DNA of 64,000 nucleotides from positions 5,642,001 to 5,706,000 of the forward strand of contig OZ059897.1 of NCBI GenBank assembly GCA_964057225.1, written 5' to 3'. Each line of letters begins with the position of its first letter. Positions within the stretch are counted from its first letter, which is position 1. Positions 1 to 64,000 of the stretch are shown in pieces. This DNA comes from Auanema rhodensis (lineage: Eukaryota; Animalia; Nematoda). Made by a program: the position numbers and the translations under genes. The notes beneath the pieces were generated by a model that had not been told where the DNA came from, did no database searches, and worked only from the letters and a program-made list of their open reading frames with translations.

Positions 1-390
1 TAAATAAAATTATTTTTTGATCTCTTGTGTTATCAGTTATTTACATTTGAAGGAAGACAATGATATCATATTCTTATCATTCATAAGCGAAAACTTATAC
101 TTCGACAAGCGTTCATGACATGACAACATGGCTTTTGTTGTTAATAACATTCATCTTTCACTTCCACATCTATATTTCGTTAAGAATAATATAGACACGA
201 GATCTATCTTGATGTTATCCAAACAGGACCGTCTCGGTCTCACTTTCTTCCTCTTTGTCCATCTTTATCTGTGGAACACATACAGAAGTAATATAATAGT
301 AGAGACAGAAAACCAAACCGACTATATATATCTCGAGATGCAGATATGGAATTGACTCTCTAGTACCTCTTCCAGTTTTCGAACACAATC

Positions 391-1521
391 ATGATTCGAC
401 TTTTCTTTGTACTGATATTAGCTCAGGTAGGTGTACGACATCAACAATTTCTTGGGTCTATCACCAGATCAAGATCCAATTCTCAACATTTTAGCGAAAA
501 ATTCGAAATTATGCTCATTATCAAGCTTGTCGTGGTGCAATCAAACTCATTTTTTTTTATTTTTTCTGAGAATAAATCGGAATCAACTTTCGATCTCTCG
601 TTGCAGCACTAGTCAGAGTCAAAGCTTTAACTGATTCAATTATTTTTTTAAAGAAAAATGTAAAATCTGTATAAGAAAAAGCCGAATATTCAATTTTCTA
701 GAAAGCACTGTCTTTCCAAGTTACACATATCTCTGAATGTGGAACTACACGTGGATGCTGGATGTTACCACCTGGATGCACAGGGTCGGACACTTGCTCT
801 GTCATGATCACCTGGAAACATGAGGGCAGATCACTTAAAATTGAAATGGAGGTATTAATTTTAAAAATAATTCTTACCTGAATAAGCACTTCAGAGCGAG
901 TTGAAAGAAAGTGACAAAGGCCGATGGATCGCCTTAGGCTTATCTAAGGATACTAGAATGGTGCAAAGTTTTATAATTTTAGATAGTAACAGAAACCAAT
1001 ATTTAGGGTAATGATACTGTTCTTGAATGTTATTATCCATCAGAAGGCCAAGGATCAGTTCATCTCTCTCATAATGCTCAAACTAACAATATTGTACTTC
1101 CAAAGGTGATTGGATAATATATTGCTCCTTCTACATGAGAGGTTTCAGGCCACCAGCCTTCTTGTCAAGGATAGTTATGCCGAAGTAAATGATGGACGCG
1201 CACTTTGTGGAGCTGAGTTATTGCTTGATAAAACTATTGTAATGGATAGCGAAAAGAAAATGGTAAGCCATGGTATGAAGTTACAATAGAAGCTCCTAAT
1301 TTTAAGATTCATGCCATTAGTCAAGGAAAGTATCACCTTTTCTTCGCAACTGGAGCCCTTTCTGCAGGTATACAGTTTGTGAAATAACTTCGAAATTCTA
1401 TTTCTATACAGAAGGTAAGAAGAAGGCTCATGCTATGGCTGGATCTGGATCTCCATGGAAATCTCGTGATTCTATTAGATTCTGTAAGGAATGCAGTTCA
1501 GCTTTTAAAATTGCTCAATAA
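391..1521 (+). CDS. Secreted DOMON-domain protein (multi-exon)
   Basis: Splicing 391-426 to 702 gives signal peptide MIRLFFVLILAQKALSF, then CGTTRGCWMLPPGC...RWIALGLSKDTRMGNDTVLEC...YHLFFATG...KKAHA, which is the DOMON pattern (WIALGLS.D..M; C-terminal His). Stop TAA at 1519-1521. Confidence 0.8.
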
Positions 1522-1812
1522 ATCGAAAAATTCATAAAGAATTTAATATTTCTGACAGTAATGACTTCAAACACCGTAAACAGGGTTAATACAAAAATTA
1601 TGCTTAGAATATTGACAGTATAGTGATTTAGCCAAACTGGGCAGTATAAAGAAAACGTTAGGTAAGGACCAGAATTTGAATTATGTAAGTTCATAATTCT
1701 CTTTTTTAAAATACATATATCCAAAATTATGAGGCAAGATAAATTAAAGAAAAAAAAGTTAGTAAATAGGTCTGAAATTGGTAAAACATGATAATCATTC
1801 CCCCCGGATATC

Positions 1813-3675
1813 TTACAAATCTCTTGTTCTCTGATTCCAAATGCTGGATACCGAAGGTGGAACCGTAGGCTTAGCGATGTGATTGAAAACAGAAGTATTA
1901 ATCTGAAATATATTTTAAAACAAATCATCAAGATTTCAGTTTTACCTGCGTTCTTGGCAAAGTCATCCGCAAAACTTTTTCTCCGTCTTCCGTCATAGTT
2001 CCATATATGTTAAGATATTGAATATGGCCGCAGGCCCTAAAGAGAGAATACGATAAAAATTAGTAAAAATTAGAAATATTTAAATATTTAAAACACTCAT
2101 ACATGAAATTAATAGGATCAATTCCGTAACAACGAGAAAGGGTTAATACTTCTATTTCTTCCAAACTAAGAATAGCTTCAAGTGCAAGGTCGCCGAGAGA
2201 TATATTATCTGACAAATCACATTCAATAATATGCGGACAATTCCGACATAAATTTTCGACATCTAGATTAATCATAAAATGCTTTGCAATAATAAGCTGG
2301 CATACCTATATCTGAGATGCCATTACGGTCCTGGGTTCCTGCCAAATTAATATGGGTAACAGATGGGGGGATTCTGCGGCAAAGCAAAGAAGTACAATTA
2401 CGATCCAGTCCACACCATGACATATTCAAACTACGCAGGCTGGAATAGTTGTCGAATAAAAAAAATGATGATAAAATGTCAAAGCAATGCAACAATATAT
2501 AACTTTTTATTATTTTAACTTACTTGAGACATCCACGAACAATTGCTTCAATGCCTTCCGTTTCAATACCAGAAACCATTGATAAATCCAAATGCTCCAT
2601 ATAAGGGTTATTCCCAATTGCTCTGCATACTTCGCCTTCTTCATCCAGTTCTTGACTTTCCAAACACAGAGCCTAAAAAAACTTTGCTATAATCATAAAA
2701 GAAGAACGTATTACCCTTAATTTTGTACACGCCTTCAAAATATTAACTAATAATGTCTTGTTTGGAAAGGAAGCTCGACCAAGATCTAGATGAGTTAAAT
2801 GCAGCATTAAGGGACCATTCCGAGCATCATGAAAAATAGGACTTCCTTTAATAGGACTTGTAATCTAAAATCCGGAAATGATAACAAAAAAAAATTGACA
2901 GCACTCAACCATTGTTTCGGCTAAACGGGCAACTTTCGTTTTTCTTCTCAATAAAGTGATTAATAAATTTTGAGGTATTGAGCGCTGGTACAAATCAATT
3001 CTATACCAATTCGTAGCTGTCATACTTGAAAACGATAACATCAAATTAATTATTATAAAGAAATCTACCCGGCTAAATAAAAGCGGCTACACGCACACAT
3101 GGCATTTACCAAGTCTTTTTTGTTTAAGTAAGCAAAAATAAGATGTAAAATATGAGTAGGAATATTGAAAACAGAAAAATAATCTGAAAATAATAGCTTA
3201 GATTGTAACCAGCTTAAACCTTACCTATCTTGGGTTCAGTGCTGACTCTCCTTCTATATTTGTAAATTCCAGGAGTACGAGCAGATGTAATAATATCTGG
3301 CTTCTGCCTAATACTAAAATTCATCATAACAAATGAAAAAATAAATAAAACAACTTATCAGATAAGTCCATGGAACGATTAGGACTATCTTCACCGAAAT
3401 CAGACAAACGTTTGCGTCCCTTATTAGGCGACATTGTATTTTTATCTATATATTAATAAAAAATATTGAAAATTAAGTAAAGAGGAAACCTAAATTGGTT
3501 AGCTCTTTTCTACAGGACTTCAAGGCTGGAATATTTTCATTATCTTGATCTAAAAATTGACACAGCTCATTAAACAAACATATTTATTTATGAACATACC
3601 TAACAATTCACTAAATGAATGTTCAACATCAGCTTCTCTAGAAGTAGAAGGATTGTGGGGAATATCAACCTCCAT
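1813..3675 (-). CDS. skpt-1: F-box/LRR protein, SKP2-like (multi-exon)
   Basis: F-box (IPTHILHLIFAYLNKKDLVNAMCACSRFY), then LRRs (LRSLNMSWC, VTHINLAG, CPHIIECDLSDN, LTLSRCYGI) and a SKP2-like tail FNHIAKPT..SIWNQRT. ATG at 3675 follows a TTTTTTAG acceptor-like site. Confidence 0.85.
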
Positions 3676-3728
3676 GTTCTAAAAAAATTCACAAAAAAAA
3701 AGTTTGTCTCACATTATTTCAAAAAGAA

Positions 3729-3765
3729 CGATTGGCGCGCATTGAAATTATGGCCCGCCCACATA
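3729..3765. promoter_or_regulatory. CCAAT + E2F/CDE-like + CHR-like + GC-box cluster upstream of skpt-1
   Basis: GATTGGCGCGCATTGAAATTATGGCCCGCCCAC lies 55-90 bp upstream of the skpt-1 ATG in otherwise very AT-rich DNA. Confidence 0.45.
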
Positions 3766-4053
3766 ACCATGCAGCGGTGTGATTATGAACGAAGCCAGTC
3801 GGTTGGATGTCAAGCAAAAGACATCAAAGGAGTACTACCGAGAATATATACGTATATGTAGTATGTTTCTAAACGCTACTTCTTGTGCTTAGTTCCTGCC
3901 CATTATTTTACCCTATATTGAATTTCATTTTATATTAGTTCGGTATAATAATTGGGAATAAAACAAAGGATGACACAATTCTTCATTAATAAGATCATAA
4001 ATAAGTTGCACAAAACGAAGACGAAGATGCAAACAAAATAAATACTGAGATAA

Positions 4054-4909
4054 TTAATCCATTCGTCCCTTAAGAGTGCTGATATTCAACTAAAAAACAA
4101 AGGATTGATGAAGCGGATTAATTCGGCAAAAATACCTTATCTTTAGTAATGGTATAAATTACAACTCCCCAACCGGAAGCAGCATCACGTTCCAAGCAGG
4201 AAAGCATTGCTTGTGCAGTAGCTTCAAAAAGTTCTTCACTGTTCATATTTTCCTTCCAGAAACCTATCAAAATATAATTTAAATTTAAAATGGAAGCGAT
4301 ACTCACTTTCACAAACTCCTAAAAGGTATTCTTGCCCAGTTCCAACAGCAACGAAATCTCGAGGAGAGGCGATACAGCCAATGGTATCCATAGCACAAAT
4401 GTATGGTTTGTTGGTCACAGGGTCCAAGCCAGCAACAAGTGGCTCCGTGAAGAAAGGACCGAATCTATGTTGATAGCACAAGTTCGAAATCATGGTGGCG
4501 AGAACCTGTATTAAAATAAGAAAAGGATATTGATAATAAAGATTACCTCAGGCTTGACTTTTCTGTTCTCCTTTAGTTCATATAAGCTTTTACGGAAAGA
4601 AATTTTATCTAAGACAGTCTTAGCATCAGTATTAAAGCCAGCTAAGCCAACAAATACTTTCTCTCCAATCTTATGAATCTAAATCAAAAGGTTCAGAAGA
4701 TGAGCCATATAGAAATCTTCAAAAATACAATACCTTTTTTTGGTCAACAGCAACTGTAGTCATCTGTTCTCCAATTCTTAAGTCGGAAGCAATGCAGATA
4801 CATCTTAAAAAAATTAAAGATGCCTGCTTTGCGTATCAAATTGGGTTAAAACTTACTCATCTCCGGCCATAGCCAGGATGGTACCTCCATGATAGCTCAT
4901 AATACTCAT
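4054..4909 (-). CDS. pbs-3: Proteasome subunit beta type-3
   Basis: MSIMSYHGGTILAMAG..CICIASDLRIG, RFGPFFTEPLVAGLDP, CLERDAASGWGVVIYTITKDK, C-terminus STLKGRMD*. Confidence 0.95.
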
Positions 4910-5112
4910 GATGACTAAATATAAAAGATTCTAATAAATATTCAGAAGAATAATAAAAAAGATAATGTTTCGAGTTAACAACCAGTGGCACATGTAAAGT
5001 ATATCAACATCTAACTTATATAATAGTTATTAACAACATATCCCGTATCAACAGAAAAATATAGTGAATTTTGAATGTCCTAGTAAAAGAAAAATGATGA
5101 GAATATGAGATA

Positions 5113-5162
5113 GGAGACGCAGACACGAGGCGCATTCGCTGTGGAGCGCGTTTGTCGCAGCC
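5113..5162. promoter_or_regulatory. CpG-rich promoter-like block between ulp-2 and pbs-3
   Basis: GAGACGCAGACACGAGGCGCATTCGCTGTGGAGCGCGTTTGTCGCAGCC, an isolated CpG-dense patch ~200 bp upstream of the pbs-3 ATG. Confidence 0.4.
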
Positions 5163-5324
5163 AAAATAATCAAAATTTTAAAAAATAGAAAAAAAACAAT
5201 GGAAAACATGGAACGGACAAAATAATACACATAAACACTAGGATATAATATATAATTATAATATTCTTAAAAATCTGATAAACTTGAGAATTTGATAATC
5301 TACTGGCAAGAAGATAAAACACGT

Positions 5325-8300
5325 TTACTTCTTCGATACAGTTATGCCAGCAGGAGGAGGGTAATTCTTTGGATCAGGAGGCTCAGATGGGCATCTAGAT
5401 TTATAATTTGGATGACTCTCCTTTTCAAAATATCCAGTAATAGAATGCCGACGTGGCCTTCTTGCTTCTGAAATTTTAGTGATTGCTTATTTTGATAATA
5501 TTAGTACTAACCATCAACTAATCCTTCTAAAGTCTGTACAGTTGCTCCACGGCCTTGTGATTTTTCGTAGTTTTTCAAAGATTCCATTTTCTGAAAATAT
5601 CTCCTTAGACAATGAAGCCATATCTCAAGACTTACTTCTGATCCCGCTAGCTTTGAAATAAATCGTACTATCTTTTCTCTCATATATTTCATTTTGACAT
5701 TGAAGTGAGGATACCATACCTTCCAACTGCCATCAGGATTACTCAATGTCTTAAAAATGCAAATGATATATTTAAAAATATAGAAATCACTTCATAAGAT
5801 AACGGCTTAGTCAAAAATTCTTCAACAAAGCCCAATAGGAAAAGGCCACAATCTATATAATTTTGCTGTCTCGGTAATCCATGAGGATGTATTGGTCCTA
5901 GTTCAGTTCTAATGAAGTTTCCTGGTATCGTTTTCTTGTCTTCAAGCTCACATTCCAAATAATCTCTAAGTATATCTACTACGCATTGTCTGAAATTGAT
6001 TACGATAAAAGGCAAAAATTAATTAAATACACCTCTTTATATCACTAGAGTCACGAAGTGAATCTAATACCAAGATATGAGTTGCGGGATTTTTTACACT
6101 GGAACCTCTTTTCCTAGCTGTTGGTTCTGGTTCCACATCAGTTTTAACAGCTAATGCTGGTTTTATTATAATGATAACATACCTTAAGAAGCAATTATTA
6201 ACTAGCGAAAATATTTTAAATCGACTGACCAATGCATATCATCATTTATTGGAACAATAATATAATCTTTCTGGAAAATATTAGCCTTTTTGGTCCACGA
6301 TTTGACAAACTTATAATTGTTTCGAATCTTAATAGAAAATACAGTATTTAATATGAAAGGTAATATATCATACCCAATTGAACCTATGTGCAGCAGCACG
6401 ATCGGATTTTCCTAGAACATTTGGTGGTTGACGATCCGTTAACTTTTGGTAGAAGAAAGTGTTGAACACATGAATTTTCGATGCACTAAAGTCATATATA
6501 TAAGTGTACACGTTGCAATATCTTACTCGGTTTTCTTCAGAAGACGATGAATAACATATTTCATATAAAATTCTACAATCGTGTCATTGAGCATTTCTCC
6601 ATGAGCCAAAACTCGAAAATCATCAAATTGAACTGGATATTAAATAATTGTTTGTTAATTCCAGAGTAAAAATACCTTCAACAAAATTGGCCCCCATTGG
6701 AGGAAAACGAACTAATGGTGTATCACCACTGAGTTTCACCTTTTTCTCCGGTGGCTCAGCTTGAGAACATTCAGCTTTCGGTGAGTTTGAAGTCTTCAAG
6801 ATGTTAAAGGTGAATAACTGTTCTCCAAAATATTCTCACCGGTTGCTCTTCACCTTCGTCATCACTAAGACTGATGGTTTCCACTTTCCTACGTGATTGA
6901 CGTCTTGTAGTAAGCACCTCTCCGATTGAAGTACTAACGTTAGTAATAACAGCTCTACCCGGAGTATCAACGTGCTTCTAAAGATATACATACTGAAATT
7001 AACTAGAACCATTCCTAATAAACCTTCTCGGATATAAATTTGGTTGCTCTCTGTAAAAATCATTTGTTTGAAAATATAGCTATAATTATCTTACCGCTCC
7101 ATTTTCGGTGTACGCGACAGGTTCCCCAACCTCCTGGAAGAAAACGGTAAAAATGAAAGTAGACTTTAATCAAACCTGAAGTAGTCTTGAATGACTAGTA
7201 CCTGCGAATCGCACAAAATGCAAATTGTTTGCAGCACTAGATCTGGAATGCAATATTATAAAGGTTTTATCAATACTTTTACTCACATTACAGCATGTCT
7301 AAATTGCTCCACATGAGATGCACCATTATCTGGGCCTTCTATTACTATATGCTTTTTAAAGGTAGTACCTTTTGATGAGTAGTCATCCATCATATAGTCA
7401 CTCATGGAATGTTCAGTGCTACGATCGAAGAAAGCATTTTCATCGTGTTGAGATCCCTGGAAAAAAATATAGAAAGATGCTGGATTACATGAAGATATTA
7501 CATCCATACTGTAGGATCCTTGTTCTAATCGCCTATGATCTCTCCGTCTTAGGTCTTCCTTGGAATGCGAAATCACTTCTGAAAATAATAGATTAAGTTG
7601 AAAACAGTTAAATATGCTAACTAGGAATGGGTAGTTCGAAAACGTAATTGGCCCCGGTCTGAGAATTATATGGAATCAGTTTCAGTCTATTACGATCAAG
7701 GTACTTCGCAAAGCCTTCTTCTGTACACATTTCTGATAAAACTACTATTATGATATAATTCATTTGTAACACTTGTACCGAACACATTTCCATTCGAGTT
7801 GTTCAAGCCACGTTTGTTGTCCGCTGACCGGCTTTTGATAACCTTAAAAAATTTCATTTTTATCATTTTCTATGATCATGATAATACCCAATCAAAACGT
7901 TTCGCCAAGTCAGAAAACGGGAAATATCGAACAGTTTCATCTAGCAAATTTCCTTGAAAATAATTGTCGATATCTTCATATGGCTCCAGAACAAACATGA
8001 ATTTGCTGAAACTTTTGAAGATTTTATGAAAATATTTGGGAGCAAAACAACTTCAAATTTTCTTGAAAAGATCGTTTTGTGTAACCACTCATTTTTTCTT
8101 GAATCATTTCCCCAGTTCCTAAACTCTTGCACAGTTTTGAAGTACATTTCTCCTCCACAAGTATTATTAAAGCTCCACTCATCCCATTATCAAGATCAGG
8201 TGGGACAAGCTGAAGCAGATGAATACTAGACTAATCCTTTAATACAAAGCACATACCGTAAAGCTTGCGATTTGAGGAAAACTAATAAGCAATTCACGTC

Positions 8301-8611
8301 TGATGTTCTCAATAACATGATTATAATTAAACATAACTGCACCTTTCAGAGTTCCTTTCTAAACCAACATATTTTACAAAAACTAAAATTTTTCTTATCA
8401 TACAACATATTTGAATTGGAGATAGCCATCAATTTCAACTTCTTGAGGTCCATGGAAAGCTTGTCGACATTTTACCTTCAAAAAATCAATCAGAATTGCT
8501 TAGCTAAGATAAACTTGCCTTGAACGGGTCGTTCACTAGGTCTTTCTCGAACTTAGGTTTACCTATTGAGCTTGCCGGAGAGTGGGAAGTGTCGGGTTGA
8601 ATAACCCCCAT
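5325..8611 (-). CDS. ulp-2: SUMO protease, C48 family, SENP6/7-like (multi-exon)
   Basis: MLNDTIVEFY, IHVFNTFFYQKL, WTKKANIFQKDYIIVPIN..MHW, ILVLDSL, PRQQNYIDCGLFLL (His/Asp/Cys triad). Adjacent to pbs-3, as I recall for C. elegans ulp-2. The first intron (8476-8518) needs a GC donor. Confidence 0.85.
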
Positions 8612-9142
8612 AACAAATAGCTTAAAATAAAAAAGTATTGTGAAAAATAAGACAATTAAGAAGAATACGAAATAACAACTACGAGAAGACTGTTCGAATA
8701 TGTATAAACTAATTAGTTCAACTTCAAAAACTCTAACCAACTATTCGAAACCATTTTTGAGAACAATGCGAAGTTTATAAATAGATCTATAATCATTATT
8801 ATATTTAGATGGGTTTCGATTTGAAGAAGAGAACAAGTTGGCTTTACCAGGTTATATTTAAATTAGGATATACAGGACGCGTTACGTACATTGACTATTA
8901 TTGCGTATTTTGCTTTGATATCTGTTGAGGAAATCTTTACTTGTGTAGTGTCCTTGATAAAACGTAGCATTGGTTATTCGTTATTCATTATTTAAATGAA
9001 GTAAACTTTTTGAAAAGTTAATTAAATTTTTGTTTTCAATTATATGGAAAATATCGATCATATGTCTATTGTTTCTTGATTTCTTCCAGGCCCAGTGTGC
9101 CAGAAAAACTTATCGAATTTTGTTTTATTAGAAATCTATTAT

Positions 9143-12029
9143 TTACACTAAAAAGTTTTTTGGATTTATCGATGATCTTCTTCGTGTAGCTGGATTCAAT
9201 ATTGATAGATGTATTGTTTCATCGTTATGTTGAATGCTAAGTCTTTGTGCAAATCCATGGTTTCTAAAATAAATTGTCCATGTTACTAATAACCGACCGG
9301 AACTCTAATATTTCCATTAATCAAAGTTTACCTATGTGCCGTACTAGCTCTACGTCCAGCTAAGCTAGTTATTATTTCTCCAGAAGCTTCTGTATCGGTT
9401 CTTTGTAGCATTGACCCTGCAGCTATAGAGCGCCTAAACAAAGATTTGATCTTGTATCTTATTGTCATTTTCTAACCTTGGGCCTAGCACTGGCGGAGCA
9501 AGACTATTTGGTATAGCTGAATCTCTTCTTATAATCTAAAATAAAATGAAAATTTATTTCCAAATTTGATCTTACTATTCTGCTTTCTCTTCTTCCTGGC
9601 ACAATTGAATACCGTTGAGACATGCGAGGTGCATGAGCTGGTTCTTCCGTGACATTCGTCTTACATATGTTTCATGAATAATACATTTTAATTGGTATGT
9701 ACCTGTTCTTCAACTTGTTCGTTTTCGATAATCATCACGTTCTGTTGCTGTTCATTTTCTGCTTCCTCGAAAAGAACTCTAACCAATTGCTGCTGCCGTT
9801 CTGTATTCACTGTTCCCCATACCGATTTGAACAAATATATGAATATTTCTAGTAGAGTGACCTAAAAATGTATGTTGAAAAAAGTGATTTTTTTTAATAT
9901 TTGAATGCAACCAAACTGTGAGAATCAAAATATGAGTTAAATACAGGGTTTGTAGATGTAGATTTGGAGATTAACTTACCGTACTCATTCCTAGGAAAAG
10001 ACCCATGCTTCCAGCAATATTTGATAGCAGATCTGCAGTTTGTAACTGTTTCTGTTGCTCGTGATGATCATACGAAATTGTTCGGAAGAACAGCCATAGT
10101 GATATGATGGAATTTCTTGAAATTAAAATATTAATAATAAATAATAGTATTCTATTACGAACTCGACGTAATCTTCAGACTTGTCTGTGTATTTTTTAAC
10201 CAATCTTTGCGATAATTTCGAGTAGCTGTATTCTACATTGTACTCCATAACTTCACATTCCTTATCGCAAGTGCAAGCAGTATTTATTTCTAAAGATTGT
10301 AACTAAATTAAAAATGAAAGGAATTGTTTCTATACCTCCAATCTTTTTCGCACATTTCTCTAATTCCAATGGAGCACATATATTATCTGATGAGTTGATA
10401 TATAAGCTCATAGGAATACATTGACATAAGTTCAAGTAATGTTGGACTTGACAGTTCCATTCACAATGACTAGCTGTATACTGTAATCACTATTTCTTAA
10501 AATATCCTAATGATTGTCATACGTTCTGCGGCAAAAGAATATCCCCATGTAAAGCTTTATCCCAATCAGTTTGGCAAGTTCCCCAGTCTCCACGTTTTAA
10601 AAAAGTAATCTATAACATCACTATGTAATGATTATAACTAATAGGATTATTTAGTGTATAATACAACTTAATTTGAAAACTAACATTGTTTGTTTCAATG
10701 GAGGCGTAGACTGAAGATCCAGAACGTGCATCAAATCCTTGAGCTCGTAAAAAAGTTTCTTTATTATTCTCATAAATGAGTATGTGGGCTCCATTATCAG
10801 CAAAAGTCGTAGGATATGAATCTAATACCATGATACATATCAATGTTCTGAGTTTTAGAAGCAAACCTGGCTTAAAATAACTATTTGCATCTATAATAAA
10901 ATGATAACCATGCTCTTTACCAACAAAATATTGTCGACGGTTTAATTTGTTTCCCGGAAATCTGAAGTTATGTGTGTAATAATTGAATAATTTTAAAATA
11001 TTTTTACCTGATGCAGTACCCTAAATCGGTATGAACTCTTACTGCATCCTCACAATAATTATCAATGTGCATTCCATTGAAAGAACATGAGATAACCATG
11101 TCAGTACAAGTTGGGCTATAATCACAAGATTAACAACATAGAAGATTTGAGATAAATTTTCTTACCCAACATCTTCTAAAAAGAGTTGAAGACTAAATTC
11201 TTTTGAATTAGTTTCGTTATAAGTTTTCAAGTATTGATTGAGATCATTTTCATATTTTGACGATTCTTCTTTTGTTAAAGTACTGTATGATGAATAGGAA
11301 TGTAAAAGATATCCAGCTAATTCGTGAGAAATATTCCAATCTGAAAATTAAAAAAATTGAATATGAAAATATGAAAATTAAGTTCACATCACAGCTTCGC
11401 ACCACCGGTTGTTTATAATTTTAGTGTGAAAATTAAAATAAAGTGTACGCGTCGCGTCTAAGACGTGAAACGTGTAAAATTAGCATAAAGATATGATAAA
11501 CTCGTAAACGAACTTGGAAGTTTAGATGCAATAATTGGATTATAAGTACATATAGTAATATCGGGGAATTCCATTCCTTCTTTAGGGGCTATTGTATCAA
11601 TTTGAAAAAGTGTTGGTTTAGAATGATAACTGAGTAATAAATATCCACACTTAAAAACAATAAAATTAGGGTTATTCTTCTTAATTATACAACTTAAAAC
11701 TTACATGAATCATAAATAAAGAGAGACAACATAATACAACAACGCACCAGAATATTCTTGATGGCCAAGTATTTGAGTTATATATACGAACAAGTCCGTG
11801 GTAAGTTGTAAGACTTGAAAATTCCTAAATAAATAAACAATTTATTTGGAAATTATGTGGAAATTATGTGAAAAATGATAAAACATTTAATATTATATCC
11901 AAACATCTATTATCTGACTTTAGTTTCATAGTCGTACAGCTTAAGATAGATGCGTTGCTCCAGTCCTAAAGCAGAATCAGGATCGGCTTCATCATCGTCG
12001 ATCTTAATTGATCCTTGATTTGAGTACAT
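9143..12029 (-). CDS. del-10: DEG/ENaC sodium channel subunit, del-10-like (multi-exon)
   Basis: EFSSLTTYHGLVRIYNSNTWPSRIFW (HG motif), FPDITIC, Cys-rich ectodomain, pre-TM2/TM2 QQKQLQTADLLSNIAGSMGLFLGMSTVTLLEIFIYLFKSVWGTVN. The family call is firm; the symbol comes from recalled similarity. Confidence 0.85.
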
Positions 12030-12888
12030 ATCTTACAGGATTACTCGTTAAACTTTAACAAAAAATATTAAATTGATATAATAAAAAAAACGAAGTGGAT
12101 ATTTAAAAAAGAAATTAATAGTAGTTGTAGCTTAATTGTTTTTATTTAATTATAAAAATCCTTGTTTGGAATGTAAGAAAGACATAAAAGGAAACATGAT
12201 GAATATAATCAATAGTATGTTACCTCTTATCTATTACATACAATCACTAGAGTTTTAGCTTCTGCATTTCATTTTACCATGATAAAACTATGATCCTTGT
12301 GATCTGGGCAGAAGCAGATCTTCACATACATAATTATCTAAAACTCTTTAATAGTATTGAAATTTAAAAATTTAAAAAGAATTAATAAAGAAAACTTTGA
12401 AATATTCAATATTCTTCTTTATCTTTAAGATTTTTGAGCTATTAACAAACTATAAATGTTTTTGATTTCGTCGACATGCTAATAATTTTCATTCTTCTTG
12501 TATCGTGAATTCCGAAATTCTTCAAATATTTTAAAATATATATTGTTATTATGTTTAATATTCTTATAATATATAATAATATAAGAACTATATGTATATA
12601 CATATATCTACCTATCATTTAAACTGAATGTTTGTTTAATACAAAGTAAAAAGAGATGCTATGCTTTGAACAAAGCCATCTGCACTGAATCTTCTTTCAT
12701 TTGTTCAAATAGGATTCATGTTAAGTTATTAAACAATCGTTTATGTATTCAGATGGAAAAGGGTGGAGATTGATGAAACAATTTTGATATGACCTAATGA
12801 GACTTTGAATTATTTTATTATTTTATCGGACTGTAGTGCGCTTGCTGACCCTGAAAAAGAAATTCAGTACTCGTTTTACCTAAAGAAG

Positions 12889-13623
12889 ATGAGAGTTTTA
12901 CTTCTAATTACATTTATTCCCATCATATTTTGTGGTACAGCCTTTGATGAATTACAAAATAGATATGTAACTCTTTCAATGGAGCTTGTAACAATATTCA
13001 AAAATCGCCCTGAAGTTACTGAAGCAGAACTTCATTCGGTAAGAAATTTTCTGTAATCTTCATGTATTTTAATTTTAGATAGCGAAAGCTGCCATTTTAG
13101 AAAACGATTTTAGTAAGAAACAGTTCAAGTTATTGGAAGAATTTGCTGAAAAAAAAGGAGCCGAGTTCCAAACGGCATTCAGTGAATCCTTCCTTGCACC
13201 TAGGTACACCATTCCTTCATTTTCATATAAATTAGGTTTTCAGACTTGAAAATCATGTATTAAACAGAATAAACTCTGTTCTTGGATATTACTTAACCAA
13301 AAAACAGATTGAGAAGGCATGTTTAAATCTTAGTTAATTCATCTAATGTGTTGAATTGAAGTTTCGAACTGTGGTTCTTGACCATCTTGGAAAAGGGCAT
13401 TCAAAGGAAGAAATTGTGAACAATATTAAGGCTAATATCGCTGAAGTAAGCTCATTCTATATATTCATGACTAAGCAATTATTTACAGGAACTGGGTAGT
13501 CAAAACGCAAGTAAAGCTGTGGATTTGGTTATGAAAGATTTGAAAATTCTTCACAAAATGTATTCAGATTTGATTGAGAAGCTCGATCAGCCTTTGGGCC
13601 ATTTTCTCAAAGACGAACTTTAA
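12889..13623 (+). CDS. Small helical protein with signal peptide and C-terminal KDEL (5 exons), family unassigned
   Basis: MRVLLLITFIPIIFCG signal peptide. The exons join in frame (intron 13317-13361 needs a GC donor) and end ...LGHFLKDEL* (TAA 13621-13623). Confidence 0.75.
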
Positions 13624-13840
13624 GCAAAAAATTGAATTTGTATTTGCTTGATATGTGTATATGTGGATATTTAACTCAGCAATTATTGTTCTTTCTAATT
13701 ATAAATAAAATATTATAAAACATTATAGTTAAGATAGTATGAATATAGACAGATATTCCTAAAGTTCGTGTATGTCCCCGAGCAACGTTCGTGTCATGAC
13801 ACCTTACTTCGCACTTCATTCGTATTAATTAAATCTAAAT

Positions 13841-16432
13841 ATATGGCATATTTCACATGACTGGATGTGGTATGTTGATAACCTAAGGATATTGTTGAAT
13901 TGAAGGTGTGAACATGTATTTTCACGGATATATCTTCTCATTCTTGCTTCATCCTCCACATAATCATCTTGTCCATGCTTCTTCTAATTTTCTACTCAAG
14001 TTTCTTCAAAGTTTTACCCAAATTTCTTCATTTTTATGTTAAAATTATTAAGAAACATGATGTATTCTATCATGATTTCACATATAAATCATATAGTTAA
14101 CATATATGATTTGACCGACATAGTACATACAACTTGACTTTTCTATTGTTTTCCTCATCATATGATCATAAAAGATTTTTTCTTTTTCATTATCTTATAT
14201 CCATAAATAGGATTAAACGATTTCCTTTGGCAATTCTATTCTTAATTCCGTTTTCTCTTTGATTTCATGCTTTTTACGGTCTGCCAACAGCATTTTCCCC
14301 TTTATGAGTAGCCGCAAATCTGTCGACCGGCTTAACTCTCATCAGGTCGTCCAACCCATAGTCTACGGAAGCAAATCACTTCTCATCAGTTGTTCCTCTT
14401 GTTCTTCTCTTAAGACCTATGCTTCTTCGTCTTTCTTTCCAAGAAATGTTCATTTGCTTTCAGATGAAAGGCCTTGTTTGGTCCGTCTTCTTTGTATTTT
14501 TCTCAACCATCGTCACAGCTGACGTCAACCCTTTTTCCTATTGTCGTGAAAGAGTCTTCAACAACTTCTGTGATTTGGAATGTGAAGATGAATTCTTACC
14601 GACCGGTGATTGTGATCTTTACAAGCCACCAACTGTAAGTTTGATTTCTTCTTTCATCAAATTCTTACTTTCAATTCAGATTATCCGGGATGTTAACTTG
14701 ACCATAAACAAGCTTCCATTGGTCTTTGCTAGTCGTCAGAGGTTTACTGTAATGCAATGGAGAATTCAGTATAAAGCTCGGATTCATATCTTGAGTGATC
14801 TCACTAAGATCAGTATCCCATCCAATGCTTTTGACAATGGCAAGGTAAAAGCCCATACATTCCACGTGGCTTTACATGATAATCTGGATTTACAGGATTC
14901 ATCTTCATTCCAATTTTGGATTTTGGTTCGTTTCGAGTCAAGGGCTTCAGAGGAAACATCTCCAATTCAAATCAAAGAAGCATTGGAATCCTCGCTAGTA
15001 GAAAGCGATCGTTCAGAATTTGAACGAATGAGAAGAGCCTCGGAAGAACTTCGTCTTCTAGTCGTCGTTTTGTTCCTCACTATGCTTTCAACTCTTGCTG
15101 CTGTTCTCGTTCTTCTCCGTACCAGACGGCGTCGTCCAGTCTGTGCTCCTGTATGGATTCCACCTATGGAGGACGATCTTAAGAGTAAGTTTACAAAGTT
15201 GATTTCAGATTTAATAGAAACGTGATTTCAGAATCTCCAGAATTGTTCACAACTGCTTCTTCTATCACATATCATAAAGCTATTAGCGAATACGATTATC
15301 TTCCTTATGGGTAAGTTCGTTTAAGTTTCTTGTCTATTCCAACTTGGTTAAAACAATTTTTTTGATCAATCTCTTCTTTCAGGGAGAATGGAAATCAGAT
15401 TCAGAGAAGTGGCAAACCTCAGAAACAACTTTCGTAAGTTATCCTTGTGTTTGATCAGCGTTCAATTCTTCTTTCCAGTTACCGGACTCCACAGCTTCTG
15501 GAAGTTCCACAAAGGACCCCTCTTCATTGGCTCGTGGACAACAACAGTAGTGAGATAACTTCGAACGAAAAGCTTCTGAAAATCGAAGAAATGGTTCAAA
15601 ATGGAATTCACATCAATGCTCAGGACGAAGACGAGGAGACTGCTCTCTTCTTGGCTGTTCGCTGCCAACGTCACTTCATGGTTTCTAAGCTTTTGAGTCT
15701 TGGAGCTGATGCTTCTATCATGAATCGTACTAACTCTACCTGTTTACATCAAGCTGCTCACAATATTGACGTGGAAATGATGGAAATTCTTTTGAATCAT
15801 AAGATTCTTCTGAATACAGTAAGCATTTACCAGGATAGTTGAAGAAATAATTTGAATTTCCCTCTAGGTTGTTGATGGTCGTCGTGCTATCGACGCAGTT
15901 GATGATACTGATCGAACTCCTCTTATGGTTTGTGCTGACAATGTGCTCTCCACCAAGCTTGTTCGTATGCTCATTGATGCTGGAGCTGATCCTGCTGATT
16001 CAGGAGATAAGGTTTGTTTCACCCAGTTTAGAGGCTTCTAACTTGATGTTTAATTGTAGGAATCAATCAAGTATACTGGAATGACTGCTCTGCATCATGC
16101 GGCTCAAACTGGCAACTTGCCAATGATCCAAGTTCTTTTGAACATTAGAGCTGTTAAGATCAATTCTTATGATCAACAAGGAGCTACTCCTCTATGGTAT
16201 GCTGTATCCAGTGGTCATTACCATTGTGTTCAAGCTCTTCTTAATGCTGGAGGCGATATGTACTCCCCAGATCACTTGGTTAGTTTTCTCTTCTCCTTCT
16301 TCTTCTTTTTCCTCCTGCTAGATCTTCCTTTTTCAAAAAATTTAATTTTTCTTCTTTTCAGGATCGTTTTCCAATGGACATTGCTAGAAGCAAAAGATTC
16401 ACTGATATAGAAAATATGCTCATCAGACATCA
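13841..16432 (+). repeat. Left arm of a 2.6-kb near-perfect inverted repeat
   Basis: Reverse complement of 23442-26027. Mirrored ORF coordinates sum to a constant 39868 (39874 after a 6-nt indel in the last intron). Confidence 0.97.
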
Positions 16433-16478
16433 GTTTGAAAGCCGTGTAAAGAAGTCTCGTCAACCTGCTGCAGCATAA
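14464..16478 (+). CDS. EGF-less LIN-12/GLP-1 (Notch)-family receptor, copy A, no PEST tail (~524 aa, 9 exons)
   Basis: Exons 14464-14634, 14680-14844, 14896-15184, 15232-15310, 15383-15433, 15479-15818, 15868-16011, 16060-16278, 16362-16478. Domains: signal peptide MKGLVWSVFFVFFSTIVTA; LNR-like CRERVFNNFCDLECEDEFLPTGDC; HD-like region; TM; RTRRRRPVCAPVWIPPME (RAM, cf. VWMPPME of LIN-12/GLP-1); ankyrins RTPLHWL, AQDEDEETALFLAV, CLHQAA, KYTGMTALHHAAQ. Ends KKSRQPAAA*. Confidence 0.9.
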
Positions 16479-17052
16479 TCCGCTTTAACTATGAATAGGT
16501 TCAAATATTTTTTGTACATATTAGAGATTATTTTTATTTTGTTTTCAATTGTTTTTTTAAATGAGAGCTTAACAGAGAATTATAAATATTTATTTGAAAT
16601 GAGCTTAGAGTCATGCACTTTGATTCATTGGAAAATCAGCTGTTACATAGAATACAAGATATAACTTTGACAATTTTCTAGAGAAAACACAAGATGATTT
16701 TGCGAGTTTATATAGTATATATTCGCTTCAGCATCTGAATCTTAACGAATATCTAGGAAGAGAACTTGGTCGACGTACAACCAAAATCTCTCATTCAAAA
16801 GAAAAATAAACATTTAGTGTACTCCTAACACTATATTAAGAGATTATATCTTAATTTTTGATGAAACTCATGAAATTCTTGAAAGAAGACTTCAAGCAGT
16901 TTATGAAAATTTGGGACACTTCAGAAAATACTTTTAAACATGATTTAAAAAATTTTTAAGATTTTTTCTGAATTCATTAGCGTTTTTTAACAACCAAACT
17001 ATATTTTTTCTAAATTTTTGTAGTTTGTCTGAGAAGGTATAAGGATTTTTAG

Positions 17053-17619
17053 TGAGTGTGCAACCTTCATCGCACATGACTGTACGCGCCCAAAATCCTA
17101 AAACAGAGATAGCCTGTTTGAAACTGTTTCTCTCGGCTAAAGACATCGCATACAACCTGAACGACATTATCTTTCTGCGAAAGACAGATGACGTCACTAG
17201 GGGACTCTGATGTGCCCATGTTTTGAGAATGCACGAAGATCGGTAAGTTGTTTGTCATAATTAGCTGTGCCTCTCATCCTCATGAAATGTACCTTGTTTA
17301 GTGATGCGGACGGTCACGAGTTACCGAGAAACGTGTTCAGCTGCAAAAGCTGTAAGACGTAGTTCAACGTTATCATTACCGTGAGTATATTTATTTGTCA
17401 AATGAAGCCAATAAATCCATTTTTCATGTTTAGCCTCTCAATAACCCGATTGACAAGCTGAACAAATCAGCTGATGACATACTGTGCGTTGGTGGACCTG
17501 AAAGCTGCCGTTCTGAATTCCTCAACGCTCGCTGGCTCCAAGATACTATTCGAACTCGGCACTGTCTAGTTTTCAGTATCGTCGAATCAAAGAATAAAAC
17601 TGGCTTTATTCCATTTTGA
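17053..17619 (+). pseudogene. Spliced gene remnant with two in-frame stops inside the insert
   Basis: Good donors (CG|gtaagt ~17243, ACC|gtgagt 17381) and acceptors join three exons into one frame: ...DDVTRGL*CAHVLRMHEDRDADGHELPRNVFSCKSCKT*FNVIITPLNNPIDKL...GFIPF*. Confidence 0.45.
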
Positions 17620-17883
17620 TAAACATTGAAAAAGTTTCTAGTTTTCGTACTTGTATTAAGAATCATAATTTTTCCTTACTGTGACTTTGTTTTTGAACTT
17701 CCGAAAGGTTTATTTTAATGTTGAATAAACTCCACAAGGAATGACTTGTCCCATCTGTTACTTTGACTCAATTTTAGTTTTGAGCTCAATGCTTACAGAA
17801 ATAAAAATTCGATAAAAGCATTTATTTTTGCTATAAAATATATTAGTGAACAATATACCATGTATTATGCATATAACAATATC

Positions 17884-18351
17884 TTACCAATTGTGAAGCT
17901 TTCCCTTAACTGCCAAGCATTGATAATTTCTACGAAAAATCTGATTAATTGCACGGTCGATACGGAGAGAAGTGGTACGAAAACCATCAAGCATGTGATC
18001 AACCTCTTTCCTGTCTGTTATTAATTTTGGATCATGACGACGATGGATTTCTTCAAACTTGAGTTGATAAATGGTACGAATGGCTGGGATTCGCATGTCC
18101 AAGAACGCAATGGCGGGAGGAAAGTTCTTCTCAAAGAATAGCGTGCAATCAAGGCTACGCATTTTACTGCGTTGTTCCCTCAGCTCGTAGTACTCCTGGA
18201 TATTGGTTGCGGCTGCGATTTCCTCTCTGCTGGGCTCCGTATAGTTTGTCCAATTTCCAGGTGGGGCAAAGCCTAACTCAGCACGAAGCTCCTCAAGACC
18301 AATGACAGCTTGTGCCTCTCTCATCAAAATATCATTGAAAATTTCCGCCAT
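17884..18351 (-). CDS. Intronless 155-aa hypothetical helical protein
   Basis: Uninterrupted ORF with protein-like composition (MAEIFNDILMREAQAVIGLEELRAELGF...FFEKNFPPAIAFLD). An intronless ORF of this length is atypical for this window. Confidence 0.65.
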   Translation of the reverse strand: MAEIFNDILMREAQAVIGLEELRAELGFAPPGNWTNYTEPSREEIAAATNIQEYYELREQRSKMRSLDCTLFFEKNFPPAIAFLDMRIPAIRTIYQLKFEEIHRRHDPKLITDRKEVDHMLDGFRTTSLRIDRAINQIFRRNYQCLAVKGKLHNW

Positions 18352-18983
18352 CCTGTGTCAAAATGTCACCCATTTTTATCTTCGCCAACTGTTTGTCCAT
18401 GTCAAAGGCTCAAGATGGAGCGGTCTTCTCTACAAAGGAGATAGAGCTGTCTAGCGAAGAAGCGGTTGATGTAGAGAAGTAAGTAGCATTGTTGGTGCTG
18501 CCTGAAAGATACAAATATCAGCCAAAACATGACCTTTTCATTTATGCAACTATATATTATAACTATAATACCTGCATGTAAATGGGTCGCAAAGCAGAGA
18601 TAAATGGCGACTATTTTCTTCATATGTTCGCCTGAAAAAATTTAGCGTATTTTAATACTTCTTCGCTAGGAATATGAACAATTTTTATTATAGTCGAATG
18701 AAGAAAGAGAGAAGGCGGCATTCGATCGACCTAGTTCTCGCTCACAACCCGACCGACCCAACACTAGACAGACGACGCTAGACTAGACGGTCATGAACAA
18801 AATGAGATTAAAAAAATATTCACTAAAAATTAAATTAAAGTAAAGACAACACAACTTTTTGAAAATCACTAGTTTCAAGCATTTTCAAAACTAGAAGAGA
18901 ACGGAATTAACCACAAATATGTATACCGAATTCTTGTATTTGAAATGTTGAACATTCAATTATCCTATCTACCTTGATTCTTG

Positions 18984-19829
18984 ATTTACCATGACAGTTG
19001 AAGAAATAATTTGAATTTCCCTCTAGGTTGTTGATGGTCGTCGTGCTATCGACGCAGTTGATGATACTGATCGAACTCCTCTTATGGTTTGTGCTGACAA
19101 TGTGCTCTCCACCAAGCTTGTTCATATGCTCATTGATGCTGGAGCTGATCCTGCTGATTCAGGAGATAAGGTTTGTTTCACCCAGTCTAGAGGCTTCTAA
19201 CTTGATGTTTAATTGTAGGAATCAATCAAGTATACTGGAATGACTGCTCTGCATCATGCGGCTCAAACTGGCAACTTGCCAATGATCCAAGTTCTTTTGA
19301 ACATTAGAGCTTTTAAGATCAATTCTTATGATCAACAAGGAGCTACTCCTCTATGGTATGCTGTATCCAGTGGTCATTACCATTGTGTTCAAGCTCTTCT
19401 TAATGCTGGAGGAGATATGTACTCCCCAGATCACTTGGTTAGTTTTCTCTTCTCCTTCTTCTTCTTTTTCCTCCTGCTAGATCTTCCTTTTTCAAAAAAT
19501 TTAATTTTTCTTCTTTTCAGGATCGTTTTCCAATGGACATTGCTAGAAGCAAAAGATTCACTGATATAGAAAATATGCTCATCAGACATCAGTTTGAAAG
19601 CCGTGTAAAGAAGTCTCGTCAACCTGCTGCAGCTTAATCCGCTTTAACTATGAATAGGTTCAAATATTTTTTGTACATATTAGAGATTATTTTTATTTTG
19701 TTTTCAATTGTTTTTTTAAATGAGAGCTTAACAGAGAATTATAAATATTTATTTGAAATGAGCTTAGAGTCATGCACTTTGATTCATTGGAAAATCAGCT
19801 GTTACATAGAATACAAGATATAACTTTGA
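18984..19829 (+). pseudogene. Partial third copy of the Notch-like gene (last three exons + 3' UTR of copy A)
   Basis: Direct repeat of 15825-16670 (offset 3159) with a few substitutions (e.g. R>H, V>F). It has no start codon or 5' exons, but its splice sites are retained. Confidence 0.9.
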
Positions 19830-20657
19830 TAGGAAGGCTTGTAGTTTACTCAAGTGATAAAGATGTTATATGACGATATCTAAGCTAAATAGGAAAAAGC
19901 TTAATATAAGTGATAGAAATAATCAAATTTTATGATCAAATTTGGAAATAGTTTGGTTTCGAATGTTCAAAAAAAGAATGTATTCCTTGACACATCACAT
20001 TTGTATGGAAGTTCAATGTCCACGATATACTATCACACTGTTTGCTCTTCGAACATGCTACCGAACAAATATTTTTATTATGCTTTGTATAAGAATTATA
20101 AAAAACTTTAGAAGAAATTGCAAGAATATAAAAAGAAAATGAAGATAATTTACTATATCATTAAGCATAAAGAACAATCAAAAATTTCTAAATTTCTATA
20201 GAATTCAAGGATAATTAAGTGACTTTTTAAAGAAATTTTAATAAATTCCTATATTATTGCACGAAGAGCTAATAAAATATTCTTATCAGTCATTCAAACT
20301 ATACGTTGAAGCAGAAGGGCAATTGAATATCAGCAGGCTTTTCATCATATTCATTCCCCCTTAATATAAACCTGTGAAAAAAATAAGATAGAAATGTAGA
20401 ATACTGTTAATTATTGTTAGAAATATATATTATATAATACAAAAATAATAAAATAGCATATTTGTATTAAAATAAATATTTTGAATTAATAAAAATCTTC
20501 ATTTTAAAGTAAACATTCTCCATTTAATCTCATCATACGTTCATAAATCTTAACTTGGTTCTTTATTTTTTACTTACTCCTCTTCTTTGATTATATATTT
20601 ATCATATTTTTTTATAATTTGTATAATTATGAATTATTATGCTTTATTTGCTTAAGA

Positions 20658-22527
20658 ATGGGATTTTTGCTGAAGTTGAAGCAATTATCTCTTTTCTTGA
20701 TTCTTGCCGTTGCTGCTAATTTTGATTATGGTTTCTCGTCTACTTATTTAAACAATCCAGTTGAACAATTCGAGGTTTTCTGAATCCCTTATGTTTTTTT
20801 TATTATTTTTTGAAAAGTATTCAGAATTATTTAAATGAATCGTTACGGAGAAGAGGGGATGTTATGACCGATGCGACATATAATTGGATATGGAATTTAA
20901 TTCTTAATATATGGTAAAGTTCATTCAAACATACTTGCTTATTGAAATTTCTTCCAAGGTTTGTTGGATTTTTTGTGGGAATTTGGTTTAGTCCTCTGCT
21001 AAATGATCGCTTCGGTCGTAAAGGTATCTACATTTCATGTCTCTGCTCTTGCTTCATCCAAAAATTTATTTTGAAGTTGGTTATATAGTTGGAAACGGTT
21101 TTGCATTGATAGCAGCTATACTTCGATATCTTGGAGTTATCTTATATATTCCTGAATTATTGTTTACTGGAAGATTCATCTCTTCAATTTGTATGGCTAT
21201 CACCTATCAATCTTGTATTTTATTTCTTCAGGTTTCTCACAATGTCGTTAAATTACATGAAAATATTCAATTTAAGGAATGTTCTCCTACAAATATGAGA
21301 GGATTTATGTCATTTTTATCGGAAATATCATATGCTATTATGTGCTTTGTTGGAGCAATGTTAGGAACTCAACAATTGCTTGGAAATCATCTCTCAATTC
21401 TTGTTCTTGTGCCTGTTCCATTGTGTACGTTTTCATATCAAACTATCCCATATATTTGGATTCGGATGCTTTTACCGGCTTACTGTAGTTTAGGTTTCGT
21501 ATTCTTAATGGTGTTGTTCTTTGTTCATGAAACTCCAAAGTTTCTCTTACTTGTTCGGAAGGATAGAAAAGGAGCTGAGAAATCTGTTATATTCTACCAA
21601 GGACAGAATGCTCCTGTACCGGATATTCTAAATGAAATCATATTAGTTAAACTTCAAATATAATATTAAATGAATATCTATTATTAATTTCAGGAAGCAG
21701 AAAATGAAGAAGAAACACCCGCAGCATTACAAGCTCTCAAAGAAATTCTTACTACACAACATCTTCGAAAAGCTGTATTACTAAGTTGTTGTGCTTTACA
21801 GGTTTGAAAACATAATCACATACTTCAATATTAATTTTTGACTTCAGAACACAATTGCTTTGTGGTCACTACTCCTTTCTTCAACATTTTTCTTGAGACA
21901 AGCTAATGTAAGCACAAGTCTGTCTGCTTGGAGTAGTACAGCTATGATGTTATCTTATGTCGGAGGAACATTACTTGGATCATCATTAATAGAAAGGTAT
22001 TTTTGATCAAAATAATTTCAAAAGAAATGCTCAACTTTGATAGAGTTGGTCGACGAGGATTGTTGCTATTTTTTATTTTTGTCAATAACTTGTTATTGAT
22101 TACTTTTGTTGCTTGTTCACAACTTCAAGTTGTAGCGGATTTCTTGAAATATGGATGTCTTGCTTCACTAATAGGTTATGGATTCACATATGGGTTAGTA
22201 TGAAAAAGAAAAAGTTCATTTTAATAATATATCTTTCTTTATAGCTCAGGAGTAGGTCCAATATCATGGTTCATCTCATCTGAATTAGTGCCACAGCGTT
22301 ACCGTAGCATGACGCAGTCATTCTGTTATGCTGTTAATACCTTATTTGTTGTTATAACAACATTTTCTATATTACCATTATATAATGCTATTGATTCATA
22401 TGCTTTTTTAATTCTTTATACATTGCCAAATATATTTTGTTTTATCTATCTAGTTAAAGAACTTCCGGAGACTCGTGGTCGTGAAATTCATGACATAGTA
22501 GCTGAATTAAGAGGTAAAGTACGTTGA
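20658..22527 (+). CDS. MFS sugar-porter (GLUT-like) transporter (multi-exon)
   Basis: NFDYGFSSTYLN, DRFGRK, LFTGRF, QECSPTNMRG, HETPKFL, ERVGRR, GVGPISWFISSELVPQRYRS, LPETRGR. Lies in the spacer of the inverted repeat. Confidence 0.9.
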
Positions 22528-22873
22528 TCATACTACATAAAGAGAAATATCTATGTCTAAACATATGTACTATGTTATAAATATAATAATATGTATAAGA
22601 AAATTGTATATTTGATTGTTTTTCATTATATTATTAATTGTTATTCGTTTAAAGTTTATTAAATATTATATTATAAAAGAAATACATATTATATACAATC
22701 CGGGATACAACAATAACTTTTAAACATACAAATACATATATGTGTATAATAAACTATAATAAATATCTGAAACATACATTTTTCATAAATAATGATAATA
22801 AAAACAATCAATATGTACAAACTTATAACTTTTTCAACTTCCTCTATTAACTATTTGCATATATCGTATCGTA

Positions 22874-25404
22874 CTAGACGAGATCTTGACAAACCCATTG
22901 ATTATATGATTTTGTTTGAGCATAAAACTGCATATCTTGATATGGAATCAATGGCTTAGGGAAATATGAGCTTGTTTCAGCTTTTCCGTATGTATCGGCA
23001 GGCTTTTGAACTGGTGCATACATGTTTTCCTTATACTCATCGCATGGTGGTGAACTGGCCTGAAAAATATAAAAATAATTAGCATAATACAATGTTTCTT
23101 AGTTCACGTCATTCACGTGGAACGCTGCCCGTTGAACTAAGTCATTTCTATTTTTAACAGATGATGCGATCGGTTGCAATTTTATTTTCAAAACAAAATC
23201 ATTTTTTGCAATTTCAGAACTACATACCCAATATGAAATGCTGTTATTCGATGGTGGCGAATCATAATGACCAATCACACGTGATGAACCAGATGAATTA
23301 GCTGCAAGACGTACAGGTGAACCATCTTCCGAATCTGATGTAACGATAGGCTTTCTCTAGAAAAAAAATATTGAATTTATTCTTCGATCATCGGCTTTTA
23401 CCTTTGCTGGAGGCTGTCTCGATTTCTCTTTCCGCTCCAATTGATGTCTGATGAGCATATTTTCTATATCAGTGAATCTTTTGCTTCTAGCAATGTCCAT
23501 TGGAAAACGATCCTGAAAAGAAGAAAAATAAATTTTTTTGAAAAAAGAAGATCTAGCAGGAGGAAAAAGAAGGAGAAGAGAAAACTAACCAAGTGATCTG
23601 GGGAGTACATATCGCCTCCAGCATTAAGAAGAGCTTGAACACAATGGTAATGACCACTGGATACAGCATACCATAGAGGAGTAGCTCCTTGTTGATCATA
23701 AGAATTGATCTTAACAGCTCTAATGTTCAAAAGAACTTGGATCATTGGCAAGTTGCCAGTTTGAGCCGCATGATGCAGAGCAGTCATTCCAGTATACTTG
23801 ATTGATTCCTACAATTAAACATCAAGTTAGAAGCCTCTAAACTGGGTGAAACAAACCTTATCTCCTGAATCAGCAGGATCAGCTCCAGCATCAATGAGCA
23901 TACGAACAAGCTTGGTGGAGAGCACATTGTCAGCACAAACCATAAGAGGAGTTCGATCAGTATCATCAACTGCGTCGATAGCACGACGACCATCAACAAC
24001 CTAGAGGCAAATTCAAATTATTTCTTCAACTATCCTGGTAAATGCTTACTGTATTCAGAAGAATCTTATGATTCAAAAGAATTTCCATCATTTCCACGTC
24101 AATATTGTGAGCAGCTTGATGTAAACAGGTAGAGTTAGTACGATTCATGATAGAAGCATCAGCTCCAAGACTCAAAAGCTTAGAAACCATGAAGTGACGT
24201 TGGCAGCGAACAGCCAAGAAGAGAGCAGTCTCCTCGTCTTCGTCCTGAGCATTGATGTGAATTCCATTTTGAACCATTTCTTCGATTTTCAGAAGCTTTT
24301 CGTTCGAAGTTATCTCACTACTGTTGTTGTCCACGAGCCAATGAAGAGGGGTCCTTTGTGGAACTTCCAGAAGCTGTGGAGTCCGGTAACTGGAAAGAAG
24401 AATTGAACGCTGATCAAACACAAGGATAACTTACGAAAGTTGTTTCTGAGGTTTGCCACTTCTCTGAATCTGATTTCCATTCTCCCTGAAAGAAGAGATT
24501 GATCAAAAAAATTGTTTTAACCAAGTTGGAATAGACAAGAAACTTAAACGAACTTACCCATAAGGAAGATAATCGTATTCGCTAATAGCTTTATGATATG
24601 TGATAGAAGAAGCAGTTGTGAACAATTCTGGAGATTCTGAAATCACGTTTCTATTAAATCTGAAATCAACTTTGTAAACTTACTCTTAAGATCGTCCTCC
24701 ATAGGTGGAATCCATACAGGAGCACAGACTGGACGACGCCGTCTGGTACGGAGAAGAACGAGAACAGCAGCAAGAGTTGAAAGCATAGTGAGGAACAAAA
24801 CGACGACTAGAAGACGAAGTTCTTCCGAGGCTCTTCTCATTCGTTCAAATTCTGAACGATCGCTTTCTACTAGCGAGGATTCCAATGCTTCTTTGATTTG
24901 AATTGGAGATGTTTCCTCTGAAGCCCTTGACTCGAAACGAACCAAAATCCAAAATTGGAATGAAGATGAATCCTGTAAATCCAGATTATCATGTAAAGCC
25001 ACGTGGAATGTATGGGCTTTTACCTTGCCATTGTCAAAAGCATTGGATGGGATACTGATCTTAGTGAGATCACTCAAGATATGAATCCGAGCTTTATACT
25101 GAATTCTCCATTGCATTACAGTAAACCTCTGACGACTAGCAAAGACCAATGGAAGCTTGTTTATGGTCAAGTTAACATCCCGGATAATCTGAATTGAAAG
25201 TAAGAATTTGATGAAAGAAGAAATCAAACTTACAGTTGGTGGCTTGTAAAGATCACAATCACCGGTCGGTAAGAATTCATCTTCACATTCCAAATCACAG
25301 AAGTTGTTGAAGACTCTTTCACGACAATAGGAAAAAGGGTTGACGTCAGCTGTGACGATGGTTGAGAAAAATACAAAGAAGACGGACCAAACAAGGCCTT
25401 TCAT
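22874..25404 (-). CDS. EGF-less LIN-12/GLP-1 (Notch)-family receptor, copy B, with PEST-like tail (~627 aa, 11 exons)
   Basis: Identical to copy A through ...ENMLIRHQ, then LERKEKSRQPPAK | exon 23228-23356 (RKPIVTSDSEDGSP...YDSPPSNNSISYW) | exon 22874-23059 (ASSPPCDEY...WVCQDLV*). Confidence 0.9.
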
Positions 25405-26027
25405 CTGAAAGCAAATGAACATTTCTTGGAAAGAAAGACGAAGAAGCATAGGTCTTAAGAGAAGAACAAGAGGAACAACTGATGAGAAGTGATTTGCTTC
25501 CGTAGACTATGGGTTGGACGACCTGATGAGAGTTAAGCCGGTCGACAGATTTGCGGCTACTCATAAAGGGGAAAATGCTGTTGGCAGACCGTAAAAAGCA
25601 TGAAATCAAAGAGAAAACGGAATTAAGAATAGAATTGCCAAAGGAAATCGTTTAATCCTATTTATGGATATAAGATAATGAAAAAGAAAAAATCTTTTAT
25701 GATCATATGATGAGGAAAACAATAGAAAAGTCAAGTTGTATGTACTATGTCGGTCAAATCATATATGTTAACTATATGATTTATATGTGAAATCATGATA
25801 GAATACATCATGTTTCTTAATAATTTTAACATAAAAATGAAGAAATTTGGGTAAAACTTTGAAGAAACTTGAGTAGAAAATTAGAAGAAGCATGGACAAG
25901 ATGATTATGTGGAGGATGAAGCAAGAATGAGAAGATATATCCGTGAAAATACATGTTCACACCTTCAATTCAACAATATCCTTAGGTTATCAACATACCA
26001 CATCCAGTCATGTGAAATATGCCATAT
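23442..26027 (-). repeat. Right arm of the 2.6-kb inverted repeat
   Basis: Reverse complement of 13841-16432, including ~620 bp of upstream non-coding DNA. Confidence 0.97.
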
Positions 26028-27361
26028 TTTAAAAAACATATGTTCTAAAATGGTTAATATACTTGTAATACAGGCTGACAGTCATGAATGTAATATTGTT
26101 CAAGTTACAAGATTGATTTAGGTTGAGAAAGTAAGTGTCGATATTTTCACAAGGTCAAGCTCATGGTAATTTATCCAATGAGAACAGGCTGGAGTTAAAA
26201 TAACTTAAATATATTACTTATAGCAATAGTGAGAGAAAACAAAGTAAAGCATTGTTAATTTATAACTATATAATCTGTATTTCAATATATATAAGATGTG
26301 ACGTCATATTTACAATATTGAGAAAATGTGGATAAAGATTACGAGATGGTGTGGTAAAACGAATAAACGATTGGGTCAATCTGTGATTCGATTTCTACGA
26401 AAGTAAGGAAGATGAGAAACAGATGTATTTGACTGCTTGAACTACGTGTGAACAACTAGATTAAAACATTATTTTTAGTGGGTGGACCATTTCATGTAAT
26501 TATACAATCAGTTTTATAGCGTACAGTAAATATTAAGCTGACATGTTCATTTCACGCTTGTCAACTAGAAATTTGCTCATGGCAATGGAATGTGGTAGAC
26601 CGTTTGTCATTAGGTCCCAACGGTAACACATACTATGTTCTGAAGACTATTTTGAGCAATTAACCCAAATGTGTCACCCTTTTGACTTTAATACTCAAGA
26701 ATTTCCGGACATTCTACTGATAGTTTAATAGGAGATTATGTACTAAAGCTTTTGACCTTTGAAATTTAGACAATTTTCATATAATTGGAGCAAAAGATAA
26801 ATATATTTTTTATATCTTAAACACAACTTAATTAAAAAAAAGCAATTTATTGTAAGAAATATAATAAAAATGATGTTCATTTTTAACGTAAAAGAAGCAT
26901 AAAATTAATTATTTATTAATTATATTAAAAAACAAAAATTTAATTTATGTACTATCAGCTTTAGTTCTGAAATCTTAAAAAACATATTTCACAGTTAACA
27001 TATAGTAATATTTAATATAAATAAATCAATATAACTAAATTAAAATAAATTAAAAATTAGTATGTTTCATTACCTTTTATCATAACAATGATCTTAATAT
27101 AAGAGAAATATTATTAAATATTTTTCTTTCTTTCTTCTTAACTTAACTATAAAATATTTTATTTACAATTGTTATTTTTTAATTATGCAACCTAGCGACC
27201 GGTTGCATGCTCTAATCATTATTTTTATTATATTTCAGTTTAATTAACTTCATTTTAATCAAATTTAAACAATAACTTAGGTAATTTACATTTTTTAAAA
27301 TTAAATATTTGAATAATAATTTATACTTAAAAGGTCATCAATTTTTTTTTATATCAATTAG

Positions 27362-28012
27362 ACATGTACTACACAGTAATTTGAATAATATAACCTGTTG
27401 ATACAATTCGAAATTTGCATATTAATTCATGAGTGGAAATATCCTACACGTGGTTCACGTGGGAATTTCAAAACTTTAAAAACTGATAATTTCACTAAAA
27501 CTATGAAGTTACAAATTTTATAAAATATTTTAATACTATTTCATTAAAGAATTTACCTGGAAAGGAAAATGAATAATTCAAAGTACATACCAAATGTAAG
27601 TCTGGGAATATCATCATGCAGCTCATAATCAATGATTTAGATTATCTTTAATGTAAACTTCTTACCATCAAATCTGTCCAGACATGCTTTTCTTCAAAGA
27701 AGTAAGTGTTTTAGTTAGAGCTATTCAAAGTTGTAACATTTCTTCACAAGGAAATCGAGAGAAATTAAAAATTATTCTTCAAATTCATGATGCAATTATT
27801 ATTTTAATTTCAATTGGATTATTACTCTTTGTATTATATGAATTATATGATGATTATACAAAAGTTAAAAGTATTGTTTAGTTCTATACCATAAAGAAAG
27901 TTACCATTTGTTTTCAGATAGATCAGCATCTGATTCCGAAACAACTTTACTCTATTCTGGTGAATAAAAAAAACTTTTTATTATATTCAAATAATTGTAA
28001 CATAGTTAAGAT
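27362..28012 (+). other. Possible small or degenerate spliced gene with one hydrophobic segment
   Basis: Several good donors (AAT|gtaagt ~27596, GAA|gtaagt 27701) and acceptors, and the segment AIIILISIGLLLFVLY. No clean start or open 5' frame was found. Confidence 0.3.
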
Positions 28013-28155
28013 TTAAATTTTTATTATTCTTTATAAAATTATAAACATTAACACGATTCGCGTCAATAATTTGAAGAAATAATAATACAAAATATAAGTT
28101 TAATAAGCTCTGAAAAAGACTAGAATCTATGATTCATTATACTCACTAATCATGT

Positions 28156-29382
28156 TTAAGCAAAAAGAATTGTTTTTGAGATTGTAGATATTTGATTCTG
28201 AAGTGTTTCGGTAGGTGTGCTGTTATCGGTAACTAGATCATAAGCTCCTTCCAAATCAATACTCGGCCTATGACTGATTTGTAAAACATGTGGATTCTCG
28301 ACATCGAGAGATCTGAATGAATATGAATCTTGTCTTGAAACATCAAATTTAAATATTTAATTTTCAATTTGGAGTTGGTATGGTTTTGCCCACTCCCCCC
28401 TTTAGATTATCATTAGAGCGCATGCGTTTTTATTCGAAAATATAGTCTCATCTCGGCGAGTTTATTTCTTTTGATTTTTGTTGTAGCTCTCTCCATATCC
28501 CCCAGACCAACCGGATCTGGGATAGAGCACTCCCACTGGTTTATGAATTTAGATAATGAAAACGAAAACCTTACCTTTGTATATCAGAATGAGTTCCACA
28601 TGTAAATAAGCCAACTAGAACGATAACTATAGTTACAACAGAGAAGAGGATAACTGAAATTTTTATTTTAAAAATCCCAAATGATAATAAATATAAATAT
28701 TACCTAATAAATATAAGATTTTCTCTTGACTAATGTTAAACCGTAGAAGAATATCTGAAATTTCAAAGTTGAATTTTCAATCTTATTAGATGAGTTCTCA
28801 CTTTTTACAGTACAATTTTCTCCACTATATCCAAGAAAGCAAACTTTTTCTCCTGTTGGTGTGCAGTTAAAATATCCCTCCTCCTCACTCATTGAAGGTT
28901 TGCAGAATTTTTTACAAGCAGATCCGTAAAAATTTCTATAAATATAACAATATTGATTAAGAAGATTCTTAGAAATAGAATTACGGATAGCATTGTAGGC
29001 GATACTGAATAGACACTAGATCGCCAGCTATGTTAACATGATCCTCATTGAGTTCAGTGCTGAAATATTGTGGTTTCCATTTAGGTAAGCCATCCATTAA
29101 TAAACAATTTGTAAGATAATCATCAAAATCTTCCTGAAAATTAGAAATTGATTACAAAAATACATAAAAGACAATAGAAACCGAGTCCATAAACTGAAGA
29201 CAATGATCCATTAAACCTTCTGGAGTGAATATAGGTGGTTTGAATAAAATATTAAGCTGATATGTAGCCTAAAAGAAAAGAAATTAACGAAAATTATAAA
29301 TGTGAACACTAACCTCTATATATTTCAAAAAATATGTTTGAATTAGAATAATATAGTAGAAAGAATGACGTGTATTCATCAT
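28156..29382 (-). CDS. Transmembrane DSL (Delta/Serrate/LAG-2) ligand-like protein with no EGF repeats (~241 aa, 7 exons)
   Basis: Exons 29314-29382, 29182-29268, 28985-29133, 28802-28935, 28704-28754, 28575-28653, 28156-28312 join in frame. Signal-like N-terminus; DSL domain YRLQCYPNFYGSACKKFCKPSMSEEEGYFNCTPTGEKVCFLGYSGENC (6 Cys, DSL spacing); TM ILYLLVILFSVVTIVIVLVGLF; ~60-aa tail ending KTILFA*. Confidence 0.85.
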
Positions 29383-30595
29383 ACTGAAATAAAATGTTAT
29401 TGAATATCATAATAATAAAAACTTAATAAAGAAATTAATTGATAGAAAGCGTTATTTAAGAATTTAATTGAAGAAACTTTGTTGTTATAAACAGAAGTTC
29501 ACCTCTGACAACGTCATCACACTACTGACTGAATGGCCAAATCAGTCTCTCAGAATCGTAGTACATATCTATTTCTTCTATCTCTATTGCTTATCTTTCT
29601 TGGTTTTCTCACAATAGCACAATTTTAATCCGAAAAAGATGCTGTTTGCCATTAGCTAGATAGTTTGCCTAACTAGCATGTAGATTATTGACCGATAACA
29701 TTTAACCTATTATGTAATCCATTCAATTAAGTATAATTGAGCAACCTTTTAAATAGGATTAGCCGATAAATCTTTTAATACTTTCTTCCTTATGGAGATA
29801 TTTTTTTTGTAAAATTAATTAAAATATGTTTTTTTTTTCAGAATTTCGTTTTCGTGAATTCGTACAAGCTGTAGAAATACAATTGGCGCAGGGAAAATAT
29901 TATGTTTGTTCTCTGTACTTTGTTTGTACTGATTAGTTGGATTTTTTAAAAATACAGTTCATCTATTATAGGGTCCCACATTTTTCCATTTTTGAAAAAT
30001 TAAATAAATTCATTATAAACATTTAATGAAATAATTACTTTTTTATTTTTACATCTATATCATTTCTATATCTGTATATCTGTTATAATGTTATTGTGTG
30101 AATGCAACCAATCATCTGCACTGTTTTCATTTAAAATAAAGTTGTCGCCAATGAACAATTTACTCGTCCTTATGTTAAGTTTATGTTAATTTCAAAACAA
30201 TCCAAATAACGAGTTTCTTACCAACTTATCAATCACCATTCTTATCTATTTATATTTTAATCACATTTCAATCATGTTCTTTTTTTTTAATGTTAGCTAA
30301 CGTATTTAACAAAATGCGATATTTTGATGTCTTTTCGCTGCAAATTTTGTGAGCGGTTTTTCATTCAATTTAGTTATATTGGCGTAAGTATATAACTTCT
30401 TATCGGCAGTTTTTATCATTTTATTGCACTTCGTGCTCCATATAAGTCACGACGACTTCAGTTTGGATTTGTTTAAAGTTTTGACTTTTGTGTTCGTTTT
30501 TTGCTTCTTATCTTCAAATCATCTACTCAGTAGTTTTATTTTCATGTGTAGGCTTTGCATTCTTTTTATTTCAGTTTAATAGCTGTGTAAATCAA

Positions 30596-32010
30596 ATGTT
30601 AACCAAAACTTTTAAGCAGCTCCCAAAAATTGTAAGTTTTCCTTATTTAGATGTTCACTAGTTTTTGAAAAGATTCTATATTTAACGTTTCATATATTTG
30701 AAGGAACTTCATGCTCATCTCAATGGAAGTATATCGTTGAAAACGATGACAAAGTTGCAGAATGAGACCGTGAAAGAGGAGGATCGAAACGTAAATCTTG
30801 AATCTCTCATACTTAATGAGCCAAAACCAATGGATCAGTACGTTTTAATAATTACGTTTTCGTTGTCTAACTGTTTTTTTTTCAGAGTTTTCAAGTATTT
30901 TTCCATGATCCATAAGCTGACCGAGTCAAAAGATGCTTTGCTTACGGTATTAGTTCTAATAAAACAATTTTCAATAGCTTAATACATTTATATTTAGGCC
31001 ACAGTTGATGTTATCACTGAATTTCACGAAGATGGTGTTGTATATTTAGAATTATCTACAACGCCCAAAAAGGTTGGAGATATGACCAAATATGATTACA
31101 TCATGGCTATACATAAAGGTTTGAAATGCAACTTTTAAATTTTAAATGGTTTCTGTCAATGGTTCCTTTCAGCCTTAGATGAATGCTCGCATCTACCAAT
31201 TGTTGTACGTTTCATACTTAGTATTGATAGGAAACAATCTGTTGAAGAAGCTTCTTCAACAGTAGAATTAGCTGAGCAATTTGCTAAAAGTAATTTCCGA
31301 ATCATCGTAGAATATTGGGGAAATTGTTCATTTCTTATTCAGAGTATGGAAAGGTAGTTGGAATTGGACTTTCTGGTGATCCTGCTTGCGATGGACAAAA
31401 GTTCTTGCCTGTCCTTAGAAGAGCTCGTCAAAGAGGATTGAAAATCACTATTCATTTAGCCGAGGTTGGCATCAATCATTATTTACTCAAAATCTCTATT
31501 ATGTAGTTGAAAAGTTGTTTGGAAGAAGTAGATGCTATGTTACAATTCTGTCCTGATCGTATTGCTCACGGGAGTTTCCTTCACCTGGAAGAGAGATGGG
31601 TGAATCGTATAGCTGAGCAAAAGATTCCAATAGGTTTGACTTGTTTATGAACATACACAATAGAGCTTTTTAATTTCTAGAAGTTTGTCTGACTTCGAAC
31701 ATGTTATGCAAGACAACGTCATCCTACTCCGATTCTCATTTCAGTTTTTGGAAGAAGCTCAATACGCCTTTAGCTTTATGTGTAAATGAAAAAGAGAATT
31801 CAATGATACAACAAAGATTTAATTTTCCAAATTTAGACTGATGATAAAGGATTAATGGATATCAGTCTAAGTGGTGAATATGAAATTGCCGCCAACACAT
31901 TCAATCTGACGGAAGATGATTTGAAGAAAATTACTCAAGATACGTTTAAAATCAGTTTTTTGACACAAACAGACCCTCAATTTGAAAATGTGTCTAAGCT
32001 TATTGAATAG
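30596..32010 (+). CDS. Adenosine deaminase-like protein (ADAL/MAPDA type, multi-exon)
   Basis: LPKIELHAHLNGS, DGVVYLEL.TTPK, LSIDR, GIGLSGDP, ITIHLAE, PDRIAHG, EVCLTSN, LCTDDKG. Confidence 0.9.
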
Positions 32011-32303
32011 AGATTATAAAATATGATTATAGTACAACTGAATTTAATTTCTTTTTTTTTATTAATTATATAAAATTAAATTTTTAATAAAAAAATTTTA
32101 TCGAAAAAAGACGTTGTAGTAAAAGTAGAAAGAAAATATGGTTATAATCGAATAAGCATCACAAATTTTCAAAAAATATAATTCATATATGAAGATGACT
32201 CAAATGATCGCTTTGCCAAAATCTGATAGATGATGGAAGATGAAGATGAAAATTAAAATTTGAATAACAAATCTCATCTTGTTCTTCTTTGTTCGTGAAC
32301 TTC

Positions 32304-35300
32304 CTAAGTAACAATTAATTTTTGGACAATTTCTTCACAAGATTTTGCGAATGTACGTCCCCGATTAACTATGCGCTCCATCCAGGTTGTTTCTCCAGGA
32401 TGCTATAAGCAGTTAAGATTATTAGTTCAAATTAAAAAGTGTGCTCTTACTTCAAGTTGCTTTATCATTTCACTCCACATTCCGTCGATATTGACAGTCA
32501 ACAAAGCCGACACTTCCACAAAACTGCACTTATAGATTTTAGCTAATGATTTACCTTCTATAATAGATAAATTTAATATATTTAAGATATAAAATATAGA
32601 TAATACCTATTGATGAAACAACTTGATTACGTTTCAAATCAACTTTATTTGCAACCAAAAGTACTCGAGCAACCTTTGACGTATTTGTTTGATATATTCT
32701 GAAGTTACTTCATTTTCTTCTAGTTATATTTCCTTTATAAACTATACCTATTTAATAATTGGGCAGCATTTAGAAATGAATCTCGACTGTCTATGTTATA
32801 TACAACGATGTACATTGTTAAATGAGCTCCAAATGGCGCATACTGAAAGTTAACAAGTTTTTTTTAAATCAATTTTCCCCTTTCTTTTTCATAATTTTTC
32901 AATTTGTTTTTTCATTTTTTCGTCTGTATGTGCCTATTCACAAAATATTTGATGAAAAATCAACATTATTGCTTTTAATAAAGATCAAATCAAATGTTTT
33001 GTATGAAGTACTATGAACGATGATCAGCTAAAAAAATCGCAAAAGTGAGTAGCTGATCAGCTGACCTCAAGTGCTGATTCCTGTAGAATTTCCAATTGAA
33101 CCTCTTCACCATTGAGCAGAAAACTGATGAATCGTGAGCATCCGGTCTCCTTATTATTTTCACTGGCTGAAAGCATGAAGATATAGAAGATATTCATAAA
33201 ATTATAATTAAATTACATAAAATGACAATTTGCTCTTGAGTTGTTGTAGTTGCATGATGATATATATTATGAGCTAATGTTTTTTTTCCCGTGTTTTTAC
33301 TTCCGTATATTCGAACAACAATGCGTTTTGAAGGTTTTGTCTCTTCTGGTTCAGGCATTAACCATATTTCTGGACAAGTTGAACGTCTAGTATCTTCAAA
33401 AATTTTAATAATTTTCCTTCATTTTGTCTAATTTCGATAGCTAAATAATGATTCGACAACAGACCTCGTCGTCGATAAATGTTTTTACTTGTTGATTTTG
33501 CTTGATAACCATTATCTATAACTGCGCCATTCTTGTAAGCAAAACTTCGAAGAGCAGATCCTTGATCAGTATTTGATAATTCCTGTAAAGAAAACAAATT
33601 AATTTAGTTCTTAGAAGCTCATTTTCAAAGTTTGAACCTACGTCATCTTCTTCCTTATGCTCCATGTAGCCACTATCTCGTAAAGAATACTGATATCTAC
33701 AAAAAATATTATTATGTTTGATGAATTAAATACATATAGATAAGTATATTTCACTATTTAAAATAAAAAAAAATAATAAATGAAAGAGATAGGCATTGAT
33801 GTAAAAGTAGGAAGTGTACATATTTACCTGATCGAAAAGAAATAGAAGGTCACCACAATGTGGGTGTATGAGGTATCAGATTTTGATGCAAAGAAAAAGC
33901 AAGCTGATCATCTCTGGGAAAATGATTTTGGTGAGAAATGTGAGAGTCTAGGAGTAGGAAATCAGCCAAAAATATACTTCATATATAGAGTCAGATTAGG
34001 GAGAGGATGTGAAAGAGAGGTTGAAAGAGATATGAAGTAGAGGGATAGATCAAAGATATCAAATGCTTCTGAATCAATGATCAATCTCTCAGACAAGACT
34101 TCGGTGCGAAGTAGGTTGGGCGACAAGAATCTGTAACGTACAAGTATACAGAAGAACTGTTAGAAGTAGTGAAGAACAAAAAAAAAACGAGCAGACGAAG
34201 CAAAATGTTTTCTAAGCGTACACACATACACACAAGCTTACTCGCCTTTTTCATGCTCCTCTGCCTGTCAAGAAAAAGGCAGCAGATAGCAAAAATACAG
34301 CTTATGCTTCAATGAAATAAAAACGTTGTTCGAAAACCTATTTTGAAAGAAAAAAAAAGAAGAAAAAATTGCATGTAAATCTGCACATATATGGAAAAAA
34401 GGGGATGCTTGAAACGTATAACATCATGATATATCTGTGCTCATTAATCATTGCGACTCATCGAATGAAATAATGTTTTTTGCAATCTAAAATTAGAGAG
34501 AAAGACGTGACGACAATTCATCCCATTGATGAACTGACGTTTTTCACAAATGCAATTGCCTTTGGCTTTTGGTGGAGTTAACAGAACACAGTACATGGAT
34601 GTATGTATATGTATAATCATAATAGCTTCAACAATCGTTTAAAGCTTACAATCTATTTATGTATCTCTTGATGACTCCTATTACAGCATTGAGTATTAAG
34701 TACTTTCTCTCTTACTCTATCTCTCTATCTCTCGTTTATGGATATCCTTTTTGCATCATTTTTTGACGCTCTCAAACATTGAGAATAAAGACAAACCATC
34801 AAATTGCTTTATGTGTCTTTGGAAGCAGATAAGGTCAACCGTTATATTCAAGCTTTAAGCTAAATTTGCAACAAAATTAGTCCAATATATTCGATTACGA
34901 GAGCTGTTTTTGCGATTGTTTTTCTTCACTTTTAGGTGGATGAATGGCTTTGTCGTCAAATAATAATTTTAATGAAGATATTGTAGATTATTAGCATTTA
35001 TATGATGTGCTTAGGTTCAGAAAAAAGAAGAAAAAAAAAGTTTTTTTTCCCAATAAAACATTGATGAAAGAGGAAATAAGGTAATACGATATTAAAACAT
35101 TGAAATTATTTAAAATTATTAAAATTATAGAAAAAAATAAAATTCAAATTCACCTTGGACAAGTTATGCGTTTGCGTCGAAAATGTCGTGGAGAAGTATC
35201 GGAACTGAAAACAAAAATATAAAGAATTAGATTTGTTTCTCAAATATAAAAATAGTAAAATTAAGTTTAATATATTTTGAATGATTAGAAGTATAGTTCA

Positions 35301-35397
35301 TTACGTATTTCATAGACACTTATGATTATTGTATAAGATTATGAGGAAAATCTTATATATTAGATATGTGTAACATACATATAAGCTTATCATAAAG

Positions 35398-35438
<41 letters not shown>

Positions 35439-38400
35439 GATATAGCTTTATGATTATAAAATATATTATGAAAAATATGGAAAATCAGCTATGTTCTTCC
35501 AATATTTCTAAGATGTAAGAAATCGGAAGTTACATTCTCATATGATTCGATGAAAATCTGATAAACAATATGAAAACTGATGCTCAGTACTTTTCACTTA
35601 TAGAATGAAGAATCTTTTGAAAGTTTTTCAGAGATGATCGAACTATGTAGTTCGCACTCTCCTTTCTTTCGGACTTCCGTCAGATTGAAATTACGTTTAA
35701 TAATTGGAATAAACTCATGTACAGTACAAATTTTTAAATTTTAAAATTGAATTAATATTATTTGTATTATACAAATACAAAAAATATTCTTAAACATCTT
35801 AAAATCTTAATAATTTTTTGAAAATTAGAAAAATTGAAATTAGATTCTAATGAAGAGAGAGAGAGAGAGAGAAAATGAAGTATCGGTAGGAGAGTTCACA
35901 AGAAAAAAGAAAAGGAAATAAGATTTGTGTGTATGTGTGAGTGTGTCTGTTAGAATCAATAAAGTTTAGAAATTTTCAATTTCAAACAGACGAATAGTTA
36001 AATTAAACGATTTAAATATATTTTTTTATAATAATTATAGTTATAACTTATTGTACGTATAACTAATATACTAAATAATGAATATTCATATGTATATCAT
36101 ATATTATTTTTTTTATAAAATGAAAGAAAATAATGTAAAATGGGCAATAAATTCGATAAAGAATAGAAAGTTGTCTTGGTAACCTATAATATATTTTGCT
36201 TATATCTAACTATGTATGTATATATATTTTTTAAATTTTATATTATTATTTTTTATTATTTTCCACTTTTTTTATGAAGAAACTGATTAATTTCATCAAA
36301 ATATGAAACTTTTTGATTGTAGTAATCCGCTACTATATAGTATAAAATATAATTATATAGTATAGCATAGTATAGTATAGTTAAGTAACTATATAGAAGT
36401 AAATAAAAATGAAAATGTATTAAACAGAAGGAAATAAACAGAAGCATAGTTGTGGTTTGAACTTCTGACTAAGCGTTGTTAGTGGTACTCTATCAATTGA
36501 ATGTCTTGGCAGAGGAACAGAGCTATGTTTGGAAAAGAAAAAGTCTAATATGGAGTACAGATTCTTAATACCTTGATTTGAAAGAAGAAGACGAAGAAGG
36601 AGACGAAAAGATTTAAAAAACAAAAAAAATCAATTAGTAATATGAGTCAAATGCAATGCTAGGATGATAAAGGATCAAAAAAATATGCAAACGAAGGAAA
36701 TTCTTCATGAGTTTCATTTACGGCATTTTGTATTTAATGATGGGAGTAAGGCTAGAAAACGACTGCCCAAGGGAATGACAATCATATACAAACATGAGAG
36801 CATATAGTGGAAATACAAAAAAGCCTTATGAAAATTTTCTTTAAATTTGAAATTTACCTAAATATGCCTTAAGTTTAGAAGAATAAAAAACTTTTGAAAA
36901 AACACATTATGAAATATACAAGGCAAAAAGTACTTTAGGCCAAAAAACAGAATACATAAAGTAGAAAAGAGTTTCAAACGTCAACAACCATCAACCGTTC
37001 GTTATGTCCGCTAGCACATTTGATAGAGAATAATTGCAATACGTGTTAGTTCTAATGATGTCATCATTTCACGTATGCTAATTGCAACCCAATGACTGAA
37101 TTCACGTATGCATGTTGATTACGTGGATTAGGTCAAGAATTTAAAATGAAATTGATGAATTTAAAATTAATAGAAAAATAGAAAATAAATAATTTTAAAA
37201 AATAGTTGTGATTGCTTATAGATGATTTATTACTAATCGACAACTTATGGCTGGTATTATCAATTAATAAAAACTAAAAGATGAAATATGAAGGATGTGA
37301 TTTAGCCATGTTATAATGAGTGATGTTGCTGTGTGCAGGCCGAATAAGGTTTCATCTATATTACTTCTATCTCATTCTACTCTCTGTTGCAAGAATTTGT
37401 CTTTACTCTCTTTCACTCTCTCTCTCTCTCTCTCCCTCTCCTAGTTTTTTCTGTTTCTCTCTCTGTCGTACACACAGTCTGAACTTGTTGGATATGCTGC
37501 TGAACAACAGAAAGTGTTTTTTAGGTTCTACTCTTCACAATATTTAATTCTATAACTAGGGTAGTAGTAAGCGAGCTATGCTCTCATTCTCTTATCTGCA
37601 TATTCTCTATTGTTCACTTACGTTACTTGTAAACCCTCATCATATAGATATTTCAACTTTCTGCCATAATTGGACTGATTTTTGCTTTTTCGGTTTTTTT
37701 GCTGTACTTTAGCAGCTTTAGTTATATGAACTTATTAGGATTGAACTTTCAGCATAGAATTCTCTCTTTCTCTCTCTGTTTTACTCTGTTTCTCTCTCTC
37801 TTTCATGGAATATTATGAAAAAAAAAGTTTTATAGGAGAAATAAATTGTTTGTCTGAAAGAGCAATAAAACAATAAATTAGAAACAGATATCTCAACAAC
37901 TCATTTAGCTGTTAGGGCATCAACAGCACTTAGTCTAATCAAGTACTGTTTTGACGTAACGAGTGGAAGTCGTTTCATAAATTTGGGCATCTGAGGCCGA
38001 TCAGTTCAGCAATGCACATTGGTAGAATGGGTGAGCCAGAAAAGGAAAAAAGAAGAAAGAAATTCCAGCTAGATGAATGAAGCTGATAGAAATTGGGAGC
38101 AAAGCCTGAATCTATAGTGCATTCAGTTCTGAATGAAAGTTCTAAAATTAAAATGAACTGTCGAACTATTTTTAAACCAATTGTAACCTTCTCAAGTTAT
38201 TGAGACATCTGGAATGTTACAACATGTATTTAACACAGGAAATAAATCTCAAAAAGTCACAGCATTAAGTTTATCTTGATTTCCTACACTCCATCTCATG
38301 CTTGTGCTCATTGTCTCTTTGTGCTCTCACTCTCACATTCTCTCACTTTCCTCGTCTTCATTTGCTCTCCATACATTAAATCTTTATAAGTTTTGAATAA

Positions 38401-41400
38401 GATTTAGTATAAACCAGATGTATAACTGTGAATGTTGAAGAAAAATAATTGAACACAACGACAGAATTAGTCTAATGAATCTATGGTGAGCATTTGATTC
38501 TGGGATTTCGTTTTAACAAATGGTTTCAGCATTGATTCATACCCCAAAAAATGGTAAAAAAAAACAGAGAAATTAAATGAAATTGAGTAATATTTGAAAA
38601 AGTATTTTCAAAGCTGGAATCAGAAGACTAAGCATGTGAGAGACGAGAAAAATAGATAGAGACAAATGAGATGAGATACGTAGAAAGACAAAAGGTGATA
38701 TCGGAAATGATTAGCCGTGGACGTAGCATTTAGAGATGAAAATGGTGCTCATTACTCCTAGACTCCATTGCAGGAATTTAATGAATTTGCGATCTCATTT
38801 GATTTCATTTGGGATCCTTTGTCTACATGTAGCTGGTGTCATCGATAATTTTCTTTCTGGCTTACTCTGTCACACTCTGCTCAAGCTTTGAATGTGGGAT
38901 TTTCTACACAAGACTGTGTGTGTGTATGTGTTTTCATGTAATAGTCTGTGGATGTAACAAGAATATTAGAAGACGAGAACTACGAAACTTATTTAGATCA
39001 AAACTGAGATGAAATATGAAAGATTTATAATTTTCCGCTAATATCAGAAACAGAATTACTAAGTAGTAAAAGTGAAATAAAGTGAACGAGTTAAGGGAAA
39101 TGAGTAAGAGAGAGATATATATATATAGAGAGAGAGAGTGAAAAAGAAGAAGAAAAGAAAAGAGATTGAGAGAGAAATGGTATGTGACTGAACATAAAGA
39201 GGGATAGAGAGAGAGAGAGAGGTTTAAGATGAGTGGAAGGAGAGGAAGTGAATAAAACGGAAAAGTGCGAAATATCTATTTTTGAACCGAGTTGCTCATC
39301 TTTTCTCATAATATTTAAAAGGAATCTGAAGAATAGCAAAGCAGTAATAGGAAAGAAAACGTTTCAAATTATCTTGTTATTTGACCAGATGATATGGTCT
39401 CAAATTCTATAAAATAAAAATCTGTGAATAAACTGAGAAAACGAATGCAAAGAAGTACTCAAATTTATTTTTTTCCGTTTCTCTCTTCATTTTCGGTTTT
39501 TTATCTCCTTCTCTCTCTCTCTCCCTGTTATTCATTTTCTAGCCTCACATTCAATCTCTTGTATACGAGTTTGTCTTTCATTTCTATTAAATTTTCCCCA
39601 ACTTTTTCTAATCAGTCATATTAGTTTCATCTTCTTTTTTTTTACTTTTTTTTCTTTAATTTCTCTCTATAGATACATCTATCAGTCTGAATATCTACTT
39701 GTCTCACATCCTAGAATACTTCGTTGTCAACGTCTCATCATATGTTCGGTGTATCTGAAGGATTGTGAATGTTTGTCATCCAGACAAAGCACAGCTTTCC
39801 AAGATGGCATACGAGATGAAGGGTATAAAGACGAATATACATATACACATTCTCATAAGGATGAAATAACACATATGTACATATACACAAAGAAGTTGCT
39901 CATATACTTCTATATATTCTACAAGATGAGATTACGTATGTTTTGACCGCTATGACTTTCGTTTATAGTGTTATAGTAAAGAAAAGAAAAAAAAAATGTC
40001 TTCTCTTGACTAACTCTGTGGTCTTAAGTATGCTTATGTAGATATAACAATAGCAATTTCAGAAAATACAAGCACAAAAATGAGGAAAAGCGAGAGTAAG
40101 GATATTATTTTCAAACAAACGAATGCCAAAAAAAACTTTTGTTATCCCTCTCTCCTCTTCAACCATCGTGACTTGCCTTTCCCTCCCTTTCCATTGCCTT
40201 CACCAAAATTATTTTTTGCTGTATCAGCAAACTTTGAGCATAATAATCTCCCGGCCTTAGCAACATCTCCACGTGTATATGAGAATAATTAATTGAGTTT
40301 AGTTGTCTTATATCCTGAGAGAAAGAGATAAAAAATAAGTAGATATACTTGAATGTTTCTTAGTATCAACATAGAATATTCTACAGCGCGTTGGGATTAA
40401 TGATCATTGCCTCAGGGCACAAACCAATATGATGATGAAAGAATTTAAAATAACTAAGTGTATGTGTGTCTGTGTAGAGAGAGAGAAAGAAATAAAATAG
40501 AAAATGAAACAGTAATCATAACTTGCAATGATGGCATATTATAAATTATAATAAATGAAAAATTATAAATTATAAATGATCATCCAAGATCAATTAATTT
40601 TATTTGGAAAGAGACTGAATATTCGGCGTCAAATCATAATTTCTTTTTAAATAATTGAATTGGTTAACAACTATTTTGAGTTATTTTCGTTTCTTACATG
40701 CTTACCAACACGTACCGACATTCATTTACCTATTGAACAATCTATCAAAGTAGTAAAGTACACATAATGACCAAAACTTCTCAACTTTTTGGTTGTGGAC
40801 AAGTTTAACGTATTCACTCTATGCATAGCAGCAATTAAATTTTCTCATAGCATTACTATGAATGCAAAATGTTCAGAGAGCAATTGCAAGAATGAGATAA
40901 ACAGAAACGTGAACTACATGGGTCACGTGAGCTGTACGTGAGAATGTTGTTTCATTTGCATTGTTGCTTTCGCACAATACGGTTATTATCATATATTTTT
41001 GTTGTAAAATAATGAAATTATTTTTAAATTTGCAGAAAAAAAAATACCTTGAACTGCTGGAACATGTGGGAAATCTTTCATCCAAATCTGGAAGGCGAGG
41101 ACTGAATGGTCGAGGAGATGCCGGCGATCGTGGCACTGCCGGAAGGCGACGACTGGATTGCGGAGTAGTTGGCAGCGAGCTATAATATCTGATATCTTTT
41201 TCAATTGAAAATATAATATAAATTCTATTGTGTGCAGATTTTGCATTAAAAAAAAAACAAAAAATAGTAGTAAATTATATAGAATTATATGAAAAAAATC
41301 CATATATTATGTTATATTGTGTTTAGTTATAATAGAATATATAATGATCTTCAGATACTTACCGACGACCACTTCCAGGAGATAAAGGTGATGAAATAGG

Positions 41401-41487
41401 TTGCAAACGTGTCGAGAATGTAGGTGATTGCGGTGGAGCAAGATGAGTTCGAAACGAAACCGGCAGCGATACACGACGTGAGCTCAT
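32304..41487 (-). CDS. RGK-family (Rem/Rad/Gem-like) small GTPase with long N-terminus and large 5' introns
   Basis: Exons near 41360-41487, 41048-41182, 35154-35205, 33640-33677 and 32304-33582. Motifs: LRSFAYKNGAVIDNG, degenerate G1 YGSKNTGKK, VVYNIDSRDSF, LVANKVDL, FVEVSA, C-terminal AKSCEEI. Linkage of the 5' exons is inferred from phase compatibility. Confidence 0.7.
35389..35454. repeat. (TA)n microsatellite with inverted flanks (palindrome)
   Basis: ATCATAAAGC-(TA)~17-CATATAGATATA-GCTTTATGAT. Confidence 0.8.
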
Positions 41488-43198
41488 GTTACTGATGAAA
41501 ACTGTTTGAAATGAGATGAAGAGAAATACAAAGACTAGAAATATTTCCAGAGAATATCTATTTTTGTTTCTGAAAAACAGTTCAGATTGTGGAGCAAGTT
41601 TCATAGACCAAACAACAATACAGTAAAAATAGAATAATTATGGGAAAATTATTTTGTGGAATTGTGAAACAAGAAAAAAAGTGAAATGAATAGAATGATA
41701 TGTATAGATATCAGTACATAATATAAGAAAAAAAGCATGTTAAAACGAGTACTTAATGATATGAACATGCTCATATAGGCTACGTAATCTTCCAGCTTGT
41801 GCTTATGTCCTCTTTCTTACCCAATATATATATGGCCCGAATATCCTTTTTTACTTTTTCATTCTAATATACACACTCTCACATCTTTTGATTTTCTTTC
41901 GTTCTGACCTTAATCATGGAATATGACAAAGATGAAAAACTGAAGAATAAAAGCAAAAAAAGGCAAAAAAACAAAGAAAATTAATAGAATACTTAGATAA
42001 AACAAGCTAAGAGAGGGTGATTAGGATGAGAAGACAATGTATAAAGAAGAGAAAAAAGAAAGAGGTAAACTGAGCTAAAGAAGAATAGGAAATAGATTCA
42101 TATCTTTTGCTTCCCTTTTCTCTAAAATAAACATTTGTTTCGTAGAATACGTTACATGGCTTATAGCATATATAGAGATAATTAACCTTCTGCAGCTTAG
42201 CTTCACAATTCCTATATATCCAGCAAGATATCTATGAAGAAAGAAAGCGAAAGCATCAACTAGTTGTTCAGTAAAGTATTCATATTTGTCAGAGCTGACA
42301 AGTGCGACGACATAATCTGTGCACAGAAGAATATAAGACGAAACGCAAAAAGCTTGATAGGATTTGAAGGATATGTGTTTGTACATTCATTCATACATGT
42401 AAGTATGTGTATGTATGTGTGTGTGTGTGTATATATAGATGATGATCAAATAACAATGATTGAAATAACAATTATCATTTGAGAATAGCAGTAAATGAAA
42501 ATTGAGTCCTAAAAAAGTAAAAATTGAGGAAAAATAGAGGAAAAACGTCAAAATGAAACAATACTACACAATGAAGTGCTGAAAATGCTAAATTGTTCAC
42601 TTGAAATGGATTCATGACTAAGTGACAAACAATGAAAAAATATGTGAGTGAAAGTGAGCGAGTATATGTATATGTGTGAGCAGCGAAGATGGAGACTAAG
42701 TCCTTCTATGGAGGCTCTTTGACTCTCTGTGATGGAGGTAGAAGTAAGATTGAGATGAAGAACACTAACAAGAGAAAGAGAAAGAGAATAGAATAGAAGA
42801 GAAAAGGATGAAAATGCAAGATTGAGCTGATTTTATTTGAAATAGAAGAATAAAGAAAATAAAGCAAAAACTAGAATAGCTTTTTCAGCGAATGATCTGT
42901 CATCAACAACATGATTGCCATCAATAAGTTTGACGTAACTCCTTGAATCCATAAGCTTCAGCTCATTCTTTGAATTTCTAAGTCTTCAACTTAAAATTCA
43001 ACAGATTGCACTTTGATTGTATAGTTCTTTTATTTAAAAATATGAAAAAAGGAATATAGCAGCATAATGACTGGTTTCTTATTTCTAAAGATATGAGGTC
43101 CTTGTGTCTTTGGAAACCTTATATATAGGGGGAATATAGATACATGACCATGTATATGTACACACGATTCCAAGCAAAAACATTAATTCATCCTAACT

Positions 43199-43229
<31 letters not shown>

Positions 43230-45525
43230 ATATAGTTAGTATTACGATATTGTATTAATAGTACATGAACATCGCTACTTAAAAGACATGTAAGTTAATG
43301 CTGTCAGCTGTTCCTCCATCTATTCTCGTCCTCATCCCCCTCCTCCTCCTCCTTGTTTTACGTTTGACCAAAACCTCCAACCTACTGCGTTGAATTTTAT
43401 ATGAGACAGATAATTTTTTTTTCAAACAGAATATATTAGTAAATGATTAGTATTTCAGTTTAAAATATCAATTTTACATTTATAAAAGCATAATGTTATC
43501 ACGTAATATGACTGACTATAAGCTGAAAATTATAGATTATAAACTAACTTTTCATAATAAGTTGATAGACAGACAGGCTGGACTATTCAACAACTTTCAT
43601 CCTTTTTCTCACTCCCGCCTCTTTTTTCCAACAAGTAATAGAAAAAAACAGATAGAACTTTGAATACTATGTGAGTACTAATATCAATTGATGTCTGGTT
43701 AAAGGAAACGGGCAAATGTCTTCGAAAAATAAAATCTATTATTAGAATTTTTGTGAATTATATGAGGTTGCAGCTAGACTGAACATGAATTCAATCTGTC
43801 GAAGATTTGAAGAAAACGAGATTTACGCTAAACACAAAGCATTAACCCTACAAGAAGAAAAATACAATTTTGTTTGAAAAAAAAAGCAAAAAAAAGGTTT
43901 TTAAGACGAGGAAGAGAAGAACATATCTAAAAGATAGAAGAAACAGATAGGAATATGGTTAGAAGACCTTGATAGTGCTGGAAACCAAAAAGGTTTGCTT
44001 TTCGCTTGGCTATTCTGTTTCCTTCATTTCATTGTTAATTTCTTCTGTTGTTTTGTTAAGATTAAGAGAGAAATAAGAGTGAAAAATACGGGATTATCAT
44101 ATAATTGAAGTCAATTATCTAATTATATCAATTCGTTGTGGAAAATGAGAGACGAGAGTATAAAAAAAGTATATGAAGCTTTATCTATATATGATATAGC
44201 CAATAGTGCAATATAGAGTATTCATTAAAACTTTAACAGCTTGAACAATCTTAAATTCTTACTAAATTGTATTAAATCTACAGAATACAAATTGAATTAT
44301 GAATACAATCCATTGAATTTCTTTCCTTTCAATCCTCTCACCATTTAGCATTTGGAGAATTATTATCATTGCAATCTTAGCTAATTATATTCGTATACTG
44401 AAATGTATCCAGATTTGTATTTGTTTTCAAGAAAATTTAACTTATTTCTGATAAATTGTTCCAAAAATGTATGAAAATGAAGCTATTTATTGATATTTAA
44501 CGAACTATGTATGAAAACCTTTTTTTGTCATTTTCTTGTACTTTGCACACACACACATACACACACTCACACATACACATGTTTACTATATCTAAATGAC
44601 AAAATAACAATTAGAAAATGCTTAAGAAAGTCCGTACATATCATTAATTGAATATTTATTATATAATATATATATATATGAAAAGAATAATATTCAATTA
44701 ATTCTCTTATAAGGTTTGAAGTTTTTAAAAGGAGGAGGTTGGCGGTAGATGAGCATGTAAAATTCAAATGACAACGACACAAACAAATGCTTCAAGCAAT
44801 TGATGAACGGAGTCAAAAAACATTTGGAAAACACACAAAATTGAGTATGATGGTTTAGAAAGCAAGAGGACACAAGCACGCTATATAGCGAAGTAACTAT
44901 TATGACACGAAAAGGATGTGAATAGAGAGGGAAACTTGACTTGATATCAAGATAGGGAGCATAGTCTGGATACTCCTGATCATATGTGTCTCCTGATATG
45001 GATAAAAATTATTCAGTTTGTTCTTTTCTTCTTTTTCATTATCATATTCTCATATTTGGAATGAAAATTTGAAACAGCATGACTGACGTATGCGTGTTAG
45101 TTGAAGACAATTATGGAAATTGAGACTAAATGCTGTAAGAGTCCAGGTGATAAGCGGTATAAGCTATGCTGATATGGCGATCATATGGACTCCATAAGAT
45201 ATTTCATTGAATATATACTCCAAAACTTAAATAAAGAGAAAAAAAACTTTTCATTTTAATTCGATTGTTAGGAAGCTTATTCAGATTTCTATTGCGAGCT
45301 CGGTATTACATGATATATTGTGATTGTACATATATGATATAAACTATATAATTTCGTAAATTTATATTATTTAAATGAAAAATAATACTCAAAATTTGAA
45401 AATATGAACCTATGAGTTATTGATGTTATATAAGCAAAAGTATAAAACCTTCAACAGGAAGATGCAATGAAAACATATGCATTCACTATGTAAATATTAT
45501 ATTTTTCTTGAAACTTATCATATTT

Positions 45526-45528
<3 letters not shown>

Positions 45529-45594
<66 letters not shown>
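45529..45594. repeat. (TA)~33 microsatellite
   Basis: Uninterrupted TA run. Confidence 0.95.
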
Positions 45595-45601
<7 letters not shown>

Positions 45602-46778
45602 TTATTTCTAAATTTTTGTATTCTGATCTACTATGATTCATGATATTTTAGAAGAGTTTCGTGTAAACTCTGAATTTATAGACAAAGTACAAAGAAAAAC
45701 TTTTTTTATTGGATTTGAAGTAGAAGTGTTGAACTTAAAAAATCAGAAAACTAAAAACATTTCAAACTATAAATCATCATAAAACTATGTGTGATTACAA
45801 ATAAAAATATATAATATGTGAATCCAAATCAATATCTACAGTTCATATTCATATCCAACAATTTTTATTTTAAATAAATGAAGATCATAATTAGTATATT
45901 TTAGTTTTTGTCTAATTATTCTTTCTCTATACTTCACTAATTGACTTTTCAAAATCTTTTATTTTTTGAAATAACATATGGGGTCAGTAGTGCCACTGCG
46001 AGCAAGAACTCGTATAATGCAACCGCGTCCAGCGAAGTAAAACGTTAAAATGAAAATTAATTGAAGACTAATGGTAAAGTGAAAATTAAAATGACGTAAT
46101 ATGGTTTTTCAGGGTTAGTTCATAACTTAAACGAATGAACAGATAGAATGGACTAAAGGGTGGGGATGGTGGATAAAGATAAAGATATAATTCTTAAAAA
46201 CCTAGCATAGGATATACATACATCTCGCTTGATGAATTATCATGCTATATAGACGTTTTGGGAGTTAGGATTTTGAATTTGGCAATAGAGAACAACGAAA
46301 AATGGAAAAACATCCAATGGTGAACGATTTTTAAAGTATCTCGGGAGCAATAGCACGTGAGAAATGAATTCAAGTTTTCGGTAAGAGCAACTTTTTGTAT
46401 AAATAAAGTTAATTAAGAGAGAAAATAGAATGATAGGAAAAGAAAACAACAAAGAAAGAGAGAGAGAGAGTGAAAGAGAGCTGTAGAGATGATTGTGTAG
46501 AGTAGTGCTTTTGTTTTCGAGTATTCCAGTAATAATTGTCAAACTGCTGAGACCCTTTTGCCGTTTTCTTCAGTGAATCAGTTATTCGGTTCAGTTCTTT
46601 TGATGAAAAATTAAAAGCTAATCCAACCACTTGATTCCTTTTCTGCATAATTTATAAGAAAAGTTTGATCTTTAGTTGATTCGTTTAAATATGATAATAT
46701 GATATTTGAAAAAGGATAAAAATTAAAGAAAATATTAACACTATATTCTACCATTTATTATTATGCCACTTCATGAAA

Positions 46779-46788
46779 ATTATTATTA

Positions 46789-46825
<37 letters not shown>

Positions 46826-46830
46826 ATTAT
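46779..46830. repeat. (ATT)n microsatellite
   Basis: Imperfect ATT run just downstream of the NHR stop codon. Confidence 0.85.
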
Positions 46831-46840
46831 GTATGAGATC

Positions 46841-48714
46841 TTAATTCCATTGGATTTCCGATAAATCCAGTATTGTTAACAGTTGTTTGAAATTCTCAAA
46901 AGCTTGTATTAGAGGTGATAAAAGAAGAAGAATATTCCCTATTCTTGTTGAAGTATCACATCCTAAATGAACATATTGTATAAGCTGCTTGAAAAGTGCT
47001 GGAAGCTGAATTACCTGCTGCTGTTAGAGTCATTGATGTCTCCGTTAATACTGCCGAAAACAAAAGTTGCGAAGGACTTGTTCGTCGCATAGCTGGAACT
47101 GAAAGTTTTTAGTACAACTTTCACCTGGATAATATCCATAAAGCCTTGTTTGGTGTGGGATATATGTTAGCATGTGGCGAGATAATCACTTTTAGATAAC
47201 TGACCTATTTGAAAGAGAGCTGAGAAGAATAGCAGAGCTGTTTCCGGCTCATCAAGTCGAGCTGCTTGCAAAGATCTAGACATGGTGTGCACCAAGAAGT
47301 GTAAACACGAGTAGGAGAGCCTAACAATATTCTTTTTTCATCATACTTTTGCACTTTGTTTGGCATTTTTTATGATTAAACTGGCTATTTGCACTCTTTT
47401 TGAAACATTAAGAAACGTTACCTGGCAAGGCATGCTGGATCTCGAGCTGATTGTTCATTTACATAAAATGCTTTCAAAGAAGTTTCAGAAATATCAATAT
47501 ATGACATATTGGGAAGAATTAAACGATCTAATTGAAGACCACCGTATACTGCTGTAGTTATACAAGTTTCATGTATAAAGAACATAAGAAAAAGATCTCG
47601 AATTAGGCTGCTCTATAAAAAAAAGAAAAAAGATTAGTATTTACAAATTACTGAAAAAAGAAAGATTTTTATTGGTTTTAAAAGTTCGGGTTACACTTTA
47701 CCTTGTCCAATTGATGCCACTCCAAATCAACCATAAAATTATCCTGTTCTTCAAAATCGCCAAAAAAATTCAAAATGTCATTGTATATGGAGATTAGTCG
47801 ACGGAAAACCCGAAATTCTGCTGTGAGCGTTAACTTCAAGGTTTCGAATGTAGCTTTAACTCCGGGCTAAAATAGTTTGTTGGATAATTGAGATTAAATA
47901 TATGGAAGAAGAGGTTTTCATTCAGCTTACATCGTATCTTATGCTCTGAAACGATACCAATTCTCGTCTTAGATGAATCAGCATCTCCAAGTGAGAACCA
48001 GCAACAATCTGTCTCAGAACTCCAGGTGGGCTTCGTCGCTCTGAGCATGCTGATCGTTTGGCTCGAACTTCTGCGAAAACATTTTAAAAATTTAAAACAG
48101 ATTTTCATGATACCATGAGGCAGCATTCCGGATTGCAAACATTTGAGAAATCGACAAAACCTACACACGCCACCTCGTTTAAGCGCTTCTAAATGCAAAT
48201 GTTGGAAAAGAAAAAAAAATAATAAAGGAAATTTATAAAATTATCCGATAATCACTTCTGAAGATTATTTCATATTAAATCTTAAAACGAGTGAAAGTAA
48301 GAAATATCTATCCTAATTTCCTGTACAATGATATCATTTTTAAAAATAAAATTTAGAACTTTCAATATTATTTAGATATATAAATCTAATATATATTCTT
48401 ATTAACTCTAGATAAAAACTAACCAAATTGAACATTACAATTCCTTGAATAACACGAGTACACTTTCTGATCCGAGATACTTCTTCTGAAATCAAACAAA
48501 TATTTAATACAAATCACAACTTCTCAATATGATATTGTCACAAAGTATATCTTTAAAGATTTTTATTTTATAAATGGTTTTACCTAAAAAATGCTCCGCA
48601 AGCAGCACAGCATATTGCTCCAAAGTGATATCCATCAGCACGATCACCGCAAATGCTACAACATAAAATCACAGAAGATGAACGTTGAAAGTCGTTCCCA
48701 CTTTTGAGAATCAT
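46841..48714 (-). CDS. Nuclear hormone receptor (nematode-expanded NHR type, multi-exon)
   Basis: C4 zinc fingers [28 protein letters not shown]...CYSRNC...CRFCRFLKCLQSGM; LBD motifs RLDEPETALL and RIGNILLLL. The start and some LBD exon junctions are uncertain. Confidence 0.88.
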
Positions 48715-51061
48715 ATTGTTATCCACTGTCTAAAAAACATTAAAAACTTAAAAGGGGAATGAAAAAAAAGAATAAAATTTAACAAATCATAGTATCAGTT
48801 AGTCTTACATGAAATAAGAAAGCCAAACACAAGTTGACAGAATTAGTAAAAGAGTTGTTAGTAAAAGACACAACGAAAAGGGAGGAGAGGGTGGGAGGGA
48901 TAAATTAGTCTAATCCTTCCAATAAAGCGATTTTATATGATTATTCTGAGTTAATAAGCCAAAAACGATAAGAAGCTGCCTGGAATTATTTAACCCGTTT
49001 AATATACCCTTAGTTCTTTTATCCATCCTTTATATATAAATACAAATTTCAAAAAAAAATATATCCGTTCCTTGAAATGTAATTGATAAATTAAAGTTAT
49101 GTGTTATTTATACATATAATATATACATATAAGCCTATAAACTGAGAGATTTTGAGAGAGCATTTCATAAAAAAATTGGCTTTTCTTCTTTAAAATCAAG
49201 ATTTTTCGAATTTAAAATTAAAATAAGCTAACATGACTTAAATCAGAAAAGCAAAAAAACGAGAAAATTGTTTCAAAGCCTGGAAGATTACATAGATCGG
49301 GACGTGGCACAACAAAATACATAGAATTATATGTATACATATGTGATATATAATATATAGTAAAATTTGAAAAAAACTGCAAGAAGAAGCAGAGAAGTTT
49401 ATTTGATAAGCAGTTCAAACTGATTTCTTCAAACTTTTGTCTTATATACAAAAAGTAAGTCGTATTTATTGCGGGGGAGTGCTTACATTAAACTGATTTC
49501 GACATACTTACATGGATTAGCTCATCCTCAATCAAAAGATAATCTCCGGATTAGCTAGTTTTTAACAAGAACTTTTTTATCAGGATCCCACCTTTTCTTG
49601 AGCTAATTTTGATCTGATTGAGGATAATTAATAATATATGTATTTATAAATATATATATAAATACATATATAAATATATTATATAAATGCATCTTGTGTT
49701 ATCTTTAACCTTGTATAATCAAAACTTGAGCATAGCATGGTGAACGTTGATTTTAAAATTATTTTAATAATAAACACGTGTGAACAATATATTATATACT
49801 ATTTACATATAAACAATTCTAGTGATTTTTATTATTTAATACATTTTTTAAAAAATAAATACATAAACATATATATATATATTTATGATTCATTCATTTG
49901 TTTAATCGATTTCACTTTTATTTCATTTTTTTTAAATGACAGCAATGATCGGTTGGTTTCGTGTCGTGCTTCGTTTGCATACGCATTAATACCATACATC
50001 ACACTCTGATTCAAATAACTTATGAAGTTTTATTATATTTTTGAAAGCAAAATCGTAATTAGTTAATTTGAAACCAAAATATACTTCACAAGTTCATACG
50101 GATCAAAAGATATGATAATTCAATGAATAACTTCTTTTACTATGAAAAAGTAATAAGCTAAATGTTTGATAGATTATTCCATAACTTGCCATATTATACT
50201 TTTTTTCATGATAACATGACTAGCAGAAGATCGTATCAATTTCTACCCCAGTTGTATACGAAAATTGAAACTGTTCCTTATCTGATTATACATAATTAAT
50301 TGTTGATTCAAGGACAAACAGGTTCATTTCATGGGATTTTATACAAGATTATATGTATATTAATTGTTTTCCATTTGTTTTTATAAGAAAACAAATCATC
50401 ATTACATCTAAACAGTCAAGTAGTATATGCGGAGGAGGATTTGGTTTCCAAGCTTTTAAGAAGCTTATGCTCTACGCCCATGTTACTTTCAGATAAATTA
50501 CATAACTAGTAATTAAGAAACTATAAAGAACAGAACATTGGTGAACAAAAACAAGTAAATTCCATAAGAAAGAAAGTTCTTGAAGCGAATCCCAGGAAGA
50601 AAATCAAGACATTCTCTGAATCGCTTTACAATGAAGTTGAATCTTTCTTTAAATAGAATAAGAACGCATAATCTTAGCTATTTTTAGTAAACTTCCTTGA
50701 ACCATTTTTAGCTTTCCTCCTCCATATCAGGATTCTCTACTCAGTATTCCCCGTATATTGCTCAACATGACGTCTTAATCACATGAAAACTTACACAGAA
50801 TCACTTTATATGATGACAACAAAACACGTTTTTAGTACATCATATGTATCCAACAAATCCAAAAGAATCATTTTCTCCCTGAAACCAAACCCTTGATCAC
50901 TGAAATCAGGAATTTCTAAAACCTAACAGTTCATCCTGAAAGGACGCCCATTTTGCCGCCAAAACAAATTCAAATAGTACAAGCAGATGGTACTAAACAA
51001 ACAACACAAAAAAGGAAAATAATTTTATACAAGAGATCATAAGTATTTGAGAAGCAATTGT

Positions 51062-51077
51062 GGCCCTAAAGAGGGCC
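51062..51077 (-). promoter_or_regulatory. Histone mRNA 3' stem-loop
   Basis: Minus strand reads CCAAC-GGCCCT-CTTT-AGGGCC-ACAAT, 30 nt after the H1 stop. It has a 6-bp stem and 4-nt loop with the canonical flanks. Confidence 0.93.
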
Positions 51078-51107
51078 GTTGGGTTAGGTTGTTTTCAGCC
51101 AGCAGAC

Positions 51108-51778
51108 TTAAGCTTTTGGCTCAGTAGCCTTCTTAGCCTTGGGTTTGGCTGTAGCCTTCTTAGGGGCCTTAGCCTTCTTCTCGGTCTTGGGCTTAGCAGC
51201 AACTTTCTTGGTGACCTTAGCCTTCTTCTCCTTAGTATCAGCCTTCTCGGATTTTGGCTTCTTGTCTTTCTTGACGGTCTTGGTCTTGGGCTTGGCAGCA
51301 GCCTTCTTTGGAGATTTAGCCTTCTTTTCACCAGCAGCCTTTGGGGTCTTGACCTTCTTGACGGCGGGTTTCTTGGCAGCAGCCTTCTTTGGAGACTTGG
51401 CTACCTTTGGCTTTTTCTCTCCGAGCTTGAAAGATCCAGAAGCTCCGGTTCCCTTAACTTGCTTAAGGTCTCCCTTAGCGACGGATCTCTTCAAAGCCAA
51501 ACGAAGGTGAGCGTTGATCTAAAAACATTTCATAAAAAAAAGAATTACTATTATATATTTACCTGGATAACATTCTCTCCAAGACTGTAGTGGGCAAGAA
51601 GATACTTGAGGATGGCTGGCTTGGAAGATCCGGTCTTCTCCTTAAGCTCGGTAACAGCCTTTCTGATCATATCAGAATAGCTTGGATGGGATGGAGCTTT
51701 CTTGACGGCTTTAGGCTTGGAAGCCTTAACCTTAGGAGCAGGAGAAGCAGCCGGGGCAGCAGGAGCAGCAGCAGACAT
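51108..51778 (-). CDS. Linker histone H1 (~208 aa, one 44-nt intron at 51519-51562)
   Basis: Globular domain [29 protein letters not shown]...[15 protein letters not shown], then a Lys/Ala/Pro-rich tail with SPKK motifs. Confidence 0.97.
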
Positions 51779-53179
51779 TATTAGCTAGAGTCGTTTAGAC
51801 TGGCGTTGTTTTGGCTGAGGTGACGGGGAGTATATACAGTTAGGGAGGCCACCCTGCCGCGACCCTGTATCGTAACGCCGCGCGGGAAACCCATAATACC
51901 AGAAAATACGTTGACTGCACCTCTTTCAAGCTTCGATATAATTAAACAAAATGAAGCTTCTGAAACAATTTTCTCATCTTTGAGTAAAAAACATTTCAGG
52001 CTATCAGAGCATACCATAATTTATGAAGAAATATAGTAGGGAATTAAAATAACATCGTGTAAACTAAAAAATCTTACAAGTATGTTCTATATTTTTGACA
52101 TTTAAGTAAAGATTTCTCAGTATTTCTTGATTTATATGATCTGAAACTTCTCATGGGTACTGAGAAAAAGGTTGGAAACAATTTGATAAAAAAAATTTAG
52201 AGTTTTAGACGCTAGTTTCAGAAAAAAATTCTCTAAAAGAAGAAGAGGTTGATATCCAGGCATATAAATTTTAGCGAAAAACATAATCGAAATTTCACAA
52301 ACACACTCTGTTCTGTATAAGAAATGATTCCTTTTCATTTTATCAATATTTTTTGATCATTAACAATCACAATATTCCTAACTACAACTTTTTAAACTAA
52401 ATTTAATATAGCCTTTATAATATTGTTCACCGAAACAGATGGGTATTGCATTAAAATATTGATAATACTATTCTACCATTAAATTTTCTTTTATCCAATA
52501 TACTTTTTTTGGCATATTGGATACCTTTCACTTTAAAAAAATGTTTCCATTGAATTTACCACATATTCAGAACTTGAGAGCTGGAAAAGATTATGAAGTT
52601 TGAACAACCGTGCTATCGTGTCTATCGATTGGACAATTCGTTACCATCCTCGAGCAAAACTTGATTCATTTCTTCTAGACTACAGAATTAACATTCTCAC
52701 TTATTGATGATTATAAAAAATTCCTCAATATTTTCTCTATCTCAGATTTTTTTTTAAATTGTATATTTTTTCCAGCAAATATTTTTGGCGTTCTAATTAA
52801 TATTCACAACTTAGTTTCTGATTATACCAATCAAAAAAAACTTCAAAACAATATTTCATTTTCCAACTATTTATCAAGCTTTGCCATGATTTGAATAATA
52901 TTATTTCCAACATTGGTTATATGATAGGACTAGCATCTCCCGCGCGAACTTGTCCTGGGACAGTTAGGTCCTCTATAGAGGTCATTACACATAAACAACT
53001 AGCGATTGGCGTGGTCCCACCCATGCTGAGAGAATAAGTTTGGTGCATAGCTCTAATAACATCTTATTTTAGAATATAGCAATAAAGTTTTATAAGCAAA
53101 ACAATATAACACATAGTGAAATAGCTTGAAATTCAATTGATAAGTGACATTAAAGAGACATACCCGATTTTACCCAATA

Positions 53180-56100
53180 CTAATAACAAAACTGAGCGCA
53201 CAACGCAAAAATTGTAAAAATAAACGCAACTATTAAGACTATCACACAATGCATTACCTGTAAGATGTATAAAAATTAACTTATTATTTCAGTTAAACTT
53301 CACCTCAAATAGTGCTTTGGGAGCAAAAACGGACCAGACGAATAAATGACCAGAAAAATATCTAGAGAAATGGATTATGATACAAATCTATCTTCATAAT
53401 CTTACTGCATAGCTGTCATTGCTGCTCCTGCCAGAAGAACACGGAAGTGTATAATGTAGAAAAAGTTAATGTGCACATCTTTGGACCTGATTTTCGCTGC
53501 AACCTCCTGATCAGCTGGATTGACTAGAACGTTATATTCGGGAGTCGAATATAATCTAGAACAGTTCATAATTCAAAAAAAAAAAGAAAGTATCTCACGT
53601 GTAAGATAGAAGAAAAACAATTGTTGGTGCGAATGTGTTCATAAAGATTTGGAATCCCACAATTACCACGTTATAATTTGATATTCCAAAGTATCCAGCA
53701 TTTATATCAATAGATTCTAGCTTGTTGCTCGTACCCTGCAAAAATACATCGTTGGTTTGACAAACAAATTTAGAATACAGCGTAAAAAAATGTAGCATAT
53801 AGCATAATACAGAAGAAGTAGCGATCTATATAAATCGCTTTTGCTCGGACACCCAGCTCATATGCCTAAAATATGAATTTGAATAATATTTTCAGAAGAT
53901 TCTCACCAAAACTAATAGAATTTGCTGCTCTGGTTTGACCAGATATAAAAGATAAAAGAAGACAGCTACGGTAGGTGATATCCATAGTGATAACAGTGTT
54001 AATAGTAATGACAAGGGCATTATTACTGGGACCACAAGTTCACTTAAAATGACTTTAAATGCTTGATACTACTTTAGAACTTACTTAAAACCAAAAACAA
54101 AAGAAATGCCCTTAATTATTAGTATGAAGCAGTAAAATGGTAAAATTGATTGAAACGTGTATGAACCACGGTATTTGGTTCTTAAATATTTCTGTAGAAC
54201 AGATATCAGGTAAATTCCAGAAAAAATGAAACTAGATCCCGGCAGAATACGGCTGGAACAATATAATAACGTGTGATGAAAAAGTATATATCAATACCCA
54301 AATAAATATTCTGGATCAAACCTCCTGGTTAACCATAGTAAACTCTTCAAAAATGTTGGATCATTATAGATCGGTTTCGGAAGAAGTTCTGTCAGAAATA
54401 ATTACAGTATACTTACTAGAATAATTTTACCTGCGTCCATTTTCCATCGACGTCTGTTGCTTGCTCCAAAAGCATATGAAAAGCGATGGCAAAATAGAAC
54501 AACACATGCATTCCACATAATGAAAACAGCTCGTTTGAATCTTTTTTCTCTAGATAAGTCAGTATCTTGTCGTATCCTCATCTAAAGTACCAGATAAATA
54601 GTAGTCATGCTAAAATCGACTACCGAAGAATCGATGTAAGGAAAACATAAGGCATGCTGCACAACTTGAAAGGCACGTATCACAACCGCAGCACTAGTAA
54701 AATAATTCCTACACAACGTGAACAAAAAATTATTGTATAAAACTTGCCAGATATCGTGCTCTTCTTCCACAAGACTACTGGCAAAGCATGATAAAACGGG
54801 TGTCAACAATAGAAACCATTCAACTACATGATATACATTAACCAAATGCTTAATTTAAGTACCATTAGATTCATTTTTAGATATATTGAAACACTTACTC
54901 TGAACCCGATCATACGAACATGTTTAATATCATTAAACATCATTAAAGGTCCAATCTTCAAACAAATTAAGTGAAAATATTTCAATACTTTTTCAGTTGC
55001 TTACCACTCCTACTAATACAAGCCCAGAGTAAGAAGCAACTTCCCAAGTTTCATCTACAGATCGTAAAATTCTTTGTTGTAGTTCCCTACTCCAAGTTTT
55101 AATAGTATCAGCCGAAGGATAAACTGAAAATCAATTTTAAGAGAAAAAATATCTAATACGCTTTTTTACCTAATGAATCACCAATACTACAGATTTTACG
55201 TTTATCATCTTTATGTGATGCTGTTAAGAATTGTTCTACTGATTTCGCATCTCAAAATATCAATATGATTTTGTTATATCTAATATTTACTTACGTTTAA
55301 CGTATCTGCTCAGTTGTATACACAGGCGTACATTACTATGGAGTAGAGTTTTATATTGCAAATACCAATATCTAAACCAAAACGAAATAACAAGTTTTAT
55401 AAGAACTAACTTTTGAATTAAAGGTAATAAGGAAACTCCTCTGGTTCGTTCAGGTAGAGGAATCCTTAAGAACTCAGACATAGTGGTAGCAATGTCAACT
55501 TGAAAGACGTCATAAGGTTCATCTACAAATTATTTATAAAATTGCTTTTCATTTTTCGCTCACCTTTTCCTAATTTCATGGTATTAATAACTTTTGCTTT
55601 ATTATTAAAAATAACTATAGGTACTTCTGTTTCATCTTGCGAAGCACCACCATGAGCTCCTTGATCATTCATACCATGATCACCGATAACCACCATTATA
55701 ACCGGATTAGTCTCCTATAACACAAGACATTCCATCATGAATAAAAATGAAAAACTTACAGATAAAGTGGTATATATTTCAGAAATCACATTATCCATTT
55801 CTGTTAACTTTGGTTTTATTTTAGATGATTTAGCTCCAAGAAAGTGCCCTAAATATGTAGTGTTAGAATATGCATACTTGAAACCAGACACAACCGCATC
55901 AATGTCATTAAAAATGTAAAATGATTTCATGCGCATTTCATTTTCAATTTTCATATTCATTTACCTATATGATCTAGTCCAAGATAATGAAGAATTAAAA
56001 CATCCCATTCAGTTCCATTCAGTTGTTTCCGCATGTTAGATGTAACATTTTTATCAATCTCAAGCAATTTGATGAAATAACAAAAATTGAAGCACTTGTA

Positions 56101-56776
56101 ATTTACCTCAATATAATCTTGAACATTGAAAGATGGAACTCCTTGATGATGAGCAAAATAATTTGGAAACAGCTTCACCCAAGTATCATCTCCATAGAAA
56201 AATATTCTTAAGCGTACATATTATGTACAGTAGAGTTGTTTATTTTACAATACCGTTTTTTCTGATCATAAGCTCTCTTAACCCAACTATCAACTGTTGA
56301 CTGTGAAGTAAAAAAATTATAAACTGCCTGAGCAAATGAAGGAATAATTCCAGATGTCATTGCCTAAATAATTTTATTTATCATAATCACCGGGTTTTCA
56401 ACCTTAATTCTTGGCATAGTTACTGTAGGTGGTTGAACTACACCTTTGAACAAAATTGCTTTTCCCGTTTCTATACTTTTTCTCGTGAATTTCATCGGTG
56501 AATTTGATGATGCAAGAAAATCATATTTCCAAGCATCTACAACCATGAAAACAACTTTTGCTCCTGGTGTCAGAAAATTGTCTCTATCTTGGGTTTGAGG
56601 ACCACATTCTAAACGAAGATGAATGTCAGAAAGGAACAGATAAACGAACTGCTATAATCAAAATTTCCTAAATTTATAACTGGAAATGTGTAATCCACAT
56701 CATGACAAAATCCGGAAAAAAACAAAAAGCAACCCGTTAGTGCAATAACGATCACAATCTGCAAGGTACAAAACAT
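53180..56776 (-). CDS. GPI ethanolamine phosphate transferase 2 (PIGG/GPI7-like, multi-exon)
   Basis: VVFMVVDAW, PPTVTMPRIKAMTSG, FYGDDTW, WDVLILHYLGLDHIG, GDHGM..GAHGGAS..ETEVP, EEEHDIW, QGTSN.L.SID...GY, HLFVWSVFAPK. Confidence 0.88.
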
Positions 56777-56838
56777 ACGGATGTTTTCACAATTTTAACT
56801 AACAAACAGCCAATTCAATGTTTTATAACTTCCAGGTT

Positions 56839-57018
56839 CAGAAATCCTCCAATGTGCTAAATTTAATACTTCCCTTCCAGTTGGGAAAATCGGCATCTGG
56901 AAATTTTCGATAAAAGAGAAAATCTGAATGATAAAATTACCTGTGGGCCCAGTATCTCATCATGATTTTCTATAAGAGCTCCAGTCGTTTTGTCTTCACG
57001 TTCGCGACTTCGATTCAT
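56839..57018 (-). other. Possible spliced 45-codon ORF immediately upstream of PIGG (uORF or small operon gene)
   Basis: MNRSREREDKTTGALIENHDEILGPT|DADFPNWKGSIKFSTLEDF* with a canonical CAG|gtaatt...ttccag intron. The stop lies ~60 nt before the PIGG ATG. Confidence 0.3.
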
Positions 57019-57290
57019 TTTCAATAGTTAAGATTTAATGCTTCAGCATTACGTCTATTCCTGTAGATAATAAGTATTTTAGTAAGTTTAATACAAACGT
57101 TTTTGGTATACATATTGATTAAAAAATTATATGTCACATCAGCTTTCCAAACTACAATCTACAAGAGCAGGAATTGTGCTCCGCAACTTATAATTAAACT
57201 TGACTCTTCGATATCTTGACTCGTTCTTCAATTAGCCAGCATTAGTGTCTGGTTTGAAAAAAGTTGCTATCGATAATAGATTCATTAAGA

Positions 57291-58413
57291 CCGGGTATGG
57301 AAAACGACATTTTCGATCCATGATATCAACAACGAGAGGGAAAGCCGGTTACATTCACCCAATGGGGTCGAGCGATGTCTGTTCTTCCTTCTCAGTTTGA
57401 CTTTACCTAAGCCAAATTCATACATTTCGTATTAATATTTATCATTGAACTTTAAATTATGTCAACATTTTTCCAGACATGCTATTGATATATATATTAA
57501 TTATAAGTATATATAAAGTATACTGCCAAAATGCTTTTTTAAAAAACCCTGATCCTGCTTTATTACAAGAATATATAAATGCTATTACTGCTTATGGTCC
57601 TGGTTTGGGAGTTTTCAGTAAGCTATTCAATGATGATATGACTTATTAATGTTCTTCAATAGGTCCTTATTCATATGTCGATATCTCCTATGATAACATT
57701 CCCTTCGTGGGAAAAATTCCTATATTTGGTAAAGAAGGAACGTCTTCCAAACTTGGAATATCACCTTTCTATCCACCTGAAGGAAATCCCAGCAATCCTT
57801 TCCCTCCGCTTTATAGGTTTTACACTATTGAATTAAAAGCAAATGCTTCTACTTTAGAGCTCGTCCACTTCCTCTACATGTTCCCGAACCACAAGACGTT
57901 GTTGCTGTGCCTTTAGATGAGGAAGCATTACACGGAGAGCCACTATTTCCTCCGGGTTAAACTTTCTGTTGATAGCGAATAACTAATAATCTGTATTCTA
58001 GAGCTTACTCTTCCTGGTGAAAAAGCCCAACAGGAAAAAGAACAAGAAATTATCGAAAAACCCGAAGACCCATTTAACGAGAGTGAACAAACGGAAACTC
58101 CGGCAAGCCATAAGTATCAAATTAATTAAAACTAAGTTGGTTTACTTCAGGAAGGTTTTGTAAATTGGAAAAATGTGAACGAAGCAGACGATATGACCAC
58201 TGGAGTAAAAAGTATGTTTATTTTCAAAAACGTCATCGATTTCAATGAAACTATTTAGATGTTAAAGGAGAAACTACTATTATGGATATGGTGTCCGAGA
58301 AAAATGCCAAACCGGAAGAAATTAAGAAAATATCTTTCGAAAGGGACCATGACCACCCAAAAAGTCCTTTCAGAACAAAACGCATAAGAAGATGGGCCAT
58401 TGTAAATATATAA
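57291..58413 (+). CDS. Hypothetical Pro/Glu-rich protein (multi-exon, start uncertain)
   Basis: Short-intron exons join in frame (GPYSYVDISYDNIPF...PLPLHVPEPQ...EGFVNWKN...RWAIVNI*). No family was recognised. Convergent with cpf-1. Confidence 0.55.
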
Positions 58414-58542
58414 GGAAGTATAATATCCTAAAAAAACATGTATACCCTGTATTTATATATTATTTATTTAAAAGTATGAGATTATATTATACAAATTGTT
58501 TCAAATTCCGGTCAGAGGATTATATAACAATATAAAGTTTAT

Positions 58543-60219
58543 TTATAATGTGCCCGTTCCTTTCTTATACCAGAACCTAGCTCTGAAATCATCGCTTCCA
58601 GTTACGAAGGCGGGCATAGTTGGAGAATGTACAAATGCTCGAGCAGCAGCTGTATGTCCTATATTTAAAAACATAGATTTACAGTGTTAACCTATACTAT
58701 ACCTAAAGCTAGCAGGCGTTTCCTATCCGAATTTCTGGCATCCCAAGAACACATACTTCCAGATTTTTCATCAGGGAATAAAACTGAACAATTTCATTCG
58801 AAAAAATAACAAAGAAATAAATAAACCGTAATCTTCATTATGATTGAAAGCAGCGTGTACTGGAAAATCTTGGATCCCAGTAGCACCAGCACCAGTATAA
58901 GCAATTAAACATCTATTTGTTGATAACTCCCATAGTTTAACTATGCTATCCATACCACTTGTTAATATGTACTGAAGCAACAAATTCCATAATTTAAGTA
59001 ATTCAGTAAACTTACTTTTCCATTTCTTGTAAAACGAGCTGAGCAAATTGCAGCAGCATCGTGTGCTCTTGCAAATGTTTCAATGCAACGATTAGATATT
59101 CCATCCCAAATCTTTACGTCTCCGTCTTTGGAACCTGTCACAAGCAATCGCGCGTTATCAGAATAATTCACCTTAAATTTTAACAATTTCAAAATTAAAG
59201 AAAACAGAGTACTTACATCTAACACTATATCTCTATGTTGATCAGCTGCATTTGCACTAACAAAACATTGAGCGGTCTCTACATTATACAACCTGACGGT
59301 AGGATGCTCAGTAGTTACAAACAGGTACTCCCCTCCAGGATGAAATGATATAGCTCTAATAGGATATACTTCCTGTAGTAAATAAAGTACTAAAAAAAGT
59401 ATGGATATTTAAAAGTTATACCGAAATGGTTTTCATGGCTCTTTTCACAGCAGTTTTAGAGTAATCAAACATTTTCACAGTTTTATCATTTGAACCTGAT
59501 ACTAGAATTTGTTCACGGGGATGAAAAGCGACTGTTGTAACTTCCTGGAGTAAGTTAAATAAGAAACATATTACTAAAAAAAACTTACATCAATATGATC
59601 ATAGAGAGTACGAATTACCGGGTGTTGAGAATCAGGTCCTTCACTTTGATCACCTCGCATATCTCGAGAAATCATTCTATCTACATCAAGAATTTTGATT
59701 GAACAATCTGCAGAGCCTGTAGCAACAAGAGTTCCTGGAAAAAACAATTGTTCTAAAAATCTGAACCACAGGCAATACTACCATCAGAGTTAAAAGCCGC
59801 AGCTCTACAAGCAGCTTTGTGGGAAGTCAAATATATGGTTTCATACATACATGGTTCGGGGGATGATGGTACAATATCGGCATCAAATTCGAGATCTAAT
59901 CCACTGGACAAAGCTTCAAACTTTAGAAAGGTTATTAAAATATATTATTTAAAATTCGTACTTGAATAGACGTTTCCTTATCCTTGGAATCAGGATCGTC
60001 AACAAATTGTTTGGCAATCGAAACTAATCTGAACAGCTTATCAGACGGTGGTGGAGGTTGAGAAGAGCACCCAATCGCTTGTGCAAGAGATAGAGCAAGT
60101 TGTTGATGACCATCATAGAACAATTGTCTGAACAAAATATTTTCAGATCAAATAATATTTATAGCAGACCCTATGATTAAGCGGTACATATAATCGCGAT
60201 CTTTGATGTCGGGGTTCAT
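58543..60219 (-). CDS. cpf-1: Cleavage stimulation factor 50-kDa subunit (WD40)
   Basis: [82 protein letters not shown]. Confidence 0.95.
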
Positions 60220-60650
60220 TTCAACCTAAAATTGTTTTATTAAATTTGATATTGATTTTATTTTTAACAACATTCAACCCTATATTCATAAATGAAATAT
60301 AATATAATATAATACTGAAAGCTGTTTAAATAAATTTGAAAAAGTTTATTTTATTTTCAAAATTGGTCTCGACTTGAAAGTTACAGTAATTCATCGCAAT
60401 TTTTGCGAAACGAGCAAATTTTGGGCCATTCATCGCTGGTCAGCTCATTTTGCTATTTCCACATTTGACACGAGTATTATTTCTTGAGAAGTTTCAGAGT
60501 TATAATGGTTTTTTTTGTAAATTTTAAGTTTTCATGAAATTAGATTTATTTTTACCATTTATTTTTTTATTTTTGTTAATGTTTGAACGTCATTTAATAT
60601 TTTTTGTTTCACATATATTAGTCTATTTATGCTCTTTCTTACAGGGTACC

Positions 60651-61230
60651 ATGAAGTTCAACAGATTTGTTACCAAAGACTCTGGTAAGAACCGCAAGCA
60701 GCATTTCAATGCTCCTTCCCACGAGCGTAGACGTATTATGTCTTCTCCTCTTACCAAGGATTTGAGAGCTAAGCACGGAATCCGTTCCATTCCCATCAGG
60801 TAAGCCATTTCATTAGTGTTTTTAAATTAAATTTTATTTTAGAGTTGATGATGAGGTAGTAGTCATGCGTGGACGTCATAAGGGAAACAACGGACGTGTT
60901 ATCCGTTGCTACCGTAAGAAGTTCGTTATTCATATTGACAAGATCACCCGCGAGAAAGCCAATGGATCTACCGTGCATATCGGAATCCACCCTTCTAAGG
61001 TGAGGTTTTGAATAAACTAGTTCCGGTGCACATACTATGAACAATGGTAGAGGTATGGTACCGTTTCACTGTTTATTCTCTTTGGCCCAAATAATATTTG
61101 AGTTCAGGTTGCCGTTACAAAGCTGAAGCTTGACAAGGATCGTCGTGCTATTGTTGAGAGAAAGGCCGCCGGACGTTCTCGTGTCCTCGGAACCCTCAAG
61201 GGAAAGCACTCTGACGAATCAGTTAACTGA
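60651..61230 (+). CDS. rpl-26: 60S ribosomal protein L26
   Basis: [34 protein letters not shown]...[29 protein letters not shown]. Two introns; the second (61000-61107) is 108 nt. Confidence 0.97.
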
Positions 61231-61359
61231 TCATCTTAATTGTTGTTATGGTTTACATAAATCATTTGTTTAATTATCTCATGTTGTTTTCTTGGATTTT
61301 ACCCTTGGAATATTTTGGTAAAGTTGTTGGTGGTCATACGATACGAAGAAAATTTAGAA

Positions 61360-63957
61360 ATGGCTGGGGCTTCTGTTCTAAGTCCGGAACGGAGAATTGA
61401 AACTAATCCTTTTGATGTAGATGCGTGGAACTTGCTGTTAAGAGAGCAGCAGGTAAAATGCAACTGGGTGGGAAGTCTGTTAATATCATAATTCAGGCAA
61501 GGCCCATTGACCAAGCTAGAGTATTTTACGAGAAGTTGGTCACTCAGTTCCCAAATTCTGGTCGGTACTGGAAAGCATATATAGAACACGAAGTGAGAAG
61601 AAATAATTTGTTTTTAAGGATATTACAGACATCTTTTTGCCGCTTCCTTATTTTGATAGCAGTGTTGGCTCAGAAATTATCTGTTCACGACTTTAACTGT
61701 ATAAGTGAAATAAATATTTTTCCGCTGCCTAATTCGCGTAAACCTTAGCGTTAAACTAAACCAAGCTGCTTAAACAAATTAAAAAAATGTTATATTGAGA
61801 AGAAATGACTAATGTAATCAAAGTTGACAAGTAAAATGTTGTTTCTTTTTCAGCTACGAGGGAAAAATTTCGAAAATGTGGAAGCGGTATGTTGGATATA
61901 TGAAAGTTTCTAGAACTATCAAGTTTTTAGCTTTTTGGAAGGTGCTTAGTGCACGTTTTAAATATCGACCTATGGAAGACATACGTTTTCTATGTAAGAG
62001 AGACAAAAGGACTCCTCTCCACATTTAGGTAAATGTCAGAATATAACTAGATTCATGTTTTGTTCAGAGAAAAAATGGCTAAAGCCTATGATTTTGCTCT
62101 GGAGAAAGTGGGTCTTGACGTAAACTCTTATTCGATTTATGCTGATTATATATCATTCCTAAAAATTGTGTATGTTTGATGTAAGTTGAACTGAATTTAT
62201 AAGCATTTTCCAGACCAGCAGTAGGACAATATGCTGAAAATCAAAGAATTACTGCTGTTCGTAAAGTATATCAAAGAGGAGTTTCAACTCCTATGCTCAA
62301 TATTGACACTCTATGGCAAGATTATTGCAATTATGAAAAAAGTATTAATCCAACATTAGCTGAAAAATTGATTGCGGAACGAAGTAAAGAGTATCAAGTA
62401 GATCAAGTGACTTTGAATGCCTAATTGACAATTGTATTTAAGGCTGCCAAAAAAGTCACTAAGAGTTTAGAAGCTGTTGCTCGTGGTATTAACCGTCAAG
62501 CTGTTTCTGTTCCTCCAAGAGGAAGTACTCAAGAATTGAAACAGGTAGAAATGTGGAAGAAGTATATCCAATGGGAAAAATCGAATCCGTTAGAAACTGA
62601 AGAGTATGGACAGTTTGCTAAAAGAGGTAATTTATATTTGCTTATATTCTTCTCTATGTATATTATACATATGAAATTTTAGTTGTATATGCCTATGAGC
62701 AAGCCCTGCTTTGTCTTGGATATTATCCTGATATTTGGTATGAAGCAGCTGTTTTTTTGCAAGAAGCTAGTAAAATGCTTGAGCAGAAAGGAGATGTTAG
62801 AACGGCTCAGCAAATGACTGAAGAAGTAGTTCGTGAGTTTCATTATGAAATTTATTTTTATCAATGTTATTGTATCATCTAGAACTGTTCGAAAGAGCTG
62901 TAAATGGACTTATGAAGGATTCACAGCTCTTATACTATGCTTACGCTGATTTCGAAGAAGAGAGAATGCAGTTTGACAGCGTTAAAAAAATTTATGACAA
63001 ACTTCTAGCGATTGTTGGAATAGATCCTACCTTGGTATATTTTCAAAAGATGAAATTTGTATTCATATATGTTCCAGACTTACATTCAATTTCTAAAATT
63101 TGTTCGTCGTACCGAAGGTGTGAAATCCGCTCGTTTACTATTCAAAAGAGCAAGAGAAGATAAGAGAACCTCTTATCATATATTTGTTGCTTCTGCTTTA
63201 ATGGAATACTACTGCAGTAAGGTATATTTCCTTTTTCCTTTTTTTTATTTTGGTATTTGTTTACAGGATAAAGATATTGCCATGAGAGTTTTCGACCTAG
63301 GATTGAAAAAATATGGCGATGAACCTGAATATGCTTGCGCATATGTTGATTTTCTTTCTCACTTGAATGGTTTCAATTAACATTTGACTTCTGAAATTAT
63401 AAGTATAATTTTTTTTTCAGAAGACAACAACACTCGTGTAGTATTCGAAAGAATATTAACCTCTGTTACAATGCCTCCAGAAAAACAAGGGTAATTTGTA
63501 GAATTTATTATTTTATTAATCTATTGAAATTTTCTAGCGACATTTGGGATAGGTATCTTGAATTTGAATCATTAGTTGGTGATCTAGCTTCTACTTTAAA
63601 AGTAGATGAACGAAGAAAGCAAGCTTCTAAAGATTCTGGCTCTGAAGCAGTCATGTTGATTGATAGGTAATGAATACTTTTTCGATCAAGTATAATTTAT
63701 TTTTGAAGGTATAAATTTTTAAACTTGGTTCCTTGCACTCATGAACAATTACGACTTATGGGCTATAATGTAAGTTTTAACAATTAAATCCTTTTGATGG
63801 GCTATATTTTTAGAAAACTGTACGAGGAAGCACATCAGTTACTTCCAATACTACTTCCACTCCCGCTGCTGCTCCTGCTGCAAGATCAGTGCATTGCCCT
63901 CAAGCGGCTAGTGCTGTAATGGGGGGAAATACAGGGAACAACATGGAGCTTGGAGGG
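61360..63957 (+). CDS. suf-1: Cleavage stimulation factor 77-kDa subunit (HAT repeats), runs off the window end
   Basis: [96 protein letters not shown]. The ATG is 130 nt after the rpl-26 stop (operon-like). Confidence 0.95.
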
Positions 63958-64000
63958 TTAGTTATATGCATTAGTTTAAAATTTTGTTCATGATTCACAA

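Follow-up and report, generated by a model that had tools for sequence, protein, structure and literature searches.

Known Notch receptors and DSL ligands

To our knowledge, every known Notch receptor uses its EGF repeats both for ligand binding and for force-dependent activation. The canonical partner surface of the DSL domain is EGF11-12 of Notch. Engineered delta-EGF Notch with an intact negative regulatory region (NRR) is inert, whereas forms without the NRR are constitutively cleaved. The diversification of the DSL ligand family in nematodes is also well known.

Among the nematode receptors, LIN-12 has 13 EGF repeats and GLP-1 has 10 (PMC6457397). Notch homologues shorter than 700 aa were discarded in the same survey (PMC6457397), and a gene of the present type would therefore be missed there. 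C. elegans has ten DSL proteins including LAG-2, APX-1, ARG-1, and DSL-1, none of which contains a DOS motif (PMC2504490). The human gene NOTCH2NL is a partial Notch paralogue that arose by recent segmental duplication, underwent gene conversion, and modulates signalling (PMC6092419). No published equivalent of an EGF-less Notch receptor beside an EGF-less DSL gene was found in the literature.

Receptor copies and the inverted duplication

The window, that is, the whole 64,000-nucleotide stretch of Auanema rhodensis DNA that was analysed, contains two copies of a short Notch-type receptor gene. Copy A (14464-16478, + strand) is a spliced model of nine exons encoding 524 aa (14464-14634, 14680-14844, 14896-15184, 15232-15310, 15383-15433, 15479-15818, 15868-16011, 16060-16278, and 16362-16478), and its introns fall at positions corresponding to the joints that RNA confirms in copy B. 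Copy B (25404-22874, - strand) is built from RNA joints and the spliced model, and comprises 11 exons encoding 627 aa (25404-25234, 25188-25024, 24972-24684, 24636-24558, 24485-24435, 24389-24050, 24000-23857, 23808-23590, 23512-23402, 23356-23228, and 23059-22874). Both encode a signal peptide, an ectodomain of ~145 aa, and a transmembrane (TM) helix, followed by a RAM motif and an ankyrin repeat (ANK) domain that are both of LIN-12 type. The predicted order in copy A is signal peptide, 4-Cys LNR-like motif, orphan juxtamembrane region, TM, RAM, ANK, and a short tail before the stop. Copy B is the same as copy A through residue 510 and continues into a 117-aa S/P-rich tail (13 P, 17 S, and 13 D/E) that is missing from the spliced model of copy A; the profile search found no family match for this tail as a C-terminal PEST/degron. 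No full-length annotated protein for the receptor gene was returned by the protein searches.

The repeat search placed the two copies in an inverted repeat, the left arm of which (13838-16305, + strand) takes in most of copy A, preceded by 626 nt of 5' flank that the arms have in common, and the right arm of which lies at 23563-26030 (- strand). The arms are 2468 nt each and differ by 3 mismatches (99.9% identity). Identity between A and B is 99.9% up to 16305, 96% across the next 143 nt, and then roughly 70%, fading. A partial copy C (18984-19829, + strand) consists of the last three exons of an A-type gene, with intact ORFs and no 5' part; its identity is 99.2% with A 15825-16670 and 97.4% with B. 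In short-read DNA from other samples (X5 and X9), the contigs break or branch at the repeat edge (25998-26027), show a depth inside the repeat estimated at about 2-3x or 2.5-4x the flank, and include both the A/C-type and the B-type sequence variants. The inverted duplication is genuine. The pattern of identity indicates that copies A and B are one duplicated gene, apparently homogenised by gene conversion, with the C-terminal tail as the only difference. The first-pass annotation had described two complete receptor genes; its two EGF-less copies are retained here, as a single gene in inverted duplication rather than as two separate miniaturisations.

Transmembrane and intracellular regions

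Hydropathy gives a single TM helix at residues 166-186, followed by a basic stop-transfer sequence. The RAM alignment to the LIN-12 structures 3brd_D and 2fo1_E begins immediately after this helix and includes the motif VWIPP; in the PDB search, the segment RTRRRRPVCAPVWIPPMEDD / RTRRRRPVCAPVWIPPMEDDLK aligns with 3brd_D, the RAM peptide of LIN-12, at E=0.0074. Pfam ANK families are found in the receptor with scores down to 2.9e-31. The best natural single-stretch PDB match of the ANK domain is LIN-12 2fo1_E (E=1.3e-36), with chain residues 125-363 in one continuous alignment and ~39% identity over the first 103 aligned columns, non-consensus positions included. Drosophila Notch 1ot8 is also matched. 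The intracellular half of the receptor is Notch-type in both RAM and ANK.

Absence of EGF repeats and the short ectodomain

Pfam returned only ANK families for the spliced receptor models, without a match to EGF, LNR, NOD, or NODP. The six-frame scan of the entire 64 kb contained no 6-Cys EGF pattern, and no EGF exon was found in the 13.8 kb that precede copy A or in the 38 kb that precede copy B. Together with the transcript 5' end and a signal peptide conserved in an orthologue, both described below, these results establish that the receptor truly has no EGF repeats, as had been proposed for both copies.

The ectodomain contains one motif, C-x8-C-D-x-E-C-x9-C, whose four cysteines are spaced like four of the six in an LNR; it is 100% conserved in the orthologue. 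In the LNR disulfide map, the two cysteines missing from this motif would form one pair. Pfam LNR does not match the ectodomain even at E<=10, the NOD/NODP heterodimerisation domain has no Pfam match in the receptor, and the PDB phmmer search with the receptor returned no Notch NRR. The earlier expectation that Pfam would report LNR/NOD along with ANK and no EGF is therefore borne out for the last two and not for LNR/NOD; likewise, the supposed LNR/HD stump keeps its 4-Cys LNR-like motif, while neither an LNR nor an HD profile matches it. Among 1.84e9 representatives, the sole true phmmer match of the ectodomain is the orthologue fragment P0121. A second match, P0122, was rejected as spurious, being a repetitive protein. 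The single-sequence AlphaFold model has a mean pLDDT of 51, which is too low for use. The ectodomain looks lineage-restricted.

Transcription and selective constraint

The transcript evidence consists of two low-depth RNA runs. RNA contigs support nine of the ten copy B introns, one of the confirmed introns being 51 nt long and absent from the first-pass annotation. Eight introns appear as CT..AC joints in the RNA contigs of X11 and X12, and at the intron 23357-23401 a loose contig end has letters that map to 23327-23356. The last intron (23060-23227) is prediction only. The RNA contigs stop at the acceptor preceding the copy B ATG (25404), and they contain no RNA between 25411 and about 27400; the mRNA therefore begins with the ATG exon. 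One RNA contig extends 6 nt beyond the acceptor with 1 mismatch, reading TTTGAG against the genomic TTTCAG, as the SL1 3' end would give. No RNA specific to copy A was seen in the RNA contigs.

An orthologue contig of 1.4 kb from a related species (L001) has 84% DNA identity and shares the start codon, the signal peptide, and the 4-Cys motif. The receptor dN/dS against this orthologue is 0.033 overall and 0.026 in the ectodomain, at a dS of 0.75, and the constraint on the ectodomain equals that on the ANK domain. Upstream of the acceptor, the divergence is intron-like (80% identity). The receptor gene is transcribed, spliced, and under strong purifying selection, the ectodomain included. Because spliced RNA is present and the orthologue has the same N-terminus at a dN/dS of 0.03, this is a real, constrained gene and not a truncated pseudogene. 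The ectodomain value of 0.026 suggests a specific extracellular function; such constraint would argue against a passive, constitutively shed stub, and a specific extracellular partner is plausible.

The DSL-only neighbour and its linkage to copy B

The neighbouring CDS (29382-28156, - strand) encodes 247 aa in seven exons (29382-29314, 29268-29164, 29133-28985, 28935-28802, 28754-28704, 28653-28575, and 28312-28156), and its splice sites are all GT..AG. The product has a weak signal peptide, an N-terminal region of ~80 aa, the DSL domain at residues 106-150, a 12-aa stalk, a TM segment, and a tail of ~55 aa. Pfam DSL (PF01414) is matched at 38.2 bits, above the cutoff of 24.2 (E 1.7e-9). The best solved-structure match is Drosophila Delta (7alk_A, 4.7e-9), and further PDB matches include Delta, Serrate, Jagged, and DLL (4.7e-9 to 3e-3). 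Where an N-terminal C2/MNNL domain would be expected, the alignment with the Delta structure takes in about 8 residues next to the DSL domain. The protein is anchored as type I by one strong hydrophobic span at residues ~165-188 (maximum Kyte-Doolittle 3.27). No EGF family rises above the Pfam threshold in the ligand, and 12 residues separate the DSL domain from the TM segment. RNA contigs on the ligand cover 28056-28314 only, which corresponds to the last exon and the 3' UTR. These profile and structure matches identify the neighbour as what should be a bona fide small DSL ligand. The first-pass annotation was right in reporting a transmembrane DSL gene without EGF repeats, and also in placing it on the strand of copy B about 2.75 kb upstream: the ligand CDS ends at 28156, with 2751 nt to go to the copy B ATG, and the two genes are next-door neighbours.

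A spliced + strand transcript sits between the ligand and copy B in the RNA contigs. An operon of ligand and receptor was rejected, as the genes are 2.65 kb apart with this transcript in between. No enrichment of LAG-1 sites was found. The chance of a DSL gene being the immediate neighbour is roughly 0.1% if ~10 DSL genes among ~16,000 are assumed, a post hoc estimate from assumed counts.

Proposed function and alternative explanations

On balance, the receptor is probably a lineage-restricted LIN-12/GLP-1-type paralogue that lost its entire EGF-repeat part for ligand binding, along with most of the NRR, and kept a complete signalling half. Shedding of the ectodomain would be followed by gamma-secretase cleavage, and the freed RAM-ANK fragment would enter the nucleus and bind LAG-1/CSL like any Notch intracellular domain. 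Canonical DSL-EGF11/12 pulling could not trigger this release; activity would instead be set by transcription, or by other control of shedding through the conserved short ectodomain. Gene conversion would keep copies A and B near-identical, and copy A may be more stable because it ends early and has no tail. The DSL-only protein most likely acts on a putative conventional EGF-bearing Notch encoded elsewhere, in which case the adjacency of receptor and ligand may be due to chance or have a regulatory basis, and need not reflect physical pairing.

The same domain layout could also serve a membrane-tethered modulator or decoy, an unlikely though possible role in which the poorly cleaved receptor would dampen canonical Notch, either because it retains LAG-1/CSL or co-activators at the membrane or because it is a competitor for ADAM or gamma-secretase. 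An intact RAM-ANK without a recognisable NRR or S1/S2 context is compatible with such a role, and an ectodomain of ~145 aa exceeds the gamma-secretase limit without prior shedding. However, the TM helix, stop-transfer, and RAM follow one another just as they do in LIN-12, and the S/P-rich tail of copy B is typical of a turned-over nuclear fragment; the present observations do not separate a decoy from a signal transducer. It is rather doubtful that the two neighbours form a private pair, with the DSL-only protein binding the short ectodomain in cis or trans and controlling its shedding. Pairing would need a new interface, since the DSL-EGF11/12 interface is impossible here. The immediate same-strand proximity (2751 nt), the lack of EGF repeats in both proteins, and the ectodomain constrained as strongly as ANK (dN/dS 0.026) are in its favour. 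The co-evolving module suggested earlier would have adjacency in one genome as its basis. Against the private pair, the receptor is well covered by RNA contigs and the ligand by its last exon only, the DSL domain is of the ordinary Delta type whose known partner EGF11-12 is absent from the receptor, and the intervening + strand transcript speaks against an operon. Similarly doubtful is a wider scheme of an EGF-free Notch unit, in which the ~145-aa ectodomain would be a new sensing module, shedding would be gated either through a new interface by the adjacent DSL-only protein or by some other partner specific to the lineage, and tail-less A would give a long-lived output and tail-bearing B a short-lived one.

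Two further explanations question the gene structure itself. The EGF-less form might be one isoform, with distant upstream EGF exons (for copy A, beyond the window) used at other stages; with two low-depth RNA runs and 13.8 kb visible upstream of copy A there is some room for this, but it is very unlikely, as the exon 1 ATG and signal peptide come right after the acceptor and are both kept in the orthologue, an upstream exon would bury the hydrophobic segment within the ectodomain, the sequence before the acceptor diverges like an intron (80% identity), the RNA terminates at the acceptor, and the 38 kb upstream of copy B contain no EGF pattern. An assembly artefact or a decaying pseudogene is scarcely credible as an account of the duplication or of the gene itself. 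Long-read chimeras can yield near-perfect inverted repeats, and some DNA runs may be the source of the assembly; nevertheless, X5 and X9, which are other samples under another organism label, branch at the repeat edge with raised depth and both variants, the mRNA is spliced, and dN/dS against the orthologue is 0.03.

Significance and comparison with known Notch systems

A natural, conserved, and expressed TM-RAM-ANK receptor without EGF repeats would be an evolutionary experiment on the capacities of the rest of the molecule alone. It makes three questions testable in a tractable animal group: the ligand-independent deployment of a Notch intracellular domain, the gating of cleavage by a minimal juxtamembrane region, and the partners of DSL domains besides EGF11-12. 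Such paralogues escape annotation and comparative surveys in which genes are filtered by length or EGF content.

Like LIN-12 and GLP-1, the receptor is a type I membrane protein with a juxtamembrane RTR(K/R)RR followed by the VW(I/M)PPME RAM motif, its ANK domain can be aligned over its whole length with the crystallised RAM-ANK construct of LIN-12, and copy B also ends in an S/P-rich tail. What sets it apart from both is the lack of any EGF repeat; in place of three 6-Cys LNRs there is no more than one degenerate 4-Cys LNR-like motif, an HD, NOD, or NODP region is not detectable, and the length is 524 or 627 aa compared with ~1300-1400 aa. The combination of signal peptide, short ectodomain, TM helix, and full intracellular domain resembles an engineered delta-EGF form of Notch, which keeps the NRR, or a partial version of the delta-E (NEXT-like) form, which lacks the ectodomain, whereas the present receptor is natural, conserved, and under purifying selection. 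The ligand resembles the small nematode DSL proteins in its authentic DSL domain, lack of a DOS motif, and small size, but differs in having zero EGF repeats between the DSL domain and the membrane, a 12-residue stalk, and an N-terminal region of just ~80 aa. NOTCH2NL is likewise a partial Notch paralogue derived from duplication with gene conversion, yet it is the mirror image of the present gene: NOTCH2NL keeps the N-terminal EGF part only and has no TM or intracellular domain, and the gene described here is the reverse.

Receptor genes and their transcripts

The two LIN-12/GLP-1-type receptor genes lie on opposite strands. Copy A (14464-16478, plus strand) has nine exons and encodes 524 aa. 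Copy B, on the minus strand with its stop at 22874, encodes a protein of 627 aa that is the same as that of copy A to residue 510 and then extends. The first receptor model consisted of eight exons and was built from reading frames and splice signals. At each copy B intron of that model, contigs of the RNA runs X11 and X12 contain CT..AC joints (GT..AG when read along the minus strand), and they add a 51-nt in-frame intron (24973-25023 in copy B, 14845-14895 in copy A). At the 45-nt copy B intron 23357-23401, a loose RNA end at 23402 matches 23327-23356, and one more, predicted, intron precedes the stop. B-specific RNA is present, and the RNA evidence concerns copy B and not copy A specifically.

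The 51-nt intron of copy A and a 45-nt intron at 14635-14679, both mirrored in copy B, are in frame and stop-free, and ORF-based gene callers therefore read through both. The sole database relative, a 206-aa orthologue fragment (P0121), is such a read-through ORF.

Absence of EGF repeats

The first-pass annotation described the receptors as lacking all EGF repeats, and this description holds. No Pfam EGF match is obtained, and six-cysteine EGF patterns are absent from all six frames of the 64 kb, including the 13.8 kb upstream of copy A and the 38 kb upstream of copy B. A motif scan of the window finds only two RAM sites and one DSL core. RNA depth is 6-7 over exon 1, falls to about 0 above 25410, and is zero up to about 27400. 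In the RNA contigs there is no joint leaving the exon-1 acceptor. One RNA contig extends 6 nt beyond the acceptor with one mismatch, as the 3' end of SL1 would (TTTGAG, where the genome has TTTCAG). Judged by mismatch count alone, this overhang fits SL1 trans-splicing. The ATG of exon 1 directly follows the acceptor, and the exon encodes a hydrophobic signal peptide in which V-x-A precedes the predicted cleavage site.

Receptor protein

Intracellular half: The only Pfam families matched in the receptor are ankyrin families. EGF, LNR, NOD, and NODP give no Pfam match, even when the N-terminal 257 aa are scanned alone at E<=10. Thus, the domain composition expected at first (LNR/NOD and ANK, no EGF) is borne out in Pfam for the ankyrin repeats and the missing EGF, but not for LNR/NOD. 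Among solved structures, the best natural single-stretch match is C. elegans LIN-12 (2fo1_E, E=1.3e-36), aligned in a single stretch over the entire ANK domain of the crystal construct, with about 40 of its first 103 columns identical, some of these outside the generic ANK consensus. The Drosophila Notch ANK domain is also matched. The segment following the transmembrane span aligns to the LIN-12 RAM peptide 3brd_D (E=0.0074), RTRRRRPVCAPVWIPPMEDDLK versus RTRKRRMINASVWMPPMENEEK. Judged from its sequence, the intracellular half is of Notch type, because two independent features, RAM and ANK, occur in the right order and position. Homologue searches with the full-length protein and with RAM-ANK are dominated by generic ankyrin proteins and show no Notch-like protein within the length range searched.

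Ectodomain: The N-terminal region has no match among proteins of 345-1097 aa. An exhaustive phmmer search of 14464-15184 against 1.84e9 representatives gives two matches, a repetitive junk protein and P0121. The ectodomain contains a four-cysteine motif, C-x8-C-D-x-E-C-x9-C, with LNR-like spacing, which may be read as LNR-like; the two cysteines absent from it would, by the LNR disulfide map, form one pair. AlphaFold modeling of the ectodomain without an alignment gives a mean pLDDT of 51.

Orthologue and selection: P0121 derives from a 1368-nt Logan contig of SRR31646600 (locus L001), which aligns to 14390-15749 at 84% DNA identity. The ATG, signal peptide, four-cysteine motif, and all splice sites are conserved, and identity is 85-91% in exons, 69-78% in introns, and 80% in the upstream 74 nt. 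Over 341 codons, the Nei-Gojobori method gives dS 0.75, dN 0.024, and dN/dS 0.033, with regional dN/dS values of 0.026 for the ectodomain, 0.018 from the transmembrane span to the linker, and 0.018 for ANK. By this comparison of coding sequences, at least two species keep a functional receptor gene under constraint, its EGF-less N-terminus included. The ectodomain is constrained as strongly as the ANK domain, which argues for a specific extracellular role and not a passive stub.

DSL ligand

The ligand gene (29382-28156, minus strand) has seven exons with GT..AG borders and encodes 247 aa. At residues 106-150, Pfam DSL scores 38.2 bits (cutoff 24.2), and a strong transmembrane span follows the domain after 12 residues. 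The other Pfam matches are sub-threshold teneurin EGF models only, and these overlap the DSL domain itself. The earlier view of a transmembrane DSL protein without EGF is thus upheld. Its best solved-structure match is Drosophila Delta (4.7e-9), followed by Serrate, Jagged-2, and DLL1/4, and these alignments span the DSL domain and about 8 preceding residues. RNA contigs, from two runs that are both small (about 20 Mb of contigs), cover only 28056-28314, which is the last exon and 3' UTR.

Genomic setting

With a GC content of about 0.25-0.38, the window is AT-rich, and its introns of 45-83 nt with TTTCAG-type acceptors are nematode-like. Rfam and tRNA scans of the 64 kb found nothing, and an exact-sequence look-up of a window ORF returned no record. 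Protein Atlas searches gave nothing beyond clusters of a generic type I membrane or EGF-like kind, all below a useful score. The spacer between the inverted arms holds a sugar-transporter gene (MFS, Pfam Sugar_tr; 20619-22527, plus strand). An uninterrupted 155-aa ORF without a Pfam match (17884-18351, minus strand) lies between copy A and the partial copy C. A dispersed repeat at 28401-28600, which falls within the final DSL-gene intron, has about 3 times the word depth of its flank in the DNA run X5, and contigs of the DNA run X9 break at 28510-28545. A small spliced plus-strand transcript (27400-27762) lies in the interval that separates copy B from the DSL gene, with a GT..AG joint at 27595>27641 in one RNA run. 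It overlaps a 65-aa ORF with a hydrophobic segment (27684-27881).

Inverted duplication and probable gene conversion

A repeat search of the window places the inverted arms at 13838-16305 and 23563-26030, 2468 nt each and 7257 nt apart, and base-by-base comparison finds 3 differences. By BLAST, A/B similarity reaches A 16432 and B 23442. Beyond 16305, identity is 96% across 143 nt, including a 6-nt indel, then roughly 70% across about 60 nt in which the encoded residues remain similar, after which it vanishes. Such stepwise decay is in keeping with an older duplication in which gene conversion would have homogenised the 5' 2.5 kb. A direct partial third copy, copy C (18984-19829, plus strand), comprises the last three exons with an A-type 3' end and intact ORFs, without 5' exons. 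Copy C shares 99.2% identity with A 15825-16670 and 97.4% with B, and may be a gene fragment or a piece of a chimeric transcript.

An assembly artefact as the source of the inverted repeat is rejected on contig and depth evidence from two DNA runs of other samples (X5 and X9), whose Logan contigs were aligned to 23401-29400. In both runs, contigs end or start at 25998-26027, the repeat edge. Word depth inside the repeat, a rough and GC-biased measure, is about 2.5-4 times that of the unique flank (792-1175 versus 297 in X5; 28-42 versus 11.3 in X9). Near 23530-23566, the A/C type, marked by three substitutions and an inserted AAGAAG, occurs alongside the B type in these contigs. In line with the assembly, the depth supports two or more copies of the 5' part and a higher number for the 3' part.

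Relation of receptor and ligand

The ligand stop lies 2751 nt upstream of the copy B ATG on the same strand, in agreement with the spacing of about 2.75 kb reported at first. An operon is ruled out because the 2.65-kb gap between the genes holds the opposite-strand spliced RNA. LAG-1/CSL sites (RTGGGAA) number 13 against 12.4 expected, a chance level, and none is in the shared promoter; thus there is no sign of autoregulation. That a DSL gene adjoins a Notch-type gene by chance is unlikely, but the pair was singled out post hoc in a scan of very large extent. DSL ligands contact Notch at EGF11-12, and this surface is absent from the receptor. The first-pass annotation had proposed a co-evolving module; its observation of EGF-less receptors beside an EGF-less DSL gene stands and its interpretation is supported in part, but a functional connection between ligand and receptor is unproven.

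Comparison with known Notch systems

The receptor is best read as a paralogue of LIN-12/GLP-1 type that lacks EGF repeats, is restricted to its lineage, and was duplicated in inverted orientation with gene conversion; its RAM-ANK output would be released independently of canonical ligand binding. Full-text literature searches turned up no natural Notch paralogue without EGF repeats, and their matches for "lacking EGF repeats" are engineered constructs or unrelated proteins. A Caenorhabditis survey, which dropped homologues of < 700 aa ahead of analysis, inferred 13 EGF repeats for the ancestral receptor (PMC6457397). On the ligand side, none of the ten DSL proteins of C. elegans has a DOS motif (PMC2504490).

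Follow-up and report, generated by a model that had tools for sequence, protein, structure and literature searches.

Here, we report an EGF-less paralogue of the LIN-12/Notch family that is real, transcribed and selectively maintained, and that is present as two inverted copies (A and B) in the 64-kb stretch of DNA that was analysed (the window). Judged from its sequence, the product is best explained as a type I membrane protein comprising a signal peptide, a degenerate LNR-like module with two disulfides, a juxtamembrane domain of about 106 aa, a transmembrane segment (TM), a LIN-12-type RAM and seven ankyrin repeats (ANK), and the loss of all EGF repeats and of two of the three LNRs best accounts for this architecture. 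To our knowledge, DSL ligands need the EGF array to activate any of the Notch receptors studied so far, and Notch forms with neither EGF repeats nor LNRs are known to us solely from laboratory constructs or from cancer alleles. A conserved and expressed EGF-less Notch paralogue would let a tractable nematode test whether Notch signalling is ever ligand-independent in normal development, and would also test what makes up a minimal working negative regulatory region (one LNR plus the juxtamembrane domain).

Copy A lies on the + strand at 14464-16478 and has nine exons (14464-14634, 14680-14844, 14896-15184, 15232-15310, 15383-15433, 15479-15818, 15868-16011, 16060-16278 and 16362-16478) encoding a 524-aa product, the interval 14464-15184 being the 5' part of the gene. 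The RNA basis of the model is a set of assembled contigs from four runs of one study, mapped over 13400-16700, in which seven of the eight introns of the model have a GT..AG joint; none was listed for the last of them (16279-16361), yet three contigs extend to 16432. The initial annotation had taken 14464-15184 as one exon, which the contigs of all four runs contradict, since they have GT..AG joints at a 45-nt intron 1 (14635-14679, +; joint 14634>14680) and at a 51-nt intron 2 (14845-14895, +). Intron 1 measures 46 nt in an orthologue from another species (L001, described below) and is hence non-coding. Intron 2 is open in frame, with no stop, and is 75% identical to its counterpart in the orthologue (introns overall 74%) with 9 of 17 codons kept, as against a protein identity of 96% in the exons that flank it. 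Exon 2, supported by RNA contigs and the gene model, encodes residues 58-112; these make up the first half of the juxtamembrane domain and include an NLT sequon (residue 63). Exon 3 encodes the second half, the TM (15055-15117), and the basic stretch and RAM (15118-15180), as assigned from hydropathy and PDB matches. The linker between RAM and ANK (residues about 216-263; omega 0.03) is encoded by exons 4 and 5, which are fixed by RNA joints, and exons 6-9 (15479-16478) encode the seven ankyrin repeats (15513-16433) and a short A-type C-terminus with its stop codon, on the combined evidence of Pfam, PDB and RNA.

The mRNA of the Notch-like gene starts at a TTTCAG acceptor (14458-14463, +) with the ATG (14464) immediately behind it, an arrangement that had already been pointed out and that can be read in the sequence at 14458-14466. 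Contigs of three RNA runs end at 14458, 14464 and 14465; one 5'-end contig carries 27 extra letters that were not placed on the stretch, and another extends to 14458, with one letter mismatched and one left unaligned, as would be expected of the SL1 3' end (GTTTGAG) aligned on genomic CTTTCAG. From these contig ends and unplaced letters, TTTCAG is probably an SL1 trans-splice site. An in-frame ATG upstream, at 14419, falls outside the mRNA, and both the acceptor and the start are kept in the orthologue. In the contigs of the four runs, RNA depth is zero over 13733-14398, no depth is seen across the 730 nt upstream of the acceptor, and no joint enters 14464; distant EGF exons spliced to TTTCAG, which had been named as one outcome that would refute the reading, left no trace in the RNA contigs. 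The preceding + strand gene has its stop at 13625 and RNA contigs ending near 13680, and 838 bp separate it from the ATG. This neighbour (13489-13680, +) terminates in ..HFLKDEL, an ER-retention-type C-terminus, and its RNA contigs exceed those of the Notch-like gene three- to tenfold in depth.

No EGF-type module turned up in six frames of the 64-kb window, either with PROSITE-type EGF patterns or in a scan for open stretches rich in Cys; the region searched includes 14 kb upstream of copy A and 38 kb upstream of B. The 838 bp before the ATG contain neither an EGF signature nor an EGF-type Cys-rich open stretch, which bears out the earlier statement that no EGF-type Cys-rich ORF occurs in the ~840 bp upstream and extends it to the whole window. 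The EGF array of the Notch family is thus missing: no EGF_1 or EGF_2 signature is present and the mRNA begins at the signal-peptide exon. That exon 1 opens with a conserved, cleavable signal peptide further argues against hidden upstream ectodomain exons. With no EGF repeats, canonical engagement by DSL ligands would be impossible.

The intracellular half marks the gene, by its sequence, as being of the Notch/LIN-12 type. Hydropathy peaks in just two places, residues 1-19 and residues 166-186 (the TM), which together with an NLT in the ectodomain and RTRRRR inside indicates a signal peptide and a single-pass type I topology. RTRRRR (residues 187-192) is on the cytosolic side, and the RAM (residues 187-207) contains VWIPP at residues 197-201, with VWIP 11 residues past the TM, as befits a Notch-family RAM. 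A TM, a basic stop-transfer stretch and an intact RAM WIPP motif had all been recognised in the initial annotation, and for the RAM the PDB agrees: when the TM/RAM exon (168 aa) was compared with all PDB chains (phmmer), there were only two matches, the LIN-12 RAM peptide 3brd_D (E 0.011) and 2fo1_E, also LIN-12. In the RAM alignment (RTRRRRPVCAPVWIPPMEDDL vs RTRKRRMINASVWMPPMENEE), 14 of 21 residues around VW[IM]PPME are identical. The ANK region (residues 264-510, 247 aa) has the seven repeat units of a Notch-family receptor by inspection and Pfam (Ank families, E 1e-15 to 1e-16), and its first exon (ANK1-3) aligns with LIN-12 2fo1_E at 76 bits in one 98-residue stretch (query 11-108, chain 125-222) and with Drosophila Notch 1ot8 at 56 bits, which are its best and second-best matches in a single stretch. 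Designed ankyrin proteins were rejected as the closest relatives of ANK1-3, as they outrank LIN-12 only by summing many stretches of ~15-27 bits. Short pieces (RAM alone, 29 aa; exons 1, 7 and 9) gave either no PDB match or mainly designed ankyrin proteins, and a word-indexed search with the ANK exon gave no match in its length band. Beyond ANK, copy A ends after 14 further residues (511-524).

The ectodomain is a different matter. The ORF opens with the hydrophobic signal peptide that had been noted before (residues 1-19; 14464-14520, +), recognised by its hydropathy peak and a small-residue cleavage context (..IVTA/DV). Residues 20-57 form a module bearing four Cys and residues 58-163 the juxtamembrane domain of ~106 aa, in which the NLT at residue 63 is the single sequon; because intron 2 takes out 17 residues, the mature ectodomain is 144 aa long (residues 20-163), so that the short ectodomain of the initial annotation stands and its length of ~150 aa is revised. 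The LNR-like motif itself (residues 25-51; 14536-14616, +) has the spacing C-x8-C-x3-C-x9-C, with Cys at 27, 36, 40 and 50 and a GDC end. Among 24,736 Pfam families, the sole match of exon 1 is PF00066 (LNR), at E 0.061 and 14.2 bits, below the cut-off of 21.2, with an alignment that spans only profile positions 7-24 of 36. Accordingly, where the initial annotation had counted one four-Cys LNR, the four Cys are there and the LNR assignment is sub-threshold; in place of the three six-Cys LNRs of the Notch family there is one four-Cys module. In the Pfam register, Cys 27, 36 and 40 are the second, third and fourth LNR cysteines, and Cys 50, in its GDC context, fits the sixth, such that C2, C3, C4 and C6 would be retained. 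This register, of which Pfam covers three cysteines, is consistent with the proposed loss of the C1-C5 disulfide.

A further claim, that an HD-like region follows, finds no sequence support: the Notch-like protein has no Pfam match to NOD or NODP, the 106-aa juxtamembrane domain matches nothing in Pfam or the PDB, and the N-terminal 240 aa, compared exhaustively (phmmer) with 1.84 billion representative proteins, returned no Notch relative and only one orthologue fragment, 89% identical. A word-indexed search with the N-terminal part found the same single fragment, and P0002, a candidate relative of this part, was rejected as a low-complexity repeat. In a language-model feature search with the juxtamembrane exon, the nearest named Atlas clusters were SEA (mucin-16-like, Mucin-1), Collectrin, PCDH15_12th, KIAA1549 and MSB2_C, with scores (0.68-0.82) that lie below the level trusted by the tool's makers and make this a lead only. 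The lead deserves mention because the Notch HD is itself a SEA-like domain (PMC6586460), and the juxtamembrane domain is possibly a SEA-like HD. Atlas feature searches with the whole N-terminus and with the ANK exon gave generic results, and AlphaFold2 single-sequence models, run without an alignment, reached a pLDDT of 45 (N-terminal 240 aa, introns read through) and 44 (ANK exon), too low to be of use. A dibasic RMRR, replaced by RMKK in the orthologue, lies ~7 residues outside the TM (15028-15039, +); as a speculation, it could be a convertase-type site that leaves a stub short enough for gamma-secretase.

The orthologue from another species is a fragment on a 1.4-kb genomic contig (L001) from a separate sequencing project, with exon boundaries identical to those of copy A. 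Comparison of the two over 342 codons (Nei-Gojobori) gives a dS of 0.75 and an omega of 0.033, which points to strong purifying selection over the entire gene, the small ectodomain included. Omega is 0.027 in the ectodomain and 0.014 in ANK; the LNR-like module (residues 20-57, 38 residues) has 0 nonsynonymous and 12 synonymous changes, and the RAM has 0 replacement and 7 silent ones. The signal peptide stands apart, with an omega of 0.29 vs 0.03 for the remaining protein, and raised values of this kind are usual for signal peptides. Since the ectodomain is constrained to a degree comparable to ANK, it is no dispensable stub, which leaves room for a regulated mode of signalling.

The sequence of 13836-16438 recurs, inverted, at 26031-23436; the two are 99.5% identical and differ in introns only. 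Copy B, the inverted paralogue (25404-22874, -), encodes 627 aa and is identical to A through residue 505. The identity tract ends at 16432, and where A has a stop codon B has a splice donor to three further exon segments (23512-23402, 23356-23228 and 23059-22874, -) that encode a Ser/Pro-rich tail of 117 aa with no Pfam match. Beyond the shared tract only ~17 codons are still recognisably similar (16433-16478 in A vs 23441-23402 in B; ..SRQP..), a pattern that fits older paralogues homogenised by gene conversion. The loose RNA end at 16432 (three runs) is copy B sequence (23441-23412), and bin arithmetic on the contigs finds no RNA depth beyond 16432, on copy A's own 3' end; hence the RNA proves that A and/or B is expressed, and the 3' end seen is B's only. 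Upstream of both copies, LAG-1/CSL sites are no more frequent than in the window at large. A partial copy C (18984-19829, +), 99.2% identical to 15825-16670, comprises the exons for ANK4-7 together with the A-type stop and 3' UTR; no 5' exons could be recognised ahead of it, and copy C may be either a fragment or the 3' part of a chimeric gene. Pieces of a sugar-transporter gene (PF00083) lie at 21037-22524 (+), between the inverted Notch-like copies. A multi-exon gene with a DSL domain (PF01414, E 3e-10; 28707-28973, -) shares the strand of copy B and lies 2.7 kb upstream of it, and since the window holds no EGF signature this gene also seems to be without EGF repeats.

How, then, might a receptor of this kind signal? 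We tentatively favour, with a confidence somewhat short of even, leaky or constitutive shedding followed by gamma-secretase release, with transcription and the stability tail determining the output. Removal of EGF repeats and LNRs makes Notch ligand-independent, and the reduced regulatory region of the present protein would shield a juxtamembrane cleavage site poorly. An ADAM-type protease would shed the ectodomain, gamma-secretase would then cut more or less constitutively, and the freed RAM-ANK fragment would join LAG-1/CSL, its effect being set by transcription and by its own turnover, for which B would have the Ser/Pro-rich tail that A is without. The broader proposal, that the lineage uses a natural EGF-less Notch for ligand-independent, transcription-gated NICD delivery and that the paralogues differ mainly in their stability tail, is rather unlikely. 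If the ligand-independent reading is true, the gene would be a conserved physiological counterpart of oncogenic and engineered truncated Notch.

What chiefly keeps us from favouring the constitutive model more strongly is the constraint on the LNR-like module: very strong constraint here and in the juxtamembrane domain is no less in keeping with a specific, regulated function than with constitutive shedding. One such function, which we consider unlikely but a serious competitor, is that of a regulated receptor for something other than a DSL ligand, in which the LNR-like module and the juxtamembrane domain would form a minimal working proteolytic switch, opened by a non-canonical partner, and signalling would be gated. 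The ectodomain omega of 0.027 and the 38 LNR-like residues with 0 replacements against 12 silent changes favour it, and SEA-like domains can serve as switches even when the structured domain next to them is small (PMC6586460). The DSL-domain gene upstream of copy B, in a window with no EGF signature, could also point this way; against this, the ectodomain holds no recognisable ligand-binding module. In human Notch, moreover, S2 is masked by LNR-A/B together with their linker, and a single LNR is not known to be enough.

Another option, quite improbable in our estimation, is that the protein is a membrane-tethered antagonist which is poorly cleaved and dampens canonical Notch, either because its RAM-ANK holds LAG-1/CSL at the membrane or through competition for the protease. 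Gamma-secretase attack depends on ectodomain size, and a 144-aa ectodomain is long for direct attack, and the RAM and ANK are intact and conserved. However, a tethered RAM would seldom encounter CSL, a nuclear protein, and a RAM beside the TM together with a degradation-type tail in copy B would suit a released fragment better.

It is very improbable that the gene is an annotation artefact, with EGF/LNR exons that lie outside the window or were missed and are cis-spliced to TTTCAG. TTTCAG is also a consensus cis acceptor and the contigs are compatible with rare isoforms, but three independent contig sets end at the acceptor, exon 1 opens with a conserved signal peptide, the long upstream spans searched are free of EGF modules, and copies A and B have just 628 bp of upstream sequence in common. 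That the locus is a decaying partial duplicate of a canonical Notch gene is hardly credible, for in spite of the recent segmental duplication and the shortened copy C nearby, the frame is intact in two species at a dS of 0.75 and an omega of 0.03 and the gene is spliced and expressed, so that both the selection and the RNA data contradict it.

Our literature search found no EGF-less nematode Notch, the protein is absent from the public protein sets searched (exact look-up of the window's 268-aa ORF finds no record), and a metagenome scan for the Notch-like protein gave no match. Length filters in comparative surveys can conceal such genes. A survey of Notch-like receptors in 27 Caenorhabditis species reported 10-13 EGF repeats and removed proteins of < 700 aa before analysis (PMC6457397), and forms like the present one would thus go unreported. 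Among lineage-restricted extra Notch paralogues of rhabditid nematodes, the third GLP-1-like receptors of the Japonica group of Caenorhabditis are alike in their raised divergence and unlike in that they retain the EGF array (Stevens et al. 2019, PMC6457397). The juxtamembrane domain, in turn, resembles the SEA and SEA-like shedding domains (MUC1, PCDH15, dystroglycan and the Notch HD) in its size of ~100 aa and its position immediately outside the TM in a type I protein, and differs from them in its sub-trust Atlas scores (0.68-0.82) and in having no Pfam SEA match.

Compared with LIN-12 and GLP-1, the protein shares the type I membrane topology, a RAM directly after the TM (RTR+RR..VW[IM]PPME, 14/21 residues as in LIN-12), seven ankyrin repeats (ANK1-3 at 76 bits to LIN-12) and, in copy B, a Ser/Pro-rich C-terminal tail. 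In contrast, it has no EGF repeats vs 13 in LIN-12 and 10 in GLP-1 (PMC6457397), one four-Cys LNR-like module vs three six-Cys LNRs, a juxtamembrane domain with no detectable sequence similarity, and a length of 524 (A) and 627 aa (B) vs about 1300-1430 aa. Thus, on its sequence features, it is a Notch by its intracellular half that fails two defining features of the ectodomain, the EGF array and the three LNRs. In this it comes close to engineered forms such as N-deltaE, delta-EGF-LNR and lin-12(intra)/glp-1(intra), in which the ligand-binding region is likewise absent and the TM and complete RAM-ANK are kept, an architecture that signals without ligand in experiments. Unlike the short stub of these constructs, the ectodomain here is a constrained 144 aa, and the protein resembles rather a construct that keeps part of the regulatory region and whose activity is not predictable; and unlike any of them, the present gene occurs in nature, has two copies and is conserved between species.

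Follow-up and report, generated by a model that had tools for sequence, protein, structure and literature searches.

The window analysed here, 64,000 nucleotides of the nematode Auanema rhodensis, contains a short Notch-type receptor gene present as two mirror-image copies, A on the forward strand and B on the reverse strand. Copy A is probably the truncated member of an old inverted duplication, its reading frame kept intact by gene conversion and its expression low or nil; a probability of roughly 0.55 is assigned to this reading. Copy B encodes a protein with a longer C-terminal tail that is spliced and expressed.

Organization of the locus

The features of the locus are collected in Table 1. 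In the exon model of copy A, every intron is bounded by GT..AG and the frame is open with a single stop. The proteins encoded by copies A and B are identical over 557 residues, the last of which are ENMLIRHQ, as was claimed in the original prediction. Beyond this point, copy A has a 14-residue tail, FESRVKKSRQPAAA, that follows directly upon the ANK domain, and copy B has a 117-residue tail which reads LERKEKSRQPPAK up to the GTAAAA donor and continues in two further exons. Both the claim that copy A stops where copy B has a splice donor and the claim of two more exons of about 104 aa are borne out by the models: the TAA of copy A is in register with the TAA inside the B donor, and the two tail exons contribute 43 and 61 aa, with both of their junctions present in RNA. 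A second ATG (14464 in A) is the likely start codon of both copies since a contig from a related species, L001, has no upstream in-frame ATG; the proteins would then be 556 aa (A) and 659 aa (B) in length. An alternative donor in copy A, CGT/GTAAAG at 16446, seems unlikely, having neither a plausible exon 3' of it nor RNA support outside 16480-17849.

Table 1. Positions of the receptor gene copies and their parts in the window
Feature	Position	Strand	Description
Arm A of inverted repeat	13836..16438	+	583 bp 5' flank and copy A up to codon Q557
Copy A coding region	14419..16478	+	571 aa, seven exons, TAA at 16476-16478
Copy A exons	14419-15184, 15232-15310, 15383-15433, 15479-15818, 15868-16011, 16060-16278, 16362-16478	+	
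A-type tail FESRVKKSRQPAAA and TAA	16434..16478	+	old homologue of the 3' end of B exon 7, without splice donor
A-type 3' flank	16479..16670	+	common only to A and A'
A', DNA-level fragment	18984..19829	+	part of intron 4, e5, e6, A-type terminal exon, flank
Arm B of inverted repeat (copy B body)	23436..26031	-	from repeat comparison, blastn
Copy B coding region	22874..25449	-	674 aa, nine exons, GT..AG introns
Copy B exons	25449-24684, 24636-24558, 24485-24435, 24389-24050, 24000-23857, 23808-23590, 23512-23402, 23356-23228, 23059-22874	-	
Last shared exon of B	23402..23512	-	37 aa; departs from A after 23441; donor GTAAAA at 23401
B tail exon 1	23228..23356	-	43 aa; PEST-like stretch PIVTSDSEDGSPV at 23312-23350
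B tail exon 2	22874..23059	-	61 aa and stop; SPPCD at 23039-23053

The two arms are 99.5% identical by blastn, with a single difference in the 2468 nt of 13838-16305. On the 3' side of this stretch, the last intron contains slippage-type differences at which copy A agrees with a third, partial copy (A') and copy B deviates. These are followed by 88 identical nucleotides (16346-16433), after which identity drops to about 59%. The difference between the arms jumps from 0.04% to about 41% inside one exon, with homology beyond the border that is still significant. At the 5' border, a search for residual homology between the copies beyond the edge found none. The sequence common to both copies 5' of the first ATG extends for 583 bp (13836-14418) and no further; thus, the shared promoter that had been proposed holds for this proximal stretch and fails for the distal flanks, which differ. 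Between the arms lies a spacer 7 kb long, which is unique DNA and harbours two expressed genes.

The fragment A' is 99.2% identical to copy A over 15825-16670 and, like copy A, has the A-type tail followed by the A-type 3' flank. It has seven private differences and lacks the 5' exons.

Membership of the LIN-12/Notch family

The predicted architecture comprises a signal peptide, a short ectodomain, a transmembrane segment, a RAM region, and an ANK domain. In the RAM region, the stretch RTRRRRPVCAPVWIPPMEDD is matched by the RAM peptide of LIN-12 (3brd_D, E 4.8e-4), and the hydrophobic-W-hydrophobic-P motif expected just inside the membrane was found as RTRRRRPVCAPVWIPPMEDDLKS (E 4.8e-4 against 3brd_D, E 0.022 against 2fo1_E). 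An ankyrin block follows, with matches to Pfam Ank_2, Ank, and Ank_3 on exons 4 and 6 (E 1e-15 to 1e-16); its best natural single-stretch match is the ANK domain of LIN-12 (2fo1_E, 2.6e-20 over 100 residues). A search of the last exon shared by A and B against the PDB gave no match.

A Pfam search of exon 1 (268 aa) identified no EGF-like repeats, and no match to LNR, NOD, or NODP was found at E ≤ 0.1. Upstream exons shared by the two copies are not possible because the repeat arm begins only 583 bp 5' of the ATG. By eye, the Cys-rich stretch CRERVFNNFCDLECEDEFLPTGDCD resembles one LNR.

A search with exon 1 among 1.84 billion representatives identified a Logan ORF of a related species (P0001, on L001) and no annotated full-length relative; a second match, P0002, was a low-complexity false match. 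Word searches with exon 1 and with the genomic ORFs that surround B tail exon 2 and exon 6 returned only P0001 or nothing, by a method unable to recognise full-length relatives of a single exon. L001 is the only related contig found, with 84% identity, and it ends before the tails. Exact look-ups in public assemblies gave no record for exon 1 or for ORFs specific to the A tail.

The C-terminal tail of copy B

The tail exons had been described as Ser/Pro-rich. This applies to the first, with 11 S and 4 P among its 43 residues; in the second, Tyr and Pro are more prominent (7 Y, 7 P, and 5 S of 61). The junction between them lies within YDSPPSNNSISYW/ASSPP. Neither exon matched a Pfam family, and a tblastn search for relics of these exons 3' of A, 3' of A', and across the whole window found none elsewhere.

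The original prediction also placed a PEST phosphodegron in this tail. With an approximation of PESTfind of our own, in which a score above +5 is taken as positive, the stretch PIVTSDSEDGSPV scored 4.76 and a second stretch, YDSPPSNNSISYWASSPPCDEY, scored 2.09. The Cdc4 phosphodegron has a core consensus of (T/S)PPX(T/S/D/E) preceded by hydrophobic residues (PMC7281081). One site in tail exon 2, YWAS-SPPCD, fits this core and is the sole match, where a chance match is expected at about 5% in a 104-aa S/P-rich stretch by rough estimate. DSPPSNN, the motif singled out in the original prediction, fails at the +4 position. What stands of the claim is a single SPPCD core match beside one borderline PEST-like stretch, and PEST appears a weak label for this region. 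Judged by its composition and one motif, the B tail could plausibly act in turnover or regulation.

Expression

RNA evidence was taken from the contig sets of four spliced-RNA runs of one study, in which the word depth of copy B was only 3-6. That the runs are spliced is seen from 10 GT..AG joints in the adjacent transporter gene. The B joints 23402->23356 and 23227->23058 are both present in runs X1, X2, and X4. A contig of 1105 nt spans e4-e9; contig 1 of X1 extends from e4 to the B stop and onward to 22838. The e4/e5 and e5/e6 junctions of the shared gene body are also present in RNA contigs. The B tail is spliced and expressed.

RNA contigs cross the point at which A and B diverge in three runs, and all are B-type. 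None of the four runs contains a contig with the A-type tail, at a depth where an A tail below about one third to one half of that of B would drop out or be clipped as a tip. The depth over 19450-19849, which covers the A/A' terminal exon and flank, is 0 in all four, and at 19124 and 19312 the letters private to A' differ from those read in RNA contigs. Retention of B intron 7, which would give a protein ending in PPAKVKADDRRINSIFFF, was not seen in the RNA contigs. Some transcription of copy A would be expected since it has the proximal 583 bp of copy B and all of its introns. Absence of copy A transcripts had been named in advance as evidence against a pair of stable and unstable isoforms; these shallow contigs lean toward absence.

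Age of the tails and probable gene conversion

The short tails of A and B share 8 of 12 residues, six of them through different codons. Their alignment score of 29 compares with a null of 4.6 ± 3.6 (p ~4e-5) and, in a set of 47,035 stop-free 14-mers, was equalled at a single further locus. The first 60 nt or so past the copy A stop can still be aligned with B intron 7. At the DNA level, the tails differ by about 41%, compared to 21-38% at neutral sites of L001. From these alignments, the two short tails are homologous and old. The homology, the changed codons, and the intron 7 relic together exclude a recent duplication breakpoint. The 13 aligned tail codons, a tiny sample, contain about 9 synonymous and 7 non-synonymous differences, which hints that the short tail of A was constrained for part of its history.

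Old tails beside arms with one difference in 2468 nt point to an old inverted duplication, the bodies of which have been homogenised by conversion, and not to a fresh copy. The 3' border combines the marks of concerted evolution, namely a near-identical tract, an abrupt border, and adjoining old residual homology.

Interpretation

The favoured reading starts from a receptor gene of LIN-12/Notch type, without EGF repeats, that underwent inverted duplication long ago. Gene conversion between the arms would keep the two bodies, and the 583 bp in front of them, virtually identical, with a tract that stops within the last shared exon, directly after the final ankyrin repeat, and beyond which the copies would long have been different. 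Copy B would have retained the splice donor and the two tail exons, giving the 674-aa protein seen in RNA. Copy A would have lost the donor, its stop now on the former donor and no trace of the tail exons left; the frame therefore closes 14 residues beyond the ANK domain. Later, 846 bp from the 3' part of A may have been copied to a place 3.2 kb downstream, where they remain as the dead fragment A'. The intact frame of copy A would then be a by-product of conversion from B. Since copy A appears to contribute scarcely any mRNA, or none, to the material sampled, it would not be a co-equal "stable isoform".

The age of copy A speaks against this reading. It has been retained for roughly the time since the L001 species branched off, a long while for a gene of no use where the genome is compact.

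Of the alternatives, the original prediction fares best, although it is rather unlikely. It holds that both copies are expressed from a shared promoter as a putative signal-duration switch, A long-lived for want of a degron and B short-lived through a PEST/Cdc4-phosphodegron tail that SEL-10 would bind, with selection keeping the tails apart and conversion keeping the bodies alike. Its structural half stands, in that A is predicted to end as RAM, ANK, and 14 residues, and B adds 104 spliced and expressed residues. The frame of A is open and ends cleanly after RAM and ANK in the manner of LIN-12(intra deltaP) (PMC5100865), the difference between the tails is old, and the conversion tract halts exactly there. 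The hint of constraint on the 13 tail codons and the fit of SPPCD to the published core (PMC7281081) are also in its favor. The functional half is not supported: in the RNA, none of four runs has an A-type tail contig and three are B-type across the branch point. Further, truncating lesions commonly look like the end of A, with a stop where a donor has been lost, conversion would hold the frame open whether A is used or not, and the B tail has PEST scores under threshold and no family match.

A maintained two-output system is somewhat less probable again. Conversion would fix the common body and the proximal promoter, and selection would protect two ends, a bare RAM-ANK end that escapes tail-dependent turnover and a degron-tail end, with A expressed in a stage or tissue outside those sampled. 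The 7-kb spacer could also be inverted by recombination between the identical arms, which would exchange the distal flanks that drive the two tails.

The remaining explanations are both very improbable. A recent inverted duplication of the 5' 2.6 kb of B into unrelated DNA, with the frame running on for 14 codons by chance, would account for the near-identical arms, but those codons are homologous to the end of the B exon (p ~4e-5) with near-saturated synonymous change, the homology continues into the intron relic, and A' shows that the A-type end is older than a 0.8% divergence. Fold-back errors in assembly can produce identical inverted arms, yet a falsely duplicated or chimeric arm is at odds with the 7 kb of unique DNA and two expressed genes between the arms, with the diverged tail and flank that A has of its own, and with the independent presence of the A-type end in A' at 0.8% divergence.

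If copy A is used, the germline would hold a natural equivalent of the PEST deletions known to render Notch hyperactive. The receptor is, in addition, without the ligand-binding EGF arm, and the locus would then offer a compact system for asking how far the lifetime of the intracellular domain sets the strength of Notch signalling. If copy A is silent, the truncated-duplicate reading would make it a clean example of conversion preserving a reading frame, and a warning that "open frame" need not mean "functional" in near-identical paralogues.

Comparison with known systems

Inverted gene duplicates homogenised by gene conversion include nematode heat-shock gene pairs and Y-chromosome palindromes. 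The locus described here resembles them in its near-identical arms, sharp edges, and much older flanking divergence. It differs in that an edge lies inside the coding region; therefore, the copies would be forced to share a body and to differ in the C-terminus.

Compared to the RAM-ANK-PEST-Cterm intracellular domain of C. elegans LIN-12/GLP-1, the likeness consists of the RAM sequence, the ANK repeats, and, in copy B, a C-terminal extension that is rich in Ser and Pro and contains an (S)PPx(D) core. Unlike LIN-12/GLP-1, this receptor has no EGF repeats and no Pfam match to LNR or NOD. The B tail has no detectable similarity to any family, and no S4-type serine run follows its motif.

Intracellular domains of RAM and ANK alone have been made in C. 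elegans, as LIN-12(intra deltaP), or have arisen by truncation in human leukaemia, and these are stable and constitutively active (PMC5100865, PMC7281081). The predicted intracellular part of copy A is likewise RAM and ANK with nothing behind, as in LIN-12(intra deltaP) and the PEST-truncating T-ALL NOTCH1 alleles. Those known truncations were engineered or somatic and affect receptors with EGF repeats, whereas that of copy A, a putatively stable form not seen in RNA, is germline-encoded and lies in a paralogue of an EGF-less receptor.

Gene models and repeat structure

The window is AT-rich with short GT..AG introns, and a self-comparison identified three related pieces within it: two inverted repeat arms that carry full copies of a Notch-like gene (copies A and B), and A', a partial third copy of the 3' end of copy A. 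Exon models of both full copies have GT..AG introns throughout and open frames. The first 557 residues of the two proteins are identical and end in ENMLIRHQ, after which copy A reads FESRVKKSRQPAAA followed by a TAA stop at 16476-16478, and copy B reads LERKEKSRQPPAK followed by a GTAAAA donor at 23401. The last exon junction of copy B is spanned by the string YDSPPSNNSISYW-ASSPP. The exon models bear out the original prediction on the shared body, the stop in copy A, the ~104 extra residues of copy B and the string at its last junction. Translation probably starts at 14464, since L001, a contig from a related species, lacks any in-frame ATG 5' of MK...; the products would then be 556 aa (A) and 659 aa (B).

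Coordinates of the repeat pieces, coding regions and neighboring genes
Feature	Position	Strand	Details
Arm A	13836-16438	+	self-comparison
Copy A coding region	14419-16478	+	7 exons, 571 aa
Expressed gene without Pfam match	17884-18655	-	RNA contig and ORF
A', 846-bp fragment	18984-19829	+	matches A 15825-16670 at 99.2%
Sugar transporter (MFS, Pfam Sugar_tr), multi-exon	20659-22562	+	between inverted arms
Copy B coding region	25449-22874	-	9 exons, 674 aa
B tail exon 1	23356-23228	-	43 aa
B tail exon 2	23059-22874	-	61 aa
Arm B, mirror image of arm A	26031-23436	-	self-comparison

The arms share an overall identity of 99.5%, with a single difference among the 2468 nt of 13838-16305. They enclose a spacer of 7 kb, and crossing-over between the identical inverted arms could flip this spacer, trading the short and long tails between the two distal contexts. 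A' begins inside intron 4 of copy A (15819-15867), with 18984 matching 15825, which makes it a DNA-level fragment copy of the 3' end of copy A. It extends from part of that intron to 192 nt beyond the A-type stop and lies between two genes transcribed divergently. The gene without a Pfam match converges on the 3' end of copy A and contains a 155-aa ORF (17884-18351); in one RNA run (X3), a contig covering 18315-18500 continues at 18571 across a joint. Two short simple-repeat blocks, 35383-35479 and 45511-45605, match each other on both strands with 83-97% identity.

Age and history of the tails

In a three-way alignment of A, A' and B, the two full copies differ at one site from 13838 to 16295, and the seven private differences of A' are evenly distributed along the fragment. 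Within the last intron (16296-16345), A and A' are the same and B differs by a 6-bp slippage indel and three homopolymer-run changes. All three are identical over 16346-16433, and from 16434 onward A and A' jointly are ~41% different from B. The 14 A-type codons are homologous to the 13 of copy B, with 8 of 12 aligned residues identical and six of these eight encoded by different codons. The window contains 47,035 stop-free 14-mers outside the copies; against a mean of 4.6 (sd 3.6) for all of these, the two tails align with a score of 29, which just one other locus reached. Approximately 60 nt 3' of the A stop can still be aligned to B intron 7, up to the poly-T tract and acceptor, and the TAA of copy A coincides with the TAA within the B donor GTAAAA. 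No relic of the two B tail exons was found elsewhere in the window.

The sole outside relative found, L001, is a 1368-nt genomic Logan contig of SRR31646600 that matches 14390-15749 at 84% identity with the same exon-intron layout; its 3' limit falls short of the tails. Its introns (79-84% identity) are more alike than its fourfold-degenerate sites (62%), which is unusual. Since the tails differ by ~41% and the fourfold sites of L001 by 38%, the tail split is at least about as old as the species split from L001. By these comparisons, the tails are old and the bodies young. The simplest history would be an old inverted duplication, after which copy A lost the donor and the tail exons, with ongoing gene conversion homogenizing the copies as far as homology reaches.

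Transcription and use of copy A

The RNA sample consists of four small runs from one study (X1-X4), kept as contigs and labelled 'RNA?'. Contigs were mapped to 17850-23849, which covers the B tail and A' as a stand-in for the A tail (99.2% alike). The runs represent spliced RNA, as the 10 GT..AG introns of the sugar-transporter gene (45-69 nt) are fully spliced in all four. The joints predicted for the B-type tail, 23402 to 23356 and 23227 to 23058, occur in X1, X2 and X4, and one 1105-nt contig of X1 spans exons 4 to 9 and reaches 22838, 36 nt beyond the stop. In three runs, contigs extend across the point where A and B diverge, and they do so with the B-type sequence. For the A-type tail, as read through A', the stretch 19450-19849 (A/A' terminal exon and flank) has a depth of 0 in each of the four runs. 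The contig letters at 19124 and 19312 are those of A/B, not A', and A' was not seen as RNA in the contigs of the four runs. Contigs lose rare variants, and the depth of B itself is just 3-6. The assembler behind Logan clips low-coverage side branches under ~300 nt. In these samples A-type mRNA makes up no more than a minor fraction, which does not imply its absence.

We favor copy A as a silent or minor truncated copy, with a probability of roughly 0.55. The lesion places a stop where a donor was lost, A-tail RNA was not found in the four contig runs, and conversion would keep the frame open regardless of use. These same points weigh against the full model of the original prediction, in which copy A is a used tail-less paralogue and the pair a possible signal-duration switch. 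That model is unlikely, even with an identical proximal promoter in both copies, an old and stable tail difference, long persistence of the copy and a hint of constraint in 13 tail codons (~9 synonymous versus 7 non-synonymous differences, a very small sample); a maintained two-output system within it is more doubtful still. A recent duplication whose breakpoint left 14 open codons by chance is excluded, save for a slight residual probability, by the tail homology, codon changes and intron 7 relic, because the A-type tail and the B exon end are old homologues; an assembly artefact is similarly improbable.

Receptor family and the B tail

The stretch RTRRRRPVCAPVWIPPMEDD, immediately inward of the predicted membrane span, aligns at E 4.8e-4 to 3brd_D, the RAM peptide of LIN-12 crystallized together with its DNA-binding partner. 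Exons 4 and 6 encode ankyrin repeats, and the best natural single-stretch match of exon 4 is the LIN-12 ANK domain (2fo1_E, 2.6e-20). Exon 1 has no EGF, LNR or NOD match in Pfam, and shared upstream exons cannot supply EGF repeats since no more than 583 bp of the repeat arm lie upstream of the ATG. The gene thus combines an intracellular domain of LIN-12/Notch type with a very short ectodomain. As a PDB search with the exon holding the A/B divergence point gave no match, we infer by reading that this point directly follows helix 2 of the final ankyrin repeat, which is degenerate (DRFPMDIARSKRFTDIENMLIRHQ).

The B tail has no family match in Pfam. With an approximate version of PESTfind (usual cut-off +5), two stretches of this tail scored below the cut-off, PIVTSDSEDGSPV (4.76) and the junction-spanning YDSPP...CDEY (2.09). 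The Cdc4-phosphodegron core, (T/S)PPX(T/S/D/E) after hydrophobic residues (PMC7281081), has a single match, YWAS-SPPCD, which lies in tail exon 2; DSPPSN, the motif singled out in the original prediction, does not fit, having Asn at +4. In C. elegans LIN-12, RAM and ANK are sufficient for target activation, and LIN-12(intra) lacking the PEST and C-terminus is stable and constitutively active (PMC5100865). By comparison, the analogy of the B tail with a PEST degron is reasonable in form, with a putative role in the control of turnover.
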